Shown here: positions 1 through 64,000 of the stretch, one piece after another
Numbering within the stretch: position 1 is the stretch's first letter
Layout of the letters: every line of letters begins with the position of its first letter
DNA from: an uncultured Candidatus Saccharibacteria bacterium
Lineage (GTDB): Bacteria > Patescibacteriota > Minisyncoccia > Minisyncoccales > UBA10102
Assembly (NCBI GenBank): GCA_964359655.1
Contig: CAYHVI010000001.1
Span: 3,164 to 67,163 of the forward strand
Direction of reading: 5' to 3'
DNA: 64,000 nucleotides
Made by a program: the position numbers and the translations under genes
The notes under the pieces: model-generated
Databases searched by the model: none
Seen by the model: the letters and a program-made list of their open reading frames with translations, nothing else
Told to the model about the DNA's origin: nothing

Positions 1-26
1 GGATCCCCACTCCTGAATTCGACTAT

Positions 27-707
27 ATGTTTTCTGTTGAAGACAAAATCAACCCCGAGCTCGAATATCCTCTTATCGTAAAGCCCGCGAACACCGATGA
101 CAGCATTGGAATTACTCAAAAATCAGTAGTAACCAACGAACGGCAACTTTTGGCTCAAGCAAGAGAAATCATCACGGTGTATAAGAGACCGGTGCTTGTG
201 GAAGAATACATTGTGGGTTCAGAGCTTGATATAGGAGTAATTGGAAATCGCGGTAACATTCGCGTGCTCCCTATCGAACGAACTCTTTTCGATAAAGTTC
301 CCAAAGACAAATGGGGCATTTATTCGTATGAAGACAAGTGGGGCAAAGAAGACATCCACAAATACTTCACTATTGAATCGCCTGCGCGCATTCCCAAAAA
401 ACAAATGCAGCTTGCCTCTGAAATCGCCATAGATGTGTTCAACGCCTTAGGTTGCCATGACTATGCGAGAGTTGAAATGCGCATGGACAAAGACAACAAT
501 CTCTATGTCATCGAGTTGAATGCCCACCCAACGCTTGAAGAAGATAGTTATTTTGGAAGGGTAGGAAAAAAACTTGGCCTTTCTTTTGGAGATATGCTCC
601 AAGAAATTATCGAAGCTGCTGCCGAACGCTACACCAATAAACCTCCATTTTACCACCTCCAAGGAAGCATCGAAGTCCCTGCCGACCTCACCCCTCCGGC
701 AAAGTAA
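27..707 (+). CDS. ddl: D-alanine--D-alanine ligase, C-terminal ATP-grasp part (5' truncated by window edge)
   Basis: Translation contains ATP-grasp motifs typical of Ddl (…EYIVGSELDIGV…, …YARVEMRMDKDNNLYVIELNAHP…). The ORF is open to the window start. Confidence 0.75.
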   Translation: MFSVEDKINPELEYPLIVKPANTDDSIGITQKSVVTNERQLLAQAREIITVYKRPVLVEEYIVGSELDIGVIGNRGNIRVLPIERTLFDKVPKDKWGIYSYEDKWGKEDIHKYFTIESPARIPKKQMQLASEIAIDVFNALGCHDYARVEMRMDKDNNLYVIELNAHPTLEEDSYFGRVGKKLGLSFGDMLQEIIEAAAERYTNKPPFYHLQGSIEVPADLTPPAK

Positions 708-782
708 AGAGAGTGCAGGCGTTTTGGGTAGTTTGTTGGGCGACTTCCTAATGTTCTCTTGAGAAGTACGATTGCTCACGTC

Positions 783-833
783 CAAAAAAAATTCGGGGGC
801 AAGAATATGTAAATCTCACCCCCTATTCTACGT
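783..833 (-). terminator. Weak candidate intrinsic terminator between convergent ddl and trpE-like genes
   Basis: GGGGG(795-799)…CCCCC(829-833) form a 5-bp stem with a long loop. An A8 run at 783-791 gives a U-tract on the minus strand. The stem overlaps the trpE-like stop codon. Confidence 0.25.
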
Positions 834-2305
834 TACATCTCAAGAAGAATTCTCTCGAGCTTAAAGCTCATTTCGGCCACGTCTATGGCGCGCATGAGGG
901 CGGAGGCCTTGTGAAGCGTCTCCTGGTACTCGGCGTCGGGCTGGCTGTCGAAGACGATGCCCCCGCCCGCCTGCACGTAGGCCACGCCGTCCTTCATGAC
1001 GAGTGTGCGTATCGTTATTGCAGTGTCCATGTTGCCGAAGAAGTCGAAGTAGCCGACCGCACCCGCGTATGGGCCGCGCTTGTGCGGCTCCATCTCGGCG
1101 ATTATCTCCATGGCACGGATTTTGGGCGCGCCGGACACCGTGCCCGCAGGGAAGCACGCCCTCAGCGCGTCGAAGTTGGTGCAGCCGTCCTTCAGCTTGC
1201 CGGTGACGTGGGAGACGAGGTGCATCACGTGGGAGTAGCGTTCAACGTCCATAAGCTGCGTGACATTGACCGTGCCCGGCTGGCTGACGCGGCCAATGTC
1301 GTTGCGGCCAAGGTCAACCAGCATGATGTGCTCGGCGCGCTCCTTCTCCTCGGTGCGCAGCTCGCGCTCCAACTCCTCATCCTCCTGGGGGGTAGCCCCT
1401 CTGCGGCGCGTACCCGCAATCGGGTGCGCCGCCACGTTGCCGTTCTCGACCTGCACGAGCATCTCAGGGGAAGCGCCCACTATCTGAAAGTCGTCGAGGT
1501 TCAGGTAGTACATATAGGGAGAGGGGTTGACCGTCCGCAGCGCGCGGTATATCTGGAACGGGTGCGCGCTGGTGCGGCGGGCAATCCGCTGGGACACCAC
1601 CGCCTGGATAATGTCTCCTTCATAGACGTACTTCTTGACCCGCCCGACCATGTCTTTGTACTGGTCTTTGCTCATGTTGGACTCCGTGCGAGTGGGCGGA
1701 GCGTAGTCTGACGAGCCGCTTGGCCCAGGCAGGCGCAGGGGTGATTCCAGGCGGCGAACAAGCTCGGCGATGCGCTCGACGGCCTCGTTGTAGGCGCGCG
1801 GCACGTCGCCGTTGAGCCTGGCGTGGCTGACGACGCGAATCCTGTGGCGCAGGTGGTCGAATATCAGGAAGGTGGTGGTCATCATGAACAGCGACTCTGG
1901 AAGTCCAAGCGGGTCTGCCGCTGGCGAAGGAAGGCGCTCGAAGTAGTTGACCGCCTCGTATGACAGGTATCCGACCGCGCCGCCATTGAACCGCTGGAGA
2001 TAGGACACAGGGGCTAGCTTGTGCCTGGATAGCGCGTTCTGAATGGGAATCAGGGGGTCAACCGCGCCGTCCTGCTGACCCGGCCCGGTCTTTATCAGGC
2101 TGTCGGGCTGGGTGCCGAGGAAGCTGTAGCGGGCGATGCGCTCGCCGCCTTCGACGCTTTCGAACAGGAATGAATACGGCGGGCGGGCGATTTTCAGGTA
2201 GGCCGTTACGGGCGTTTCCAGGTCGGCGTTTATCTCGCGGTACACGGGTACTAGGTTATACATACCTTGCATTTTCTTGAATTCCTCAAATGTTGGCTGA
2301 TACAC
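833..2305 (-). CDS. trpE: Anthranilate synthase component I / chorismate-binding enzyme (TrpE/PabB-like), GC-rich
   Basis: 490 aa with an N-terminal …YSFLFESVEGGERIARYSFLG… motif and a C-terminal chorismate-binding core (…GTVSGAPKIRAMEII…, …GGGIVFDS…). Local GC is far above the window average. No trpG/D/C/F/A/B genes are adjacent. Confidence 0.8.
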   Translation of the reverse strand: MYQPTFEEFKKMQGMYNLVPVYREINADLETPVTAYLKIARPPYSFLFESVEGGERIARYSFLGTQPDSLIKTGPGQQDGAVDPLIPIQNALSRHKLAPVSYLQRFNGGAVGYLSYEAVNYFERLPSPAADPLGLPESLFMMTTTFLIFDHLRHRIRVVSHARLNGDVPRAYNEAVERIAELVRRLESPLRLPGPSGSSDYAPPTRTESNMSKDQYKDMVGRVKKYVYEGDIIQAVVSQRIARRTSAHPFQIYRALRTVNPSPYMYYLNLDDFQIVGASPEMLVQVENGNVAAHPIAGTRRRGATPQEDEELERELRTEEKERAEHIMLVDLGRNDIGRVSQPGTVNVTQLMDVERYSHVMHLVSHVTGKLKDGCTNFDALRACFPAGTVSGAPKIRAMEIIAEMEPHKRGPYAGAVGYFDFFGNMDTAITIRTLVMKDGVAYVQAGGGIVFDSQPDAEYQETLHKASALMRAIDVAEMSFKLERILLEM

Positions 2306-2411
2306 TTGTTTCTCCTCTCTTCTGCAAGCAGAGCCAGCACATGCTTGTTTTTTTGATAAAGAACTTATTTGTGCTGGTGCTTAGATTCCCGAGAAATCCA
2401 ATCATCAACAC

Positions 2412-2437
2412 AAATAAAAACCTGGGCAAAGCCCAGG
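2412..2437 (-). terminator. Rho-independent terminator downstream of tatD (minus strand)
   Basis: CCTGGGCaaaGCCCAGG is a perfect 7-bp stem with a 3-nt loop at 2421-2437. It is preceded on the plus strand by an A-run, which gives a U-tract on the minus strand. Confidence 0.6.
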
Positions 2438-2639
2438 AAATCTATGAGTATGTATTAAATTAAAATCCAAAACCGGGCTTTGCGTTTAAGTCTGCAAAAC
2501 CCACCACCAAGCTGTTTTATTTTTTAGTCGTATTGTAGCCATAAAATTATCTCTTACTGAATTCTTTCTTCAATATATATCGTACTAGTACACTATCACT
2601 ACCCAACAAGCTTGTCAATACCTTTCAAGAGCCAGTTAT

Positions 2640-3548
2640 TCACACTCCCCTAAGATTAAACAGAGTTTGCGCATTCTTTGTCGTTGCACAGGCGACTTCT
2701 TTAGAATTCACTTTTTTGATGCGCGCGATTTCTTGGGCAATATACTTTACAAAGATTGGTTCGTTTCGCTCTTTTTCCGCTTGCGCAGGCACTAAATAAG
2801 GCGAATCTGTTTCCAGAACAATGCGATCCAAGGGAATAGATGCGATTACTTCTTCTGGTTTTGGCAATGCAGGAACATTCTTGAAAATCAAACCGTTAAA
2901 CCCAAGATACAAACCAAGACCCATAAACTTTTGCGCCTGCTCTACGGTCCCGGTAAAACAATGTATAACGCCACGCAAGGGTGTAGTTTTTAGTTTATAG
3001 TTTGTAGTTAGTAGTTCAAGTAAGTCTTCGTGGGCAACTCGGCAATGGAGAATAACAGGAAGGTTTAATCCATCTGCCAAATCCATTTGCTTTTGCAAAG
3101 TTTCTTTTTGTTTTTGCTTAATTTCCTCTCGTTTTGCTTTGCTCTTTGGGAAATAATAATAATCGAGTCCGATCTCGCCTATCGCAACCACCTTTTTACT
3201 CTTTGCAAGTTCTTTGTATTTCTCGTAATCAAATTCTTCTGATCGAGTCTCAAATGTCATCCAATTCGCAGAATTGCCCTGAGCTTGTCGAAGGGCTTCC
3301 GAATCTTCGGATTGAACCTCCAGTACATCAACCTTTCGCTGTTCTCCAAGATGAATCGGGTGCAATCCAACTGCGCTATACACCCCCTCTTTATATTGTT
3401 CTGCAATTTCAACTGCGCGCTTGGACGTGGAGTACTGCGAGCCTGGCATTATCACCCAAATATCGTTTTCCAGCACGCGTTTCAGCACTTCATCTGAATC
3501 ATTTTTGAACGCATTAAAATTCAAATGACAATGAGTATCGATCAACAT
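2640..3548 (-). CDS. tatD: TatD-family metal-dependent hydrolase/DNase, with a low-complexity internal insertion
   Basis: MLIDTHCHLNF… N-terminus plus …GLHPIH… and …AIGEIGLDYYY… TatD motifs. I take the start as the internal Met at 3546-3548, to avoid overlap with metG. It carries an extra segment …ELLTTNYKLKTTPLRG… encoded by a GTAGTTTGTAGTT-type repeat. Confidence 0.8.
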   Translation of the reverse strand: MLIDTHCHLNFNAFKNDSDEVLKRVLENDIWVIMPGSQYSTSKRAVEIAEQYKEGVYSAVGLHPIHLGEQRKVDVLEVQSEDSEALRQAQGNSANWMTFETRSEEFDYEKYKELAKSKKVVAIGEIGLDYYYFPKSKAKREEIKQKQKETLQKQMDLADGLNLPVILHCRVAHEDLLELLTTNYKLKTTPLRGVIHCFTGTVEQAQKFMGLGLYLGFNGLIFKNVPALPKPEEVIASIPLDRIVLETDSPYLVPAQAEKERNEPIFVKYIAQEIARIKKVNSKEVACATTKNAQTLFNLRGV

Positions 3549-3552
3549 AAAA

Positions 3553-5043
3553 TTAAGTCTCGATTCGCGGGAAAAGAGGATGGGATTCATTCGATTGAAG
3601 TTGCTGGACAATGTTTTCTGCGGCTTGAGGAAGAAACGGTTCCAAAGCCACAGCTATACGCCAAAGTGCGGTCAAGTTATTAACGATATCTCGATCTCTA
3701 TCTACTGCTGAAGTTTTTGGATCGAACGGCCGATGCGCCTCCGTAGAATCACTAATCCCGCTCACGCTGTAAACGTCCCAGAAACCTTGAGGAACTATAG
3801 AACTTTCTTCAGGAAGTCCTTGCCATATTAGCTCGAGCGCCTTCGCAAACTCAAAATTCTCTAGGTGCCTCCAGAGACCTCGACCTTCCCATTCATTGAT
3901 TACTACCCGACGATCGAGAAGTTCTGGTTTTATTCCATGTCTAATTGCTAATGCCAAAACTCTACTTACTTGATTTCCTAATCCATTTGCTAAATCAGCA
4001 TTATACCTTGTCTTAAACTTCTCGTAGCTAAAGTCGCCGTCTTCTGTGGCAGGAATTTCGCGCAAGAGAAAATAGCGCACCGCGTCCGCGCCGTACTTTG
4101 CGACCAGCTCGCAGGGATCTACAACATTCCCAGTGCTCTTGGACATTTTCTGGCCGTTTACCGTTATATACCCGTGGACGAAAAGTGTTTTGGGTAAAAC
4201 CAAACCCGCAGACAAAAGAAACGCCGGCCAATACACCGCGTGAAAACGGGTGATCCCTTTGCCGATTACGTGAACGTCTGCCGGCCACCACTTTTTGTAT
4301 TTTTCTTCGTCTAAACCAAACCCTACGCCCGACTGATAAATGTTTAAAGCATCGAACCACACATACATTTTTTGGCTGTCATCTCCTGGGACAGAGACGC
4401 CCCAGTTTTTCGCACGCTCATTGGAGCGCGAAATGCTTATATCTTGCAAAGGTTGGCTTAAAAAGGCCAGTACTTCATTTTTCCTTGTGACAGGAAAAAT
4501 CTTTAACTCATCTTGTTCTATTATCTCAAGGAGCTTATCTTGGTATTTGGAAAGTTTGAAAAAATAGTTCTCTTCTGCAACCATCTCAAGTTTGCGTCCC
4601 GGATGCTCAAAACACTCTTTGTTTGCGTCAAGCTCTCCTTCTGTGTAAAATGTTTCACACCCCACGCAATAGAGACCCTCGTATGATTTTTTATAGATAT
4701 CTCCGGCTTTTGCGCACAGCTCCCACAATTTTTGGCTCGCTAGGTGATGGTCTTTGCTGCTTCCTTTCTGAAATACACCAAACTGCACGCCGAGTTTTTC
4801 TGCGAGCTCGGCAAAAAGTTTCGCGTTTTCATCGATAAATTGCTGCACAGGCACTCCTGCTTTTTCTGCTGCCTGCACATTTTTCAAAGCATTTTCATCT
4901 GCGCCAGAAAGCAGCAACATATCCTCTCCTTTCAAACGGTGATAACGCGCCACCACATCTGCCTGAACAAATTCCAATGCATGGCCAATATGGGGCTTTG
5001 CATTCACATAAGGAATCGCCGTTGTAATGTAAAACTTGTTCAC
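3553..5043 (-). CDS. metG: Methionine--tRNA ligase (short form, no C-terminal tRNA-binding extension)
   Basis: Class I aaRS HIGH motif (PHIGHA) near the N-terminus and a KMSKS motif. 496 aa. Confidence 0.9.
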   Translation of the reverse strand: MNKFYITTAIPYVNAKPHIGHALEFVQADVVARYHRLKGEDMLLLSGADENALKNVQAAEKAGVPVQQFIDENAKLFAELAEKLGVQFGVFQKGSSKDHHLASQKLWELCAKAGDIYKKSYEGLYCVGCETFYTEGELDANKECFEHPGRKLEMVAEENYFFKLSKYQDKLLEIIEQDELKIFPVTRKNEVLAFLSQPLQDISISRSNERAKNWGVSVPGDDSQKMYVWFDALNIYQSGVGFGLDEEKYKKWWPADVHVIGKGITRFHAVYWPAFLLSAGLVLPKTLFVHGYITVNGQKMSKSTGNVVDPCELVAKYGADAVRYFLLREIPATEDGDFSYEKFKTRYNADLANGLGNQVSRVLALAIRHGIKPELLDRRVVINEWEGRGLWRHLENFEFAKALELIWQGLPEESSIVPQGFWDVYSVSGISDSTEAHRPFDPKTSAVDRDRDIVNNLTALWRIAVALEPFLPQAAENIVQQLQSNESHPLFPRIET

Positions 5044-5117
5044 AGCTTTATTCTTATCATACTCTCTTTAAGATATAAAGAACTGCCCCGCAACATGCTG
5101 TGCTGCGGGGCAAAGAA

Positions 5118-5336
5118 CTAAGGTGTACACTCGGCAGGAAGGATTTGAATGTCGCCAGGATCTACTCGGCCAATGTATTCCTCCGTACCTCCCTCCTTTC
5201 TTCCCATGAACAAGAAGATGTTCTCTGGTTCTATCAAAGCTACGATATACCCACGGTAAAAGTGACTGTGCAACCAAATGCCAAACGGTCGGCCCTCTTC
5301 GATGGCTCTCAAAACCTTCTGTACTTGTTCCTCCAT
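5118..5336 (-). CDS. Small hypothetical protein (72 aa)
   Basis: ORF only. It lies immediately downstream of the 190-aa ORF in a different frame, so it may be a separate small gene or the 3' part of a frameshifted gene. Confidence 0.3.
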   Translation of the reverse strand: MEEQVQKVLRAIEEGRPFGIWLHSHFYRGYIVALIEPENIFLFMGRKEGGTEEYIGRVDPGDIQILPAECTP

Positions 5337-5357
5337 AAACCCTCCTCTGGAGAAAAC

Positions 5358-5930
5358 TTACTCGGAAACAATTAGCCAACGCCAGTATGGAAAAGCGAAT
5401 ACGAAGTTGGAGCAAACGAAATATGGGTCCCAACCATCATATGAATCTAGGGGCATGAGGTAGGGTACGCGCGCCTCGCCTTCTGGGTCCTTCCATTCAG
5501 AACCTCCGAAAATTATAGGGCGAGGTATCGGGTGAATTCTTTCATCAGGTTTTGGGAATTTTTTTATGAAAGACTTCAGTGCCTGCCCCTCAAGGAGTCG
5601 ATAACCCATCTTGACAACTTTTCTCTCTGCCTCTTTAACAGTTTCGACATACCCAAGGCTTACAAACTTTACTCGGCATATCTTCTTTCCCTCGAACTTT
5701 GGGCCGATATAACTCCATCTGCTTGCCGATCTGAGAATTTCTAACGCTGTGAGGTATTTTGGGTATTTTGAGCCATCAATCTCGTATTGAGGAAGGGTAA
5801 CTATCTCCAAGGGATCGATATCATTGTCCACTTCGAGTTCGAACCAAACCCCATCTGCGGGAATAGCATTTGCTCGATGACCGCTGCCGTTGAATTGATG
5901 AATGCTTGTCACGGGATATCTCCTCCCCAA
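5358..5930 (-). CDS. Hypothetical protein (190 aa)
   Basis: ORF with an upstream GGGGAGGAG RBS-like sequence. I recognise no motif. Confidence 0.4.
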   Translation of the reverse strand: MGRRYPVTSIHQFNGSGHRANAIPADGVWFELEVDNDIDPLEIVTLPQYEIDGSKYPKYLTALEILRSASRWSYIGPKFEGKKICRVKFVSLGYVETVKEAERKVVKMGYRLLEGQALKSFIKKFPKPDERIHPIPRPIIFGGSEWKDPEGEARVPYLMPLDSYDGWDPYFVCSNFVFAFPYWRWLIVSE

Positions 5931-6128
5931 ATAAAATTCCTCTTCCCAATGGAAGAGGTTTCTTGAGATACGAATCTTTTTGGGGGTTGAATACTGTGTT
6001 TATTCACAGCCCAACAAACCTCTTCCATAGCAAAGAGGTCGTTGTAGTTTTTGCAGCTTTATTATTTACAAATTTCCCCATAATAAAGTAGTGTAATTCA
6101 CGTAAACATATCCGTCAAGTCCGTTATT

Positions 6129-8087
6129 TCACACTCTGTTTTTGATGAGGGCATCCACAACTGAAGGGTCGGCCAAAGTGCTTGTATCACCGAGTTCCTC
6201 GAAATTACCTTCTGCTATTTTGCGCAAGATTCTTCTCATAATCTTGCCGGAACGAGTCTTGGGAAGCTGTTCTGCAAACTGAATTTTATCTGGCTGCGCA
6301 ATAGGCCCAATTTCTTTCCTCAACTGCTGCACTAAAGCTTCTACCAAACCTGCAGAGGGTTGATAACCTTGCTTTAACGTAACAAAACAATACATTCCCT
6401 GGCCCTTGATATCGTGAGGAAATCCCACCACTGCTGCCTCTGCCACGCTCTCATGGGCCACCAACGCGCTTTCGATTTCTGCGGTGCCAAACCTGCGGCC
6501 TGCAATATTTAATACGTCGTCTACTCTGCCCAAAAGCCAATAAAATCCGTCTTCGTCTTTTCGGCAGCCGTCTCCGGTAAAGTATTTACCATGAAATGCA
6601 GAAAAATACACGCTTTTCACGAGTTCATTTTTCGGGTCGCCGTATACGCCTCGAATCATTCCTGGCCATGGTTTGGTAATGACTAATTTTCCGCCCTCGT
6701 TAATATCCGCGAGCGTGCCGTCTTCCCGCAAGATTTCAGGAACAACTCCAAAGAATGGAAACGAAGCAGACCCTGGCTTTGTTGGACTAGCTCCTGGAAG
6801 CGGAGTTATCATGATTCCTCCAGTTTCTGTTTGCCACCAGGTATCTACGATGGGACAGCGCTCTTTGCCGATCACGCGATAATACCACATCCATGCTTCA
6901 GGATTGATTGGTTCTCCCACGGTGCCTAAGATCCGAAGACTGGAAAGATCATGCTTATTTGGCCATACTTCTCCCAAACGCATTAACGCGCGTATCGCGG
7001 TAGGCGCTGTATAGAAAATGGTTACTTTGTATTCCTCAATAATTTTCCAAAAGCGATCAGGTTCAGGATACGTTGGTGTGCCCTCAAACATAAATACGGT
7101 AGCTCCATTTGAAAGAGGTCCATACACCACATAGGAATGCCCAGTAATCCATCCGGCATCTGCCGTGCACCAATACACATCTTCGTCTTTCATATCAAAT
7201 ATGTATTTAAAAGTGCAGGTTGCATACAACAAATATCCTCCTGTAGTATGCAAAACGCCTTTTGGTTTACCCGTGCTTCCGCTTGTGTACAAAATGAATA
7301 AAGGATCTTCTGCGTCCATCTCTACGGGTTCGTGTATATCAGAAATGTCAGACGCTTCCATTTCTTCTATCCACCAAAAGTCACGTCCCGGCTTCATGTC
7401 GCAACTGGTATTCCCCCGGTTGTACACGATTACTTTTTCTACTTTTAGACATCCTTGGAGCGCCTCATCCACTTTCTTTTTGAGCTCAATCATTTTGCCT
7501 GCATGAAACCCCACGTCTGCAGTAACAACAACTTGCGACTTGCAATCCAATATTCTGTTCTTTAACGCTTCTGCTGAAAATGCAGAGAACACTACCGAGT
7601 GAATAGCTCCAATGCGGCTGCAGGCAAGCATGGCAATGGGAAGCTGTAGAATCATGGGAAGGAAAATGGTAACGATCGTACCCTTTTTCACTCCATGCTT
7701 TTCTAACACATTGGCTAACTTACACACCTGTTCATGCAGTTGTTGATACGTGAGCGTGCGCTTTTCTTTTTCATCCTCTCCCTGCCAAATGATCGCAGCC
7801 TTGTTTTTCCTCCAGGTAGCAAGGTGTCTGTCCAAACAGTTGAATGACACGTTTATCTTGCCTCCTTCAAAGAATTTAAGATAAGGCTGTTCTTGCTCTC
7901 CTATGCGAGAGAAATCATATTCCATAACCCGATCCCATTTTTTAAACCACGAAAGATGTTGTTCTGCCTGTTGCGCCCAAAATCCTTCGGGATTCTCAAC
8001 CGACTCTTTATACAGCCTTTGATACTCTTCCATATTTGGAATATGAGCCTTCTCGCTCAACTCTTTGGGAGGGTAAAAGATAGCCAT
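6129..8087 (-). CDS. acs: Acetyl-CoA synthetase (AMP-forming)
   Basis: 652 aa with an N-terminus typical of Acs (…PEGFWAQQA…), the AMP-binding motif [11 protein letters not shown], …TGDG… and …WQTETGG…. Confidence 0.92.
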
Positions 8088-8089
8088 GG

Positions 8090-10852
8090 CTAGGATTTAA
8101 CTTTTTTATAAGCTTCCATGATACAAAAATTCGTGACCATAGTGAGGCCGTAATCTTGCGCAAACCTTTCTGCTTCTGGGGTATTCACGCCTTCAGCCAG
8201 CCAAACAGTTTTAATATTTCCCCGCTCTACCACGTCTTTCATACATCCTACTACTGCTTCGGGTTTTCTAAAAATATCCACAATATCAATGTGTATAGTT
8301 TTAGGGATTGCCAAAAGGCTTGGATACGCCTTTTCTCCCAGCACCTCTTGAATATTGGGATTCACAGGAATAATGCGGTAGCCCTTTTCTTGGAAATACT
8401 TTGCCACGATATGGCTATGGCGTTCTGGCTTATCCGACAAACCAATAACCGCGATGGTTCTCGCATTTTTCAGAATATCTCCATGCTTGATATCTTGCGG
8501 TGTAACCGTAACAGGAGACACGCCTTCCCATTGCCAGTCCGTAAGTTCTGGAGGGTCTTCTCCAAACTTTATAATGTACGCGGTGTGTCCTTTGAGAATT
8601 TTGTGGTATGCCGCAACCAAAACGTTTTTCCTTTCTTCTGAAACCACGCCTTCTTTTGCGGCAGTCTCAACAATTTCAATGGCAAGGTGGTAACGATCCG
8701 CTTCATTCCGAACAAGCATGTCAAAAGGCGTAGTTGTCCCTCCCTTCTCTTGGTAACCATGCACTGAAAAACGCTGCGGATTTTTGACATTAAAAAGCAC
8801 TGCTTTCAAGACTTCTGGATAGCCGTGAAAATTTACAATCACTGGCTTGTCGAACGTAAAGTATTTTTCTGCATGGGGGATTTGCGCATGGAATGCGTTT
8901 TCGCAAGAACATGCCGCTTGCAACCGCATGATGTTGACAAAACGAAGACGGATTGATGGCTGATCCTTTTTTACCAGCGCAAGTGCAGCCAATGCTTCTT
9001 TGCTCACATAATCTCCCACGCCCGCAAGAACAATATGAGGATTTTTATCACTGGTAAAATCCCAAATTTGAATGCCGTCTTGGAGCGCTTTTTTTGCCTG
9101 CGAAAAGGTCAGCCAGCGCGGCTCGGGTGTTTTTCCAACCACGACAACATTCATCTGGTTCTTGGAGCTAAGCGTTTCTTCCATTACCGCAAGCATGCTG
9201 TTGTCGTCAACCGGAAAATAGACTTTGATAAAATCGTTGTGTTTTTCCAGCATACCCGAAATAAAACTGGGGTTCTGGTGAGAATATCCATTGCGTTCTT
9301 GTCTCCAGACTGTAGATGTTAGCAAATAGTTTAGAGATGGAATGTCCAGTCGCCAAGGCACAACCCGTGCATATTTTAAAAACTTTTGGTACATATGCGC
9401 CATGCTGGAGAAAATCTGGGCAAAAGCTTCGTAGGTTGTAACGACCGCATGTCTGCCGGAAAGAATATATCCTTGGGCAAGCCCATGCATATTGAGTTCA
9501 GAAAGCATCTCCATAACCCGTCCATCTCTCGCAATATCTTTGTCTGATGAAAAATACGGCCAAACAAATGCACGGGAAGTTACCTGAAAAACATCGTCAA
9601 GCCGGTTGGAGTAAGTCTCGTCGGGAGACATTAAGCGAAAATTCCTCTGCCTTTTATTCAGCACAAAGACTTTCTTCAAGTAAGATCCCGCCGTTCTCAT
9701 GGCATTTGATTGCATTTCTCCTGGCGCGACAATCTCCTTGGCGAACTTTTCAACCTTTGGCAAGACAAGGGGCTTTACGGTTTTACCGAACACATGGGGA
9801 TTATTCCCCATAAGAAGGCTCTCTTCCGGTATAACAGACAATGTGTCTTTGGCAAAACCTTTCTTCTTATCAAACAATTCTCCAAAATGATATGATTTCA
9901 TCCACCCCTCAAGCGCGTGTAATTCCTGTTCGTCGCCCCGCACCGTGGGCATAACAACTTGGTGCGCTAAAATCGTTCCTTCAATTTGTTGCCCGCGTAA
10001 TTCTTTGACCGTGGTCCACCCTTTAGGGGTTTGGAGAATAATCATTGGGAAACGCGGCCGAAACGGAGCATTCAGTTTTCTTGCGTTGCGCTGGATTTTC
10101 TTGATGCGCTGGTAACAAGTTTCGAGAGTTTTGAGCATTTTTTCATCGATTCTTGGAGCCGCTACAAACAATGGTTCATATCCGTATCCTGAAAAAAGTT
10201 CTTTTAATTCGCGATTGCTCATTCTGCCAAAAATTGATGGTCCGGAAATTTTATAGCCGTTGAGGTGCAGAATTGGTAAAACCGCGCCGTTGGTTGCAGG
10301 ATCAATCAATTTGTTAATATGCCAAGCAGTCGCTATGGCTCCTGTTTCTGCCTCGCCGTCACCTATTAAGCAGACTGCGAGTAAGTCCGGATTGTCTAAA
10401 ATTGCGCCATAAGCAGAAGCAAGCGAATATCCCAGCTCTCCGCCTTCCAGAATAAGTCCCGGGATTTCCGGACTGCAATGACTGGAAAAACCATAGGGCC
10501 AGGTAAACATCTTGGAAATATATGCAATTCCTTCGGCATTACGCGCCGCCTTCTTATAATACTTTCCGAGCGTGCCCTCCAAAAACAAGTTAGCCTGCAA
10601 TCCCGGCATACCATGTCCTGGCCCAAGGACAAAAATAGCTGATTGCTTGTGTTTTTTGACTAAATAATGTAAGTGTCCATACACAAAGTTAATGCCAGGG
10701 CAGGTCCCCCAGTGGCCAGAAAGTTTTGGCTTGATATCTTCCGCTCTCAATGGCCGCTCAAGGAGAAAATTGTCTTGCAAATAAATCTGCGCAACAGTTA
10801 CATAATTCGCTGCGCGTATGTATTTATTGATGTTATCTAAAATTTTATTCAT
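8090..10852 (-). CDS. xfp: Xylulose-5-P/fructose-6-P phosphoketolase fused to a C-terminal CoA-binding (YccU/CoA_binding_2-like) domain
   Basis: …KYIRAANY…IYLQDN… N-terminus, a GHWGTCPG motif and a TPP-binding GDGE motif. The C-terminal ~140 aa (…[36 protein letters not shown]…VDIFRK…) matches a CoA-binding Rossmann domain. I take the start at the internal Met (ATG at 10850-10852), which sits downstream of the rsmI terminator. Confidence 0.85.
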
Positions 10853-10863
10853 AATGTTGCAAA

Positions 10864-10897
10864 GAAAAAAACCGCCCTGGAGCTTGTCGAAGGGCGG
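10864..10897 (-). terminator. Rho-independent terminator after rsmI (minus strand)
   Basis: CCGCCCTggagcttgtcgaAGGGCGG hairpin preceded by an A8 run on the plus strand, giving a U-tract on the minus strand. Confidence 0.6.
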
Positions 10898-11153
10898 CGC
10901 GCTCATGTTACAAATAGTTCTTAAATTCAATAACAAGAAGCGAAGACGCACCACCCTTCAAAAGTGGTTTTTTTCGCTTTTTTACTCGCGAGTGACGAAA
11001 CCTGAATCTTCGGAACCGCAGAGACTAAACCTCGACAACAACAATAACTCCTCCCCCATCTGGAGAAGGATTTTTCAGAGCCAAGATTTTCTCTTGCGTT
11101 TACCATGATACTCAAATCATAGAGGAGTCAAAAAATAATGTCAACCCCTCCCT

Positions 11154-11828
11154 TCATGTAAAATTAATCACGATAACAAATTCGCCCTTTAGCTCACCTT
11201 TCTTGATTTCATCAATAACTTCAGAAATAGTTCCTCGATGCACTGTTTCGAATTTTTTGGTGAGCTCGCGGCCTACTACGGTTTGTAGTTGGTAGTTTGT
11301 AGTTTTTAGCTCGTGCAAAGTTTTCATAATACGATAGGGAGATTCGTAGAGAATAACAGGATATTTCGACTGCGCAATTTCTTCAAAAAACTTTTTGCGA
11401 CCTTTCTTTGCGGGCGGAAATCCAAGGAACAAAAAGCGATCCATCGGAAACCCTGCGATGCTTGCAATCGTCGTGAGTGCAGAGACGCCTGGAATTGGCA
11501 CAATCCTTACTGTTTGAAGCCCGGCTTCAAACACGCGGGAAACAAGCTCGTTGCCGGGGTCTGAAATTCCTGGAGTGCCGGCATCGCAAACCAACGCAAG
11601 GTTTTTCCCTTCTTTCAAGAGCTCAATAATGTGTTCAACTTTCTCAAGCCTGCTATGCTGATGATAACTTATCAACGGCTTGTCAATCTGATAATGCGAA
11701 AGGAGTTTTTTTGTTACCCTTGTGTCTTCGCACAAGATAAAATCAACCTCCTTGAGGATGCGGAGGGCGCGCAGAGTGATGTCTTTAAGATTGCCGATGG
11801 GAGTCGCGACAATATACAAAGTGCTCAT
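11154..11828 (-). CDS. rsmI: 16S rRNA (cytidine1402-2'-O)-methyltransferase
   Basis: …LYIVATPIGNLKDITLRALRILKEVDFILCEDTRVT… tetrapyrrole-methylase-fold N-terminus. It contains the in-frame repeat insert …LKTTNYQLQT…. Confidence 0.85.
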   Translation of the reverse strand: MSTLYIVATPIGNLKDITLRALRILKEVDFILCEDTRVTKKLLSHYQIDKPLISYHQHSRLEKVEHIIELLKEGKNLALVCDAGTPGISDPGNELVSRVFEAGLQTVRIVPIPGVSALTTIASIAGFPMDRFLFLGFPPAKKGRKKFFEEIAQSKYPVILYESPYRIMKTLHELKTTNYQLQTVVGRELTKKFETVHRGTISEVIDEIKKGELKGEFVIVINFT

Positions 11829-12865
11829 TATATAACTACTGTTTTTTCCTCTTTGCGTTTTTTGAGAAAGTCGCGCAAGAACTCATAGAGCACGCCGGCA
11901 AGAGGAATTGCCAAGATTGCTCCCATAATTCCCCAGAACTGAACTCCAATGGCGAAAGAAATGAGCACCAGCGCTGGCGGCAGGCCGACAAAACGCTTGG
12001 ATAAAAGAGGCTCTAACACGTTGCCGTCGATTTGCTGAATAAGCGTAAAGGCTAAAAGCACGAACAAAGCCTGCAAGGGCGATTCCAAAGCAACCAACAA
12101 CGCAATAAGAATACCTGCGATTACTGGACCCACTATGGGAATGAAGTTCAGCAAAGCGGCCAGCGTGCTTAAAGAAAAACGAGATTGTTCTACTCCAAAT
12201 ATTAAAAGGGTGACATACGTTGCAAAAAGTACAAATAAGGAGCTTATAACCCTCGAAAGGAACCAGCCCGAAACTTTTCTCTGGGATTTTTCCCAGATAT
12301 TGAGCGCTAAAGTTTCATACTTTGGAGGAAACAATAAACTGATTATTCGTTCGATGGGACGATCTTCGATCGACAGAAAAAGCGCCACGCTGATCACAAA
12401 GATCGTTGAGAAAATGCCGCCAAAAATCACAAAAAACGCCTTGAAAACGTTTCCCGTATTTTGCGCCGCATCTTGAGTAAGAGCGTCCAAAAAGCTCTGG
12501 AAATCCTGGAAAGTTGCCACTCCCAGTCCCTGCAAGGAAGGAGAAATGCGCTCTTCAAAATACTGCGGGAGTCGATTGGAAAACTCCTGAACTTCATGAA
12601 TAAATATGGGCGCTGTAGCAAAAACTATATACGCAAGAAAGCCAAAAATACAGAAGTATACGAGCATCGTGGAGACAACCCGGGGAATATGCCATTTGTG
12701 CAGAGCATCAATGACAGGATCAAACAATACCGATATAATCAAGCCGAAAAGCACCCACACCAAAATTTCTCGAATCAGAAAAATCACGTATACAAGAAAC
12801 CCTGCGAGCGCAAGTTTCACAATTGTGCCCCACGAAATATCCAAAAGTTGATGATACCCGTTCAT
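11828..12865 (-). CDS. AI-2E family transporter (PerM/YhhT-like permease)
   Basis: 345-aa polytopic membrane protein with an AI-2E-like helix pattern and a C-terminal …AIPLAGVLYEFLRDFL… segment. Confidence 0.6.
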   Translation of the reverse strand: MNGYHQLLDISWGTIVKLALAGFLVYVIFLIREILVWVLFGLIISVLFDPVIDALHKWHIPRVVSTMLVYFCIFGFLAYIVFATAPIFIHEVQEFSNRLPQYFEERISPSLQGLGVATFQDFQSFLDALTQDAAQNTGNVFKAFFVIFGGIFSTIFVISVALFLSIEDRPIERIISLLFPPKYETLALNIWEKSQRKVSGWFLSRVISSLFVLFATYVTLLIFGVEQSRFSLSTLAALLNFIPIVGPVIAGILIALLVALESPLQALFVLLAFTLIQQIDGNVLEPLLSKRFVGLPPALVLISFAIGVQFWGIMGAILAIPLAGVLYEFLRDFLKKRKEEKTVVI

Positions 12866-12869
12866 TGGT

Positions 12870-14135
12870 TTATACTTTCAAAAGTTTGAGAAATCGTGCG
12901 TTGTCTCTATGGGGGCCAAGCACCACGAGATTAAGCCTCTCTGGTTGGAAAATGTCTCTGGCAACGGCTTGAATATGTTTGGGCGTTACTTTATATATCT
13001 TATCATACAACTGCGCTGGAGTTAACATTTCGCCCCGCAAAAGCTCCTGCATGCCGTAAAAACTTGCTTTTGCGTTGGAAGACTCGAGTTCAAGCGCCAT
13101 TTTCCCTTTTTCGTATTCTTTTACCTTCGTGAGTTCTGTCTTCGATATTCCTGCGCTTTTGAGTTTTTTGTACTCTCTCAAGATAACATAAATCGCTTTT
13201 TCTACAGAATCATTTTTAACGCCTGCCGTTGTTACGAGATACCCGGTATCAGGATTGCTTTCGCTTGTCGTCGCAATATCGTATGCCAAACCGAGTTTCT
13301 CCCTCACCTCCACAAACAAACGGGAGCTCATCATTCCTCCCAAAGCAACGGTCAATAAATGCTGCGCAAAACGCTTAGGATCAGAGAGATTATACGCCCG
13401 CACGCCCAGTGCAATGTTTGTTTGATTCGTTTTTCTCCATTCTAATAATAGGTGCGGGGCATGCTGTTCGTCTCTCACCTGCACCCTTACCATAGAATTT
13501 GCAGTTGGGATTTGCGCAAACGCTTGCCGCGCTTTTTCAACTGCCCTTCTCTGTGTTACATTCCCGGCAATGCACACCACTGTGTTCAAAGCAATATACT
13601 GACGCTTGATATACGCTTGGAGATCCTGTCGGGAAAGCTGAAGAATACTTTCCTTTCTCCCAACAATATTCCATCCTGCAGGCTGATCGCCGTAGAGCAA
13701 CTGCATCCACAAATTGTCTAAGTGTCGGCTCGGCATATCATAATACATATGCAATTCTTCTAACACCACTCCTTTTTCTTTTTGAATTTCTTTGGGCGGC
13801 AGCTTTGAATGCAAAAAGATATCTGCCACCCAGTCTAACGCCAGATCAAAGTGTGTGGCATCCACTTTAGCATAATATCCTGTATAATCTTCTCCGGTAA
13901 AAGCATTATACAAGCCGCCTACCTGGTCGAGCGCTTCTGCCACCAAAAGAGGTGTGGATCTTCTTTGGGTGCCTTTGAAAAACATGTGCTCTAAAAAGTG
14001 GGAGATGCCGTTTTTGTCTCGGGTTTCGTATTTGGAGCCCGTTCCCACCAATACGAAAACGGTCACCGTTCTGGTGCTCCGTTGTGGAATTGTTACAATT
14101 CTCAACCCGTTTTTCAGCGTTGTTTTCTTAGGCAT
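12870..14135 (-). CDS. M16-family (insulinase/pitrilysin-like) zinc peptidase
   Basis: Inverted zinc motif HFLEH followed by …GGLYNAFT…E… glutamate near the N-terminus. I take the start at the internal Met. Confidence 0.75.
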   Translation of the reverse strand: MPKKTTLKNGLRIVTIPQRSTRTVTVFVLVGTGSKYETRDKNGISHFLEHMFFKGTQRRSTPLLVAEALDQVGGLYNAFTGEDYTGYYAKVDATHFDLALDWVADIFLHSKLPPKEIQKEKGVVLEELHMYYDMPSRHLDNLWMQLLYGDQPAGWNIVGRKESILQLSRQDLQAYIKRQYIALNTVVCIAGNVTQRRAVEKARQAFAQIPTANSMVRVQVRDEQHAPHLLLEWRKTNQTNIALGVRAYNLSDPKRFAQHLLTVALGGMMSSRLFVEVREKLGLAYDIATTSESNPDTGYLVTTAGVKNDSVEKAIYVILREYKKLKSAGISKTELTKVKEYEKGKMALELESSNAKASFYGMQELLRGEMLTPAQLYDKIYKVTPKHIQAVARDIFQPERLNLVVLGPHRDNARFLKLLKV

Positions 14136-15492
14136 AAAATTCTTTGTGCAACTTCTCTCGGAGCTTTTCAATTTGTATTCGTTCTCGCTCCATAGTATCG
14201 CGGTCGCGGAGAGTAACGGTATTGTCTTTTAAGGTATCGAAGTCGATGGTAACGCAATGCGGCGTGCCGATTTCGTCTTGCCTGCGGTAACGGCGCCCTA
14301 TGGCACCAACCTCGTCATACTGGCACATAAAATCTTTTTTGAGCAGATTGTGCACTTCCCTTGCCTTTGCCGCGAGCTCTTGCTTGTTCTTCAAAAGCGG
14401 GAATACCGCAACCTGCACAGGCGCTATGTGCTTGGCTAAGCCTAGCACAACTTCTGTTTCTTTTATTGATGTTGTCGTAGTGGTTCTCCCACCTTCGACT
14501 TCTTTGTAGGCATCTATCAGCAACGCAAGCATTGTCCGCTCAATTCCCAACGTAGGCTCAATTACGTACGGGATATATTTTTTACCGGTCTCCTCGTCGT
14601 GATAAAAAAGATTCTTACCAGAAAATTTTTCATGCTGCTTTAAATCAAAATCAGTGCGGTTTGCGATTCCTGCAAGTTCGCCCCATCCAAAAGGAAACTT
14701 ATACTCAATATCCACTGTGCGCTTGGAATAGTGCGCTAAACTTTCTTTGGGATGTTCGTATCGCCGCAGATTCTCTTTTTTTAATCCAAGGTCAATGAAA
14801 AATTGTTCCCATGCATCCACCCAAAAATCAAACCATTTCTCATCTTGCCCGGGCTTCACAAAGAATTCGATTTCTGCGATTTCAAACTCTCGTGATCGAA
14901 AAATAAAGTTGCCGGTTGTAATTTCATTGCGAAATGCTTTTCCTATCTGCGCAATACCAAACGGTATTTTCTGGCGCATGCTTTCCTGCACCAGCCTGAA
15001 ATTCGTGAACATTGATTGTGCTGTTTCCGGACGCAAATAGGTTATATGTGCCGCATCTTCCACTGGACCAAGAAACGTTTTGAACATCAAGTTAAACTGC
15101 TTTGCCTGTGTAAAATCCCTATCCCCGCAAGTGGGGCACTGATTTGGTTCTTTCGCCTCTCCTTGTCCAACAAAACGCCCGTCAATCATATGATCTGCGC
15201 GAAATCTGCTATTGCACGATTTGCACTCGATTAAAGGATCCGTAAAGTTTTCAATGTGACCCGATGACTTCCACACATCAGGATGCATTAAAATAGAAGC
15301 ATCAATCGCAACCACATTGTCCATTTGCTGCACAAAACGACGAAACCACTCTTTTTTGATATTCTGTTTCATTTGAGCGCCCAAAGGCCCAAAATCCCAC
15401 AAAGCTTCCACGCCGCCATAAATTTCAGATGAAGGAAATACAAATCCCCGCCTTTTGACAAGCGATACGATTTTTTTCATCTTGTCGTCCAT
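14128..15492 (-). CDS. glyQS: Glycine--tRNA ligase (dimeric alpha2 class II type)
   Basis: …GFVFPSSEIYGG… class II motifs and an anticodon-binding C-terminal domain. 454 aa. Confidence 0.88.
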   Translation of the reverse strand: MDDKMKKIVSLVKRRGFVFPSSEIYGGVEALWDFGPLGAQMKQNIKKEWFRRFVQQMDNVVAIDASILMHPDVWKSSGHIENFTDPLIECKSCNSRFRADHMIDGRFVGQGEAKEPNQCPTCGDRDFTQAKQFNLMFKTFLGPVEDAAHITYLRPETAQSMFTNFRLVQESMRQKIPFGIAQIGKAFRNEITTGNFIFRSREFEIAEIEFFVKPGQDEKWFDFWVDAWEQFFIDLGLKKENLRRYEHPKESLAHYSKRTVDIEYKFPFGWGELAGIANRTDFDLKQHEKFSGKNLFYHDEETGKKYIPYVIEPTLGIERTMLALLIDAYKEVEGGRTTTTTSIKETEVVLGLAKHIAPVQVAVFPLLKNKQELAAKAREVHNLLKKDFMCQYDEVGAIGRRYRRQDEIGTPHCVTIDFDTLKDNTVTLRDRDTMERERIQIEKLREKLHKEFYA

Positions 15493-15653
15493 ATCGTTAT
15501 TCTAACCACATTCTCTCAAAAAATAAAGAGGGGTTCCGAATAAGTATCGCTATGTCGCTTGTGAAGCCGATCGGCGTTTCAAGCGACACGCTTCAAAACA
15601 AAAAGAAAATCGCGAAAGCCCGTTGAGCAAACAAACCTCCGTCCTTGGAATGT

Positions 15654-16706
15654 TTACAGCTCTATGTCTTCCCATGGGAATCCTGGTCTTCCAAAATGTC
15701 CATAGGTTGCCGTAGGTTGATAAATGGGCTGTCGCAATCCAAGCCGTTCAATGATGGCAAGGGGTCGAAAATCAAATTGTTTTCTTATCACATCAGTAAT
15801 ATTTTCGCCTCTTTCATTCAAAATTTGAACCATCAAAGGTTCTGCCCGGCCAATGGCATACGCCACTGACACCAAGCACTCTTTCGCAAAACCTTGCGCC
15901 ACGAGATTCTTTGCGACAAAACGAGCCATATAAGCACCACTGCGATCAACCTTTGTTGCATCCTTTCCGGAAAAAGCTCCACCACCATGAGGAATAAACC
16001 CGCCATAGCTATCCACCATAATTTTTCTTCCTGTTAAACCAGTGTCGGCAGCAAAACCGCCAAGAACGAACTTTCCGCTAGGATTCACCAGAATCTCCAC
16101 CCCCTCTGCTATACTGCCCAACAAAGGCTGTATCAGTTTTTCCACAATGGTCTGACGTATCTCTTCTTGAGAAATACCCTTTTCGTGCTGGCAACTTACA
16201 AGAATTTTCACTACGCGTCCTTCTTCAACGGTTACCTGCGCCTTGCCATCAGGACCCAGCCAAGGAATCCCCCTTGACTTGCGCAAACTCTCAAGCCCTC
16301 TTGTGAGTTGATGAACCAGAACAACGCCTCTGGGCAAATACTCGGGTGTTTCACGCGTAGCAAACCCATACATAATGCCCTGATCTCCTGCGCCGCCCGT
16401 ATTAACTCCTTGGGCGATATCTGGTGATTGCTGCACGACACGCACCAAGATTTCAAGGTTATCTTCGTATCCAGTTTCTCGATATACGGTGCGGGCAACT
16501 TCCGAGTAATCAACTGCAGCTCTTGTTGTGATTTCTCCGCCGACAACAAAGTATCCATGGCTGCCAAACGATTCAACCGCAACACGACTCAAAGAATCCT
16601 GTCTTAAACATGCATCCAAAATAGCATCTGAAATCTGGTCGCACAGTTTATCTGGGTGTCCCGATGTGACACTTTCGACGGTATATACGTGAGGAATAAA
16701 TGACAT
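15654..16706 (-). CDS. metK: S-adenosylmethionine synthetase
   Basis: GHPDK, GAGDQG and …DTGLTGRKI… motifs. Confidence 0.9.
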   Translation of the reverse strand: MSFIPHVYTVESVTSGHPDKLCDQISDAILDACLRQDSLSRVAVESFGSHGYFVVGGEITTRAAVDYSEVARTVYRETGYEDNLEILVRVVQQSPDIAQGVNTGGAGDQGIMYGFATRETPEYLPRGVVLVHQLTRGLESLRKSRGIPWLGPDGKAQVTVEEGRVVKILVSCQHEKGISQEEIRQTIVEKLIQPLLGSIAEGVEILVNPSGKFVLGGFAADTGLTGRKIMVDSYGGFIPHGGGAFSGKDATKVDRSGAYMARFVAKNLVAQGFAKECLVSVAYAIGRAEPLMVQILNERGENITDVIRKQFDFRPLAIIERLGLRQPIYQPTATYGHFGRPGFPWEDIEL

Positions 16707-16772
16707 AGATTTTTTAGGTCTTCAAATCAAAAGACTCTCTTCTATGAAATTTCTAAATGGGGTTGACGGGCG

Positions 16773-18440
16773 TTATTGCACTTTGCCCATTTCTGGAGTA
16801 ACAGAATCGTCGTCGGCAAGCGCAGTGTCAATTGGACTATCCATTGAAGAAACCAATTGATCTGTGAACAAATCTTCTCCTGTGATACGAACTTCCCCCA
16901 CTAGCTCCGGAGTCTTCCCCTTATGAACAAGAGTTGGCGTAAATGCAATTTGGAATGCTACGGAGGGCGCAGGAACCTCTTGGAATACTCCGGCGCCCGC
17001 AACAAGGTCGCCAATCTCCCAAACAATTTCTCTTGAACCAGAATCAAAGGTGAGAGTACTGTTCTCCGGGAAAATCTTTCCTGTCAACTCCACGCCAGAG
17101 GGCAGTTTTGCTTTCACCCTTGCATTCTGCACGTCTGAATAGGTGTTTTTCGCCTGCCAAATAATAGTATAAGTATTCCGCTGGCCCACTACTGGAGGAT
17201 GCACTCCTTGGTTGCCAAACACATCGTCCTGGAAAAAACCTTTTTGATCAATAACAAGATCAGCATTGAGTTTTAGTTCAAACTCTGCGTTTACTTCAGA
17301 AAGCAAAACCCGATTTTTTAAAACCAGTTCTTTGTCTTGGGGGCTGAATATTTCAATCTCGTCTTGCACGTTAACCCAAAATTCAACCTTGCCTTCTTCT
17401 CCTCTTCCCAAAAAGCGGAGCTTTGGCACATCTTTTGCTTCCCAAATTATTGAATTGTCTCCACGAGAAAACTTTCCACCGTTTGGCTTAATACTTGTTA
17501 AATCAAAGGCGCGGCTGTCGAGCGTTACAACCAAAAAGAGGTTTTCCAAAATTCGATCAGTGGGGTTTTTAAAGAAGATTTCATAATGCAAGGCGTCGCC
17601 AGCAGAGGCCACATAGCTTGGCGAAGAATTCACCACCTGCGTTAAAAGCAGCTGGGGTTTGGTAATCTGCACCGCTTTTGTTACCTCCCGCATAACCGTA
17701 AACTTTCCATCTTTCCAGCTTCCGATCACCGCGCGAAATAATTTTACTTCCTGTACGCTTCCATCCAAAACACCTTGTATGACAATCCGTCCGCCTTCGG
17801 TGCGATTCAAAACTCCAACGCTCCACTCATTATCCCCAAGAGGAGCAGGAACAGCGCTTCGGAAGGAAAACCCCTCAGGGTAATCTATTTGAATACGGAG
17901 ATCTGACAATGGGTATTCAGAGTTTGAAAAATAATTCACCGTAATCCCGAATTGTTGGCCTGCCTCCATGCGCGAAGGGATGTCGAGGTCAAAATTCAGG
18001 GGAACAAAAGAAATCACAGACGTGGCGCTCGTTTCTGAACGGAAGGAAGCGTTGAGATTGCGTGGAGTGTAGCTTAAAGACGCTCTTGCCTCCTTAACTT
18101 CATTTTCCTTTCCAAATAATCTCGCTAAAAACCGCAGAGAAACCTCTTGCCCTGGATTAATGTCGTCAACCGTCTTTGTAATTCGTAATTCTTCCCCTGC
18201 GGAGGGCACAGAACCTTCGGGATACTCAAAAATCAAAGCTGCATTTTCAAGTTGTGTTTCCCCAATGTTTTTCCAGCGCACCACATACGTTGCTTCCTCG
18301 CCCATCGTTATTTTTTCCGGAGCTATAATCTCGAGTTTTATATCGCCTGTGGAGAAAACATTTTTTTGCCAAAACCAAAAACCGGCAACCGAGAGAATTG
18401 CAACCGCAAAAAGCGCCGCATACACAATTTTCAAACGCAT
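16773..18440 (-). CDS. Membrane-anchored, large extracytoplasmic hypothetical protein
   Basis: N-terminal signal anchor MRLKIVYAALFAVAILSVAGFWFW, followed by ~530 aa of beta-rich, repeat-like sequence. Confidence 0.4.
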   Translation of the reverse strand: MRLKIVYAALFAVAILSVAGFWFWQKNVFSTGDIKLEIIAPEKITMGEEATYVVRWKNIGETQLENAALIFEYPEGSVPSAGEELRITKTVDDINPGQEVSLRFLARLFGKENEVKEARASLSYTPRNLNASFRSETSATSVISFVPLNFDLDIPSRMEAGQQFGITVNYFSNSEYPLSDLRIQIDYPEGFSFRSAVPAPLGDNEWSVGVLNRTEGGRIVIQGVLDGSVQEVKLFRAVIGSWKDGKFTVMREVTKAVQITKPQLLLTQVVNSSPSYVASAGDALHYEIFFKNPTDRILENLFLVVTLDSRAFDLTSIKPNGGKFSRGDNSIIWEAKDVPKLRFLGRGEEGKVEFWVNVQDEIEIFSPQDKELVLKNRVLLSEVNAEFELKLNADLVIDQKGFFQDDVFGNQGVHPPVVGQRNTYTIIWQAKNTYSDVQNARVKAKLPSGVELTGKIFPENSTLTFDSGSREIVWEIGDLVAGAGVFQEVPAPSVAFQIAFTPTLVHKGKTPELVGEVRITGEDLFTDQLVSSMDSPIDTALADDDSVTPEMGKVQ

Positions 18441-18457
18441 AGATATCCTCTATTCTA

Positions 18458-19081
18458 TCAATTTTGCAGAACCTTTGAAAGATGCTCTTGCGATATGGTG
18501 CGCAAAAGAGTTTCATTTATACCTTGAGTATCAATATTTTGCAAGGATTCAATGTTGCTCTCCAAAAACATCCCAATGAATTCGGCAATTCTCGCGTCTT
18601 TGGCAGCAATCTGCTCTAAAGAAGGCGCATATCCTGCATAAGAAAGAAGGTTCCAAAGGAAATAATAAGCAAGGATCTTCAAATCGTGACTCTCTAGTCT
18701 CGAACGGTTCAGAAAAGAAAGTGTCCCTTTGAGCAAATTCCAAATCTTTTCGTCCCGCTCTTGGCCTTTGATGAGTTCATCGGTAACTTCTGCAAATCTT
18801 TGCATTGCGCGCATACGCTCAAAGCTATTGCGTAACAAAGGATACCGTTCTACAAGAGTGGCGTCGGTAATGGTTTTGCGCGCTTTCCCCTGAATAAATT
18901 CTAGCTCTGAAAGATAAAAAAGCTCCAAGCCTCCGCGAAGTTTGGAAGTAATCTTGCGCTCTGAAATTGCCTGCAATTTTAGTTTGCCAAAATCTTTTGT
19001 AAAAACCGTAAACAGCCGATCTGCCTCCCCTCTATCCTGCTTTTTTAAAATAATCCCTTGTGTCCTGTAATGCACCGTCAT
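18458..19081 (-). CDS. recO: DNA repair protein RecO (short form)
   Basis: OB-fold N-terminus (…GIILKKQDRGEADRLFTVFT…) followed by a helical domain. Confidence 0.65.
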   Translation of the reverse strand: MTVHYRTQGIILKKQDRGEADRLFTVFTKDFGKLKLQAISERKITSKLRGGLELFYLSELEFIQGKARKTITDATLVERYPLLRNSFERMRAMQRFAEVTDELIKGQERDEKIWNLLKGTLSFLNRSRLESHDLKILAYYFLWNLLSYAGYAPSLEQIAAKDARIAEFIGMFLESNIESLQNIDTQGINETLLRTISQEHLSKVLQN

Positions 19082-22000
19082 TATTTTCGGATGGCGAGAC
19101 GGAGAGTTTGGCCTTCTAATGAGAACTCTTCTTCTACATCAAACGTTTGCTCTGACCGATCGCCCTCGCGCATTTCTTTCAACCCAACTTGAGACATAAT
19201 TGCTTTTTCATTTTCTTGCAGAATTTCTTTCAGTTCTTCTGCGCCCGTGTAGCGCAAACGTATTCTGTCTTGCGGCTTGTACCCTGCCTGCTTTCTCATT
19301 TCCTGGATATGGCGCATTATCTCGCGCAATGTTCCTTCTCTTTGCAATACGGGAGTAATGGTGGTATCGAGTTCTACCCCTTCTTTCGCGTTCGGATCGA
19401 CCAGAACCTCTTTTACATTAAGTTCATCCTTTATCAAATCCAGCAATTCTTTCGTCATTTTTAATTTTTCACTTTTAATTTTGAATTTTTGGAGCGGCTG
19501 TCTCACTTTTATTCCGACCTTCGCCCGTTCTGCCAATCCTTCTGCAACCAGCTTGCGAACTTGCATCATTTTTTTCTCGAGCTCTGCGTCAATTTTTTTT
19601 GAATCTGCTTTGGGCCAATTTTGCCAATGTACACTTCCCCTGCCCCCAAGTTCACCATAGATATACTCGCTCAAAAACGGGATGAGTGGCGCGGTCAACT
19701 TGCTGACTTCCAAAAGTACGCATCTTAAAACGCCTCTGGCTTCCTGAAGCTCTTTTTTGCTCTTGGGGTTTTGGGAACGTTGTCGAGAACGTCGAATATA
19801 CCACAAAGAGAGATCGTCGATCACAAAACTTTCGAGCACGCGCGCAGTTCCTGTGATGTCGTATTCATCAAACCTTTTGGTTGCCTCTCTTGTTATGGAG
19901 TGGATTCTCGAAATAATCCACTTATCTAAGATATTTTTTGTTTTGAGGTTTTGGGTTTTAGGGTTTGCTTGAGCATTGAGTCTTGAGGTTTGGGATTTTT
20001 TATATGTTTGGTAGAACACAAAAGAGTTCCACAACGTCAAAATAAATTTGCGCATTGTTTGCTGCAAATCTTTTTCCGCAAATAGTTTGGAATCCCACGG
20101 CTGGTTCAATGTATAAAAATACCAGCGAAGCGTGTCCACTCCATACTTTGCAATCATATCCCAAGGATTTACCACATTTCCTTTGGACTTGGACATTTTC
20201 TCGCCTTTCTCATCAAGCAAATGCCCCAAAGAAATTACGTTTTTGTATGGCGCTTTCAAGCCCAACGCCGTAGCCACAGCCAAAAGCGTATAAAACCATC
20301 CGCGTGTTTGGTCGATTGCTTCGCAAATATAATCTGCGGGGTAACCTTCCACGCCAGAAGCAAACGGCATGGAGCCTGAATCAAACCATACATCCACGAC
20401 GTCTTTTACGCGTTTCATTTGCCCTTTGCCACATTTTCCGCACTGAAATTCGATCGCATCAATGTACGGCCTGTGCAAATCAAGTTCCATATCTTCGTTC
20501 ATGGGAAGCCTCGCGAAAGCTACACGTCTTAACTCTCCTGGTTCAACTGCTTTTTTTTCGCGGAACTGCACGAATTTTTCTCGCGACATTCCCTTCATCG
20601 TTTTCTCCAACAAAGAAAGAGGTATCTCATGACTTACCAAAACAATGCGTTTCCCTTGATACTTTTTTTCTATTGCGGCTAGCAAATCAAACACGCGCTT
20701 TTCAACATCGACCCAATTCTCTCCCTGCGGCGGCCGTTCCACAAATCTACGCAGATAATGCTCCTGGATCGTTTCTCCTTCTTTTCTAAAGTATGCTCCA
20801 AACTCACGAATGTGCTTTCCATTGAAAATGCCTACATTAAGTTCTCGTAGCCGCGCATCGTAGATAATTTGCGCGCCAAGTTTTTTCCCAATGATTTCGG
20901 CAGTTTGTTTCGTTCGCAAAAGATCGGATGAAAAAATCAAATCAATGTTTTTGCGCAACAGACCTTCTGCGATTTTTGTAATTTGTTTCACTCCCTTGGG
21001 CGTCAAAGGAAACGGATCCGCCTCAGGATACGAACCCAAAATCCCCGTTACTTGACGCATAGAATGGCCGTGCCGCAAAAGATAGTACGTGTTTCCCGAA
21101 GTTCTTTGTTTTTTGAGATCGTCCAGAGAACCTATGACTTCCAAATGATCGCACGAACTGCACTCCCACACAGGTAAAGGAGTACCCCAGTACCGTTCTC
21201 TCGAAAACGCCCAGTCTTTCACCTCGGCCAACCATTCACCCATCCTGCCTACTTTCATATGGCTCGGAATCCAATTAATCTGTTGGTTATTCGAAATGAG
21301 ATCTTTTTTAATCTTCTGCATATTCACAAACCAGCTTTCTTTTGCGTAATACAGCAAAGGAGTCGAACACCTCCAGCAAAAAGGATATTCGTGTTCATAC
21401 AACTCTTCTTTGAACAAAAGATTTCTTTGCTTTAAATCTTCAACAATCAGAGGTTCTGCTTCTTTCACGAATACTCCTTGCCATTGAGGCACTAATTCGT
21501 TGAACTTTCCTTCTTCGTCTACCGTATGCCTTTTGGGAAGATTTAGTTTTTGCCCGAGCTTGTAATCGTCTTCTCCGTACATCACCGCAGTGTGCACAAC
21601 TCCTGTTCCTTCCTGCGTAGAAACAAAATCCGCCAGTGCCACATAATGTTTTTTCTCTGGCTGGCTTTTGAGAGAATCAAAAAGCGGTTCATATTCTATA
21701 CCTTCAAGGTTTTTTCCTGAAACTTCTTTGAGAATTTCGTAATCTCCCTGAAGAATCTTTAGAAGATCTTTGGCAAGAATATATATTTCTTCTCCTTGTT
21801 TTACTGCGACATACGAGATATTTTCCCCTACCGCAAGAGCGACGTTCCCAGGCAGTGTCCACGGTGTTGTTGTCCACGCCAACAAAAACAATTTTGAATT
21901 TTGAATTTTGAATTTTGAAATTGTTTCGGATTTCGAATTTCGGATTTCGAATTTCACAAAGACGGTTCTGTCTTTGACCGTCTTGTACCCTTGCGCCAAT

Positions 22001-22596
22001 TCATGCGACGACAAAGGAGTCCCACAACGCGGACAATAAGGCACCACTTTGTAATCTTTATATAACAATCCTTTCTTCCAAAACTGCTGGATAATCCACC
22101 ATAGACTCTCCATATAATTCTTCTCATAGGTGATGTACGGATTATCGATGTCTAACCAAAAACCTATGCGCTCTGTAAGTTCATCCCATTCTCTTTTATA
22201 TTCCCATACCGACTGTTTGCATTCTTTATTGAATTTTGCGATCCCGTATTGCTCAATTTCTTTTTTGGACTTTAATCCAAGTTTTTTCTCAACCTGCAAC
22301 TCTACGGGCAGACCGTGAGTATCCCAGCCAGCTTTTCTGCCAACGTAAAATCCCCGCATTGTTTTGTAGCGGCATATTACGTCTTTAAAAACCCGCGAAA
22401 GAACATGATGAATTCCGGGACTTCCGTTTGCCGTGGGAGGGCCTTCAAAAAATACAAAACGAGGAGAGCGCTTTCTCCTCTCAAGAGATTTTTCAAACGT
22501 TTTCTGCTCTTTCCACCGCTTCAGTATCTGCTCTTCCAACTTCGAAAAATCAGCTTCCATGCTCTTTAGAATACTACGTTTTGCATACCTTTTCAA
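19081..22596 (-). CDS. ileS: Isoleucine--tRNA ligase with an inserted histidine-phosphatase (PGAM-like) domain and two in-frame repeat insertions
   Basis: HIGH-type signature (…PTANGSPGIHHV…), KMSKS (KMSKSKGN), and editing and anticodon-binding domains. Residues ~498-703 (nt ~20488-21105) form a histidine-phosphatase domain (…YYLLRHGHS… plus …VLVSHE…). It sits between the conserved …YWGTPLPVWEC… and …HRPYID…WFDSG… segments. Confidence 0.9.
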   Translation of the reverse strand: MKRYAKRSILKSMEADFSKLEEQILKRWKEQKTFEKSLERRKRSPRFVFFEGPPTANGSPGIHHVLSRVFKDVICRYKTMRGFYVGRKAGWDTHGLPVELQVEKKLGLKSKKEIEQYGIAKFNKECKQSVWEYKREWDELTERIGFWLDIDNPYITYEKNYMESLWWIIQQFWKKGLLYKDYKVVPYCPRCGTPLSSHELAQGYKTVKDRTVFVKFEIRNSKSETISKFKIQNSKLFLLAWTTTPWTLPGNVALAVGENISYVAVKQGEEIYILAKDLLKILQGDYEILKEVSGKNLEGIEYEPLFDSLKSQPEKKHYVALADFVSTQEGTGVVHTAVMYGEDDYKLGQKLNLPKRHTVDEEGKFNELVPQWQGVFVKEAEPLIVEDLKQRNLLFKEELYEHEYPFCWRCSTPLLYYAKESWFVNMQKIKKDLISNNQQINWIPSHMKVGRMGEWLAEVKDWAFSRERYWGTPLPVWECSSCDHLEVIGSLDDLKKQRTSGNTYYLLRHGHSMRQVTGILGSYPEADPFPLTPKGVKQITKIAEGLLRKNIDLIFSSDLLRTKQTAEIIGKKLGAQIIYDARLRELNVGIFNGKHIREFGAYFRKEGETIQEHYLRRFVERPPQGENWVDVEKRVFDLLAAIEKKYQGKRIVLVSHEIPLSLLEKTMKGMSREKFVQFREKKAVEPGELRRVAFARLPMNEDMELDLHRPYIDAIEFQCGKCGKGQMKRVKDVVDVWFDSGSMPFASGVEGYPADYICEAIDQTRGWFYTLLAVATALGLKAPYKNVISLGHLLDEKGEKMSKSKGNVVNPWDMIAKYGVDTLRWYFYTLNQPWDSKLFAEKDLQQTMRKFILTLWNSFVFYQTYKKSQTSRLNAQANPKTQNLKTKNILDKWIISRIHSITREATKRFDEYDITGTARVLESFVIDDLSLWYIRRSRQRSQNPKSKKELQEARGVLRCVLLEVSKLTAPLIPFLSEYIYGELGGRGSVHWQNWPKADSKKIDAELEKKMMQVRKLVAEGLAERAKVGIKVRQPLQKFKIKSEKLKMTKELLDLIKDELNVKEVLVDPNAKEGVELDTTITPVLQREGTLREIMRHIQEMRKQAGYKPQDRIRLRYTGAEELKEILQENEKAIMSQVGLKEMREGDRSEQTFDVEEEFSLEGQTLRLAIRK

Positions 22597-22615
22597 TTAC
22601 CAAATATCCTTTCAA

Positions 22616-22653
22616 ATACTACAAAGTATTGCCATGGCAAGAAGTTGTAGTAT
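22616..22653. promoter_or_regulatory. Nested palindrome ATACTACAA-agta-TTGCCATGGCAA-gaag-TTGTAGTAT (candidate operator between the PaaX-like gene and ileS)
   Basis: A perfect 9-bp inverted repeat flanks a perfect 12-bp palindrome. A near-copy lies on the other side of the PaaX-like gene at 23235-23273. Confidence 0.5.
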
Positions 22654-23231
22654 CAAAGTTTGAAGTATTTTCGAATCTCGCGATCAGCACCAATGTCTCT
22701 TGCCACAATCACTCTTAACTCTTTCTCGCTTAAAGCAAAGAATTCTCGTAAGAGCCCTATTTCGTCCTTACAGTTATATGGGTGAACCCAGACGCTTTTC
22801 TGAAGAGGATACAAGTTCAAACGCTTTAAAAATCCTCGCAAAGCCTCTCGCTTTATTCGCTGCGGCTGGACAATGTCGAAAATAATAATCCTCCAATTTC
22901 CATCCCACTGTTTTGGTTTCTTTATTTCCAGACTATTCACCTGAAACCTTCCTGCCTTCCTTCTTCCCTCTTCAGTGAGAGAAATATAAATCTGATGATT
23001 ATGCTTTTCCACCTTAATATATCCGTCCCGCCGTAATCGAGAGAACGTATCATATATCTTTTTTCTGCCGTATTTCTTCCTTCCAAGAAATGCTCTTAAG
23101 AGATTAGTGCCGAAATAGGGAGATGAGGAGGCGACCACCATTGCACCTCCCGCCGCAAGCCAAGTAAGAATATCTTTCGTAATCTCTGGCTTCGGTTTCT
23201 TTAGATAATATTTGTACTTACTCATATACAT
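22653..23231 (-). CDS. PaaX-family-like winged-helix transcriptional regulator, short form (paralog 1)
   Basis: N-terminal wHTH (…IYDTFSRLRRDGYIKVEKHNHQIYISLTEEGRR…) and the PaaX_C core motif (WDGNWRIIIFDI…LYPLQKSVWV), which resembles E. coli PaaX …WDGKWLLLL…. A 192-aa paralog is at 53769-54347. Confidence 0.55.
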   Translation of the reverse strand: MYMSKYKYYLKKPKPEITKDILTWLAAGGAMVVASSSPYFGTNLLRAFLGRKKYGRKKIYDTFSRLRRDGYIKVEKHNHQIYISLTEEGRRKAGRFQVNSLEIKKPKQWDGNWRIIIFDIVQPQRIKREALRGFLKRLNLYPLQKSVWVHPYNCKDEIGLLREFFALSEKELRVIVARDIGADREIRKYFKL

Positions 23232-23234
23232 AAT

Positions 23235-23273
23235 GGTACTACAATTTATTGCCTAGGCAAAACTTCGTAGTTT
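23235..23273. promoter_or_regulatory. Palindrome TACTACAA-ttta-TTGCCTAGGCAA-aact-TCGTAGT overlapping the start region of PaaX-like paralog 1
   Basis: Second copy of the site found at 22616-22653, located 4-10 nt upstream of the gene's start codon. Confidence 0.5.
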
Positions 23274-23418
23274 CTTAATAGTTCCTAACGAGTTCGTCAA
23301 CGACAGAAACTTTTCAATCGTTCCGCATTGCTCAAATCACCTTTTTAATGCTTTTTCAATTTGAAGTATAATGGCTTAGTATCTATTGTACCTTTTACGG
23401 AAAGGAGATTGAGTAACA

Positions 23419-23816
23419 TGACTCTCAAGGAATGGTGGGAAAAACTTTATGACACTGTGCGTCTAAACGACTCTGGGGAATCTATTAAGTTCTTGGGACG
23501 TGAACCATCTTCCTTACTCCGAAGAGCAATCATGGAAGCCGATAACCCCTTTCCCCTGTCTCTCGGAGAACAGCTGCTCAACATAATCGCACAAGAACTT
23601 TTGAATCGGAATGTAGACCGTGGGGAGCGCATCTCAAATTTATTTGCAATAATAGTAAGTCGCTGCACAAGGACACTACGCGAGAAAGCATTAGGAGAGC
23701 TCATTGTTCTTGATGCAAAAGAACAAGTGGAAGATAGCATTATGGCTGTCGCTCTCCAGCGTCTTCCCTCGTTCTGCCCTTGGGATCCGAGATATTCGAG
23801 TTTGCTCAATAAATGA
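23419..23816 (+). CDS. Hypothetical protein (~132 aa)
   Basis: ORF with an AAGGAGA RBS 8 nt upstream of the ATG at 23419. I recognise no motif. Confidence 0.4.
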
Positions 23817-23857
23817 GGGCGGCAAAACCTTTTACGGTTTTGTCGCCCTCTAACTTT

Positions 23858-24304
23858 TTAAATTCGGGGTCCGTAGTTTCGCTTCTTCATCCCGAAGTTT
23901 ATGAAGGCTTCCAACTTGTGCACGTGGGGAATCTTCCCCACCTTCTCGCGCAAGAACTTGCTGAGCTCCTCCTGCGAACACAAGGTAGCCCAGATGAAGA
24001 TATCAAAAGAACCCGTGGTCATCATCACCCAGTTGACCTCGCTCAACTCCGCAAGGGCGTTCTCTACGCAGTTCACCATCCCTGGCTTTGCCTGAATACC
24101 TACCAATACCTCTGAGGTGTAACCGAGTTTCGCAGGATCGGGCAGCGCCACCATTTTTATGTATCCTTCGCTGATTAACCGTTTCAGCCGACGCCTCACC
24201 ACTTGCTCACTCACTCTCAATAGTCTTGCGATGTAGGCTTTGGAGCGTACAGCGTTCTCTTGTACCATCTTGATGATTTGCAAATCGAGATTATCTAATT
24301 CCAT
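23858..24304 (-). CDS. lrp: Lrp/AsnC-family transcriptional regulator (GC-rich gene)
   Basis: HTH_AsnC (…LDLQIIKMVQENAVRSKAYIARLLRVSEQVVRRRLKRLISEGYIK…) plus a C-terminal RAM domain. GC is clearly above the local background. Confidence 0.8.
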   Translation of the reverse strand: MELDNLDLQIIKMVQENAVRSKAYIARLLRVSEQVVRRRLKRLISEGYIKMVALPDPAKLGYTSEVLVGIQAKPGMVNCVENALAELSEVNWVMMTTGSFDIFIWATLCSQEELSKFLREKVGKIPHVHKLEAFINFGMKKRNYGPRI

Positions 24305-24397
24305 GGAAACCTCCTGACTCGAGAGTTCAGCAAATTTTTGCTGTAAACAGGTTATACATCCTTTAAGGAGGATTTGTCAACGATCATTAGATTGTAT

Positions 24398-26137
24398 TCA
24401 CATCTTCTCAAGAGTTTGTATCCCAAGAAGATAAAGGCTGTTTTGGATGAGTTGGGCGACAGCAGAGGTAAGAAGCAAACGAAACTCTTTTTGCTGTTTG
24501 GTTTCTGCTTGAAGCACAGAATGCGCGTTATAAAAGGCATTGTATTTTTGCGCAAGATCAAACACAAAGTTGCAAATAAGATTCGGGGCATATTTTTCTG
24601 CCGCCTCATACACAATCTCTGGAAATTTGTATATCGTGCGCAGTATACCCAATTCCTCTGCCGATAAATTAGGTAAAACATTGCTACGTAGCAGTATACT
24701 TCTTGCCGCATTGGGCTTGTGTAGGATGCTCTGACAACGAGCGTATGTATAAAGCAAATAAGGGCCGGAGTTTCCATCGAGCGCTACTGAACGTGCCAAA
24801 TCAAACATAACGTTCGATTTCGTGTCGGTTTTGAGCACCGAATATTTTACTGCCGCGATTGTGCCTTTTTCCCGCACTTCCTCTTTTTCTTTCAAAGTAA
24901 GTTCTTGGCTTGTGATAAGGTTTGTCAAAAGATTTTTCACTTCGTTGAGCAACCCGTCCACTGTCACCACCACGCCTGTCCGAGACGAAATCTTCTTTCC
25001 AACCAACTGCACCATACCCATAGGCAAGTGATACTCACGAGTCTTAAATTTTTCATCAACCAGTTCCAAAGCCTTAAACACTACCTCAAAGTATCCTGAC
25101 TGCTCATTTGCCACCACGTGAACGTTCAAATCAAAAGGAAAATCTTTATATTGTAAAGGCGCCAAACCCATTTCCTTTGCTTCGTACGTAGGATTTCCTT
25201 CTTTGGTGACAAAGACTCTTTTGTGCAAACCATACTTTTCTCCGTCGAATATGATTGCGCCCTCGCTCTTTTCGAAAACCTTTCCGACGTTCTGCAATAC
25301 AATGTTCTTGCCTTGTTCCGCAACTTCACTTTCAAAGTAGAGTTTATCAAACGTGGTGCCAAAGCGAGGGTAAAAGTGTTTATAGTAATCTAAACTCCAC
25401 TTTCGGGTACGCTTGTATGCTGGCATGACGCTCCTGTCTTTGCGATATAACTTTGCATTAAGCTCATCAATGTTTTCTTTATGCGTTTCATACTCCTGAT
25501 TTCCCCTTACATAACCCTCACCCAAAAGATGAGCTTTTTCTTGCAAATGTAACTTTTCCGCATCGCTCCACGACATCCCTCGCTCTCCTAAAATCTTTTC
25601 TGTGCCCCATATAGCTTTTGCCACGTGCGGCCCAATATCTCCCTGATAGTTTGCGCGGAATACTTTCGTCCCATTCGCCTCAAAAATACGCGCCAAAGCT
25701 TCTCCGGTAATTAAAGTTCGCATATGGCCAATATGCATTTCTTTGTGCGTATTCGGATGCGCGTACTCCACCATTATCTTTTTGCCGCGAAGCAATGTGT
25801 TTTGCCCGAATTTTTCTTTTTCCCGAAGCACTGTTTGAAGCGTCGCTTCAAACAGTTTGCGCGCCAGGTAGAAGTTTATAAAGCCATTTACTGTTTCAAC
25901 TTTCTCGAGGATTTCTGATTGTTTACCGCTGATCGCTGAAGCGATTGTCTCGGCAAGCTCTTTTGGATTTTTCTTGAGCTGCTTTCCTAGAATCAGAGCA
26001 ATGTTCGTCGAATAATCTCCATGTTCTGGATTTTCTGGATGCTCCAATAAGATCTGCTCAATAGAAAAATCGCCCAATTCATTTTTGAGTTCCTTGAGCG
26101 CATTCCGAATGATTTTCTCAATTTCTTCTCGGATCAT
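24398..26137 (-). CDS. argS: Arginine--tRNA ligase
   Basis: 579 aa with an N-terminal Arg_tRNA_synt_N-like region, a HIGH-class signature (…AHPNTHKEMHIGHMR…) and a DALR anticodon-binding C-terminus. Confidence 0.88.
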   Translation of the reverse strand: MIREEIEKIIRNALKELKNELGDFSIEQILLEHPENPEHGDYSTNIALILGKQLKKNPKELAETIASAISGKQSEILEKVETVNGFINFYLARKLFEATLQTVLREKEKFGQNTLLRGKKIMVEYAHPNTHKEMHIGHMRTLITGEALARIFEANGTKVFRANYQGDIGPHVAKAIWGTEKILGERGMSWSDAEKLHLQEKAHLLGEGYVRGNQEYETHKENIDELNAKLYRKDRSVMPAYKRTRKWSLDYYKHFYPRFGTTFDKLYFESEVAEQGKNIVLQNVGKVFEKSEGAIIFDGEKYGLHKRVFVTKEGNPTYEAKEMGLAPLQYKDFPFDLNVHVVANEQSGYFEVVFKALELVDEKFKTREYHLPMGMVQLVGKKISSRTGVVVTVDGLLNEVKNLLTNLITSQELTLKEKEEVREKGTIAAVKYSVLKTDTKSNVMFDLARSVALDGNSGPYLLYTYARCQSILHKPNAARSILLRSNVLPNLSAEELGILRTIYKFPEIVYEAAEKYAPNLICNFVFDLAQKYNAFYNAHSVLQAETKQQKEFRLLLTSAVAQLIQNSLYLLGIQTLEKM

Positions 26138-26244
26138 AAGTTTAATCTAACCTTTTCTGTCGGTTTTGTCGAAAAAAAGAAAAACCCCTGACGTAAACGC
26201 CAAGGGCAGAAACTTCTGATGTGGTACACCACCAAACTTGCCCA

Positions 26245-26661
26245 TTACTTGTTTTCTTTTGGGACGCGGGTTTTGAAGAAATACCAAAGTCCAGCAAAAT
26301 TAGCTGCTATCAGAAGAAATGCAATAATCAATTGGATTGTTTCGCTATTCATAACATTAGTTAACTTTTTTGGTACTCAAAATCAACCAAATAATGGTTC
26401 CTAAAGCTAAAATATTCGCACCGATGTAAAAAGGAATGAGGCTTGTCATGATTTTGTTGTTGCCTTCTCCCGCATAATTGCCATGGAAACTGCGAGAAAG
26501 ATTCCTGTCGCGATAAACCCTACTAAGATCGCTCCTATTTTTGCGTTCAACGATCCTTCTGCGCTCGACAGGAATGTTCCTACGACTAATGATCCAAACA
26601 GAATCTTTGCTCCATCAAGAAAAAAATTCGAGAGAATGCGTGCCCGTTCTTCTGTTATCAC
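26245..26661 (-). CDS. Cluster of three small hydrophobic peptide ORFs (71, 30 and 35 aa), possibly translationally coupled
   Basis: 26449-26661 encodes a 71-aa two-TM peptide. 26358-26449 encodes MTSLIPFYIGANILALGTIIWLILSTKKVN, whose ATG overlaps the upstream TGA (ATGA overlap). 26245-26352 encodes MNSETIQLIIAFLLIAANFAGLWYFFKTRVPKENK. The last two fall below the ORF-track size cutoff. Confidence 0.3.
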
Positions 26662-26725
26662 AAGCTTATGTTACCAAACCAAACAATAATTTGTCAAGCA
26701 AAAGGACCGATGATACACTGACCAC

Positions 26726-27172
26726 ATGAAGGTATATGCCGAAAACAGAAAAGCGCATTTCAACTATGACATTTTGGAAACATTCCAGGCTGGTTTGGCA
26801 TTGCAGGGGCAAGAAGTAAAATCGGTGAGGTTGGGAAGAATAAGTCTTGCCGGGTCTTACGTGATTGTTCGAAGAGAAGAGCTTTTTTTGCGCGGGGCAA
26901 CCATTTCTCCCTACCAGCCAGCGAACGCTCCTACGAACTACCATGCAGAGCGCGACAGAAAGCTTCTGTTGCACAAGGAGGAAATCCAGTATCTTCTCGG
27001 TAAATCAAAGGAAAGGGGCTTGACTTTAGTACCCTTAAAGGCGTATAATGACAAGCGCAATATCAAGCTTGAGTTTGGCTTAGCTCGGGGCAAAAAGAAG
27101 GAAGACAAAAGAGAGAATATCAAAAAAAGAGAAGCCGAACGCGAGATTGAACGCGCCTTAAAATACGGGTAA
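26726..27172 (+). CDS. smpB: SsrA-binding protein
   Basis: …HFNYDILETFQAGLALQGQEVKS… matches SmpB. It is directly followed by tmRNA. Confidence 0.9.
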   Translation: MKVYAENRKAHFNYDILETFQAGLALQGQEVKSVRLGRISLAGSYVIVRREELFLRGATISPYQPANAPTNYHAERDRKLLLHKEEIQYLLGKSKERGLTLVPLKAYNDKRNIKLEFGLARGKKKEDKRENIKKREAEREIERALKYG

Positions 27173-27177
27173 TGCAT

Positions 27178-27546
27178 GGGGATGTCTGTTTTGACAGCGA
27201 GATCAAGAAGTTCTTTGCGATGAGAGTATGGTCTCTTTTAAAACCAAAGCCCAGTTTGACTGGGCAGGCATACAACTGCCAACTTATTTGCCCCACAGCG
27301 GGCACTTGCTTACGCTTAATAAGCGCTAGGCCATTCGCTCTTTGACTCTCGATAAAAGAAGCGGGTGTCAACCATCGAGATAGATAGCTTTTTTGAAGGT
27401 CCGGAAGCTATTGATTTTAAGGACCATCAAAGAGAGAATGGTTTTGTCCAGTTCTCACATCCTCTCTTCAAATTAACTGGACTATCATCGTAGATGGAAT
27501 TTCTTAATCTCGCTGGACGAGGGCTCACTGCCCTCCATCTCCACCC
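27178..27546 (+). ncRNA. ssrA: tmRNA (ssrA)
   Basis: Starts GGGGAUG… 5 nt after the smpB stop. The 3' end is GGACGAGGGCUCACUGCCCUCCAUCUCCACC, with a 5-bp T-stem, 7-nt loop and 7-nt acceptor strand complementary to the 5' GGGGAUG. An internal frame …GCC AAC UUA UUU GCC CCA CAG CGG GCA CUU GCU UAC GCU UAA UAA gives tag …ANLFAPQRALAYA with a double stop. Confidence 0.8.
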
Positions 27547-27577
27547 TTCGACTTCGCTCAGGGTAAACTAACCTATT

Positions 27578-28090
27578 TTGCAGAAACGAATCTTCGTAAA
27601 CAATCAAATACGCGCTTCCCAAGTAATGCTTATCGACGAAACAGGAAAGCAACTGGGAATAGTGCCTCTCGCAGAGGCGCTCAAGCTTGCCCAAGATCGA
27701 GGTTTTGACCTAATCCAAGTGACCGAGCGGGTCGAACCTCCTGTATGCCGGCTTGGGGATTACGGAAAATACCTTTACCAGCAGGGGAAAAAGGCAAAAG
27801 AAGCAAAGAAACGGGAAGGAGGAGAACTAAAGGAAGTTCGACTCACCTTCACTATTTCAGACCACGATTTGGAAACAAGAATGAGACAAGCAGAAAAGTT
27901 TTTACAAAAAGGAAACCGTGTTCGTATTACTCTTCGGCTCCGAGGCCGACAAAATGCTTTGGAAAGATACGCAAGGGACAAAATCGAAAAGTTTATGGAA
28001 ATTCTCGGCACTCAAACTCCTGTGAAGAGAGAGCGAGAATTAAAAAGGGAACCGCGAGGATTATCGATCATAGTGGCGAAAGCAAGTTAG
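27578..28090 (+). CDS. infC: Translation initiation factor IF-3 (TTG start)
   Basis: …VMLIDETGKQLGIV… N-domain and C-domain motifs. The first base triplet is TTG, an unusual start that is common for infC. Confidence 0.88.
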   Translation: MQKRIFVNNQIRASQVMLIDETGKQLGIVPLAEALKLAQDRGFDLIQVTERVEPPVCRLGDYGKYLYQQGKKAKEAKKREGGELKEVRLTFTISDHDLETRMRQAEKFLQKGNRVRITLRLRGRQNALERYARDKIEKFMEILGTQTPVKRERELKREPRGLSIIVAKAS

Positions 28091-28108
28091 AGGAGCTCAA
28101 ACAATACT

Positions 28109-28303
28109 ATGGCAAAGCAAAAAACCAGAAAAGCGATTACCAAACGATTTCGCATAACTAAAACAGGGAAGATTTTGCGCAGACGAACTGGCCAAGATCA
28201 CTATCTTGCCAAACGGTCATCAAAAAAACGCAGAAGCTTGCGCCAATGGATTGCGCTTGCTCCTTCGGAAGCAAAAGCAATCAGGAGGCTCTTGAACCAA
28301 TAA
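28109..28303 (+). CDS. rpmI: 50S ribosomal protein L35
   Basis: MAKQKTRKAITKRF… The infC-rpmI-rplT operon order is conserved. Confidence 0.9.
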   Translation: MAKQKTRKAITKRFRITKTGKILRRRTGQDHYLAKRSSKKRRSLRQWIALAPSEAKAIRRLLNQ

Positions 28304-28304
28304 T

Positions 28305-28658
28305 ATGTCCCGGGTAAAAGGAGGAGTCATTTCCCATAAACATAGAAGAAATGTCTTGGAAAAGACCAAGGGTTTTCGTTGGGGCAGAAAATCCAAGTTA
28401 AGAGCAGCAAAAGATGCTCTGCGCCACGCCTGGGAATATGCGTACCGTGATCGCAAAGCAAAAAAACGCTTATTCAGACAAGACTGGCAACGCACCATCA
28501 GCAGCGCCGCAGAATCTCAAAACATCAACTACAGCAAACTTATCAACGCGCTCAAAAGAAATAAAGTCGAGCTTGACCGAAAAGTTCTCGCCCAGCTTGC
28601 CAAAGAGCATCCTGAAGCATTCCAAAAAATCGTAGAAAAAGTAATCAAGGAAATTTAG
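28305..28658 (+). CDS. rplT: 50S ribosomal protein L20
   Basis: MSRVKGGVISHKHRRNVLEKTKGFRWGR…. Confidence 0.92.
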   Translation: MSRVKGGVISHKHRRNVLEKTKGFRWGRKSKLRAAKDALRHAWEYAYRDRKAKKRLFRQDWQRTISSAAESQNINYSKLINALKRNKVELDRKVLAQLAKEHPEAFQKIVEKVIKEI

Positions 28659-29098
28659 AGGATCCCTTCTTGAGAAAGGAGGTGATGTGCTTTTTTAAGT
28701 ATTTGTTTTGCATTTTTATACGTAAGTTTTTGTTGTGCTTCTGCAAACTCAAGCCACTGGAAACCTAAGTGCTCCGAAGAAATAACCACATTTTCTTGTC
28801 TCGTTTTTGCCAAGTAGAACACTACTGTTTTTGAAATTTTCTGTCCCCCAAATTGAAACCAATAGCGAATTTCTTCTCTAAATCCATCAAACAACTCAAT
28901 GTCTTTTAACCCTGTTTCTTCTTTAATTTCGCGGCGCACGGTGTCCTGTTCTTCTTCGCCTTTCTCGATGTGGCCCTTTGGCAAATCCCAATATTCTTTC
29001 TTAGCCTTTGCTGAAGAAGGATAATGTAAGAGCAAATATTGAGGATTTCCGTGTTCTATGCGAAATACGATAGCTCCAGCCGAATGTTCCTTTTTCAT
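28655..29098 (-). CDS. NUDIX hydrolase
   Basis: Nudix box GHIEKGEEEQDTVRREIKEETGL. I take the start at the internal Met, to avoid overlap with polX. Confidence 0.8.
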   Translation of the reverse strand: MKKEHSAGAIVFRIEHGNPQYLLLHYPSSAKAKKEYWDLPKGHIEKGEEEQDTVRREIKEETGLKDIELFDGFREEIRYWFQFGGQKISKTVVFYLAKTRQENVVISSEHLGFQWLEFAEAQQKLTYKNAKQILKKAHHLLSQEGIL

Positions 29099-29099
29099 A

Positions 29100-30824
29100 C
29101 TATGGAAGCATCGCAAGCATTTTCTCTGCAGAAAGAGTGTTAATAATATCTTTCTTTTCTGCCCAACCGCGCTTGGCTTGCGCAATACCGTACTTCAAAC
29201 ATCCAAAATGATCTTGAGCATGGGCGTCAGAATCAATAGTCATCTTGCACCCTGCCTCTACGGCCTTTTTAATATTGCTGTCTTTTAAATCTAAACGATC
29301 CGGAAACGCGTTAATCTCTAGAATTGTTCCTGTTTTCTTTACTTCCCTTATAATTTCGTCCATATCAACCTCATACGCCTCCCTCTTATGAATAAGACGG
29401 CCGGTTGGGTGGAACAAGATATCAACATTGGGATTTCGCATGGCTTTCACTATTCTTGCGGTCATATCTTTTTTCGTCATCTTAAAACTCGAGTGCACAG
29501 CAATTCCTACCACATCGAGCCTTGAAAGAACTTCGTCTGTAATATCGAGTGTCCCGTCTTTTCGAATATTCACTTCCGCTCCTTTCAGTATCTTAAATTT
29601 CGAATTTCGAAATTCGGATTTCGAATTTATTTTGTCGATCTCTCGCATCTGCGCCAGCAGTTTTTTCTCGTCCATGCCTCCAGTCATCGCAAGATCTCGT
29701 GTGTGATCAGTTATTGCAATATACTCCAATCCCTGTTTCTTTGCCTCTTTTGCCATAGCTTCTATCGAGTCTTTACCATCGGTCCAGTTTGTCTGCACTT
29801 GCAAGTCTCCTTTCAACGAATCATACGGAATAACGCTTGGAAGTTTTCCTTCAAGGGCACAATCTATTTCTCCTTGATCTTCCCGCAGCTCTGGCTCAAT
29901 ATATTCCATTCCTAATGCTTTGTACACATCTTGTTCGGTTTTGCAGGCAATGCGTTTTTCCCCCCGAAACAATCCATATTCTGAAAGCTTATATCCCTTA
30001 TTTGCAGCACGTGTTCGCAACCTCACATTGTGCTCTTTTGATCCTGTAAAATATTGAAGTCCTGCTCCAAACACCTCTTGCCGCAGAACGCGCATATCAA
30101 TGTCGAACCCTTCGGTAGTGCGCAAAGAAACCTTGGTTGATCCTTTCCCCCAAATTTTTTCATACGAAACCAAGGAAAGAAAATACTCGACTGCTTTTTC
30201 CGGCTTGCTCGTGGTAATCAAGATATCCACATCGCCGATCGTTTCTTTCATTCGCCTGATCGAGCCTGCTGCAACCGCCCGCGTAATCAATGGAGAATCC
30301 TCCAGCCGCGCAACCAAATCTTCTTGATAAGGATAGATGTTGCCGAGGAGCCATCTTCCCTTCGAGCGTTTTACAAAATCAATGCCCTGCAGAATATTTT
30401 GCTCTGTTTTTTCGCCAAAGTTGGGAAGCTTTCGCACCTTGCCTGCTTTGGCCGCTTTTTCCAAATCATCGAGGGTTTTGATTTTCAGATGCTTATACAA
30501 ATCGCGCACCATTTTAGGCCCTACTCCCTCAATAGAAGTAAGCTCTTGAATGTCAACCGGAAATTTCTTCCGGAGTTTTTCATGCTCTTGGATTTCTCCT
30601 GTTTTAATGTACTCTTCGGTTTTCTCTGCTATGCTCTTCCCAACTCCCGGAATCTGTTCTAATCCCCGCAACCCTTCTCTCTCGTATATTTTTTCTACGC
30701 CTTCTGACAGAGATTCTATGGCATTTGCTGCTCTGACATATGCCTGCGGCTTGAAAGGCACACTGTCGATCTCCAGATACAAAGCAATATTCGAAAAGAG
30801 AGAGGCTAATTTTTTATTGGTCAT
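29100..30824 (-). CDS. polX: Family X DNA polymerase with C-terminal PHP domain (PolX)
   Basis: Pol-beta-like N-terminal HhH/fingers/palm (…GVGKSIAEK…, …GSIRRMKETIGDVDILI…) and a C-terminal PHP domain (…HTRDL…, …DSDAHA…). It contains the in-frame repeat insert …INSKSEFRNSKFKI…. Confidence 0.85.
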   Translation of the reverse strand: MTNKKLASLFSNIALYLEIDSVPFKPQAYVRAANAIESLSEGVEKIYEREGLRGLEQIPGVGKSIAEKTEEYIKTGEIQEHEKLRKKFPVDIQELTSIEGVGPKMVRDLYKHLKIKTLDDLEKAAKAGKVRKLPNFGEKTEQNILQGIDFVKRSKGRWLLGNIYPYQEDLVARLEDSPLITRAVAAGSIRRMKETIGDVDILITTSKPEKAVEYFLSLVSYEKIWGKGSTKVSLRTTEGFDIDMRVLRQEVFGAGLQYFTGSKEHNVRLRTRAANKGYKLSEYGLFRGEKRIACKTEQDVYKALGMEYIEPELREDQGEIDCALEGKLPSVIPYDSLKGDLQVQTNWTDGKDSIEAMAKEAKKQGLEYIAITDHTRDLAMTGGMDEKKLLAQMREIDKINSKSEFRNSKFKILKGAEVNIRKDGTLDITDEVLSRLDVVGIAVHSSFKMTKKDMTARIVKAMRNPNVDILFHPTGRLIHKREAYEVDMDEIIREVKKTGTILEINAFPDRLDLKDSNIKKAVEAGCKMTIDSDAHAQDHFGCLKYGIAQAKRGWAEKKDIINTLSAEKMLAMLP

Positions 30825-31792
30825 GGGAAACGGAACATTGTATGTTTTAAAAAACGTAAGCTGAAATGAAAAAGCAATACCAACCCAGCGACAGCAAACA
30901 AAACTTCAGCCGTACGCACAAGGAGTGCAAACGCAGCTCCCGTGCCAGCTCCAAAACCAAAAGCCCCAAAAGCAACTGCCTGCAAAGCTTCATGAAATCC
31001 GAGTGCTCCAGGGATTGGCACAAGAGCTGCAAGATAATAAAACCCCTGGATTGTAATTGCGGGAAGAATGACAAAGCCTTTTCCAAAGAAAAGAATTACA
31101 ATCCAAGCGCGCACAATTCCCACAAAACTCTTTCCCAAAGAAAAACAAATACCCTGCCACAAAAAAGGACTCCGCGACTGAAAGAACCGAAACACCTCTT
31201 GTTCTGTTTCTTGCGTGCTTTCGTTACCCTTCCAGAATAGTCTGATAATGCTCTTTTTTTGAAAAATGCGTATATACAGGAAGAAAAGAAGTAAAAACCA
31301 GATTCCAATAAATCCGATCACTCCAAGCGTTCTTAACGAATAAGAGATGTGCTCCCCCAGAAGGAAAAAGATAATTCCTCCTGCTACTACTACGAAAAGG
31401 TTAGAGGTTACCTCCAAGATGCGATCAATGGTGACCGAAGCTATTCCCCTGGGAAGGTCAATTGCATGATGTTCTTTTAAATAAGAGGCTCGAAAAATTT
31501 CGCTTGCAAAAGGAAACACAGGCACAAAAAATAAAAGAGAGAAGCCTGCGAGATATGTTTTCCACGTTGCGGAAAACGACACTCTGCAATGTTGCTTTTG
31601 CAAAATAAAGTACCATCGAAAAGCGCCGATCAAAAGAGAGACTCCCGTCAGAAAGAAAACGATAAGCGCTCCAAAAAACGGAAACGCAGAGAGCGGCTTC
31701 CAGATCTCTTGCCAACCAAGACCTGAAATCAAACCACCAAAAAGCAGAAATCCTACCAGCAACGTAGCCAAAAAGAGGAACAGTCGTTTCAT
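30821..31792 (-). CDS. Integral membrane protein, UPF0104 / flippase-like (MprF transmembrane-domain-like)
   Basis: 323 aa with ~8 TM helices and a short cytoplasmic basic loop. I recognise the family only from its topology and length pattern. Confidence 0.4.
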   Translation of the reverse strand: MKRLFLFLATLLVGFLLFGGLISGLGWQEIWKPLSAFPFFGALIVFFLTGVSLLIGAFRWYFILQKQHCRVSFSATWKTYLAGFSLLFFVPVFPFASEIFRASYLKEHHAIDLPRGIASVTIDRILEVTSNLFVVVAGGIIFFLLGEHISYSLRTLGVIGFIGIWFLLLFFLYIRIFQKKSIIRLFWKGNESTQETEQEVFRFFQSRSPFLWQGICFSLGKSFVGIVRAWIVILFFGKGFVILPAITIQGFYYLAALVPIPGALGFHEALQAVAFGAFGFGAGTGAAFALLVRTAEVLFAVAGLVLLFHFSLRFLKHTMFRFP

Positions 31793-31973
31793 CCCGTACG
31801 AAATAGGAAACGCTTCAATCTTGACTTCATGTAGCGTTTACCTCTACCTGACTTAAGGTATTGCTCTCTCGACTTTGCGCCTTCTTCATTTTACCATCTT
31901 TCTTGCTCCTTAGGATATACGTGTAATACATATGAGGATTTCGTACGGGATCATAAAGAATCGTGTATTATAC

Positions 31974-32008
31974 CAAAAGAAAAGGTCTCTGTCGCGAACG
32001 ACAGAGAC
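31974..32008 (-). terminator. Rho-independent terminator after the asparaginase gene (minus strand)
   Basis: GGTCTCTGTCGcgaaCGACAGAGACC is a perfect 11-bp stem. A preceding A-run on the plus strand gives a U-tract on the minus strand. Confidence 0.7.
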
Positions 32009-32029
32009 CTTGATCTGGACGAGAGGATG

Positions 32030-32932
32030 TTACTCATCTTCCTCCAGTATTTTATGTGAGGGCATAGGATAGTTCGAGGCTATACCTATACCTCCCGTTG
32101 TGATGGCGAGGAATCCCACTGGCACGTCCCGCCGGAAAAGCGCGACGGCCTGTTCGCACGCCTGTTGAGGATGGGATTTCATCGCGATCCGCTGATACAC
32201 CTGATCACATCCTCGTAGGTCGATGATCGCCTCGCCGACTCCGGTGGCAACCACAGCACCCTCTGGTCCGATCTGGAACCCCGCTCCTCGAACGGGCACG
32301 TCTCCACCCCGTCCTCGCCGCATCATCCCACTTCCGCCGGTTGACGAAGCAAGCGCGAATACGCCTGCCCTGTCGAGCGCGACTGCACCAACAGTGTCGA
32401 CTGCAGAGAGGACACCAGCAGGATTATCACACTCAACAAGTCGCCGAAGCTCCTCTATTGTCCATCCAGGAGGAATCTCCTTTCTCGACACCATATCCTT
32501 TATCTCTTCTCTAAGTGCGCGCAACCTCTCCTGCACTTCTTTTGTAGGACCAGGATGAGGCTTCAGGCCTCTCTCCATTGCAAACTCGTAAGCACCCTGA
32601 CCTGAAATGCGTCTAAGGTCAGTACTCATGAGTTCTTTTGCAACAAGGACGGGATTTTGTACCCCACTCACGACCTCTACCGCCCTCATGATACCCTGTG
32701 AGGTAGCGATCACGGCCTCCATCTCAATTCTCCCATCAATCCGCTGGATGGAGCCGACGCCAGCGTTGTACAAACCAGAATCTTCCATCCATCGCACGGT
32801 TTCGATCGCTGCGTCCAACGCAGAGCCATCGGGAAGAATAATCTTCATCCCTCTTTGATTAGCGCGCCGGCAACCAACCTCCCTCTTAGGGGAGGTGCCG
32901 CCAGCGCCGCCATGTACAACTATCCCGTACAT
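32030..32932 (-). CDS. Isoaspartyl peptidase / L-asparaginase (Ntn-hydrolase, plant-type), GC-rich
   Basis: …VVHGGAGG… N-terminus, an autoproteolytic …DTVGAVALD… nucleophile region and a …GGSGMMRRGRGGD… glycine-rich loop. GC is ~60%. Confidence 0.8.
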   Translation of the reverse strand: MYGIVVHGGAGGTSPKREVGCRRANQRGMKIILPDGSALDAAIETVRWMEDSGLYNAGVGSIQRIDGRIEMEAVIATSQGIMRAVEVVSGVQNPVLVAKELMSTDLRRISGQGAYEFAMERGLKPHPGPTKEVQERLRALREEIKDMVSRKEIPPGWTIEELRRLVECDNPAGVLSAVDTVGAVALDRAGVFALASSTGGSGMMRRGRGGDVPVRGAGFQIGPEGAVVATGVGEAIIDLRGCDQVYQRIAMKSHPQQACEQAVALFRRDVPVGFLAITTGGIGIASNYPMPSHKILEEDE

Positions 32933-32974
32933 TGCGACACCTCCTTTCTTAAATGTCCCTTATAAAGAGCAACC

Positions 32975-34375
32975 CTATCTTACATTGTTTTTTGCCCTTG
33001 TCAATGAAGGCAATGTTTCTTTTGGAATTCCTTTCAGATAGGGGTCAAAAGGAGAGAAAATTTTGCGAAGCGAGAATTTCTTTAAAAACTCTTCTGCTTC
33101 TTGATGATTCCCAAGGGCGACATAGTATTCAACGATTGAGGTGAGTTGATTAAGCGCCATAAATGCGCGGTACGAATCCAAGGAAAAACCATCCACCTGC
33201 TTCCGCAGAGCTTTTCCCTTCACGAGAAAATCAATAATAAGCGCTCCTCCGAGTGCATAGGGATTTAAGTGAGGGCGTACAGGAATGGAAGTATAAAAAT
33301 ACAAGCTGTGGCAAATCGTCATAATGAGAATTGCCTCGAGTTCTCGTTCGGTTAACGCGTTTTTCAAAATGAGAGTGCCGCATCCCTTAACTCCAAGAAG
33401 ATCGGTAAAAAGTTCATCAAAGTACGGAGTCAGTTCTCGTAAACGCGCTTGCGCATCTTCGTAGCGCATTAAAGTGTGGCATGCCTCGTGCAAAACATTG
33501 GTTTGCAGAAAGGCGTGTTTTAACTCTTCTTCTGTGAATTTTCCTTTTATCTTTCTTGAAAAAATACGCTGAAAAATCGGGAAAAGCCAGTTGGAAAATC
33601 TCCAGTCAGTGGGTTGGTTAAACAGCGTAAAAAGAGTGCCGTATTTTTTAATTAAATAAAGATCTGCAGAAGAAGGAATATTATTCCCTACAAACAAAAA
33701 GTCAGCAATAAGTCCGGAAAAGACCAGGGTGTCTTCCACTCGGATTTTTACTTTGGCAATCTTTGCGCGTTTTGCTCCTGGAAGATAGTTCCGCTCACTC
33801 AAAAGAATCGTGTCCTTAAATCGACTCAATTCATCGGTCTGCAGCGGATCCAAAATTCCGATCCATGCCATATATGCGCGTTTGCGAAAAAAGAGTTTGT
33901 CAATATATCGATCAAAGGGCCCAATAACAAAACCGATTTTCGACTGTTCGGTATTCAACCAAAGGATATTGCTTTTATCGAATTTGTCTCGCAAAAGATC
34001 TTGCGCGCGTGTTACAAGATATGCCCTAAACTCTTTATCTTTACTTAGAGACGCAGCTTCCCTAAGTAATTTTGCAATCTGGACGAGCTCTTTTTTGAAC
34101 CGTTTGCTGTAGGGTACCGCAACCAACTTTCCAGCCTTATCTCTCTCTACGAATGTATAAGGACTTAAGATGCTGGGATTTTGTTTTGAAGCCCGTTCAA
34201 TTTCTTCTCGGGTAGCATCGTGCGGATAAAAATTCGCCCCTGGGTATCGAGGGTCTCTTTGTACCAAATAGAGAGTAGAGATTATTGTTGCAGCTTCAGA
34301 AAGCTTTTGGACAATTTTTTTTTCGGATGCAGAAAGATTCGGCTCTCCGTTCGAAAAGCGCAAAAATGCTTTCAT
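32975..34375 (-). CDS. Putative zinc metallopeptidase (HEXXH), family uncertain
   Basis: 466 aa with a single HEACH motif in …NVLHEACHTLM… and a downstream conserved E. No signal peptide. Confidence 0.35.
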   Translation of the reverse strand: MKAFLRFSNGEPNLSASEKKIVQKLSEAATIISTLYLVQRDPRYPGANFYPHDATREEIERASKQNPSILSPYTFVERDKAGKLVAVPYSKRFKKELVQIAKLLREAASLSKDKEFRAYLVTRAQDLLRDKFDKSNILWLNTEQSKIGFVIGPFDRYIDKLFFRKRAYMAWIGILDPLQTDELSRFKDTILLSERNYLPGAKRAKIAKVKIRVEDTLVFSGLIADFLFVGNNIPSSADLYLIKKYGTLFTLFNQPTDWRFSNWLFPIFQRIFSRKIKGKFTEEELKHAFLQTNVLHEACHTLMRYEDAQARLRELTPYFDELFTDLLGVKGCGTLILKNALTERELEAILIMTICHSLYFYTSIPVRPHLNPYALGGALIIDFLVKGKALRKQVDGFSLDSYRAFMALNQLTSIVEYYVALGNHQEAEEFLKKFSLRKIFSPFDPYLKGIPKETLPSLTRAKNNVR

Positions 34376-34381
34376 AGAAAC

Positions 34382-34867
34382 TCAGGAATACTGATAAACA
34401 ATCTTCAGAATCTTACAATCGTGATTCACTAACTCGGTTTTCACCTTAACGATATCCCCCACTTCTGCTCCAAGCAATCCCGAACCGAGTGGACACTCAT
34501 TAGAAATTTTTTTCTGAACCGGCTCTGCTTCCAACGTTCCCACAATAGTAAACTCATCTACTTCTCCACCAAGATCCACAGTCACCGTTGCTCCAAGTCC
34601 TACTCGGTGCTGTTCTTTTCCACGCGGAGGTTTTTGAATAAGCTCTGCGTTTTGGAGAATGTTTTCGTGCTCTGCAATTCTGGAGTCGAGCAAACTCATG
34701 TCTTCCTGAAACGCTAAATATTCTGGGTTTGGCTCTTCTGAATGCAGCAAATTCGGCGTTTCACCCATTGTTTTCTGTCGTTTGAAATCTCGCAGTCTTT
34801 CGTACTCTGCTTTTACTTTTTTTAATCCTTCTTTGGTTACGTAGAATTTGTTGAGTGTTGTGGTCAT
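34382..34867 (-). CDS. greA: Transcription elongation factor GreA
   Basis: N-terminal coiled-coil followed by an FKBP-like C-domain (…VGLGATVTVDLGGEVDEFTIVG…). Confidence 0.88.
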   Translation of the reverse strand: MTTTLNKFYVTKEGLKKVKAEYERLRDFKRQKTMGETPNLLHSEEPNPEYLAFQEDMSLLDSRIAEHENILQNAELIQKPPRGKEQHRVGLGATVTVDLGGEVDEFTIVGTLEAEPVQKKISNECPLGSGLLGAEVGDIVKVKTELVNHDCKILKIVYQYS

Positions 34868-34877
34868 CGTAATGTGA

Positions 34878-34910
34878 TTAAAAAATCTGGCTCTTTATTA
34901 TGCCAGATTT
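34878..34910 (-). terminator. Rho-independent terminator in the PRTase-Lrp / greA intergenic region (minus strand)
   Basis: AAATCTGGCtctttattatGCCAGATTT is a 9-bp stem. An A-run on the plus strand gives a U-tract on the minus strand. Confidence 0.5.
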
Positions 34911-35124
34911 ATTGATTCGTCTTTCGCAAACATTGCGTTGAGAAATCAATAAATCTAGCCACCATCTCCAGAGATGACTTTTGCCAATGGATTATCAACA
35001 GTCTGGAATAACATCTCTGCGCTTTTCATAAATGCACTATCTATTGTAGACGATCAAGAAGATTTGTCAATAGCATTTATTTTCTTAAGCTTTTTTATTT
35101 TTCTTCTTTAGATTCTAAAGATAC

Positions 35125-35985
35125 CTAGAGGATTTTTGGAGGAATAGTTTTGGGAGCAAGGGGCAAACCGCCGGTAATGATAAAGATTTTCCGCACTCCT
35201 TTTTCTGCCCGTATTTCTCGTTCAATAAACTCCTCGATCGCATGCCAGTTGTGCGCAAGAATTCCAATACCAAGATTATAGATTCCCGTCACTCGAACTA
35301 AATGATACACCTCTTGTCTCCGTTCACACTTTTCAATAAGCATATCGACCGTTGCGGCGTCTGCCTCCAAAAATATCTGCGCACACATCGTATAAAACTG
35401 GTCGGCCCGAAGTTGTGCTTCAATCGTAATGACTTTTTCCCGCAAAAGTTTGTCTACTCTATTCTTCACTGTTACCGCGCTCAAGTTGATATCTTTTCCC
35501 ATATTTGCAAAAGGTTCTCGCCCATTTTCTGCAAGCTGAGCAATAATTTTCAAATCGAGTACATTCATCTCATCGAAATGCCAGATGGATTCAGGAGAGT
35601 ATTTCCACACGAAAAAGTCAGCGAGGCCCACGCGGTCAATAAACGTGGCGAACTTCACATCTCTTATCTGGAGTTCTTTTTTGCGCAACCTCAAGCCTTC
35701 GGTTGATCGCTTGTATGCCTTTCCCGTAACAACATCTGTATCAACAATGAGTACTTTTCTGCCGCGCACTTTTTCTTCTTCCAATCCGCCCCCATCATCA
35801 TCCATGGTGGTAATTACCAGATTTTTCTTTTTCGGTAAAAACCATTGATACAAACCTTGAGCATAGAAAATTCCATCTGGACGCAGATAAACAATACAGG
35901 CATCGTCTTTGCCGAAATACTTTTCAATATCTTTCCCCAATGTATCGATAAATTTTTTGATGGGCTCGTATTCTAAAAGGTTCAT
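35125..35985 (-). CDS. Phosphoribosyltransferase-like domain fused to an Lrp/AsnC-type regulator (HTH + RAM)
   Basis: N-terminal PRTase signature (…VLIVDTDVVTGKAY…). C-terminal HTH_AsnC (…LDLKIIAQLAENGREPFANMGKDINLSAVTVKNRVDKLLREKVI…) plus a RAM-like domain. Confidence 0.6.
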   Translation of the reverse strand: MNLLEYEPIKKFIDTLGKDIEKYFGKDDACIVYLRPDGIFYAQGLYQWFLPKKKNLVITTMDDDGGGLEEEKVRGRKVLIVDTDVVTGKAYKRSTEGLRLRKKELQIRDVKFATFIDRVGLADFFVWKYSPESIWHFDEMNVLDLKIIAQLAENGREPFANMGKDINLSAVTVKNRVDKLLREKVITIEAQLRADQFYTMCAQIFLEADAATVDMLIEKCERRQEVYHLVRVTGIYNLGIGILAHNWHAIEEFIEREIRAEKGVRKIFIITGGLPLAPKTIPPKIL

Positions 35986-35989
35986 AGAA

Positions 35990-37237
35990 TTAAAATAGAC
36001 TTTTTTGAGTAGTTACGGTTTGTTGTTCTCCTTCTCCAAAGATTTTAATTTTGCCGTATTCTCCATCGTATCCCGGCTCAATGTTCACTTTCCCCTCTCT
36101 TACTCTCATAATACCTTCTGCAATTTCTGGCAAGGTGGCTTCTCTCAACGCACTGGGTTCTGCGTCAAGGAGCACAGCGAACTCATTTCCAAGTTTTTGA
36201 ATAAGTGCTTCGTATTCTTGTTGAACTTGTTTGCTTGCCACTCCCAGCCCTAAGGCGTCAGCAATGATCTCTTGGAGTGGAATGAGACTCTTGAAGGGTA
36301 CCGCTCCTGACGGAACAAAATCTTCTGGTCTATCGGCGAGCTCTGCGACGCGATTGAGAACTCCAATAGTAAGGGGTCTTCCGCATTTGGGGCACATATT
36401 ATTGAGTTTCTTTGATTCTTCAGGAGCCAAACTTATCCCGCAAAGCCGATGGCCATCGTAATGATACTTTCCTTCCTCGGGGAAAAACTCAACAGTAAAT
36501 AAAAACTTGGTTGGATCTTTTTTCTTGATTGCATCTGCTATCGCAAAATAACTTACCTCGGCATCAAACACATTCGCCTCCCTCCCTATTTTTGGGAGAC
36601 TATGGCTATCAGAGTTGCTGATAATGGCGACTTTATCCAGTGCCGAAAGTCGCCAGTTCATTGCGGGATCTGAACTCAATCCCGTTTCAATTGCATAAAT
36701 ATATTTTGTGTATTCATCAAAGCATTCTTCCAACGAGTTGAATCCAGACTTGGACCCAAATACAGAAAACCACGGTGTCCACGCATGTGCCGGAACCACC
36801 ATACAGTCAGATGAGGCGTCGAGCGCGATTTTTACCACTTCTTTTGCATCGATGCCAATGATGGGTCTTCCGTCTGCTTTTAAATTCCCCTGCCAACCCA
36901 ATCTCGTATTGATTTTCTCAACAGCTTCCAGTAAAGGAGCGAAAACCAAAAGATGAACTCTTCTCCCCCGCCCGCCTTTTGTATAAATGCAGCTCAATTC
37001 AGTGGTCAGCAAAAATCTCGTGTCCAGGTTGCTTCCCTTGAGTTTATACAAGCCCTGCTCTGCGGGCTCGAGTTTTTCTTGCAGCTCTTTGAACCACAAA
37101 GGATGCGTGAAATCGCCTGGGCTTATTACTTTGATCCCTTTGATTTTTGCCCACTTGTCCAAATTTTCCAAGTTCATATCCTGCGACGTCGCCCTCGCAT
37201 ATTTTGAATGAATGTGAAAGTCACCAACGAAACGCAT
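35990..37237 (-). CDS. PHP-domain protein with a Cys zinc-finger (endonuclease Q-like, TIGR00375 family)
   Basis: MRFVGDFHIHSKYAR… PHP N-terminus and …CPKCGRPLT… zinc-ribbon. 415 aa. Confidence 0.5.
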   Translation of the reverse strand: MRFVGDFHIHSKYARATSQDMNLENLDKWAKIKGIKVISPGDFTHPLWFKELQEKLEPAEQGLYKLKGSNLDTRFLLTTELSCIYTKGGRGRRVHLLVFAPLLEAVEKINTRLGWQGNLKADGRPIIGIDAKEVVKIALDASSDCMVVPAHAWTPWFSVFGSKSGFNSLEECFDEYTKYIYAIETGLSSDPAMNWRLSALDKVAIISNSDSHSLPKIGREANVFDAEVSYFAIADAIKKKDPTKFLFTVEFFPEEGKYHYDGHRLCGISLAPEESKKLNNMCPKCGRPLTIGVLNRVAELADRPEDFVPSGAVPFKSLIPLQEIIADALGLGVASKQVQQEYEALIQKLGNEFAVLLDAEPSALREATLPEIAEGIMRVREGKVNIEPGYDGEYGKIKIFGEGEQQTVTTQKSLF

Positions 37238-37299
37238 ATTCTTTTCTTACCAAAAATCATTCACTCTCGCAACTGTGATAAGTATATACGAGCAAACAA

Positions 37300-37360
37300 A
37301 AAAGATTAAGGAGGTTCAGGATATTGTTGACACGCTGAACGCTTAATCTTTTTTCTTTGT
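37300..37360 (-). terminator. Bidirectional hairpin terminator flanked by A6/T6
   Basis: AAAAAAGATTAAG…(nested GTTCAG…CTGAAC)…CTTAATCTTTTTT. Confidence 0.45.
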
Positions 37361-37366
37361 GGGATA

Positions 37367-38074
37367 TCAGGGAGGGTGCGATAGAAGTTGTATGAACTGA
37401 TTTGCCAAGCGTATAAGAGCTTCTCTTCGATGGTGTTGTTCGTACCACCTTCGAGAGAGTTGTAGCTCTCGAGCTATCTGTGCAGTACTCCTGCCTTCGA
37501 TGAATCTCTCTATGAGGAGCTGAAGAACTGCACTGTCTGGCAGCATCTTCAGTTCTCCTATTACCCGCTGTGCAGACTCCAAAAGGAGCTGTCTGAGCGC
37601 GGTCGCCTCACTGATTCCTGATCGCATCCGCAACTCCCTGATTATTGGTAGACGTGCTAACCTACAATGCTGAAGCCAGTTTGGATCCTGGAGATGTCGG
37701 TAGAGTTCTATGACTTGATCTGGTGCGGGAAGTCGCTGCCCAGTCCCTTTTTGTTTTTTGGTAGGGCGCTCGATAGAACTACTGATTGAGTTAAACGAGC
37801 CTTCTGGATCTTCAAGATCAACTTTCATAAACTGCACTAGGCCGCGTCCTTCTGGAGTAATACACTGCAAGATCTTTGTTCCTCGTGGTTTATCAGGATA
37901 AGCTGGAACGAGTTTAATCAGTTGCGCCTGGAGCAGTTGTGCTCTGATGTTTTGTGCCCTACGTCTTGTTAACTTGAGCGCTTCATCTCGCTGGTGCAAA
38001 GAAAGCAAAGGACTCATTAAAATATGCACGAGATATCTGATAAGCTCAGGGGTGATACGAATAGACGGTTTCAT
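37367..38074 (-). CDS. Putative DNA-binding regulator of the GC-rich island
   Basis: wHTH-like segment (…LQAQLIKLV…KILQCITPEGRGL…) and a C-terminal sigma70-r4/LuxR-like HTH (…STAQIARELQLSRRWYEQ…). It is divergent from the B-C operon. Confidence 0.4.
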   Translation of the reverse strand: MKPSIRITPELIRYLVHILMSPLLSLHQRDEALKLTRRRAQNIRAQLLQAQLIKLVPAYPDKPRGTKILQCITPEGRGLVQFMKVDLEDPEGSFNSISSSIERPTKKQKGTGQRLPAPDQVIELYRHLQDPNWLQHCRLARLPIIRELRMRSGISEATALRQLLLESAQRVIGELKMLPDSAVLQLLIERFIEGRSTAQIARELQLSRRWYEQHHRREALIRLANQFIQLLSHPP

Positions 38075-38112
38075 GCTACACCTCGATTCTTGGCCGAATT
38101 GCGTGCTATTAA

Positions 38113-38150
38113 TATTCTAGAATAAAATAATAATCTTGTCAACATTGACA
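38113..38150. promoter_or_regulatory. Divergent promoter region with two perfect palindromes (TATTCTAGAATA; TGTCAAcaTTGACA)
   Basis: A 12-bp perfect palindrome at 38113-38124 and a 6+6 inverted repeat at 38137-38150. The latter also resembles paired -35 hexamers. Confidence 0.4.
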
Positions 38151-38232
38151 TAGCGAGTCATATATGCTACTAATGTCATAGTCCCCAGCACTTTAACAAT
38201 GTGCCATAACGCTGTTTTTAGGAGATAAACAG

Positions 38233-38988
38233 ATGCCAACACGCCAATTGTCGCCAACAGAGCGAGAGAACGTTAACAAGAACAGAGTGCAGTGGGCAGA
38301 GAAACTTGCTGCAGTTCTTCGAGAATGGTGCACAATTAATCAGTACATGCCTCGGAAACTACTGGCGCAAGAGCTGGGAATCCTCGACAACAACTGGAAA
38401 CATATTGTCGTTGGCGATGGTCTGACCGACGATATTTCGATCTACGCCCGCCTGCACGTCAGGACCGAGCTTGCTGAAGCTGATCCTCGAACAGTTCCTC
38501 CAAAGGCTCTGTATGCGCCCAGAGGGCTGTATTATTACGAAAGAGCATACGCGTGGACTGAACATGAATACACTTTATGGCTAAACCGTCATGGTTATTC
38601 GCTTCCCAGAGAGGTACAGACTTCTGTTCCGGTAACGGACGAACTCCCAGACATTAGGACGCTCTTCGAACAACTGCTACTCGACCCATTAGCGCAACGG
38701 ATTGTTCGGGCACTCGAACCTCGTCTTCTGAAAGCAATGGGATCTGCGATTGGTGACAAGCACCCTACTGCGCAGTCCGATGATGTCGGCGTTCTTGCCG
38801 ACAAGCTGTACAATGCTCTTGTGGCGTATGTCGAGGGAACCCCGGAAGAAAGGGATCAACTGATGGCAAAATATGGGAAAACCCATCTTGCAAGGGTGTA
38901 CTCACTTTTGCGGGATCTTAGTCTCCCGCCCGATGATCGAGAACAGGCGTTAAAAGTGAACCAAACCATTTCTGAAAGGAGTAGATAA
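38233..38988 (+). CDS. Hypothetical protein (251 aa), first gene of the island operon
   Basis: ORF only. Its stop is 2 nt before the GHKL-ATPase start. Confidence 0.4.
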   Translation: MPTRQLSPTERENVNKNRVQWAEKLAAVLREWCTINQYMPRKLLAQELGILDNNWKHIVVGDGLTDDISIYARLHVRTELAEADPRTVPPKALYAPRGLYYYERAYAWTEHEYTLWLNRHGYSLPREVQTSVPVTDELPDIRTLFEQLLLDPLAQRIVRALEPRLLKAMGSAIGDKHPTAQSDDVGVLADKLYNALVAYVEGTPEERDQLMAKYGKTHLARVYSLLRDLSLPPDDREQALKVNQTISERSR

Positions 38989-38989
38989 C

Positions 38990-40972
38990 ATGGTCACGCG
39001 AGATAGGATAGATTTCAACGGCGTATCCAGAATCAACACAGCCAAGGCCATTCTGCTGTTGGCCAGGGTGTATGCGCGGAATCCTGTTGAGATTCTCGCG
39101 CAATACATCGAGAACTCCATTGACGCCCGTGCAACCCAAGTGATCGTTGAGATGACACGAGATCGAATCGTCATCGCTGACAACGGGTCTGGTATGACCC
39201 CTTTCATTCTGCCAGACGATTTGACTGTCTTGCAGATGTACGCAGACGATGCCGCGCAAGGGAGACTTGATCCAGACTTCGACTTTCGCACTCTGATGAA
39301 CCCAGTCTCACTTCATAGTCTCCAGTGGATGAGAGAATGCATTGCCTTCTCTCCTAAGATTCCCGAGACGGGCACAATTGCAGGACAGCCACAACGCGGA
39401 ATGTTGGGTATCGGTATTGCGGCATTCCACCAGATCGCAAATCAAGCAGTCTGGCTTACGAGGCCGAACCTTGAGCTCGCACGGATGTATTGGGGCCCTC
39501 GCATAAACGCAGAGGACATCCCAGTCTTAAGGCTTGAGCCTCCTACGACCAAAATGCTCGACGGGATGAACTCGTCTTACCATATCGGCGAGACAGAAAA
39601 TCCCTTTGCTGATCCGTATGGTCGGAAACTTCAGTCAGGGACAATCATAGAGATTACATCTCTCACCCCTGGGCTGGACAAGGTTTTTCGGCCAGCTCTT
39701 CTTCAGCATCACTTCGCCAACCGCTTTGGTGAGGATACCAGAAGAGGAGTGAGCATTATCATCAGGGGGAGTCTCACGACTGACCCCACCCGAACTCCAC
39801 GCTTGCGCGAGGTAAGAGTGCAGCCCGTGATCCACCGAGGGATACCAGTGGTGGTAAAAACCACGATGTTTCTCGAGAATGGACAGTATCCTTTTGGGGT
39901 TGAGATCTACTACACCCCCTCTGGCCGTGGAGCAACAGGACTCAAACTACGGAGACTCGGGAGTGACGTCGCCCCGTTGACCGATCTTCCCCCGTTTCAA
40001 ACCCCTCCGTGGACCTTGCCATTATCAGGCTACGTGGAGTTTCCCAACACTCCGGAGGCTCCGTGGAATCCAGATAAAACCCTTCCAGTGGCCTCCAGGA
40101 TACTTCAGCAGTGGGAGGAAGTGATCCTGGCTCTTGCTCCTCAAATCGAGGACGTGGTTGAGCGAACCCAAAAGAGTGCAGAGGATGTACGTCTAAAGGA
40201 ATTTGCGAAGGAAGCAGAGGCTGCTACCGTAGAGGCAATCAGAAACCTCCCCATTTTCCAGAACTCATTGGGAGGCTTCCTGGCAGGCAAGAGAAGACAG
40301 GGAAAGGGTACTACCCCTCGTGTCGAAGATCGAGTAATCGTTTCTGTACGAGGAGAGTATAACCAAGGGATTCCTGGAATCTCCATTGAACTGTGCTCTG
40401 GAGTAAAGAATCCTCAACCCCTGGAGACACGCAAGACCGGCAAGAGTGGAGCAATCTCTTTTGGTCGGTTTGCTCCAGGAACCTACCTAGTTCGAGTAGT
40501 GGACTTACCAGAACACATGACCCTCCAGGATCCTGTAGACTTCAAGTTCAGACTCACTTCGGCAGAACCTGGAATTCGTGTAACATTCCGCGTGACCACT
40601 GGCGAGCAACCGCCAGAACAGACCAAGATACCCCCGGTAAGGATTGAGTTTGTCCCAGGTGATGATCCGGGTTTGTTATATAGAACTGACCGACTCCAGA
40701 CTTTTGGGGTAATTGAGGTCAACTCTACGGCCGACGGTGTTCGAGAGGCCTTAGCAGAAATGCTCGAGAGCAATGATTACGCTCGCCTCAATGCCATTAC
40801 TGCACAGATTGAGGCAGCGGCACTAACCGCTACTGTACTCAAGGGCGAGGTATCAGAACTCTTCCAGCAGGCGTGTCAGTTTGCTGTTCGACTCTACACC
40901 GAACTACTAAAAGCTGATACCCAAAGACAGCAAAAACTCCAGCAGCAACGCAGAAGGGCAAGACAGAGCTAA
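38990..40972 (+). CDS. GHKL-superfamily ATPase (HATPase_c, MORC/MutL-like Bergerat fold) with C-terminal carboxypeptidase-regulatory-like beta-sandwich
   Basis: N-box and G1 box in …ILAQYIENSIDARATQVIVEMTRDRIVIADNGSGMT…. The C-terminal segment …ISIELCSGVKNPQPLETRKTGKSGAISFGRFAPGTYLVRVV… fits the CarbopepD_reg-type pattern. Confidence 0.6.
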   Translation: MVTRDRIDFNGVSRINTAKAILLLARVYARNPVEILAQYIENSIDARATQVIVEMTRDRIVIADNGSGMTPFILPDDLTVLQMYADDAAQGRLDPDFDFRTLMNPVSLHSLQWMRECIAFSPKIPETGTIAGQPQRGMLGIGIAAFHQIANQAVWLTRPNLELARMYWGPRINAEDIPVLRLEPPTTKMLDGMNSSYHIGETENPFADPYGRKLQSGTIIEITSLTPGLDKVFRPALLQHHFANRFGEDTRRGVSIIIRGSLTTDPTRTPRLREVRVQPVIHRGIPVVVKTTMFLENGQYPFGVEIYYTPSGRGATGLKLRRLGSDVAPLTDLPPFQTPPWTLPLSGYVEFPNTPEAPWNPDKTLPVASRILQQWEEVILALAPQIEDVVERTQKSAEDVRLKEFAKEAEAATVEAIRNLPIFQNSLGGFLAGKRRQGKGTTPRVEDRVIVSVRGEYNQGIPGISIELCSGVKNPQPLETRKTGKSGAISFGRFAPGTYLVRVVDLPEHMTLQDPVDFKFRLTSAEPGIRVTFRVTTGEQPPEQTKIPPVRIEFVPGDDPGLLYRTDRLQTFGVIEVNSTADGVREALAEMLESNDYARLNAITAQIEAAALTATVLKGEVSELFQQACQFAVRLYTELLKADTQRQQKLQQQRRRARQS

Positions 40973-41009
40973 GGAATTCAACAACCCTTTGGACTCTGCA
41001 ACGCTAAGT

Positions 41010-41044
41010 AAGGATAGGGAGCTTCTCCCTATCCTTTTTTCTTT
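41010..41044 (+). terminator. Strong rho-independent terminator after the GHKL-ATPase gene
   Basis: AAGGATAGGGAG-ctt-CTCCCTATCCTT is a perfect 12-bp stem followed by TTTTTTCTTT. Confidence 0.75.
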
Positions 41045-41078
41045 GGATCTGTTGTACAATGTAAACTTCTAACGGGAT

Positions 41079-41861
41079 TCATAGAAAACTATATTGTCGA
41101 ATATTTTTTTCGTAATTGGGAATTTTGCAGAGCCACTCCTCGTTCGTCCATTCCCAGCGTTCTTTCAAGTCAAAGAAATGTTCCAAGTCGCGCTCATACC
41201 CCTTGAGCTCGCAAAACTCAATCTCCCCTTTCATGCCGCTCCATTGATGATTGCATACCTCGTTTCCTCCAACGATCCTTGCTCTTCCATATTTCTCTCG
41301 CATTCTTGCCAAACATCCTAAACATTCCTTGTATTGATCCACTCGCAAAATCCAGCGTTTCTTGCATACCCGTTCCCCCATTTGATTGTATGCATTCATA
41401 TAGGCAGCAGTTTGCAATCCATATTCTTTGGTCAAGGTTGTGCTCGTTTTCAAATCGATAATGCTTAACACTCCTTCAACCTCTGCGACAATATCAACAG
41501 TTCCTGCATACCCCCGTTCTAAATCCACAACTCTTCGCTCAATATCTTGAGCGGGATTGCTTACTCGGAAAGGATACTGCTCTCGCCACTTGCAGAATGT
41601 TTCAATACTCACTGCAATGCGCGCGTCAAACTGCGCCCTTTCGCCCTTGAGAATTTTCTCTACGGCTTCGTGGATCATTGTGCCCCACAAAGCTGCCTGT
41701 TGGAATCCAAACCGCCTTCCCAAAGGATCTGACTTTTTCAAAAAAGAAGACCCGCCTGCTAAAGCAGTAATGGATGTTACGCGAGGAAACCACACTCCAT
41801 CAATCTCATACCCAAATTTTTCTCTGAACAAATCTGCTGTCATTTTACACTGCAATTCCAA
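41079..41861 (-). CDS. Cas4/RecB-like PD-(D/E)xK nuclease with putative Fe-S cysteine cluster
   Basis: Nuclease motifs …[11 protein letters not shown]… (D, E), …IIDLKTS… (DxK) and …[10 protein letters not shown]… (QxxxY). One N-terminal Cys and a C-terminal Cys cluster (…VCKK…ECLGC…VCNH…) follow the Cas4/AddB arrangement. Confidence 0.55.
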
Positions 41862-42372
41862 AAAGTGTTTTTACTGCCCAACCCACTCCGTACGACACCA
41901 AAGCCGCTATCCCTCCTATGAGCAGTATTTCGAGTCCGCCCTCCAGAAAACTCCCTTTGGTAACGAGCCTGCGTGCCGCACCCACAGCGAAAAAAGAAAG
42001 TCCTGCCAACAGGCTGGATACAAAAAACTGTTGAGCGCCAAAAAAATTAAGCAAGTAGGGAACCAATGGAATAATCCCAGCCCCCACAAAGGCTATAAAT
42101 GTTACCAGTCCGTGCTCAAAAGGTTCTGTAAAGCCGGTCTCTTTCTTTGCCAAATCATGCTCTGTTCTGACGGCGAGGAAATTTGATGCTCCCATAGAAA
42201 ATCCATCAGCAAGCAGGTTTGCCAAGCCTAAAATAATAACCACTCCCGGAGAAAGGAGTGCGCCAGTGGCTCCTGCCACTACGGCAAAAGTTGTTACAAT
42301 GCCATCGTTCGCTCCATACACAAAATTTCCAATATACGTGCCGTCTCGAAACCTTCTCAAAAACGCGTTCAT
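41845..42372 (-). CDS. VIT1/CCC1-family (DUF125) iron/manganese transporter
   Basis: …[20 protein letters not shown]… signature and 4-5 TM helices. Confidence 0.65.
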
Positions 42373-42403
42373 AAGAATTCTTTATTGTATCCATTCAGCC
42401 TGC

Positions 42404-42682
42404 TCAAGGCAAGGTTGAAAAATTCTCCAATTCTCCACTCGGCTTCTCGTAGTTCACTTCGCATCGGTCTACCTTTGCTCCAGGTGGTCCTTGTTTGCAC
42501 CATTCCGCAAACTGCTCTACTGCTTCTTTCTCCCCTTCACACACAAGCTCAACTCTTCCGTCTGCAAGATTGCGTACCCACCCTCCAAGCCCGAATTCCT
42601 GCGCTCTTTGCTGCGCGCCAGCTCGAAAAAAGACCCCCTGCACTCTTCCTGAAACTACAATATGTATTCTTGCCTTTTCCAT
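42404..42682 (-). CDS. acyP: Acylphosphatase
   Basis: …IVSGRVQGVFFRAGAQQRAQEFGLGGWVRNLADGRVE… matches the acylphosphatase signatures. Confidence 0.8.
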   Translation of the reverse strand: MEKARIHIVVSGRVQGVFFRAGAQQRAQEFGLGGWVRNLADGRVELVCEGEKEAVEQFAEWCKQGPPGAKVDRCEVNYEKPSGELENFSTLP

Positions 42683-42685
42683 TCT

Positions 42686-43867
42686 TTATTGCGCAACAAT
42701 CTCCAAAATCGCTCCCAGAATAAGCATGATTACAAGCAAAAGTATGAGAAATCTTGGAACCTGCACCCTATATTCGGGTTCCCTCATGCTTTTTTGCCTT
42801 GCCTTCTGGTAGATCAAAACAATCACCACTCCTTCGAATACTCCAATAAAAGCACCAACCACGCCCATCACGGCAATGAATTCTCGAAACCCAACCAAAA
42901 AAAGAAGTAAAGGAGTGCCCAAGGCAATTCCTGCAGCAACAGCATCGGAAACCTTATGATCATATCGAAGGGAATTTTTGAGATAGTTTCCGAGCACCAA
43001 AAAAGAAGTTGCGAGGGCAATCATCCCAAACAAGGCACCGAGGATAACAACGTGATTCCCTAAAAAGGGAGTTAAACCCGAGAGCGCGTCTTGCGAAGTT
43101 TGGGGCCCTGAAACTCCGATCACAAAAAATGTAAACAATGCATATAAAGCTCCGCAAGGCACGAAGGCCCACCAGATGAGATTGTCGAGATTCCCTTTTT
43201 CTTTACGATTTTTAAACAACTCTGCAACTTCTGGAATCGCAGCCCATCCTGCAAACGCAAAAAGTACGACTCCGTACGGTAAAAAGATATGAGCGGCATC
43301 AAAAAGAACGAAATTCTCAAGGTGCACCTTAGGAATTGCAAAGAGGAAAACTCCAAAGATTACAAGAAAGAGTGCAAGACTCAACAAAAATTCCATCTTT
43401 GCAATGGTTTGAATTCCCCGAAGGATAAACAAAGAAAAAAATGCCCAAAATAAAAGCGAGTACACAAAACTGGAAAAAGGGAGAAACGATGAAAAAATAA
43501 TCTCCAAAAAATCGCCAGCAATAATAATATATGCCAAAAGTGCTCCTACCATTCCCACAATCGTAGAAACAGTTACAAGTTTTTTTGCCCACTTTCCAAG
43601 ATACAAAGAGGCATATCCTATTAAGCGATGTTTCTCTTTGGTACGCAAAGCAATCTCGCCAAACATTAAATGCAACAACAAGACCACTCCTCCAAGTACC
43701 ACGAAATAAAAAATGCCGGGGATAATCCCGCTTTTGGAAATCACATAGGGCAATCCAAAAATTCCTGCGCCCACAATCGTCCCCACCAATGTTGAGAATG
43801 CCAAAACAAATCTGCTGTTCATGCTCTTCATTATACGAAAAAGGGAGAGGGAAAGAAATGAGCTCAA
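42686..43867 (-). CDS. Amino-acid permease (APC/HAAAP-type, ~11 TM)
   Basis: …GAGIFGLPYV… N-terminal motif. 393-aa polytopic membrane protein. Confidence 0.55.
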   Translation of the reverse strand: MSSFLSLSLFRIMKSMNSRFVLAFSTLVGTIVGAGIFGLPYVISKSGIIPGIFYFVVLGGVVLLLHLMFGEIALRTKEKHRLIGYASLYLGKWAKKLVTVSTIVGMVGALLAYIIIAGDFLEIIFSSFLPFSSFVYSLLFWAFFSLFILRGIQTIAKMEFLLSLALFLVIFGVFLFAIPKVHLENFVLFDAAHIFLPYGVVLFAFAGWAAIPEVAELFKNRKEKGNLDNLIWWAFVPCGALYALFTFFVIGVSGPQTSQDALSGLTPFLGNHVVILGALFGMIALATSFLVLGNYLKNSLRYDHKVSDAVAAGIALGTPLLLFLVGFREFIAVMGVVGAFIGVFEGVVIVLIYQKARQKSMREPEYRVQVPRFLILLLVIMLILGAILEIVAQ

Positions 43868-43930
43868 GATTGCAGAGGTTTTATACTTATTATTTAAAGA
43901 GTATGCCGATTATTTGAATGCCTCAAGGAC

Positions 43931-43959
43931 AAAAAATTGACCAGGATTCTTCATCCTGG
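43931..43959 (-). terminator. Rho-independent terminator after the 608-aa gene (minus strand)
   Basis: CCAGGATtcttcATCCTGG stem. A preceding A6 on the plus strand gives a U-tract on the minus strand. Confidence 0.6.
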
Positions 43960-43994
43960 CCAATCTCTCAACTCCATTGAGCTCTACTGCGCTC

Positions 43995-45821
43995 TCATTG
44001 CGGAAAGAGAGTTGAAACCTCCTTTTCAGTAAATCCTGCTCTCGTGAGATCTCGAGCAAGGGAGTATCGGCTGTAGCCTCCAGCAGAAGCGGAGAGCATC
44101 AACGTCCGCCCACCTTTCTCGAAAATTTGGTGAGAAGATGCCTTTGCTCTAACTCTACGCCATCCCTGCTTCCGAACACTGCGTTCTAGCTCTTTATATC
44201 GAGGACTAGCCGGCAACCAGGAAACAGGAACCCGAGACTTGAATGCACCATCTCTGGATTGCTGGATCACTCTCGCTGTCTCTTCTTCAACTAACGGAAG
44301 GCCTGCATCTATACGCTTCCTCTTTCGAGGAACCGTTTGATGGGGTTTGGCTTTCGAAAGAGTTTCCTCCTGCTTCCCATCTTGGAGAATGAGCTTCGCA
44401 TGCTTAAGTGTTGATGCACGCTGAATTACAGTTCCGATTTCCTGTGGAGTTTTATCGGGAAACTGCCCCCAGAGGTGTATCCCGGTCCTTAGATATTCGG
44501 GCGCTAAACCACCACAGAGGAGCGCGTATATCTTTTCTGGATCGTTAGCCTGACATTGTTCGTGGATATACGCAATGAGATCGGTCCTGAGCGGCAACAG
44601 GCTTGCGGCCTGCAATTCCTCTAAAAGTTCAGGCAGCACTCCTTTTTGCGCCAGACTTCTTGCCTGGGCAAATGTTTCGGTGTATGGCATCAAAGCAACA
44701 CACGGCGCCATATCGCGAACTGGAACATTGTGGTGATACAGCCACGCTGCCTTACGGATACCATCCTGCTTCATTCCTTCCTCTCCCACTACCCTACTAA
44801 GCTCTAGGTGGTCTTGTGGAATCAGAAAGATTCCATACTTGATGCAAGAGAGCACAAACCCTTTCTGAAGTCGGTGTTCTTGTATCATTTGAGTCAGCTC
44901 TCCAAGCATCTCTAGGGTATAGAAACAGGTAGTAAACCCGCGTCCGAGATTGTAGGTAGCTTGATATCTCTCTCCCAAGTAAGCAAAGGGGTGGCCTATA
45001 TCTCCCGTGATGGTTGTTGATTCTCCCAATACTCGGCCGTCTCGATCCACCCAGCGATTTCTGATTGACTTGCAGTGCAGTTGATGAACTGCAAGCATGA
45101 TAGAATCTCGAAGCGCCATTACTGCATCTGCAATAACATTCCATTCTTTTTCGATCCGTTCTTCAGACCAAGAAATCCAACAGCAGCGTCCACGCTCAAG
45201 ACCGGCGATATACAGCATTGCATCGGCTGTTTTCTTTTTGGGAAGGATGCTGAAAGGCTGGGTGAAAGTGATGACATTTAATATCCTCACTATCACGCCG
45301 ATTCCTTGAGGAGATAATCCCTTAACCTTGAAACCACGGATAGCAGGATACCACAGGATTCTTTCGATCAGCAAACCCATGCGCGACATCCCGGTAGCCT
45401 CTCGAACATAGGCCAGTTGTTTTTCCAGGAGATTTGTCTGGATTCGCATCATCCCTATCCGCGCCGCTACTTGCCGATCCCACTGAAAGACAGGAATACC
45501 ACGTTTTCTTGGAGCTCTCTGCGGTTTCCTGTGCATTCGTCTCGTTCTGCCGCCAAGCGTCATAGTGAAGTCTGTGATACCTAGTTGTTCCATCTCATTT
45601 TGCGCATCCTGCCAAAATCCCTCAAGCGCCATCTGATAGGTTGCTGCGGTGATCCTGTGCTGACCGCAGATGACAGCCAGAGACAGGGGGAGGTTGAAAG
45701 AACCTTGCAGGCCAAGATTCTTATTCCAACCGCACCACACGAGGGACACCATGATGTATGCTTTCACGTAGTACCAGACAATTTTTATACGTGCTATGGA
45801 AAGAGCAGAACCTACCTTCAT
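43995..45821 (-). CDS. Large hypothetical protein (608 aa) with C-terminal HicA/YcfA-like domain, GC-rich, adjacent to tRNA-Arg
   Basis: The C-terminal ~60 aa (…KELERSVRKQGWRRVRAKASSHQIFEKGGRTLMLSASAGGYSRYSLARDLTRAGFTEKE…) fits the HicA pattern (Gw..vr.kGSHh.f…l..l.raG). I see no motifs in the remainder. GC is ~50%. Confidence 0.4.
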   Translation of the reverse strand: MKVGSALSIARIKIVWYYVKAYIMVSLVWCGWNKNLGLQGSFNLPLSLAVICGQHRITAATYQMALEGFWQDAQNEMEQLGITDFTMTLGGRTRRMHRKPQRAPRKRGIPVFQWDRQVAARIGMMRIQTNLLEKQLAYVREATGMSRMGLLIERILWYPAIRGFKVKGLSPQGIGVIVRILNVITFTQPFSILPKKKTADAMLYIAGLERGRCCWISWSEERIEKEWNVIADAVMALRDSIMLAVHQLHCKSIRNRWVDRDGRVLGESTTITGDIGHPFAYLGERYQATYNLGRGFTTCFYTLEMLGELTQMIQEHRLQKGFVLSCIKYGIFLIPQDHLELSRVVGEEGMKQDGIRKAAWLYHHNVPVRDMAPCVALMPYTETFAQARSLAQKGVLPELLEELQAASLLPLRTDLIAYIHEQCQANDPEKIYALLCGGLAPEYLRTGIHLWGQFPDKTPQEIGTVIQRASTLKHAKLILQDGKQEETLSKAKPHQTVPRKRKRIDAGLPLVEEETARVIQQSRDGAFKSRVPVSWLPASPRYKELERSVRKQGWRRVRAKASSHQIFEKGGRTLMLSASAGGYSRYSLARDLTRAGFTEKEVSTLFPQ

Positions 45822-45918
45822 CTTCCTCCTCCTTTAGTTTTCCAAGTATTTTGGTAGGAATAGCTATCTTTTTTATATAATATCCTAGAAATAATACAAA
45901 TCTCGTGCTCCTTTTATG

Positions 45919-45992
45919 TGTCCCCGGCGCGACTCGAACGCGCAATCTTTGGCTCCGGAGGCCAACGCTCTATCCAATTGAGCTACGGAGAC
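45919..45992 (-). tRNA. tRNA-Arg (anticodon CCG)
   Basis: Cloverleaf GTCTCCG-TAGCTCAATTGGATAGAGC-GTTGGCCTCCGGAGCCAAAG-ATTGC-GCGTTCGAGTCGCGC-CGGGGAC-A. The 7-bp acceptor stem has one G-U pair. The anticodon loop is CTCCGGA and the T-loop is TTCGAGT. CCA is not encoded. Confidence 0.85.
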
Positions 45993-46446
45993 GATATTTG
46001 TTTATTTCGTATCCCGCGATTCCGAATGCAACGGCGACATTCAGCGATTCTTTCTGCCCCAGCATTGGTATTTCGATTATAACATCTGCACGTTCCAAGA
46101 CCGAGGGAGACACGCCTTTGAGTTCATGGCCAATGACTAAAGCTAAAGGAAATTTGGGTTTGAATTTCGCCAAAGAAATACTTTTCTTGGTTTGTTCGAG
46201 CGCTGCCACAAAAACTCCCTGCGCCTTCAATTGCTCTACCAAGCGCCAAGTTTGTTTGTGATATTTCCATGGCACAATTTTTTCTGCGCCCAACGCGGTT
46301 TTTGATATTTTTTCTGAAGGCGGGTTCCCGGAAATACCACACAGAAAAACTTTATCCACTGCCAGCGCGTCTGCCGTGCGAAAAATCGAGCCAACATTTT
46401 CCAAGCTTCGGATGTTGTCGCAAATAACAAAGAATTGATTACGCAT
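45970..46446 (-). CDS. SpoU/TrmH-family RNA 2'-O-methyltransferase
   Basis: …ICDNIRSLENVGSIFRTADALAVDKVFLCG… and …LVIGHELKGVS… SPOUT motifs. Its reading frame runs ~8 codons into the tRNA-Arg gene before the first stop. Confidence 0.7.
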   Translation of the reverse strand: MRNQFFVICDNIRSLENVGSIFRTADALAVDKVFLCGISGNPPSEKISKTALGAEKIVPWKYHKQTWRLVEQLKAQGVFVAALEQTKKSISLAKFKPKFPLALVIGHELKGVSPSVLERADVIIEIPMLGQKESLNVAVAFGIAGYEINKYRLRSSIG

Positions 46447-47395
46447 TGCCTTCTCGAAGGCGAGAGAATCGAATAAGCCCGGAGCAAGGGATAATCTCGA
46501 TTCCCTGCCTTTCAAGCTCGTCCAAAATAAGATTCATTCCAAGAGAATCAGAAGACATATGGCCCGTTACCACAATATTCATATTGGCAGCTTCGGCTTC
46601 TTTTTTACTGTCTTCGGTAATATGCATATCAACAATCGTGCCAATTCCGGCTTGCGCCATTTTTTCATACAGCTTTGGCGGAGGTTCGGTGCCACCCGTC
46701 ATTCCCACGTAAATGGTGCCGCAACGGTTCTCCGGTTTCCCTGAAAAAATCTTTGGCCCCATGCCCATTTCTGTCGCTTTTTCATACTCTTCAATCGTGT
46801 GCAAAAAGTGCAGTAAATCTTCGACTCGCTCTGGGCTTTCTGCTTCAATTTTCTCACGCAAAAACTTTGACACTTGATTATCCGCAACCGTATGCATGCA
46901 CATAAAGTTTACCCCAAGCAGTTTTGCAGCGTCGACTGCTCTCCAATTATTTCGTGGATTCCACATACGGAATACTTCAGAACTCCGTTCTCGCAAAAGA
47001 CTTTCTGCAACATTGATGGGCACGCCATACGAGTATAAGATGTCAGCTTGCATCTCCATTACCTCGTGCATATCTACCGTAGCTCTTCCTGAAGGATGAT
47101 GCGAGATTACCAAATCGATATCGTCAAGCTCCTTGGCAAGTAAGATTTCTGCAGCCTCAATGTCAATGCCCACCAGCGCCTTTTTGATTTCCCTGTCGTC
47201 TGCAACGTAAAGCACGCGCGTATCAGAATAAGGATTTTGTAAGGACTCTTGATCAAACTCTTTCTTCTCGTGCTCTGAAAGTTTTTCAAATTTCATTCGC
47301 TTTCTTTCGAGCAGTTTTTCCACGCGCTCTCTGCCTCGAGAATCTGCCTCAATGCCTTTCTCTATGGATAACTTATAGATGTCGCCGATCTTCAT
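46439..47395 (-). CDS. Nif3-like dinuclear-metal-centre protein (YqfO/YbgI family)
   Basis: …DLVISHHP… and C-terminal …VVTGHMSSDS… metal-ligand motifs. I take the start at the internal Met. Confidence 0.55.
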   Translation of the reverse strand: MKIGDIYKLSIEKGIEADSRGRERVEKLLERKRMKFEKLSEHEKKEFDQESLQNPYSDTRVLYVADDREIKKALVGIDIEAAEILLAKELDDIDLVISHHPSGRATVDMHEVMEMQADILYSYGVPINVAESLLRERSSEVFRMWNPRNNWRAVDAAKLLGVNFMCMHTVADNQVSKFLREKIEAESPERVEDLLHFLHTIEEYEKATEMGMGPKIFSGKPENRCGTIYVGMTGGTEPPPKLYEKMAQAGIGTIVDMHITEDSKKEAEAANMNIVVTGHMSSDSLGMNLILDELERQGIEIIPCSGLIRFSRLREGNA

Positions 47396-47545
47396 TGGGA
47401 TAAAGTTTCTCAATTTGTTTCTTTTGCTCTTCAACATTAGCAGTACTGCGCCGAATTCGCGCCTTTTCTTTTCGTATGTATTTTCGCATACCATGGGGAA
47501 TTTTCATGATTGGTTTGGGCATAGCTCTTCATCCATAGCACATTC

Positions 47546-48865
47546 TCAAATTTTTGTAAATTCTTCCTCAACTACTTTGCGTTCATCCCATGGAATTTTT
47601 TTACCTCCAGCTATTGCAATTGCGTCTTCCGAACCCTTGCCGCTTATCACCACCACGTCGCCTTCTCGCGCCAAAGACAATGCTCTACGAATCGCCTCTC
47701 GTCTATCAATAATTTTCAATAAATCTTGAGCTTTGAGCTTTGAGCTTTGAGCTTGAGAAACTCCAGAAGCAATTTGCTCGATGATTGCTTCTGGGTTTTC
47801 GTCATAGGGATCTTCATTGGTCAAAACAATAGTGTCGCAATACGAGGAAGCGATTTTGCCCAATAGAGGACGCTTCCATTTGTCGCGGCCGCCTCCGCAC
47901 GCTCCAAATACGCAAATAAGCTTTTTTGGCTCGAACAAACGTCGCACCCCAGCGTATAAATTTTCCAGCGCCTTTGGAGTAACCGCGTAATCAATCAATA
48001 CGCAAAACGGTTGGGTAATCACGGGCTCGGTTCTGCCCGGCATCCTCGGCATTTTCGCCAAAGCAGATTGGCACACTTCCATAGAAATTCCATGCGCCAA
48101 TCCCACGCATGTTGCAGCTAATGCATTGTACGCGTTAAATTGCCCAATAAGATTCAAGTGAAAAGCTACTCCATTGATGAAAAAATTCGTGCCCTCTTTT
48201 GTTTCTCGCACGTCGCTTCCGACAAATGTTTGGGTTTTAGGATTTGGGATTTGATTGAGATTTGAGGTTTGGGGTTTTGGATTTACTCCATACATGTATG
48301 TTTCGTTTGCGGGAATCTGAAAAAAATATGCCGCGTTTTCGTCATCCCCATTGACTACATGGAGTTTTTTGGCAGTAAAAAACAGCTTTTGTTTTTCTGC
48401 CCGATATTTTTCAAAAGAGCCATGCCGCTCAATATGCTCGGGCGACAAATTGGTGATTACTGCAGTGTGGAAATTCAAAAATCGGTGGCGATGCTGCAAA
48501 ATTCCTTCAGAGCTCACCTCGATGATTGCATGCGTACATCCCTCGAGCAGAGCTTGTGCCAAGAATTTTTGCAAAAACATTCTACCTGGCATTCCCATTT
48601 TCAACGTGTTTTTCCACTTTTTTTCTCCTATTTGAAACCACACCGAAGAAGTCGAACAAGTCTTATGCCCTGCTTCTTTGAAAATCCGTGTAATCATTTC
48701 CGTAGTGGTGGACTTGCCATCTGTACCAGTTATGCCAACTACAGTGAGTTTCCTCGCGGGAAACCCGTACATCACAGCGCCCGAAAACGCCCACAAAAAA
48801 TGATACCAGCTCAAGGCAAATCTCGGGACAGACCTCTGCAAAAGATTCTTTGCTCTTGCCATCAT
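47546..48865 (-). CDS. murE: Mur ligase family protein (MurE/MurF-like), with two in-frame repeat insertions
   Basis: Mur-ligase P-loop GITGTDGKSTT, a central domain and a C-terminal domain (…DYAVTP…). It carries …NPKPQTSNLNQIPNPKTQT… and …QAQSSKLKAQ… low-complexity inserts. Confidence 0.7.
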   Translation of the reverse strand: MMARAKNLLQRSVPRFALSWYHFLWAFSGAVMYGFPARKLTVVGITGTDGKSTTTEMITRIFKEAGHKTCSTSSVWFQIGEKKWKNTLKMGMPGRMFLQKFLAQALLEGCTHAIIEVSSEGILQHRHRFLNFHTAVITNLSPEHIERHGSFEKYRAEKQKLFFTAKKLHVVNGDDENAAYFFQIPANETYMYGVNPKPQTSNLNQIPNPKTQTFVGSDVRETKEGTNFFINGVAFHLNLIGQFNAYNALAATCVGLAHGISMEVCQSALAKMPRMPGRTEPVITQPFCVLIDYAVTPKALENLYAGVRRLFEPKKLICVFGACGGGRDKWKRPLLGKIASSYCDTIVLTNEDPYDENPEAIIEQIASGVSQAQSSKLKAQDLLKIIDRREAIRRALSLAREGDVVVISGKGSEDAIAIAGGKKIPWDERKVVEEEFTKI

Positions 48866-48892
48866 CCTTTTAATCTAGCACGTTTCTCGCCC

Positions 48893-48931
48893 AAAATTAA
48901 AGGGCGCTGCTGATTCGTTGTCATAGCGCCC
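48893..48931 (-). terminator. Rho-independent terminator after the 179-aa gene (minus strand)
   Basis: GGGCGCT…AGCGCCC stem. A preceding A-rich run on the plus strand gives a U-tract on the minus strand. Confidence 0.5.
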
Positions 48932-48944
48932 TCCATCTCCATTA

Positions 48945-49484
48945 TTATTTTGGAGGTAGCGTACCCTTCCTTGTAAGCACCTCCTCCGTTTGCGCATCGA
49001 TAGAAGGCGGCAACTCCTGTCCTGCTGCAAGGCGCGCTTGTGCTTCCTTTTGGATCTGACTGCTCGTCTTCTGTACTCTGTATACCTGTTGCATGAAAGC
49101 CAAGCTTGCTGGGGTGCCGGCAATCCTTGAGAATTCCGGTGCTTTTCTCCCCCGGAATCGGTTTTTCTCGATAAGAAAATCTGCGTCCAGCTCCTCGAGG
49201 TACTTAGTCGCTAGCTCAAGAGTGAGCGGGCGTTTGTCTGGATATTCATCGTCATCCCAGCTTGGATCGGGGCCTAAACGAAATGCTTCGCCGGTTTCCA
49301 TCTTATCGAACCATTGTTGATACAGTTCGAAAACGTCATACTTGTTGACGGCATCTACCCAAGCACACGCTCTTGCTAGAGGATCGTCTCGATCCCCCCA
49401 CTCACTTATACACGAGTTGAACAGTGCATGCGGAGTAACTTCGTAGTACGCCATGCCAACTCCTTTCTTTAAACATTCGGCCAT
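48945..49484 (-). CDS. Hypothetical protein (179 aa), tandem paralog A, GC-rich
   Basis: ORF. It shares …AC/MACA-V…W…Q… and a C-terminal …ELPP… pattern with the adjacent 158-aa ORF. Confidence 0.4.
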   Translation of the reverse strand: MAECLKKGVGMAYYEVTPHALFNSCISEWGDRDDPLARACAWVDAVNKYDVFELYQQWFDKMETGEAFRLGPDPSWDDDEYPDKRPLTLELATKYLEELDADFLIEKNRFRGRKAPEFSRIAGTPASLAFMQQVYRVQKTSSQIQKEAQARLAAGQELPPSIDAQTEEVLTRKGTLPPK

Positions 49485-49945
49485 GGTGGCAATTCAATAC
49501 CCTCATCCAATAGTGCTTGAGCCTTTCTTCGCACCTCCTCTGAAGTTTGTATGACTGCACACCCTTCTTGATAAAAAGCTTGTCTGGCTGCAAGTGGCAT
49601 TTCTTTGAGTTTTGGCAAAAGCACCTTTTCATCTACGGTTGGGCCGTAGAACTCTCCAACTGCAGCATCGATAAATTCAATGGTTTTGTCGTTATCTGGT
49701 AGTTTCCTTGTCGGATCCAATCTCCGTTCATCAACTTTCCCCTGATCAATCAATTGAAGCCAGGTACGTACAAACCAAAGAAAGTCCCAAACGCCCTGTG
49801 CTTCTACTACCGCGCATGCCATCGTGAAGGGATGATCCTTTGATTGTCCGCTTATTTCTGTGATATCGCCTCCATCATTTGCAGAGAGAAGCCGATTATA
49901 GATAATCCGAAGAGTCTTTGGCGAGGGTCGTGGTTCTCTTGGCAT
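49469..49945 (-). CDS. Hypothetical protein (158 aa), tandem paralog B, GC-rich
   Basis: ORF. It is a paralog of 48945-49484. Confidence 0.4.
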   Translation of the reverse strand: MPREPRPSPKTLRIIYNRLLSANDGGDITEISGQSKDHPFTMACAVVEAQGVWDFLWFVRTWLQLIDQGKVDERRLDPTRKLPDNDKTIEFIDAAVGEFYGPTVDEKVLLPKLKEMPLAARQAFYQEGCAVIQTSEEVRRKAQALLDEGIELPPWPNV

Positions 49946-50030
49946 GTCTTAACCTCCTTTCCTTGCTTTATTTTTATAGTAAGAACAGATGATCAATCTT
50001 ATCACAATATCATCGAATGTACAGAACAAA

Positions 50031-50066
50031 AGAGGCGTCACGAGTTGTGACGCCTCTTCAATATTT
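50031..50066 (-). terminator. Rho-independent terminator (minus strand) downstream of the 161-aa gene
   Basis: AGAGGCGTCAC-gagtt-GTGACGCCTCT is a perfect 11-bp stem. ACAAAA on the plus strand gives a U-tract on the minus strand. Confidence 0.7.
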
Positions 50067-50204
50067 GACATGCATGCATAGAGCTATGGCTCTATCACAC
50101 GCCGTACTCTTCGCACTGTCCTGCTCCTTTGCCCAGGGCAATGATCAGGATCTGGCGCGTACCGACGCGCAGGATCTGGTTGCGGTCCAGGGCTAGTCGT
50201 CGGA

Positions 50205-50690
50205 CTAGTCCTCGTCGGCACTTCTGTCGGCTGAACTCCCTTTGCTATTTTTATTCTTGCCACCGAACTTACCTCCTTTTCTTTTCAGATCTTCAAACCG
50301 ATCCGAATAATCTTCCTTCCCGGGTTCGTTGCTGATCACCTCCCCAAACTCATCCACTGTTGTTTGTATCGCTGACTCGGCTGCAAGCGCCCGAATGCCC
50401 GCGTACACTTTCAGCAGCAGGCTTAGTCCCACACGCTCACTTCCGATCACAACGGATGATCTAGTAACCTCTCTGATTACCCAAAGCTCAGGAAGGCTGA
50501 AATAAACAGTCACTTGACTGCTTTGCTGGTCGGTTTCGAGCACAGCGCCGCCTATCTTCAGGAGCAGCGTCGGGTATGGCGACGCCTGGCCTTGCAGTCC
50601 GTCAGGCGGCCCCTGCATGAACATCGAGATCGAATCGGAGAGGTAGAGGCTCTCCAGGTGGGTCAGTTGGACCGGATAAGCGTTGGCCAC
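50205..50690 (-). CDS. Hypothetical protein (161 aa), GC-rich, Gly/Lys-rich tail
   Basis: ORF. The C-terminus is …KRKGGKFGGKNKNSKGSSADRSADED. Confidence 0.35.
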   Translation of the reverse strand: MANAYPVQLTHLESLYLSDSISMFMQGPPDGLQGQASPYPTLLLKIGGAVLETDQQSSQVTVYFSLPELWVIREVTRSSVVIGSERVGLSLLLKVYAGIRALAAESAIQTTVDEFGEVISNEPGKEDYSDRFEDLKRKGGKFGGKNKNSKGSSADRSADED

Positions 50691-50775
50691 GGTATCACCC
50701 CCTTTCTAAAATGAGCTGTTTTTGAAATCACCTCCTTCTTTAGATATACCTTCTCGATGAAGTAAGTCAATACTC

Positions 50776-51336
50776 CTATCGCTTTACGATCTTGAGCGCC
50801 TCCTTGATTTTTTGTTCAGGATCGGTCACTTCTGCCGGGATGCGAGACAAGGCGTCGCGGGCTTCTGCCTTGGAAAAACCAAGATTCACGAGCGAATCAA
50901 CAACCTCATCTCCCGATGATCGCTTGCTCTCAAAACTCCCGAGTTTACCCGTAAGCTCTAAAATTATTTTCTGGATTTTCTTCTCTCCGATCCCCTTAAT
51001 GCGGAAAAAGGCGGTGTTGCGCTGGTCAATTGCTTTCTTAATATCTTCTGGCTTTCCGAGCGAAGTTAAAATCATTGCGGCTTTTGGCCCTATCCCAGAA
51101 ACATTGCGGAAAACTTCAAAAAGCTTTAATGCTTCAAAAGACGGCAATCCGTAAAGTTCCAGAGTTGCTTCCTTTCTCACTTGGAGCGCGCAAAACATTT
51201 CAACCTGTTCTTGCCCTTGTTTCAACTGCATATGCAATCCCTCTGGCACAAACACCTTATACCCTACTCCGCCGGTTTCGAGTATGATATAATCAGAGTC
51301 TTTCAATAAGATTTTCCCCTTGAGATATGCAATCAT
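50776..51336 (-). CDS. ruvA: Holliday junction branch-migration complex subunit RuvA
   Basis: MIAYLKGKI… OB-fold, HhH pairs (…VSGIGPKAAMIL…, …IKGIGEKKIQKI…) and a C-terminal domain III. I take the start at the internal Met. Confidence 0.88.
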   Translation of the reverse strand: MIAYLKGKILLKDSDYIILETGGVGYKVFVPEGLHMQLKQGQEQVEMFCALQVRKEATLELYGLPSFEALKLFEVFRNVSGIGPKAAMILTSLGKPEDIKKAIDQRNTAFFRIKGIGEKKIQKIILELTGKLGSFESKRSSGDEVVDSLVNLGFSKAEARDALSRIPAEVTDPEQKIKEALKIVKR

Positions 51337-51349
51337 ATCTTTATAGTAA

Positions 51350-53293
51350 ATGAAATTCAGCTTAGTATCAAAATTCCGTCCGACTGGCGACCAACCGCAG
51401 GCAATTGCAAAACTAGTCTCCAATATCGAAGCTGGTGCAAAACACCAGGTGCTTTTGGGCGTTACGGGCAGCGGCAAAACATTCACCATGGCGAACGTAA
51501 TTGAAAAAACTCAAAAACCCACCCTCGTGATTTCGCCAAACAAAACTTTAGCCGCCCAACTCTACCAAGAATTCAGAGAGTTTTTCCCTAAAAATGGCGT
51601 GCACTACTTTGTTTCTTACTATGACTATTACCAGCCAGAGGCCTATATTCCCCAGTCTGACACGTACATCGAAAAAGATTCAAAGATCAATGATACCATA
51701 GATCGCCTGCGACACGAGGCAGTTCAAGACGTGCTCTCTAAAAAAGATGTCCTCGTGGTGGCTTCAGTTTCTTGCATTTACAACATTGGATCTCCTGAAG
51801 ATTACCAGAATATTGCTTTGGATGTAAAACTTGGCCAAAAAATTGAGCGGAAAAGCTTTCTTGCCCACATTACCGCGCTCCAGTACCAAAGGAATGATAT
51901 TGATTTTAAACCCGGAACCTTCCGAATCCGTGGAGAAGTAACGGAGATATTTGCAGTTACCGGAAAAGAACTTATCCGTATTGAATTTTCCGGCGACCAT
52001 ATTGAAGGACTCGCGCTTTCCCGCGATATCGTCAATCCTGCGTACAGCGCCACGGAAACCTACCGATTTTTCCCTGCGAAATTTTGGGTAACACCACAAA
52101 ACAAACTCTCGCTCGCAATGGAAAACATTCGTTCGGAGCTCTCTTGGCGCCTCCAAGAACTGCGCAAGCAAAACAAGGTGCTCCAAGCCCAACGTTTGGA
52201 ACAACGCACCAATTATGATTTGGAGTTAATACAAGAATCAGGATATTGTCACGGAATTGAAAATTATTCGCGGCATCTCGAATTTCGAAACGCGGGAGAT
52301 CCTCCGTATACGCTTTTGGAATACTTTGGCAAAGATTTTCTCTTTCTTGTTGACGAAAGCCATCTTACCCTTTCCCAATTGAAAGCTATGGCAGTGCAAG
52401 ATCGGGCGCGCAAACAAGCGCTGGTCGAACACGGATTCCGCCTACCCTCCGCGCTTGACAATCGCCCCTTAACCTTCAAAGAAACGTTCGAACGCGTTCC
52501 TCAAACCATATACATATCTGCTACGCCTGCCGTATTCGAACTCTCAACATCAAAACCTCATATCGCAGAACAACTCATTCGACCTACGGGATTGCTGGAG
52601 CCTGAAATTGAAATTCGGCCAACTACAAATCAGATCCAAGACATAATTAAAGAAATTGAAAAGCGCAAAGCAAAAAACCAAAGAGTACTCGTGCTTACTC
52701 TCACCAAACGTTTGGCAGAAGACATTGCAGATTATTTGGCGCAAAGAAACATTGCAGTCCAATGGCTCCATTCTGAAGTAAAAACACTGGAGCGGCCCGG
52801 AATTTTAGAGGATTTCAGAAGGGGCAAATATGATGTGATTGTGGGTATTAACCTTTTGCGGGAAGGTCTTGATTTACCCGAGGTCAGCCTCGTTGCCATT
52901 CTTGATGCAGACAAAGAAGGATTTTTGCGAAACGAAACCACCTTAATCCAAACCATGGGAAGAGCGGCGCGACATCCTGAAGGAAAAGCGATTTTGTATG
53001 CAGACGTCATGACTTTTTCAATAAAAAACGCTGTTGCAGAAATTGCGCGCCGGAAAAAAATACAGCAAGAATATAATAAAAAACATCACATTGTCCCGCA
53101 GCCAATAGTAAAAGAAATCAGAAAATGGGGGTTTGCCGACGCAAAAGAAATAGCAAAGGCAGAGTTTGGCCCAATTCAGGATGTAAAACTTCTTGAAAAA
53201 GAAATGAAGGAAGCTGCCAGCAATCTCAACTTTGAACGCGCCGCCCAAATCCGCGACCTCATCAAAAAGTTAAAAACGAAAAGTGCCAAGTGA
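51350..53293 (+). CDS. uvrB: Excinuclease ABC subunit B
   Basis: …F.LVSKFRPTGDQPQAI… N-terminus, Walker A GVTGSGKT, a beta-hairpin, helicase motifs and a C-terminal UVR domain. Confidence 0.93.
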   Translation: MKFSLVSKFRPTGDQPQAIAKLVSNIEAGAKHQVLLGVTGSGKTFTMANVIEKTQKPTLVISPNKTLAAQLYQEFREFFPKNGVHYFVSYYDYYQPEAYIPQSDTYIEKDSKINDTIDRLRHEAVQDVLSKKDVLVVASVSCIYNIGSPEDYQNIALDVKLGQKIERKSFLAHITALQYQRNDIDFKPGTFRIRGEVTEIFAVTGKELIRIEFSGDHIEGLALSRDIVNPAYSATETYRFFPAKFWVTPQNKLSLAMENIRSELSWRLQELRKQNKVLQAQRLEQRTNYDLELIQESGYCHGIENYSRHLEFRNAGDPPYTLLEYFGKDFLFLVDESHLTLSQLKAMAVQDRARKQALVEHGFRLPSALDNRPLTFKETFERVPQTIYISATPAVFELSTSKPHIAEQLIRPTGLLEPEIEIRPTTNQIQDIIKEIEKRKAKNQRVLVLTLTKRLAEDIADYLAQRNIAVQWLHSEVKTLERPGILEDFRRGKYDVIVGINLLREGLDLPEVSLVAILDADKEGFLRNETTLIQTMGRAARHPEGKAILYADVMTFSIKNAVAEIARRKKIQQEYNKKHHIVPQPIVKEIRKWGFADAKEIAKAEFGPIQDVKLLEKEMKEAASNLNFERAAQIRDLIKKLKTKSAK

Positions 53294-53320
53294 AAAATTC
53301 CCCAGAAAAAGTTGACAAAA

Positions 53321-53356
53321 GTAATGTTGGTGCTATTATTATATAAGCACTCAGTA
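53321..53356 (+). promoter_or_regulatory. Strong sigma70-like promoter (TTGACA-17-TATTAT) with a downstream AAGGAGGA but no adjacent start codon
   Basis: ttgacaaaagtaatgttggtgctattattatataag, followed by cagtaaggaggaac. Confidence 0.45.
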
Positions 53357-53724
53357 AGGAGGAACAGAACAGCTTAAGGCTGTTCAACGAGCCTCTGAGA
53401 AAAGCTCTTGGAAGGAACTCGCGCAACTAGCACCTACTACTCTCGGGAAGGAAAGCCTAGAATTAACGGCTCTGTTGAGTCAGGAGTTCGGGATCTCCAT
53501 CTGCATACTTGTAGACTTTTCGTCTGGGAACACGGGAGGTCACGACGACCCAGTTTTTCAAGCCAGCATTGATCACTACGTTGGAGAGCTCAAAGAATTG
53601 AGTGAGCGCAATGCTCGTTCGAAAACACCCACAACCGAATAGCTGGGAGTTTTATTTTATTCTCATAAACCCTTTTATCATAATCTTCTAACCTTAATTT
53701 CCTGATCTCATCCGGTCAAATATA

Positions 53725-53764
53725 TTACTTTGTTAATTCAACCATGGTATTATTAATAAAGTAA
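53725..53764. promoter_or_regulatory. 40-bp palindrome TTACTTTgTTAATtcaaCCATGGtattATTAAtAAAGTAA immediately upstream of PaaX-like paralog 2
   Basis: Near-perfect dyad centred on CCATGG. It ends 5 nt before the ATG at 53769. Confidence 0.5.
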
Positions 53765-53768
53765 GCTT

Positions 53769-54347
53769 ATGAAGTATACATATTATTTTCGGAAGCCAAA
53801 ATCGGAAGTGGCGAAAGATATTTTCCAATGGCTTCTGATAGGAGGGATGATAACCGTTGCAGCAACATCACCTTCCTTTGGCATTCATGCATGGCGAGCG
53901 TTTCAAAAGTGGCAGCAGAAAAAGCAATATCAAAAACGCAATTTTTCCGATATCTTTACGCACCTGCACCGAAAGGGACTGATTGACATAGAGCAACATG
54001 GACACAATCTTCATATTGCTCTTACTCCAAAGGGACGACAACTCGCAGGTTATCTTCAAATCGACTTCCTTAAAATCCAGCGACCAAAAATTTGGGATAA
54101 AAAGTGGAGACTTGTAATGTTTGATATTTCTCAACCAAAACGCAGGCATCGAAACGCTCTACGGGGCAAACTCGAAGAATTAGGATTTGTTCTGTATCAA
54201 AAAAGTGTGTGGCTGCACGCATTTGATTGCCGCAGTGAAATCGCAATACTCAAAGATTTCTTTGGACTCAAAGAAAATGAGATCTCCCTCATAGTGGCAC
54301 AGAAAATTGATCGAGAGGGCTATTTTAAAAAGCGCTTTCGAATATAA
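53769..54347 (+). CDS. PaaX-family-like winged-helix transcriptional regulator, short form (paralog 2)
   Basis: Same architecture as 22653-23231: a wHTH (…FTHLHRKGLIDIEQHGHNLHIALTPKGRQ…) plus the WDKKWRLVMFDI…LYQKSVWL core. Confidence 0.55.
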   Translation: MKYTYYFRKPKSEVAKDIFQWLLIGGMITVAATSPSFGIHAWRAFQKWQQKKQYQKRNFSDIFTHLHRKGLIDIEQHGHNLHIALTPKGRQLAGYLQIDFLKIQRPKIWDKKWRLVMFDISQPKRRHRNALRGKLEELGFVLYQKSVWLHAFDCRSEIAILKDFFGLKENEISLIVAQKIDREGYFKKRFRI

Positions 54348-54375
54348 CCCTCTCCTTAACTTTCTCACAAGGTAT

Positions 54376-54414
54376 ACTTCATTAAGAGTACCATGGTATT
54401 TTTAATCAAGTAAC
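54376..54414. promoter_or_regulatory. Palindrome ACTTcATTAAgagtaCCATGGtatttTTAATcAAGT downstream of PaaX-like paralog 2 (second copy of its cognate site)
   Basis: Dyad centred on CCATGG. It shares ACCATGGTATT(A/T)TTAAT(A/C)AAGTAA with the upstream copy. Confidence 0.5.
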
Positions 54415-54499
54415 ATTACCGATCTCCCTTACACGAAGAGAAAAGCGAAAAACGCGCCGTTCTTTACATTTTTCTCTTTTCGTTTTACACTTGCTCCAT

Positions 54500-54775
54500 A
54501 TGGCAATTACAAAATCAGCGAAAAAGGCTCTACGGCAAAACGCCACAGGAAAAGCAAGAAATCTCAAGAGAAAAAACACCTTTAAGACTCTGATTAAGCA
54601 GGAAAAGAAACTCGTTGAGCAAAAGAATTGGGAAGAAGCGCAAAAGCTTTTGCCCAAACTCTACAAGGCTTTGGACAAAGCTGCACAGCGCGGGGTTCTG
54701 AAGAAAAATACCGCGGCAAGAAAAAAATCGCGGCTTACCAAATTCTTCCGAGCAAACCTTAAAGTTGGGCAATAA
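54500..54775 (+). CDS. rpsT: 30S ribosomal protein S20
   Basis: MAITKSAKKALRQN…. Confidence 0.88.
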   Translation: MAITKSAKKALRQNATGKARNLKRKNTFKTLIKQEKKLVEQKNWEEAQKLLPKLYKALDKAAQRGVLKKNTAARKKSRLTKFFRANLKVGQ

Positions 54776-55712
54776 GAAGGTCGAACACTCCTTCTGGTGC
54801 TATTTTGCCTGTTTTAAGGTTTTTATCGAGGAGAAACAGTTTTTCGTACAGAGCCTTGAGCTCTTGCAAAGAGAAGTTCTGCGCGACTCGCAATCCTTTC
54901 TTGAGTATGTAGGGATGCAGTTTTGTTTTCTGCAGCATTGCCGCCAAGGAAAGTTTTCTCTCTACTAAATCTTGAATCTGCAGAATGGTTCTGAATTGAT
55001 AGACAAACATACTAAACAAATAGTAAGGCGAATCGCCCTTTTGCAAATGATCATAGAGTAAACGAAAGGCCTGCTTTTTGTTTTTTTGGGCAGCAGCTTC
55101 AATGGTCGAGAACACGTCGGCCTCTGCGCGTGAGGGTACGAGAAGCGCAATATCCGACTCTAACACCTGCGAATCTGTCGAGGACCCCTTCCATGCTGCA
55201 ATTTTTTTAATTTCGCAAGAAAGCTGCCAAAGATTGTTGCCCACTGCCCGGGCCAACATCTCTCGGACGCGCGAAGTTGCCTTGAGATGATAACGCAAAA
55301 ACTCCTGCTCGATCCACGCCTTTAATTGCGCAGGAGGAAGGAGCACAAATTCCTGATGCTTGGCGTTCTTGCAAAGCCACTGATAAAATTTGTTTGTGCC
55401 CTTTGCCTTGATCTCTTCTCGCTCAAACAAAACAACAATGTGGCGTGCGCTTTCTGCCAATTGTTTTCTTCTTTCAAACAGAAATTCCTCAAACTCCTTT
55501 TTTACAAACACATTTTGGAAAATCAGCAACTTTTTGGATTCAAACAGCGAAATGGTCTCTAAAGCATTTTTTGCGTCTTCTACATTTGCCTCCGCGCAAT
55601 CAAACTCTGTAATATGAACCGCACCAAAGTATGTTGTCTGATACTTTGCTTGAATCTCTTTGAGTTTTTGTCGCGCCCGATAGGTATCTGCACCGTGAAG
55701 AAATAAGATCAT
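54759..55712 (-). CDS. holA: DNA polymerase III delta subunit
   Basis: MILFLHGADTYRARQKL… with the typical delta N-terminus and AAA+-like fold. 317 aa. Confidence 0.7.
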   Translation of the reverse strand: MILFLHGADTYRARQKLKEIQAKYQTTYFGAVHITEFDCAEANVEDAKNALETISLFESKKLLIFQNVFVKKEFEEFLFERRKQLAESARHIVVLFEREEIKAKGTNKFYQWLCKNAKHQEFVLLPPAQLKAWIEQEFLRYHLKATSRVREMLARAVGNNLWQLSCEIKKIAAWKGSSTDSQVLESDIALLVPSRAEADVFSTIEAAAQKNKKQAFRLLYDHLQKGDSPYYLFSMFVYQFRTILQIQDLVERKLSLAAMLQKTKLHPYILKKGLRVAQNFSLQELKALYEKLFLLDKNLKTGKIAPEGVFDLLIAQL

Positions 55713-56101
55713 TGAGCTTCTTTGCTCTTTTTTGACATCTCTAAAGCAGCTTTGATCCTGTCTACAATCTCCCCTGGCGTGAAATGCGCCTTAATGAGAT
55801 AATCTTCTGCCCCCAAATCCATTCCTTTTTGCACATCGTCTCTTTGACCGAGGTTAGAGAGAATAATAACAGGTATGGATGCCAAGTTCGGATCTTTCTT
55901 CATGCGACTCAAAACCTCAAATCCATCAATGCCTGGCAAGATAAGATCGAGCAACACGAGATCTGGCTTTTCTTTTTTCATTTTTAAAAGCCCTTCTTCT
56001 CCTTCCGGAGCCTCTGTAACCTCGTACCCTTCCTTTCCTAACTTCTGGATAATGAGCTCTCGCAGAAACTTATCGTCTTCGATGAGTAAAATTTTGTACA
56101 T
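55709..56101 (-). CDS. Stand-alone response-regulator receiver domain protein
   Basis: …ILLIEDD… with the phospho-acceptor Asp in …LVLLDLILPGIDG… and a conserved Lys. There is no output domain. Confidence 0.8.
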   Translation of the reverse strand: MYKILLIEDDKFLRELIIQKLGKEGYEVTEAPEGEEGLLKMKKEKPDLVLLDLILPGIDGFEVLSRMKKDPNLASIPVIILSNLGQRDDVQKGMDLGAEDYLIKAHFTPGEIVDRIKAALEMSKKSKEAQ

Positions 56102-56113
56102 ACACGTGAAATA

Positions 56114-56488
56114 TTATTGTGCTTGACCAATCTGCCGCCGTACTTTTTCTAACACTTCTTGAGGATCAAACTCTGTTTTAATCAACCAGTCGCGAACTCC
56201 CGCTTCCTTTGCTTTTTCAATCTCCGTGGGCTGGCCCGAGTTTGAAATAATAATCACCGGGATTTTTCTCAACTCCTCGTCTTTCCTGATCTCTGACAAT
56301 ACTTCAAAGCCATTCAATCGCGGAAGCACAATGTCTAAAAGCACTAAGTCGGGCTGTTCCTCCCTCATTTGTTTTAAGGCCGCTTCCCCATCCTTTGCCA
56401 CAAACGCATAATAGCCGTCTCCCCTTAGCTTCTTTTGCAGCAAGTCGCCGATCAACTGCTCGTCTTCCACAATGAGAACCTTCTTCAT
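56114..56488 (-). CDS. Stand-alone response-regulator receiver domain protein (tandem paralog)
   Basis: …VLIVEDE… and …LVLLDIVLPRLNG…. Confidence 0.8.
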   Translation of the reverse strand: MKKVLIVEDEQLIGDLLQKKLRGDGYYAFVAKDGEAALKQMREEQPDLVLLDIVLPRLNGFEVLSEIRKDEELRKIPVIIISNSGQPTEIEKAKEAGVRDWLIKTEFDPQEVLEKVRRQIGQAQ

Positions 56489-56531
56489 GCCCTTATTCTA
56501 TCCTATCTCGTTTCTTCCAGCAAGAGAAGGC

Positions 56532-58769
56532 TCAAAAGAGAACTTTTTCCACACCATCCCAGTTTTTTCCTTTTTTCACATCCACTTGTAAGGGTACTTT
56601 GAGCACCAAGATTTTTTCCATGAGCAGCTTGATGGGGCGACTCCTTGCCTCCACTATACCATCTGCAATTTCAAACAACAACTCGTCATGAATCTGCAAG
56701 AGCATGCGTACTTCCTCTTTTGGCGGAGCGAGCTCTTGTTGGATTTTCACCATTGCCATTTTCACTAGGTCTGCAAGACTCCCTTGAATGGGGTGATTCT
56801 GCGCCATGCGTTCTGCCGCGGCGCGCAACTGGGGCGTGCTTGAGTTCACTTCCGGAAGGTATCTCCGCCTTCCAAACATGGTTTCCACATAGCTATGAGT
56901 TCTCGCAAACTCCTTGGTTTTTTCCATATACTCATAGATTTTCGGGAAACGAACAAAGTACTGTTCAATAAAGTCGCGGGCTTTGTCTATAGGAATTCCG
57001 GCAGACTTGGCAAACCCTTGAGCGCCCATGCCGTAGAGCACTCCAAAGTTTAGCGCCTTTGCGGAAAATCGCATCTCGTCAGTCACTTCTTTACTTAAAA
57101 CTCCGAACACCGAGGCAGCCGTCATCTTATGAATATCCTCGCCTGCCTGAAAAAATGAGCGCATCTGCTCATCGCCCGACAAATGGGCAGCAATACGCAG
57201 CTCCATTTGAGAGTAATCAAAAGAAACCAAGGAAAACCCTTTTTCTGCAATAAATCCCCGCCGAATGCGCCTTCCCCATTCCCCCTGTTTGGGAATATTC
57301 TGCAGATTGGGTTGGACAGAAGAGATGCGGCCTGTTGCAGTCCCCAACTGGTCAAAATGGGTATGCACTCTGTCTTTCTCGTCAGCAAGCAAAGGAAGCG
57401 GCCTTGCATACGTGGTGAGAAGCTTTTGAATTTCACGATACTTGAAAAGTTCTTCCACCACTGGATGGCTTTCTCGAAGTTTTTCTAATTCAGGCGAGGC
57501 AGTAGAAATTACGCCTTTTGGAGTTTTTTTCAATCCTTTCACCGGAAGCGCCAAATCTCCAAATAATACTTCAGACAGCTGCTGGGTTGAATTGATATTA
57601 AACTCTTTGCCTGCGTGCTCGTGGATCTTTTCTTTCAAAACATTCAGCGCCCCTTCCATCTCTCGAGAAAGTTTTCCAAAGTATGGTCTGTCGATTTTAA
57701 TCCCGATTTCTTCCATAGTACGCAATATGGGTACCAACTGCTTCTCTAATTTGTAGATTTCCTCTGAAAATACCTGCTCTGCATACAGTTGTTCAATTTT
57801 TTCGAGGGTCATATCGCGTGCGTTTTGTCCTTCAACAATCACAAGCTGCCCCTTTTCTCGAACTTGAACTTTCTTTCTGTCCAATCGCCCCAAGAGCGAC
57901 TGAAATCCAAAACGTTCCAGAACTTCTGTTATTTTTGAAAAATCCTCTTGCCACTCCAAATCTGGCAACCGAAAATCAATGGGCGTGTTTTTTTCAATTG
58001 TTGCCAATTGTTGACTTAAAAATGCTTGATCTTTGTAGTCTTTGAGCAGCTGGAGAATTCGTGGCTTTATTTTCTTTTCTGCCTCTCCACTCTCGAGCGC
58101 AGCATACAGAACCTCCAGAGAATCAAACATATTGAGCAACTCGATCGCGGTTTTCTCGCCAATTCCGGTAACTCCCGGAATATTATCTGAAGGATCTCCG
58201 CGCAACGCTTTGTAATCAATAATTTGTGCAGGCTTTAAACCTCCAAACTTTTTCTCCACTGCTTTCTCGTCATACAGCACTGTGTCTTGAATACCCTTGC
58301 GCATAGTGTACACCCTTGTTTTTTCGTTGATCAATTGAAACGCGTCCTGGTCTCCAGAAACAATAATAATTTCCATTGGAGGATGAACTTGTCTCTGTCC
58401 AGCTAATTTTGCAACAGTTCCTATACAGTCGTCAGCCTCAAATCCTTGCTTTTCATAGGTTGGGATACCGAGCTCTGCGAGCGCTTCTTTCACCAAAGGA
58501 ATTTGCGCATACAATTCATCGGGCGCTTTTGCCCTTTTTGCTTTGTATGCCGCGAATTTCTTTTCTCTCTCGGTTGGTCCTGGCGTATCAAAGGCAGCTG
58601 CGATGTAGTCTGGTTTGAATTCTTTTAACACCTTAAAAAACACCAGAAAAAATCCGTATACCGCATTCACCATTTCTCCTTTGGCCGTGCTCAAAGGCGG
58701 CAAAGCATGATACGCTCTGTGAATCAAAGAATTTGCGTCAATAATCAAAAGTGTTTTCTTCTCTGGCAT
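56532..58769 (-). CDS. polA: DNA polymerase I (5'-3' exonuclease + polymerase domains; 3'-5' exo region reduced)
   Basis: N-terminal 5' nuclease (…LLIIDANSLIHRAYHAL…, …GFEADD…) and C-terminal polymerase motifs A (…DYSQMELRI…), B (…RRxAKxxNFGxxYG…) and C (…QIHDELLFE…). 745 aa. Confidence 0.9.
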   Translation of the reverse strand: MPEKKTLLIIDANSLIHRAYHALPPLSTAKGEMVNAVYGFFLVFFKVLKEFKPDYIAAAFDTPGPTEREKKFAAYKAKRAKAPDELYAQIPLVKEALAELGIPTYEKQGFEADDCIGTVAKLAGQRQVHPPMEIIIVSGDQDAFQLINEKTRVYTMRKGIQDTVLYDEKAVEKKFGGLKPAQIIDYKALRGDPSDNIPGVTGIGEKTAIELLNMFDSLEVLYAALESGEAEKKIKPRILQLLKDYKDQAFLSQQLATIEKNTPIDFRLPDLEWQEDFSKITEVLERFGFQSLLGRLDRKKVQVREKGQLVIVEGQNARDMTLEKIEQLYAEQVFSEEIYKLEKQLVPILRTMEEIGIKIDRPYFGKLSREMEGALNVLKEKIHEHAGKEFNINSTQQLSEVLFGDLALPVKGLKKTPKGVISTASPELEKLRESHPVVEELFKYREIQKLLTTYARPLPLLADEKDRVHTHFDQLGTATGRISSVQPNLQNIPKQGEWGRRIRRGFIAEKGFSLVSFDYSQMELRIAAHLSGDEQMRSFFQAGEDIHKMTAASVFGVLSKEVTDEMRFSAKALNFGVLYGMGAQGFAKSAGIPIDKARDFIEQYFVRFPKIYEYMEKTKEFARTHSYVETMFGRRRYLPEVNSSTPQLRAAAERMAQNHPIQGSLADLVKMAMVKIQQELAPPKEEVRMLLQIHDELLFEIADGIVEARSRPIKLLMEKILVLKVPLQVDVKKGKNWDGVEKVLF

Positions 58770-58789
58770 AGTTTATTAATAGTAACACA

Positions 58790-59215
58790 CTACCCGTTTT
58801 CGATATTTACCATGTAGGTTTCGAGAAATTTCTGGATTGCCTGAATGGTTGCATCTTTCACTTTTGGATTACTTTGAGCAACCCAAACTGCAAAATTGTA
58901 CAGTTCTTGGTTATCCAGCTTGATCCATTTTTTGTTTTTATACAAAAGAAAGAGAAGTGTTGTAACAGCAATGCGTTTGTTCCCATTTTGAAAAGGGTGA
59001 TTTTTAATCATCAAGTAAAAAAGAACAGAGGCTTTTGCTACAAGCCCTTTATACGCCGCTTTCCCACTAAACGATTGAAATGGGGCGCCAAGACAACTTT
59101 CAAGAACATTTGGAAATCGAGTAGAAAAATCGGGAATGGGTTCATCCCATGCCATCGATTCTTGTGCCAATCGGTGAGCAACATATTCAACCTCTTGAAC
59201 CATCAATTGCTTCAT
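58790..59215 (-). CDS. doc: Doc-family (Fic-fold) toxin
   Basis: Doc motif HPFQNGNKR (H-x-F-x-N-G-N-K-R). 141 aa. Its start overlaps the upstream HTH gene by 4 nt. Confidence 0.75.
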   Translation of the reverse strand: MKQLMVQEVEYVAHRLAQESMAWDEPIPDFSTRFPNVLESCLGAPFQSFSGKAAYKGLVAKASVLFYLMIKNHPFQNGNKRIAVTTLLFLLYKNKKWIKLDNQELYNFAVWVAQSNPKVKDATIQAIQKFLETYMVNIENG

Positions 59216-59466
59216 TCTCTTCCCAAAAGTCGGAGTGCTTCCCCATATTCATGCACCGTCTTCTCTACCGCTTCGGCAATAACCCTTTTCCCGTCTTTGG
59301 TAAGCTGTCCACTTATTTCAACGGGGAGATCGGCTTTTCTAATAATATAATTACGCCCAATTTTTTGAGCTTTAATCTCTCCCGACTTAATCTTCTTGAA
59401 AATCGCTATACGGCTAACCCTAAGGAGCTTTGCAACTTCGCTTGTAGTGAAAATATCCTTTCCCAT
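59212..59466 (-). CDS. HTH (MerR/excisionase-like) DNA-binding protein, putative antitoxin for Doc
   Basis: …FTTSEVAKLLRVSRIAIFKKIKSGEIKAQKIGRNYIIRKADL… 84 aa with an ATGA overlap to doc. Confidence 0.6.
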   Translation of the reverse strand: MGKDIFTTSEVAKLLRVSRIAIFKKIKSGEIKAQKIGRNYIIRKADLPVEISGQLTKDGKRVIAEAVEKTVHEYGEALRLLGRE

Positions 59467-59479
59467 TACCTTAGCATAT

Positions 59480-59530
59480 CGCTTGTTAACCCACTTGTCA
59501 ACGGTTAACCTATGTTAACTGCGGTGGGAT
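59480..59530. promoter_or_regulatory. TA promoter/operator region with three GTTAAC palindromic hexamers nested in a CCCAC…GTGGG inverted repeat
   Basis: cttGTTAACccacttgtcaacgGTTAACctatGTTAACtgcggtggg. Confidence 0.4.
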
Positions 59531-59538
59531 TTGTACCT

Positions 59539-60042
59539 CTACAAAAAAGAAATTCTACGTTCGTTTTCTTTTGTGATTTCAAAAGAGATGGAAACTGTGT
59601 CTTTTGGAAGGATTTTTTGTATTCGCTCTGGCCATTCAATGAGGATTAAATTTTGAGGGTCGGACACAATCTTGTCCCATCCGAGCGAAAGAAGATCTTG
59701 TTCGTCTTTGATTCGGTAGCAATCAATGTGATACAAACACCCAAAATCCGAATATCGAATATCGAAATTCGAAACGTGTTTGGCTTTTCGTTTTGTTTCG
59801 GATTTCGTGCTTCGGATTTCGTATTTTTTGATAATAACAAATGTGGGAGAAAGAATTTTTTCTTGAATACCCAAACCTCGAGCAAATCCTTGTACAAAGG
59901 TAGTTTTTCCGCTACCTAAATTGCCCTTTAACCCAACGACAAGTGCATCTTTACACTTTCTATGATGCTCAAGTATATCGCAAGCAAACTTTCCTGCAAA
60001 ATGTTGTGTTTCTTTCGCAGAGGAACTTAAAAGAGTCTTCAT
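59539..60042 (-). CDS. tsaE: tRNA threonylcarbamoyladenosine biosynthesis protein TsaE, with in-frame repeat insertion
   Basis: P-loop GNLGSGKTTF and a …LYHIDCYRI… motif. The ~25-aa insert …EIRSTKSETKRKAKHVSNFDIRYSDFG… is encoded by TCGGATTTCG-type repeats. Confidence 0.8.
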   Translation of the reverse strand: MKTLLSSSAKETQHFAGKFACDILEHHRKCKDALVVGLKGNLGSGKTTFVQGFARGLGIQEKILSPTFVIIKKYEIRSTKSETKRKAKHVSNFDIRYSDFGCLYHIDCYRIKDEQDLLSLGWDKIVSDPQNLILIEWPERIQKILPKDTVSISFEITKENERRISFL

Positions 60043-60093
60043 ATCCCAGAATACATCTTTGACTTTTCTCTATAGATTAGCTACGGTGAAACC

Positions 60094-60891
60094 ATGAATG
60101 TAGCGCAGCTTCTTGAAAAATCAAAAACTATTTCTCTTGTTCTTCCTTTTGGAGCTCAACAAAGCGACACGCAAACAGCATTTTTGCTTGCGTGTGGTTT
60201 GAAGAAACTCGGCAAGCAGGTTTCTATTGAACATATCCAAACACCTCTCTTGGCCTCCTCTTTGAAAGAAAAAACTTTTGTTGTTTCTCTCAAGGGGCTT
60301 GCTCCCTGGATTGCGAGAGTGCGCTATGAAAAGGATGCCCAGGATCTTAAGCTTTATTTTACCTTAAACCAAGGAGAAGTTTCTCCAGAAGCTCTTTCTT
60401 TTCAAATGCAGGACCAAGCAGATCTTACTATTATTGTAGGAGATAAAGCTCTCCAAAACAATAACAGCCAACCCTTATCTGCGACCGTGCTTTCAGCAAG
60501 TGAAACGAAAGAACCGTTGCTCAACCTTCTTTGCTCTCAAGAAAACCCGCAGACAAAACTTTTGGGAGCAATCTTATCAAACCTCGAATACATTTCTCAT
60601 TTAGATACCCACCTTACTATTCTCCGTCAGGAAAATCTCCGGAACATACGCGTAGAATCGAAAAACCTTCCTCTTTTAGTCCCTGAATTACGAGAAAGTT
60701 TTGGTGATCAATGCTCATATCTTTTCCTTCTTGGCTCTCTTTTGGGGGCACAGGGCGTTCTATGGAGTCCTTCACCACAACTTAGAGCAAAGGTTCGCGA
60801 TATTGCCGGAGGGCAACAAAAAGGACCTTGGGTTCTCCTCCATCCCACTCCTTTATCAAGTGAACAACTTAAATATGCCTTCCTCTCCTAA
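60094..60891 (+). CDS. Hypothetical protein (265 aa), possibly degenerate DHH-like
   Basis: ORF. The N-terminal pattern loosely recalls NrnA-like proteins but lacks the DHH motif. Confidence 0.3.
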   Translation: MNVAQLLEKSKTISLVLPFGAQQSDTQTAFLLACGLKKLGKQVSIEHIQTPLLASSLKEKTFVVSLKGLAPWIARVRYEKDAQDLKLYFTLNQGEVSPEALSFQMQDQADLTIIVGDKALQNNNSQPLSATVLSASETKEPLLNLLCSQENPQTKLLGAILSNLEYISHLDTHLTILRQENLRNIRVESKNLPLLVPELRESFGDQCSYLFLLGSLLGAQGVLWSPSPQLRAKVRDIAGGQQKGPWVLLHPTPLSSEQLKYAFLS

Positions 60892-62224
60892 CTCCATCTT
60901 CCAAGCAACTGAAGAAAAAGGGCGAGAACAGCTTACCGGGCAAATCCAAATTCCTTCTTCTTTGGTCAAAGAAGTGCGTGCCGCCGTGCAGAACCTTGCC
61001 CAACTCAAGGAAAAACTTACGGGAGTGGCGCCAGAGGGAGTTACGAATTTCTTGCATATCTTATTGATTGCGAGTCTATCTCTTCAAGCCTCTGACGCGC
61101 ATATTGAACCAGAAGAAGACGAAGCAAAAATTAGACTTCGCATTGACGGACTCCTTCACGATTTAATCAACCTTTCTCTTCCTGTCTACGAAGCTCTACT
61201 TTCGCGCATTAAGCTTACATCTCGGATCAAGCTCAATATTTCAGATAAGCCGCAAGATGGAAGGTTTTCTTTTATTCTTGGAGAGGACCTCGTGGAGGCG
61301 CGCGTTGCCACACTTCCCGCAGAATACGGAGAAGCTGTGGTGCTCCGCGTGCTCAACCCTAAAAACTTAATTGAATTGGGCGCATTAGGCTTGCGGCCAG
61401 AAATTCTCCAGACCATAAGAAAAGAGCTCCAGAGGCCCAATGGCATGATAGCTGCGACCGGCCCCACAGGCTCTGGAAAAACCACAACGTTGTATGCTTT
61501 TTTAAAAGAAATTCAGAAACCGGAAATTAAAATTATCACCATTGAAGATCCTATCGAGTATCACTTGGAGGGAATTTCTCAAACCCAGGTTCATCCAGAA
61601 AAGGGATACGACTTTGCCTCGGGGCTCTCCGCAATTGTCCGCCAAGACCCTGACGCTATCTTGGTAGGAGAAATTCGCGACAAAGCAACTGCCCAAATCG
61701 CGCTTCAGGCAGCGCTCACTGGACACCTTGTACTTTCTACCCTTCATACCAACGATGCTCCAGGCACTATCTCCCGCCTCACCAGCTTGGGAGCTGAACC
61801 CCTGAATATTGGGGCAGCTTCAAACATGATTATTGGACAGCGTTTGGTTAGAAAAGTCTGCGCTCGTTGTACCATATTTACCAAAGCCACTGTCGCAGAG
61901 CTCGCGCAAATCAAAAAAGACCTTCAAAAATTAAAAGAGGCCCAGTTTTCTGCCCCTCCCCAAACCCTTAAGCTTGCGAGGCCGCAAGGTTGCGAGGAGT
62001 GCAATGCAACCGGCTACAGAGGACGGATTGGGGTGTTTGAGGTTATTATTGTGGACAGCGCCATGGAAGAATTTATTCTCCAAAAACCTTCAGCTTCTGC
62101 ACTGCGTAAGTTTGCGATAAAACAAGGAATGACTCCTATGTACCAAGATGGGCTTTTAAAAGTGATCCAGGGACTGACCACTTTAGAGGAGTTGATTCGG
62201 ATCATAGGAAAAGAAAAAACATAA
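60875..62224 (+). CDS. pilB: Type II/IV secretion-system ATPase (PilB/GspE-like)
   Basis: Walker A GPTGSGKTTT, Asp box, Walker B and His box, plus a C-terminal tetracysteine (…CARC…CEEC…). I take the start at the internal Met (ATG at 60875). Confidence 0.8.
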   Translation: MPSSPNSIFQATEEKGREQLTGQIQIPSSLVKEVRAAVQNLAQLKEKLTGVAPEGVTNFLHILLIASLSLQASDAHIEPEEDEAKIRLRIDGLLHDLINLSLPVYEALLSRIKLTSRIKLNISDKPQDGRFSFILGEDLVEARVATLPAEYGEAVVLRVLNPKNLIELGALGLRPEILQTIRKELQRPNGMIAATGPTGSGKTTTLYAFLKEIQKPEIKIITIEDPIEYHLEGISQTQVHPEKGYDFASGLSAIVRQDPDAILVGEIRDKATAQIALQAALTGHLVLSTLHTNDAPGTISRLTSLGAEPLNIGAASNMIIGQRLVRKVCARCTIFTKATVAELAQIKKDLQKLKEAQFSAPPQTLKLARPQGCEECNATGYRGRIGVFEVIIVDSAMEEFILQKPSASALRKFAIKQGMTPMYQDGLLKVIQGLTTLEELIRIIGKEKT

Positions 62225-62228
62225 TAAC

Positions 62229-62352
62229 CCCTCCAAGCTGGGGATCATTTGGTGTTCGGAACGCAAATGTGGAGTTATCTTGAGAAATAGCTCAGCATTA
62301 CCCGTGCTACCCTTCAAATGATAATTCCAGATCCCCAGCTTGGAGGGGTTAT
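62229..62352. repeat. MITE-like element / long hairpin: 22-bp perfect terminal inverted repeats TAACCCCTCCAAGCTGGGGATC … GATCCCCAGCTTGGAGGGGTTA flanking ~80 bp
   Basis: Direct sequence comparison. Each arm also contains the palindrome CCAGCTGG. The element lies between pilB and ruvB. Confidence 0.55.
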
Positions 62353-62402
62353 TACCAAAGATAGGACATGTCCTATTGTTTCTTATTATAAACCACAACA
62401 AA

Positions 62403-63395
62403 ATGTTTGTCAAGAGTCTCCGAGAGGAAATATTAGACAGGAGTCTTCGTCCCCGTAGATGGGACGAGTATCTAGGACAAGAAAGGGTGAAGAGTAACCT
62501 CAAAGTTATTATTGAGGCTGCAAAAAAACGTTCAGAACCACTTGAGCACCTTCTTTTTTACGGAAGTCCAGGGCTCGGGAAAACAACCCTTGCTTATGTT
62601 ATTGCGCATGAGTTGGGCGCGCAGATAAAAACTTGCACTGGCCCGACACTGGAAAAAGCAGGCGATCTTGCCTCTCTTCTCACCAATCTGGAAGACGGAG
62701 ACATTCTCTTTTTAGATGAGTGCCATAGGATGGGAAAGTCAGTCATGGAAATGCTGTATTCGGCTTTAGAGGAGTTCCAGCTCCATCTTATCATGGGAAA
62801 GGGGCCTATGGCTCGCACCATGGATCTTGACCTTCCCCGCTTCACCCTTATTGCCGCCACCACGCGCATGGCCTTGTTGCCATCCCCTTTTCGAAATCGA
62901 TTTGGGGCAATTTTCCAACTTCAGTTCTACGCTCAAAAAGAAATTGAACAAATCCTTCGACGTTCCTCCTCGCTCTTGCAAATTCCCGTTGACGAAGATG
63001 CGCTTTCCCTCATCTCCGTACGATCACGTTACACTCCACGCATTGCAAACCGAATTCTAAAAAGAGTGCGGGACTTTGCAACGATCGAAGGATCAAGTAC
63101 AATTACAAGAGAAATCGCGCAAAAAGCTTTTGCGTTTTTGGAAATTGATGAGCTGGGGTTGGAACCTGCAGATCGGAAGATTCTCGAAACCCTTATCGTT
63201 AAGTTCCTAGGAGGACCCGTTGGAATTCAAACGTTGGCGGCAGCGGTATCAGAAGAAGAAGACACGATCTTAGACTTGTATGAACCTTACCTCCTGCAAC
63301 TCGGGCTTTTGGAAAGAACTCCGCGTGGCAGGGTTGCAACTCCCTTAGCCTGGCGCCATCTTCACTTATCTTCTTCTCAAACAGAATTACTCTAA
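62403..63395 (+). CDS. ruvB: Holliday junction ATP-dependent DNA helicase RuvB
   Basis: …LRPRRWDEYLGQERVK…, Walker A GSPGLGKTTLA, Walker B …ILFLDECHRM… and a winged-helix C-terminus. Confidence 0.92.
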   Translation: MFVKSLREEILDRSLRPRRWDEYLGQERVKSNLKVIIEAAKKRSEPLEHLLFYGSPGLGKTTLAYVIAHELGAQIKTCTGPTLEKAGDLASLLTNLEDGDILFLDECHRMGKSVMEMLYSALEEFQLHLIMGKGPMARTMDLDLPRFTLIAATTRMALLPSPFRNRFGAIFQLQFYAQKEIEQILRRSSSLLQIPVDEDALSLISVRSRYTPRIANRILKRVRDFATIEGSSTITREIAQKAFAFLEIDELGLEPADRKILETLIVKFLGGPVGIQTLAAAVSEEEDTILDLYEPYLLQLGLLERTPRGRVATPLAWRHLHLSSSQTELL

Positions 63396-63406
63396 TCTTA
63401 AATCTT

Positions 63407-64000
63407 ATGTCAGGGCATAGTCACTGGGCAGGCATTAAACATAAAAAAGGTTTAGCTGACGCCAAACGAAGTCAGATTTTTTCAAAATTGGCAAAAGAAC
63501 TCACCATTGCTGCGAGAGAAAGTGGGGGCGGCAATCCCATGGCTCATCCAAGGGTCAGAACCGTTATGGAGAAGGCAAAAGAAGTAAATATGCCTTCAGA
63601 AAATGTAGAAAGGGCAATAAAAAAGGGTACCGGGGAAGATACCGTGCAGCTTGAGGAAATGTTTATTGAAGCATACGGACCCGGAGGAATTGCGCTTTTA
63701 ATCTCTGCGATTACCGATAACCGCAATCGCACCATAGGTGAAATTAAGCAGGTATTGCAAAGAAATCAAGGGAAAATGGTGGAGGGAGGCGCAGTAAGAT
63801 GGCTTTTTGAACGCAAAGGAGTGGCAACCGTAGATCAAAGCGAAACAAATCTTGCTCTTCAAAAAGAAGCGTTCGAGCTTCTCGCAATTGAGGCTGGCGC
63901 AGAAGACCTTTATTGGCACAACCGCAACCTTGATATGTATGCCAATCCTGCGAACCTAGCTTCTCTCAAGGAAAAACTCCAGGAAAAGGGGCTACAGGTC
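63407..64000 (+). CDS. yebC: YebC/PmpR-family transcriptional regulator (3' truncated by window edge)
   Basis: MSGHSHWAGIKHKKG… signature. The ORF is open to the window end and so is missing from the ORF track. Confidence 0.8.
   Translation, partial: MSGHSHWAGIKHKKGLADAKRSQIFSKLAKELTIAARESGGGNPMAHPRVRTVMEKAKEVNMPSENVERAIKKGTGEDTVQLEEMFIEAYGPGGIALLISAITDNRNRTIGEIKQVLQRNQGKMVEGGAVRWLFERKGVATVDQSETNLALQKEAFELLAIEAGAEDLYWHNRNLDMYANPANLASLKEKLQEKGLQV

Follow-up and report, generated by a model that had tools for sequence, protein, structure and literature searches.

The gene at positions 53769-54347 (+) of the window, as the whole 64,000-nt stretch of DNA analysed here is called, encodes a mini-PaaX-like protein of 192 aa (paralog 2) and is bracketed by two copies of a long palindromic dyad, an arrangement repeated at a second paralog in the window and across a large protein family. 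This architecture, its family-wide conservation, the private specificity of the sites and the co-variation between protein residues and dyad bases were shown computationally. The explanation that we judge probable, with appreciable doubt, is that of an autoregulated mini-PaaX repressor in which each 36-40-bp dyad is an operator for a dimer of the protein encoded between the copies. Actual binding, repression, looping or a transcriptional roadblock are inferred, in the absence of experimental binding, transcript or structural data.

At the paralog 2 locus, the putative upstream operator (TTACTTTGTTAATTCAACCATGGTATTATTAATAAAGTAA, 53725-53764, centred between 53744 and 53745) forms 16 of 20 possible arm pairs around the core ACCATGGT, with outer blocks CTTTG and TAAAG. 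The putative second operator, for which the best 40-mer spans 54374-54413 (centre between 54393 and 54394), also reaches 16/20 pairs, and 46 nt separate its centre from the stop codon. The right arms of both dyads match the 24-mer ACCATGGTATTWTTAATMAAGTAA with no mismatches, no other match to it with up to 3 mismatches was found in the 64-kb window (0 expected from shuffles), and a repeat search recovered the pair as a 44-nt repeat with 77% identity. In a preliminary description of this DNA, two 40-bp CCATGG-centred dyads had been reported on either side of the gene, and their sequences and coordinates were confirmed; the upstream position also held, except that the dyad ends 4 nt (GCTT) and not 5 nt before the ATG at 53769. 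The protein is identical to the MAG protein AAB524_00245. In its orthologs, at 59-87% identity, the gene order ruvA-uvrB-X-rpsT-holA is retained and the dyad pair is kept, and two of them (L082 and L083) preserve the upstream dyad at the same 4-nt spacing to the ATG. A symmetric compensatory change, located outside the read block, was also seen in L082 and L083. A plsY remnant, sought between uvrB and paralog 2 by comparison with the ortholog L081, was not found.

The site-gene-site arrangement was likewise verified for paralog 1, as had been proposed, each of the two genes carrying its own dyad pair in a common layout. Paralog 1 (22653-23225, −) encodes a mini-PaaX-like protein of 190 aa, or 192 aa from an alternative ATG at 23231; the ATG at 23225 is favoured as the predicted start by the family N-terminus M-S-K-Y-K-Y-Y. 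Its upstream dyad (ACTACgAAgTTTTGCCTAGGCAAtAaaTTGTAGT, 23235-23274, centre between 23254 and 23255) has the core GCCTAGGC and the outer blocks ACTAC and GTAGT, and its downstream dyad (ACTACAAcTTcTTGCCATGGCAAtAcTTTGTAGT, 22615-22654, centre between 22634 and 22635, core GCCATGGC, 16/20 pairs) overlaps the TGA stop codon with its outer end. The pattern ACTAC-N8-GCCWWGGC-N8-GTAGT, with up to 3 mismatches, returned exactly two matches in the window, both of them paralog 1 dyads (0.01 expected). Moreover, 40-nt dyads with 16/20 pairs occurred at four positions in the 64 kb against 0.02 per shuffle, three of the four being dyads of paralogs 1 and 2, and a search restricted to the read positions of either paralog (up to 3 mismatches) found no further sites in the 64 kb beyond the four dyads. 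The two paralogs are 43-45% identical, and their neighbours in the window are uvrB, rpsT, holA, ileS and an AsnC-like gene.

Both proteins matched the Pfam domain PaaX_M (PF20803, a Cas2-like domain) with 8e-17 for paralog 2 and 5e-17 for paralog 1, or 61-62 bits against a cut-off of 24. Their scores of 30 and 38 bits against TIGR02277 (PaaX), for which the cut-off is 264.55, did not meet the full-length equivalog criterion, no match to PaaX_C was obtained, the proteins ending at 190-192 aa directly after the Cas2-like domain, and no paa catabolic genes appeared among the neighbours. The features of a PaaX-type operator, namely inverted blocks 24-25 bp apart that overlap a predicted promoter, were present, with binding inferred from co-variation. 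As regards Cas2, TIGR01573 gave 24.5 bits for paralog 2, equal to its cut-off, and 13.7 bits for paralog 1. The AF2 model of paralog 2 (pLDDT 79.8), in which an N-terminal hydrophobic helix, modelled as a long helix of low confidence, is followed by a winged helix and the Cas2-like domain, had E. coli PaaX (8a39) as its top Foldseek match, followed by Cas2 structures at a probability of 0.9-0.99, which met the fold and signature criterion for Cas2. Among 101 proteins of the family, D119, at the Cas2 catalytic position, and R128 were invariant, and R132 was conserved in 99%. No cas genes, cas1 included, were present among the neighbours in the window or at orthologous loci, and searches of defence-system libraries gave only domain-level matches to Cas2 and winged helices.

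The family was sampled through the 160 top-scoring matches out of more than 1,000, which left 129 loci after dereplication, from Patescibacteria genomes and metagenomes. Taking at least 27/36 identical positions as a matched pair, upstream and downstream dyads matched in 99 of the 129 dereplicated loci compared with 9 of 637 mismatched control pairs, and the dyads typically showed 13-16 symmetric pairs out of 18, against 4.7 at random positions. Relatives lacking the flanking dyads would have refuted the preliminary description; when this was examined, a matched pair was present in 77-88% of the 129 loci and orthologs kept the pair. The family itself was far larger than the two members then envisaged, with at least about 2,700 clusters at 50% identity, often in 2-3 copies per genome and in many different gene neighbourhoods. 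In existing annotation its members are either called 'hypothetical' or wrongly given the name of Cas2 or PaaX. The unit is compact, with gaps of 0-30 nt: the distance from stop codon to downstream dyad centre has its mode at 19-21 nt, that from upstream dyad centre to ATG has modes near 29-30 and 39 nt, and the two centres lie a median of 638 bp apart. These centre-to-centre distances showed no helical phasing for periods of 10, 10.5 and 11 bp (Rayleigh p 0.3-0.8), which neither supports nor excludes a loop of ~640 bp. Asymmetric cores were oriented relative to the gene (GGTC in 15 cases vs GACC in 3), hinting at a strand-specific aspect. In the most distant members, such as Kaiserbacteria-type loci, the downstream dyad was frequently found alone.

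Extra dyad copies were found at 7 of 101 loci across 672 kb, mostly as tandem duplicates, these counts covering the locus flanks (3-10 kb) and not whole genomes, and arrays of sites and genes occurred at only 2-3 of 101 loci. At L045, the flanks contain over 100 nt of repeated sequence as well as tandem site arrays, whose spacers are also repeated and non-unique. At L055 and L070, one dyad type brackets neighbouring co-directional genes in the manner of a cassette array. Furthermore, upstream and downstream copies share non-palindromic positions in direct register at 15 loci and in inverted register at 6, which, together with the compensatory change in L082 and L083, points to concerted evolution or selection for self-complementarity, neither of which simple operator selection predicts. 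No description of the family or of its architecture was found in the literature on PaaX, Cas2-like helix-turn-helix proteins or leaderless Patescibacteria genes.

Each half-site is organised into an outer block (−17 to −13), an A/T block (−12 to −9), a spacer (−8 to −5) and a core (−4 to +4) with the half-site pattern (G/A)-C-n-A; the common layout previously given as '9-4-core-4-9' therefore stands in outline, with its blocks redrawn. The four half-sites of a locus agree in the outer block in 73-83% of loci, with a between-locus entropy of 1.4-1.9 bits, and in the spacer in just 33-46% of loci, and position −3 of the core is C in 99% of them. A recognition code was derived by mutual information and by tests for same-branch changes on an NJ tree. 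Residues 57-65 of the recognition helix co-vary with the outer block, and residues 122, 125 and 129 of helix alpha1 of the Cas2-like domain co-vary with the core. In particular, residue 129 is E with G at −4 in 63/63 cases, and N or D accompanies A there in 24/33; residue 122 is Q with C at −2 (32/37) and with A at −1 (40/40), and N with T at −1 (10/11); and residue 65 is Y with A at −13 (28/29). In the recognition helix, K57 goes with C at −16, Y60 with A at −17 and D or N at 61 with G or T at −15. Changes fell on the same branch for residue 129 and position −4 in 8/11 cases (p 3e-8), for 122 and −2 in 14/31 (p 1.6e-4), for 61 and −15 in 13/34 (p 2.8e-4) and for 65 and −13 in 12/29 (p 2e-4), and twelve control pairs in the same test all gave p > 0.1. 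This code holds for both paralogs of the window. In paralog 2, the winged-helix recognition helix (codons 57-69, 53937-53975, +; R57, S60, D61, T64, H65) is the element corresponding to positions −17 to −13, and alpha1 (codons 122-132, 54132-54164, +; Q122, R125, R128, N129, R132) to core positions −4 to −1, N129 being matched to A at −4 and Q122 to both C at −2 and A at −1. Because asparagine characteristically reads adenine and glutamate the cytosine of a G:C pair, such pairings fit major-groove readout of a duplex. Without any binding data, they indicate that the mini-PaaX protein would read its own dyad with both its winged helix and its Cas2-like domain.

Promoters were called by consensus matching alone, with no transcript data. 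For paralog 2, the predicted −10 hexamer TAAAGT (53757-53762, +), taken by direct reading, lies within the right arm of the upstream dyad, 6 nt before the ATG, and consensus matching gave no convincing −35. For paralog 1, a promoter was predicted at 23233-23260 (−), where the −35 TTGCCT (23260-23255), which is the left half of the dyad core, is followed after a 16-nt spacer by the −10 TACCAT (23238-23233), 7 nt from the ATG at 23225. Across the family, 54 of 101 loci had a −10-like hexamer ending 5-9 nt before the start codon and 14 had a motif resembling a Shine-Dalgarno sequence, so the mRNA is probably leaderless in most loci, as far as such motifs can predict it. In 23 of the 101 loci the hexamer ended exactly 6 nt before the start codon (background ~6). 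Moreover, a −35 beginning at −6 from the dyad centre combined with TATAAT at +16/+17 (score ≥9) was found at 12 of 54 upstream sites and at 0 of 54 downstream sites. The earlier remark that no room is left for a Shine-Dalgarno sequence was borne out by these counts, and the missing sequence is explained by a predicted promoter, in most cases leaderless, which the upstream dyad overlaps.

The downstream dyad adjoins the stop codon of the regulator whatever the identity or orientation of the neighbouring gene, and is usually the more perfect palindrome of the two. One possibility, raised for testing in the preliminary description, is that it serves as an operator for the next gene (rpsT or ileS); site-gene-site would then amount to two regulated promoters in a row. 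To its credit, ~70% of downstream neighbours are co-directional, the shared dyad of L055 and L070 precedes adjacent co-directional genes, and −10-like TAT.. motifs follow some downstream sites. However, no conserved downstream target gene was found, the neighbours being diverse housekeeping genes in either orientation; up to 27% are convergent, with dyads equally good (14.2 vs 14.6 of 18); and at L028 the dyad lies between two stop codons 59 nt apart. The distance to the next gene start is broad (24-546 nt) whereas that to the regulator stop codon is tight, the promoter geometry of upstream sites occurs at none of the 54 downstream sites, and the predicted promoters are separate, that of rpsT (54463-54491) ~105 nt beyond the centre of the paralog 2 downstream dyad and that of ileS (TTGAAA-17-TATTCT, 22596-22568) ~75 nt beyond that of paralog 1, which leaves this suggestion very unlikely. 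The dyads could instead act as RNA, forming stem-loops at the 5′ and 3′ ends of the regulator mRNA that serve its stability, translation control or factor-independent termination, with the symmetry selected for hairpins. All four window dyads would indeed fold as RNA hairpins, the upstream ones at ~−10 kcal/mol (z about −2) and the downstream ones at −14 to −15 kcal/mol (z −3.4 and −4.5; −15.2 for paralog 2), and both the position beside the stop codon and the compensatory change in L082 and L083 are in keeping with a transcribed hairpin. The excess of G/T over A/C mismatches at downstream sites (42 vs 26, p 0.07) gave no clear support, and upstream sites showed no sense-strand G.U bias (34 vs 46). 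The U-tract noted earlier as absent was indeed missing after the downstream dyads of the window, and the family profile showed no run of T behind this dyad either, which means that they are not terminators of the ordinary kind; a terminator scan did not call the window dyads, whose stems are A/T-rich, and Rfam gave no relevant match in 53250-54520 (E ≤1). Furthermore, most loci have their −10-like box within the upstream dyad or immediately behind it, 5-9 nt ahead of the ATG, so that transcription from this promoter would leave the dyad out; complementarity in the spacer (−8 to −5) is not kept; and the pairing of E with G:C and of N with A:T fits readout of B-DNA in the major groove. A role as RNA was consequently considered unlikely.

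Known mobile units were also compared. The defining features of an insertion sequence, MITE or REPtron were absent: there is no transposase, dyads of a given type are confined to their own gene and orthologs are syntenic. So were those of an integron cassette with attC sites: there is no integrase, the sites are 36-40 bp long and the same site flanks a single gene on either side, and arrays are limited to the few loci already mentioned. More generally, the unit might be a present or former mobile or recombining cassette, with the dyads as its ends or recombination sites (terminal inverted repeats, attC, pdif or hairpins of the IS200 and REPtron kind) and the Cas2-like domain as a nuclease or synaptic element. 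The compact unit, its varied neighbourhoods with often several units per genome, the concerted evolution of dyad copies in direct or inverted register, the repeats and arrays of L045, the bracketed neighbouring genes of L055 and L070 and the invariant D119 would all suit such an origin. On the other hand, the preserved synteny of orthologs at 59-87% identity gave no support to recent mobility, which had been raised as a possibility; the dyad sequence is particular to each unit and not present in many identical copies; profile searches of the proteins found no transposase domain, the loci contained no integrase, and no target-site duplications were seen; the paralogs within the genome are old; and a search for carriage by phages or plasmids gave one weak match in 2.9 million viral contigs. 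There is thus little likelihood of a mobile cassette. The last possibility, improbable as well, is an architectural role in which a membrane-anchored protein would bind the dyads and tether or bridge its own locus, like a centromere or Noc, orthogonal paralogs marking different loci. Its basis is the N-terminal helix, the hydrophobicity of which is conserved despite sequence divergence (median of the best 19-residue Kyte-Doolittle window 1.65, with 62% of proteins at ≥1.6) and which AF2 draws as a long helix, together with the presence of AspA, a centromere-binding protein, among the best PDB sequence matches to the winged helix and with sites that are private, paired and at some loci arrayed. 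Nevertheless, hydrophobicity is borderline in paralog 2 (1.42) and paralog 1 (1.2), with positive charge on both flanks, no ParA-like partner is adjacent, and regulation accounts better for an upstream dyad that overlaps the promoter.

For the preferred explanation, an autoregulated repressor, the following mechanism is proposed. Two winged-helix recognition helices would read the locus-specific outer blocks (−17 to −13 and +13 to +17), which lie ~30 bp apart, much as in the E. coli PaaX operator, and the Cas2-like domains would form the central dimer, their alpha1 helices reading the core (G/A)C-n-A and, across the centre, T-n-G(C/T). Since the upstream dyad overlaps the gene's own predicted promoter, with the −10 in or next to the right arm and, at many loci, the −35 as the TTGCnA half of the core, its occupancy should repress the gene (negative autoregulation). 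The downstream dyad, devoid of promoter geometry, would be the second operator of a self-contained unit, most likely cooperating through a ~640-bp loop that raises local occupancy, and it may also be a roadblock, the bound protein terminating or insulating transcription at the 3′ end of the gene; its purpose is inferred, with no direct evidence for a loop or a roadblock. A broader proposal, towards which we lean slightly less than we doubt it, is that the Cas2-like domain is a sequence-reading module whose alpha1 enters the central major groove, where residue 129 would select at −4 (E for G, N or D for A), residue 122 at −2/−1 (Q for C-A, E for G/T, N for T at the second position), and R128 and R132 would contact the invariant G:C at −3. 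Combined with the winged helix, this module would provide thousands of orthogonal regulator-operator pairs in Patescibacteria, each unit consisting of dyad, leaderless gene and dyad, clamped by a loop or roadblock, possibly at the membrane. We know of no transcription-factor family for which an operator-clamped, self-contained gene unit has been described.

Patescibacteria (the candidate phyla radiation) have tiny genomes with very few recognisable regulators, and to our knowledge almost nothing is known of their gene control. The present analysis gives a large family a testable mechanism and a residue-to-base recognition code, and suggests a DNA role for the Cas2-like middle domain of PaaX-type repressors; if such readout is real, PaaX, and perhaps ancestral Cas2, used the same DNA-facing surface. 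A conserved second private operator at the stop codon of a regulator, which places the gene between its own operators, is an unexplained design principle, and compact units (~700 bp) that are orthogonal, leaderless and self-regulated could serve as parts for synthetic biology.

Among known systems, PaaX is the phenylacetyl-CoA-responsive repressor of the paa genes in E. coli (PDB 8a39, 3L09). It represses its own promoter by steric hindrance, its operator is TGATTC(N27)GAATCA, and no structure of a PaaX-operator complex had been reported as of a 2022 review (PMC9493321). Mini-PaaX resembles it in the order of winged helix and Cas2-like central dimerisation domain and in a long dyad with wide half-sites (two 5-bp blocks separated by N24-25, against two hexamers separated by N27). 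Unlike PaaX, it has 190 aa instead of 316, lacks the C-terminal ligand-binding domain and nearby paa genes, is extended at the N-terminus by a hydrophobic helix, carries the conserved motif KYKYYFRKP, and has its gene bracketed by two private operators, in which co-variation links a conserved core to the Cas2-like helix. With Cas2 and VapD it shares the beta-alpha-beta-beta-alpha-beta fold, and the F-D-I ending beta1 and the QxSVW motif are Cas2 signatures. In the E. coli Cas1-Cas2-protospacer complex, the Cas2 dimer sits in the middle of the duplex and arginines near the start of alpha1 contact the DNA. In contrast to Cas2, mini-PaaX has no cas1 or CRISPR array nearby, its domain is fused to a winged helix, and its alpha1 appears to read bases. 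IS200/IS605 elements, REPtrons (RAYT with REP), attC cassettes and pdif modules also present a small gene between two imperfect palindromes, with occasional arrays such as those at L070 and L055, whereas mini-PaaX units have no HUH/Tyr transposase, integrase or Xer, their sites are unit-specific and not dispersed, their synteny is stable, and their co-variation indicates readout of the duplex major groove. AspA and ParB-type systems are similar in their winged helix and in palindromes beside their own gene, arrayed at some loci; they differ in that mini-PaaX has no partition ATPase, exists as several chromosomal paralogs with orthogonal sites, and has a site overlapping the core promoter. Finally, LacI (O1/O2), GalR (OE/OI) and DeoR likewise have, in addition to a promoter operator, a second one that lies at a distance of hundreds of bp, within or past the transcribed region, and of the two it is this auxiliary site that comes closer to an ideal palindrome, although tetramerisation or looping has not been shown for mini-PaaX, in which the auxiliary site lies, family-wide, at the regulator's own stop codon.

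Paralog 2, a PaaX-like ORF of 192 codons (53769-54347, +), was found enclosed by two imperfect palindromes, hereafter dyads. The upstream dyad (53725-53764) is 40 bp long, has a CCATGG centre and 16/20 arm pairs, and ends 4 nt 5' of the ATG, and the downstream dyad is centred at 54393|54394, 46 nt past the stop codon. The right arm common to both, ACCATGGTATTWTTAATMAAGTAA, had exactly two occurrences in the window with 3 mismatches tolerated, and was absent from shuffled sequence even at 3 mismatches. Moreover, only four 40-nt windows with at least 16/20 pairs were found in 64 kb, compared to 0.02 expected. A tblastn search of the window returned a sole paralog, paralog 1 (22653-23225, -), with 43-45% identity to paralog 2. 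Its dyads, ACTAC-N8-GCCTAGGC-N8-GTAGT upstream (centre 23254|23255) and ACTAC-N8-GCCATGGC-N8-GTAGT downstream (centre 22634|22635, overlapping the stop codon), differ in sequence from the pair of paralog 2. Since dyad pairs were recovered around both genes beyond chance expectation, the preliminary description of paralog 2 as lying between two CCATGG-type palindromes, with the pattern repeated at paralog 1, was confirmed by the coordinates, arm matches and shuffles. An extra 40-nt dyad, AGAGGGCTATTTTAAAAAGCGCTTTCGAATATAACCCTCT (54314-54353, 16/20 pairs), lies across the paralog 2 stop codon. A G+C-rich dyad, GAGGGCGGCAAAACC..GGTTTTGTCGCCCTC (23813-23852), just past an AsnC/Lrp-like gene (23858-24304, -), looks like an ordinary terminator, unlike the A/T-rich operator dyads.

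A 'Patescibacteria group bacterium' MAG encodes a hypothetical protein identical to that of paralog 2, and close homologs were present in Wildermuth-, Nealson- and Staskawiczbacteria. The family, initially described by its two members in the 64 kb, was much larger: when 1.84 billion representatives were searched with a profile, 2,739 clusters were obtained at E <=1e-10, nearly all of 180-200 aa, and a single weak match was found among 2.9 million viral contigs. A total of 80 loci from species-representative genomes, 80 from metagenomes and three orthologs of paralog 2 were fetched, leaving 129 loci with both flanks after dereplication at 85% identity. For each gene, the best 36-mer common to its two 200-nt flanks was determined, with flanks combined from different loci as controls; the median was 29/36 identical bases for same-locus flanks vs. 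21 for the controls. A matched pair with at least 27/36 identity was found in 99 of the 129 loci (9/637 controls), and one with at least 25/36 in 114 (28/637 controls), so that related genomes did carry the flanking dyads, whose absence there would have refuted the initial proposal. Both copies were good dyads in 101 loci, typically with 13-16/18 pairs vs. 4.7 at random positions. In these 101 loci, the distance from stop codon to dyad centre had its mode at 19-21 nt, and the downstream dyad therefore begins at the stop codon. The distance from dyad centre to ATG showed modes near 29-30 and 39 nt, and the paired centres were a median of 638 bp apart. This spacing was tight with respect to the regulator gene and loose with respect to the neighbours, which were unrelated housekeeping genes; downstream neighbours were convergent in up to 27% of loci, where the dyads were equally good.

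All promoters were called by consensus matching, without measurements. At the upstream sites, a sigma70-like promoter was predicted whose -35 (TTGCnA) is the left core half, starting at -6 from the dyad axis, with TATAAT at +16 or +17 after it. In 12 of the 54 loci scanned, the upstream site had this geometry at a score of at least 9; none of the downstream sites did. Furthermore, -10-like hexamers ended 6 nt before the start codon in 23/101 loci (background of ~6 per position) and 5-9 nt before it in 54/101, while only 14/101 had a Shine-Dalgarno-like motif. Given this accumulation next to the start and the few Shine-Dalgarno-like motifs, leaderless mRNAs are predicted for most of the family, and this accounts for the lack of room for a Shine-Dalgarno sequence already pointed out, correctly, before paralog 2. 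For paralog 2, the predicted -10 (TAAAGT, 53757-53762, +) lies 6 nt before the ATG, without a good -35; for paralog 1 (-), TTGCCT (23260-23255), a 16-nt spacer and TACCAT (23238-23233) were predicted, with 7 nt to the ATG at 23225. The separate promoters predicted for rpsT (TTTACA-17-TACACT, 54463-54491) and ileS (TTGAAA-17-TATTCT, 22596-22568), likewise leaderless by prediction, lie ~105 and ~75 nt past the downstream dyad centres of paralogs 2 and 1, respectively. Like both PaaX-like genes, rpsT (54463-54502) and ileS (22560-22596) had a -10-like hexamer 6-8 nt before the ATG without a Shine-Dalgarno sequence, and leaderless mRNAs may be common in the source genome. Separately, the isoleucyl-tRNA synthetase (19084-22560, -) harboured a complete histidine-phosphatase domain (His_Phos_1, residues 493-667, E 1.8e-33) inserted within its class-I catalytic domain.

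With all sites aligned on the axis of the dyad, each locus was examined for agreement among its four half-sites. Positions -17 to -13 were identical among the four in 73-83% of loci and differed strongly between loci (1.4-1.9 bits), constituting the specificity block. Positions -12 to -9 were A/T only, followed by a spacer (-8 to -5) poorly conserved even inside one locus. In the core (-4 to -1), position -4 was G (74%) or A (25%), -3 was C in 99%, -2 was constant inside a locus and variable between loci, and -1 was mostly A. Asymmetric cores were oriented relative to the gene in the 101 loci (GGTC 15 vs. GACC 3, TATC 9 vs. GATA 1, TATG 8 vs. CATA 3), and departures from symmetry were commoner in the core half on the upstream side of the gene. 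Moreover, L082 and L083, two orthologs of paralog 2, showed a symmetric compensatory change outside the read block. This change and the oriented cores remain unexplained.

The Cas2-like middle domain of PaaX (Pfam PaaX_M) was matched by both window proteins (8e-17 and 5e-17), which also gave weak matches to the winged-helix models DUF6293_C, PadR and TrmB. Their PaaX equivalog scores (30-38 bits) were far under the 264.5 cut-off, and the Cas2 score of paralog 2 (24.5 bits) was exactly at the cut-off. In the AF2 model built from a 113-sequence alignment (mean pLDDT 79.8), the N-terminus forms two long helices of low confidence (residues 11-31 and 35-54), a further helix (62-68) leads into a beta-hairpin wing, and residues 113-190 form a confident beta-alpha-beta-beta-alpha-beta domain. 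Foldseek ranked E. coli PaaX (8a39) at the top and dozens of Cas2 structures next. Residues ~18-40 were hydrophobic family-wide (best 19-residue Kyte-Doolittle window, median 1.65) and borderline in both window proteins; a membrane anchor is possible and unproven. The peptide M-x-K-Y-K-Y-Y-F-R-K-P-K-S-E-I-x-K-D-I (53769-53830 and 23225-23165), which precedes the hydrophobic helix, was nearly invariant in the main clade of the family and missing in distant members. As the mRNAs appear leaderless, some of the near-invariance could reflect a function of the RNA.

When mutual information was computed between the columns of the protein alignment and the consensus bases of the site, position by position, two short protein segments stood out. 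For the core, the top columns were residues 129, 125, 122 and 145, residues 122-132 being helix alpha1 of the Cas2-like domain. E129 occurred with G at -4 (63/63) and N or D129 with A (24/33), Q122 with C at -2 (32/37) and A at -1 (40/40), E122 with G or T at -2, and N122 with T at -1 (10/11). For the outer block, the top columns (57, 59, 60, 61, 64 and 65) made up the predicted winged-helix recognition helix, with K57 paired to C at -16, Y60 to A at -17, D61 to G and N61 to T at -15, and Y65 to A at -13 (28/29). Since kinship of the sequences inflates mutual information, changes of base and residue were inferred by parsimony on an NJ tree built from the remaining alignment columns. They fell on the same branch in 8/11 cases for residue 129 and -4 (p 3e-8), 14/31 for 122 and -2 (p 1.6e-4), 13/34 for 61 and -15 (p 2.8e-4), and 12/29 for 65 and -13 (p 2e-4), and all 12 control pairs with other variable residues gave p > 0.1 in this test. 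R128 (invariant) and R132 (99% conserved), on the same face of the alpha1 helix, are inferred to be natural candidates to read the invariant G:C at -3. Both paralogs obeyed this code: paralog 2 with N129, Q122 and core ACCATGGT, and paralog 1 with E129, Q122 and core GCC(A/T)(T/A)GGC, as well as Y60, K57 and R65 with outer block ACTAC. That Asn pairs with A, and Glu with the C in a G:C pair, is standard chemistry of the major groove; these pairings argue for duplex DNA as the ligand.

The best supported interpretation is that each mini-PaaX-like protein has its private operators in the dyads that enclose its gene. Alternatively, the dyads could act as RNA hairpins, which is thermodynamically plausible; however, they lack U-tracts, the upstream sites show no sense-strand G.U signature, and the upstream dyad would stay untranscribed in most loci according to the predicted promoters. 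A membrane-tether or centromere-like role of the protein is compatible with binding but rests on the borderline hydrophobic helix.

A mobile-cassette origin of the dyad-gene-dyad unit has also to be considered, as suggested by its compactness and by the concerted evolution of its two dyads. Non-palindromic positions were common to the upstream and downstream dyads in direct register in 15 loci and in inverted register in 6, the dyads of L015, L020 and L061 (homologous loci) being near-perfect inverted copies (37-40/40 positions), implying that sequence passes from one site to the other, by copying or gene conversion, in either orientation. Repeated flanks point in the same direction: in homologous locus L045 (2775-3796), tandem dyad arrays with a 64-66 bp period surround the family gene (3 upstream, 4 downstream), and the two sides share over 100 nt of flank at 85-92% identity, the 'spacers' between dyads being part of this repeat. 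Unlike in a CRISPR array, these spacers are repeated. In two further homologous loci, genes next to the regulator are enclosed by its dyad as well, in the order site, 369-aa gene, site, site, regulator, site (L055, 1355-3605) and site, 186-aa gene, site, 128-aa ORF, site, regulator, site (L070, 256-2220); such a layout resembles a small local regulon or a cassette-like array. Additional copies of a unit's dyad were rare, being found in 7/101 loci, across 672 kb. On the other hand, unit-specific sites speak against current mobility, which the preliminary description had raised, and so does the stable synteny ruvA-uvrB-X-rpsT-holA, kept in the paralog 2 orthologs (77-87% identity) and in L001 (59%). 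Both dyads were retained in L082 and L083, degenerate in L081 (the third ortholog) and diverged in sequence in L001. The slot after uvrB contained plsY in L081 and was empty in L082 and L083; in the window (53312-53642, +), a near-consensus promoter with a TG extension (TTGACA-16-TATTAT) lies directly past the uvrB stop, and AAGGAGG and an open frame of 94 codons (53358-53642) come after it, the frame having no canonical start codon and no match in Pfam and Rfam searches.

Regarding the operator interpretation, binding at the upstream dyad should autorepress, since this dyad overlaps the predicted core promoter; this is moderately supported, and PaaX likewise represses its own promoter (PMC9493321). 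The downstream operator is selected and keeps its place at the stop codon whatever the neighbours; it lacks promoter geometry and reaches a perfect 18/18 pairs more often than the upstream one (11 downstream vs. 4 upstream sites). Its function is still open, an auxiliary operator acting via looping and/or as a roadblock at the 3' end of the gene being favoured; no helical phasing between paired dyads was detected, which is not decisive for a 640-bp loop. The literature, of which not all journals were covered, yielded no description of the mini-PaaX-like family, of DNA bases being read by a PaaX or Cas2-like domain, or of regulators that as a family lie between their own operators. The known kind here is the PaaX-type repressor with its operator: the outer blocks of the family dyads are ~30 bp apart, centre to centre, close to the half-site spacing of the E. 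coli PaaX operator, TGATTC(N27)GAATCA (PMC9493321). If confirmed, base readout by a Cas2-like domain and the self-bracketing operator architecture would be new.
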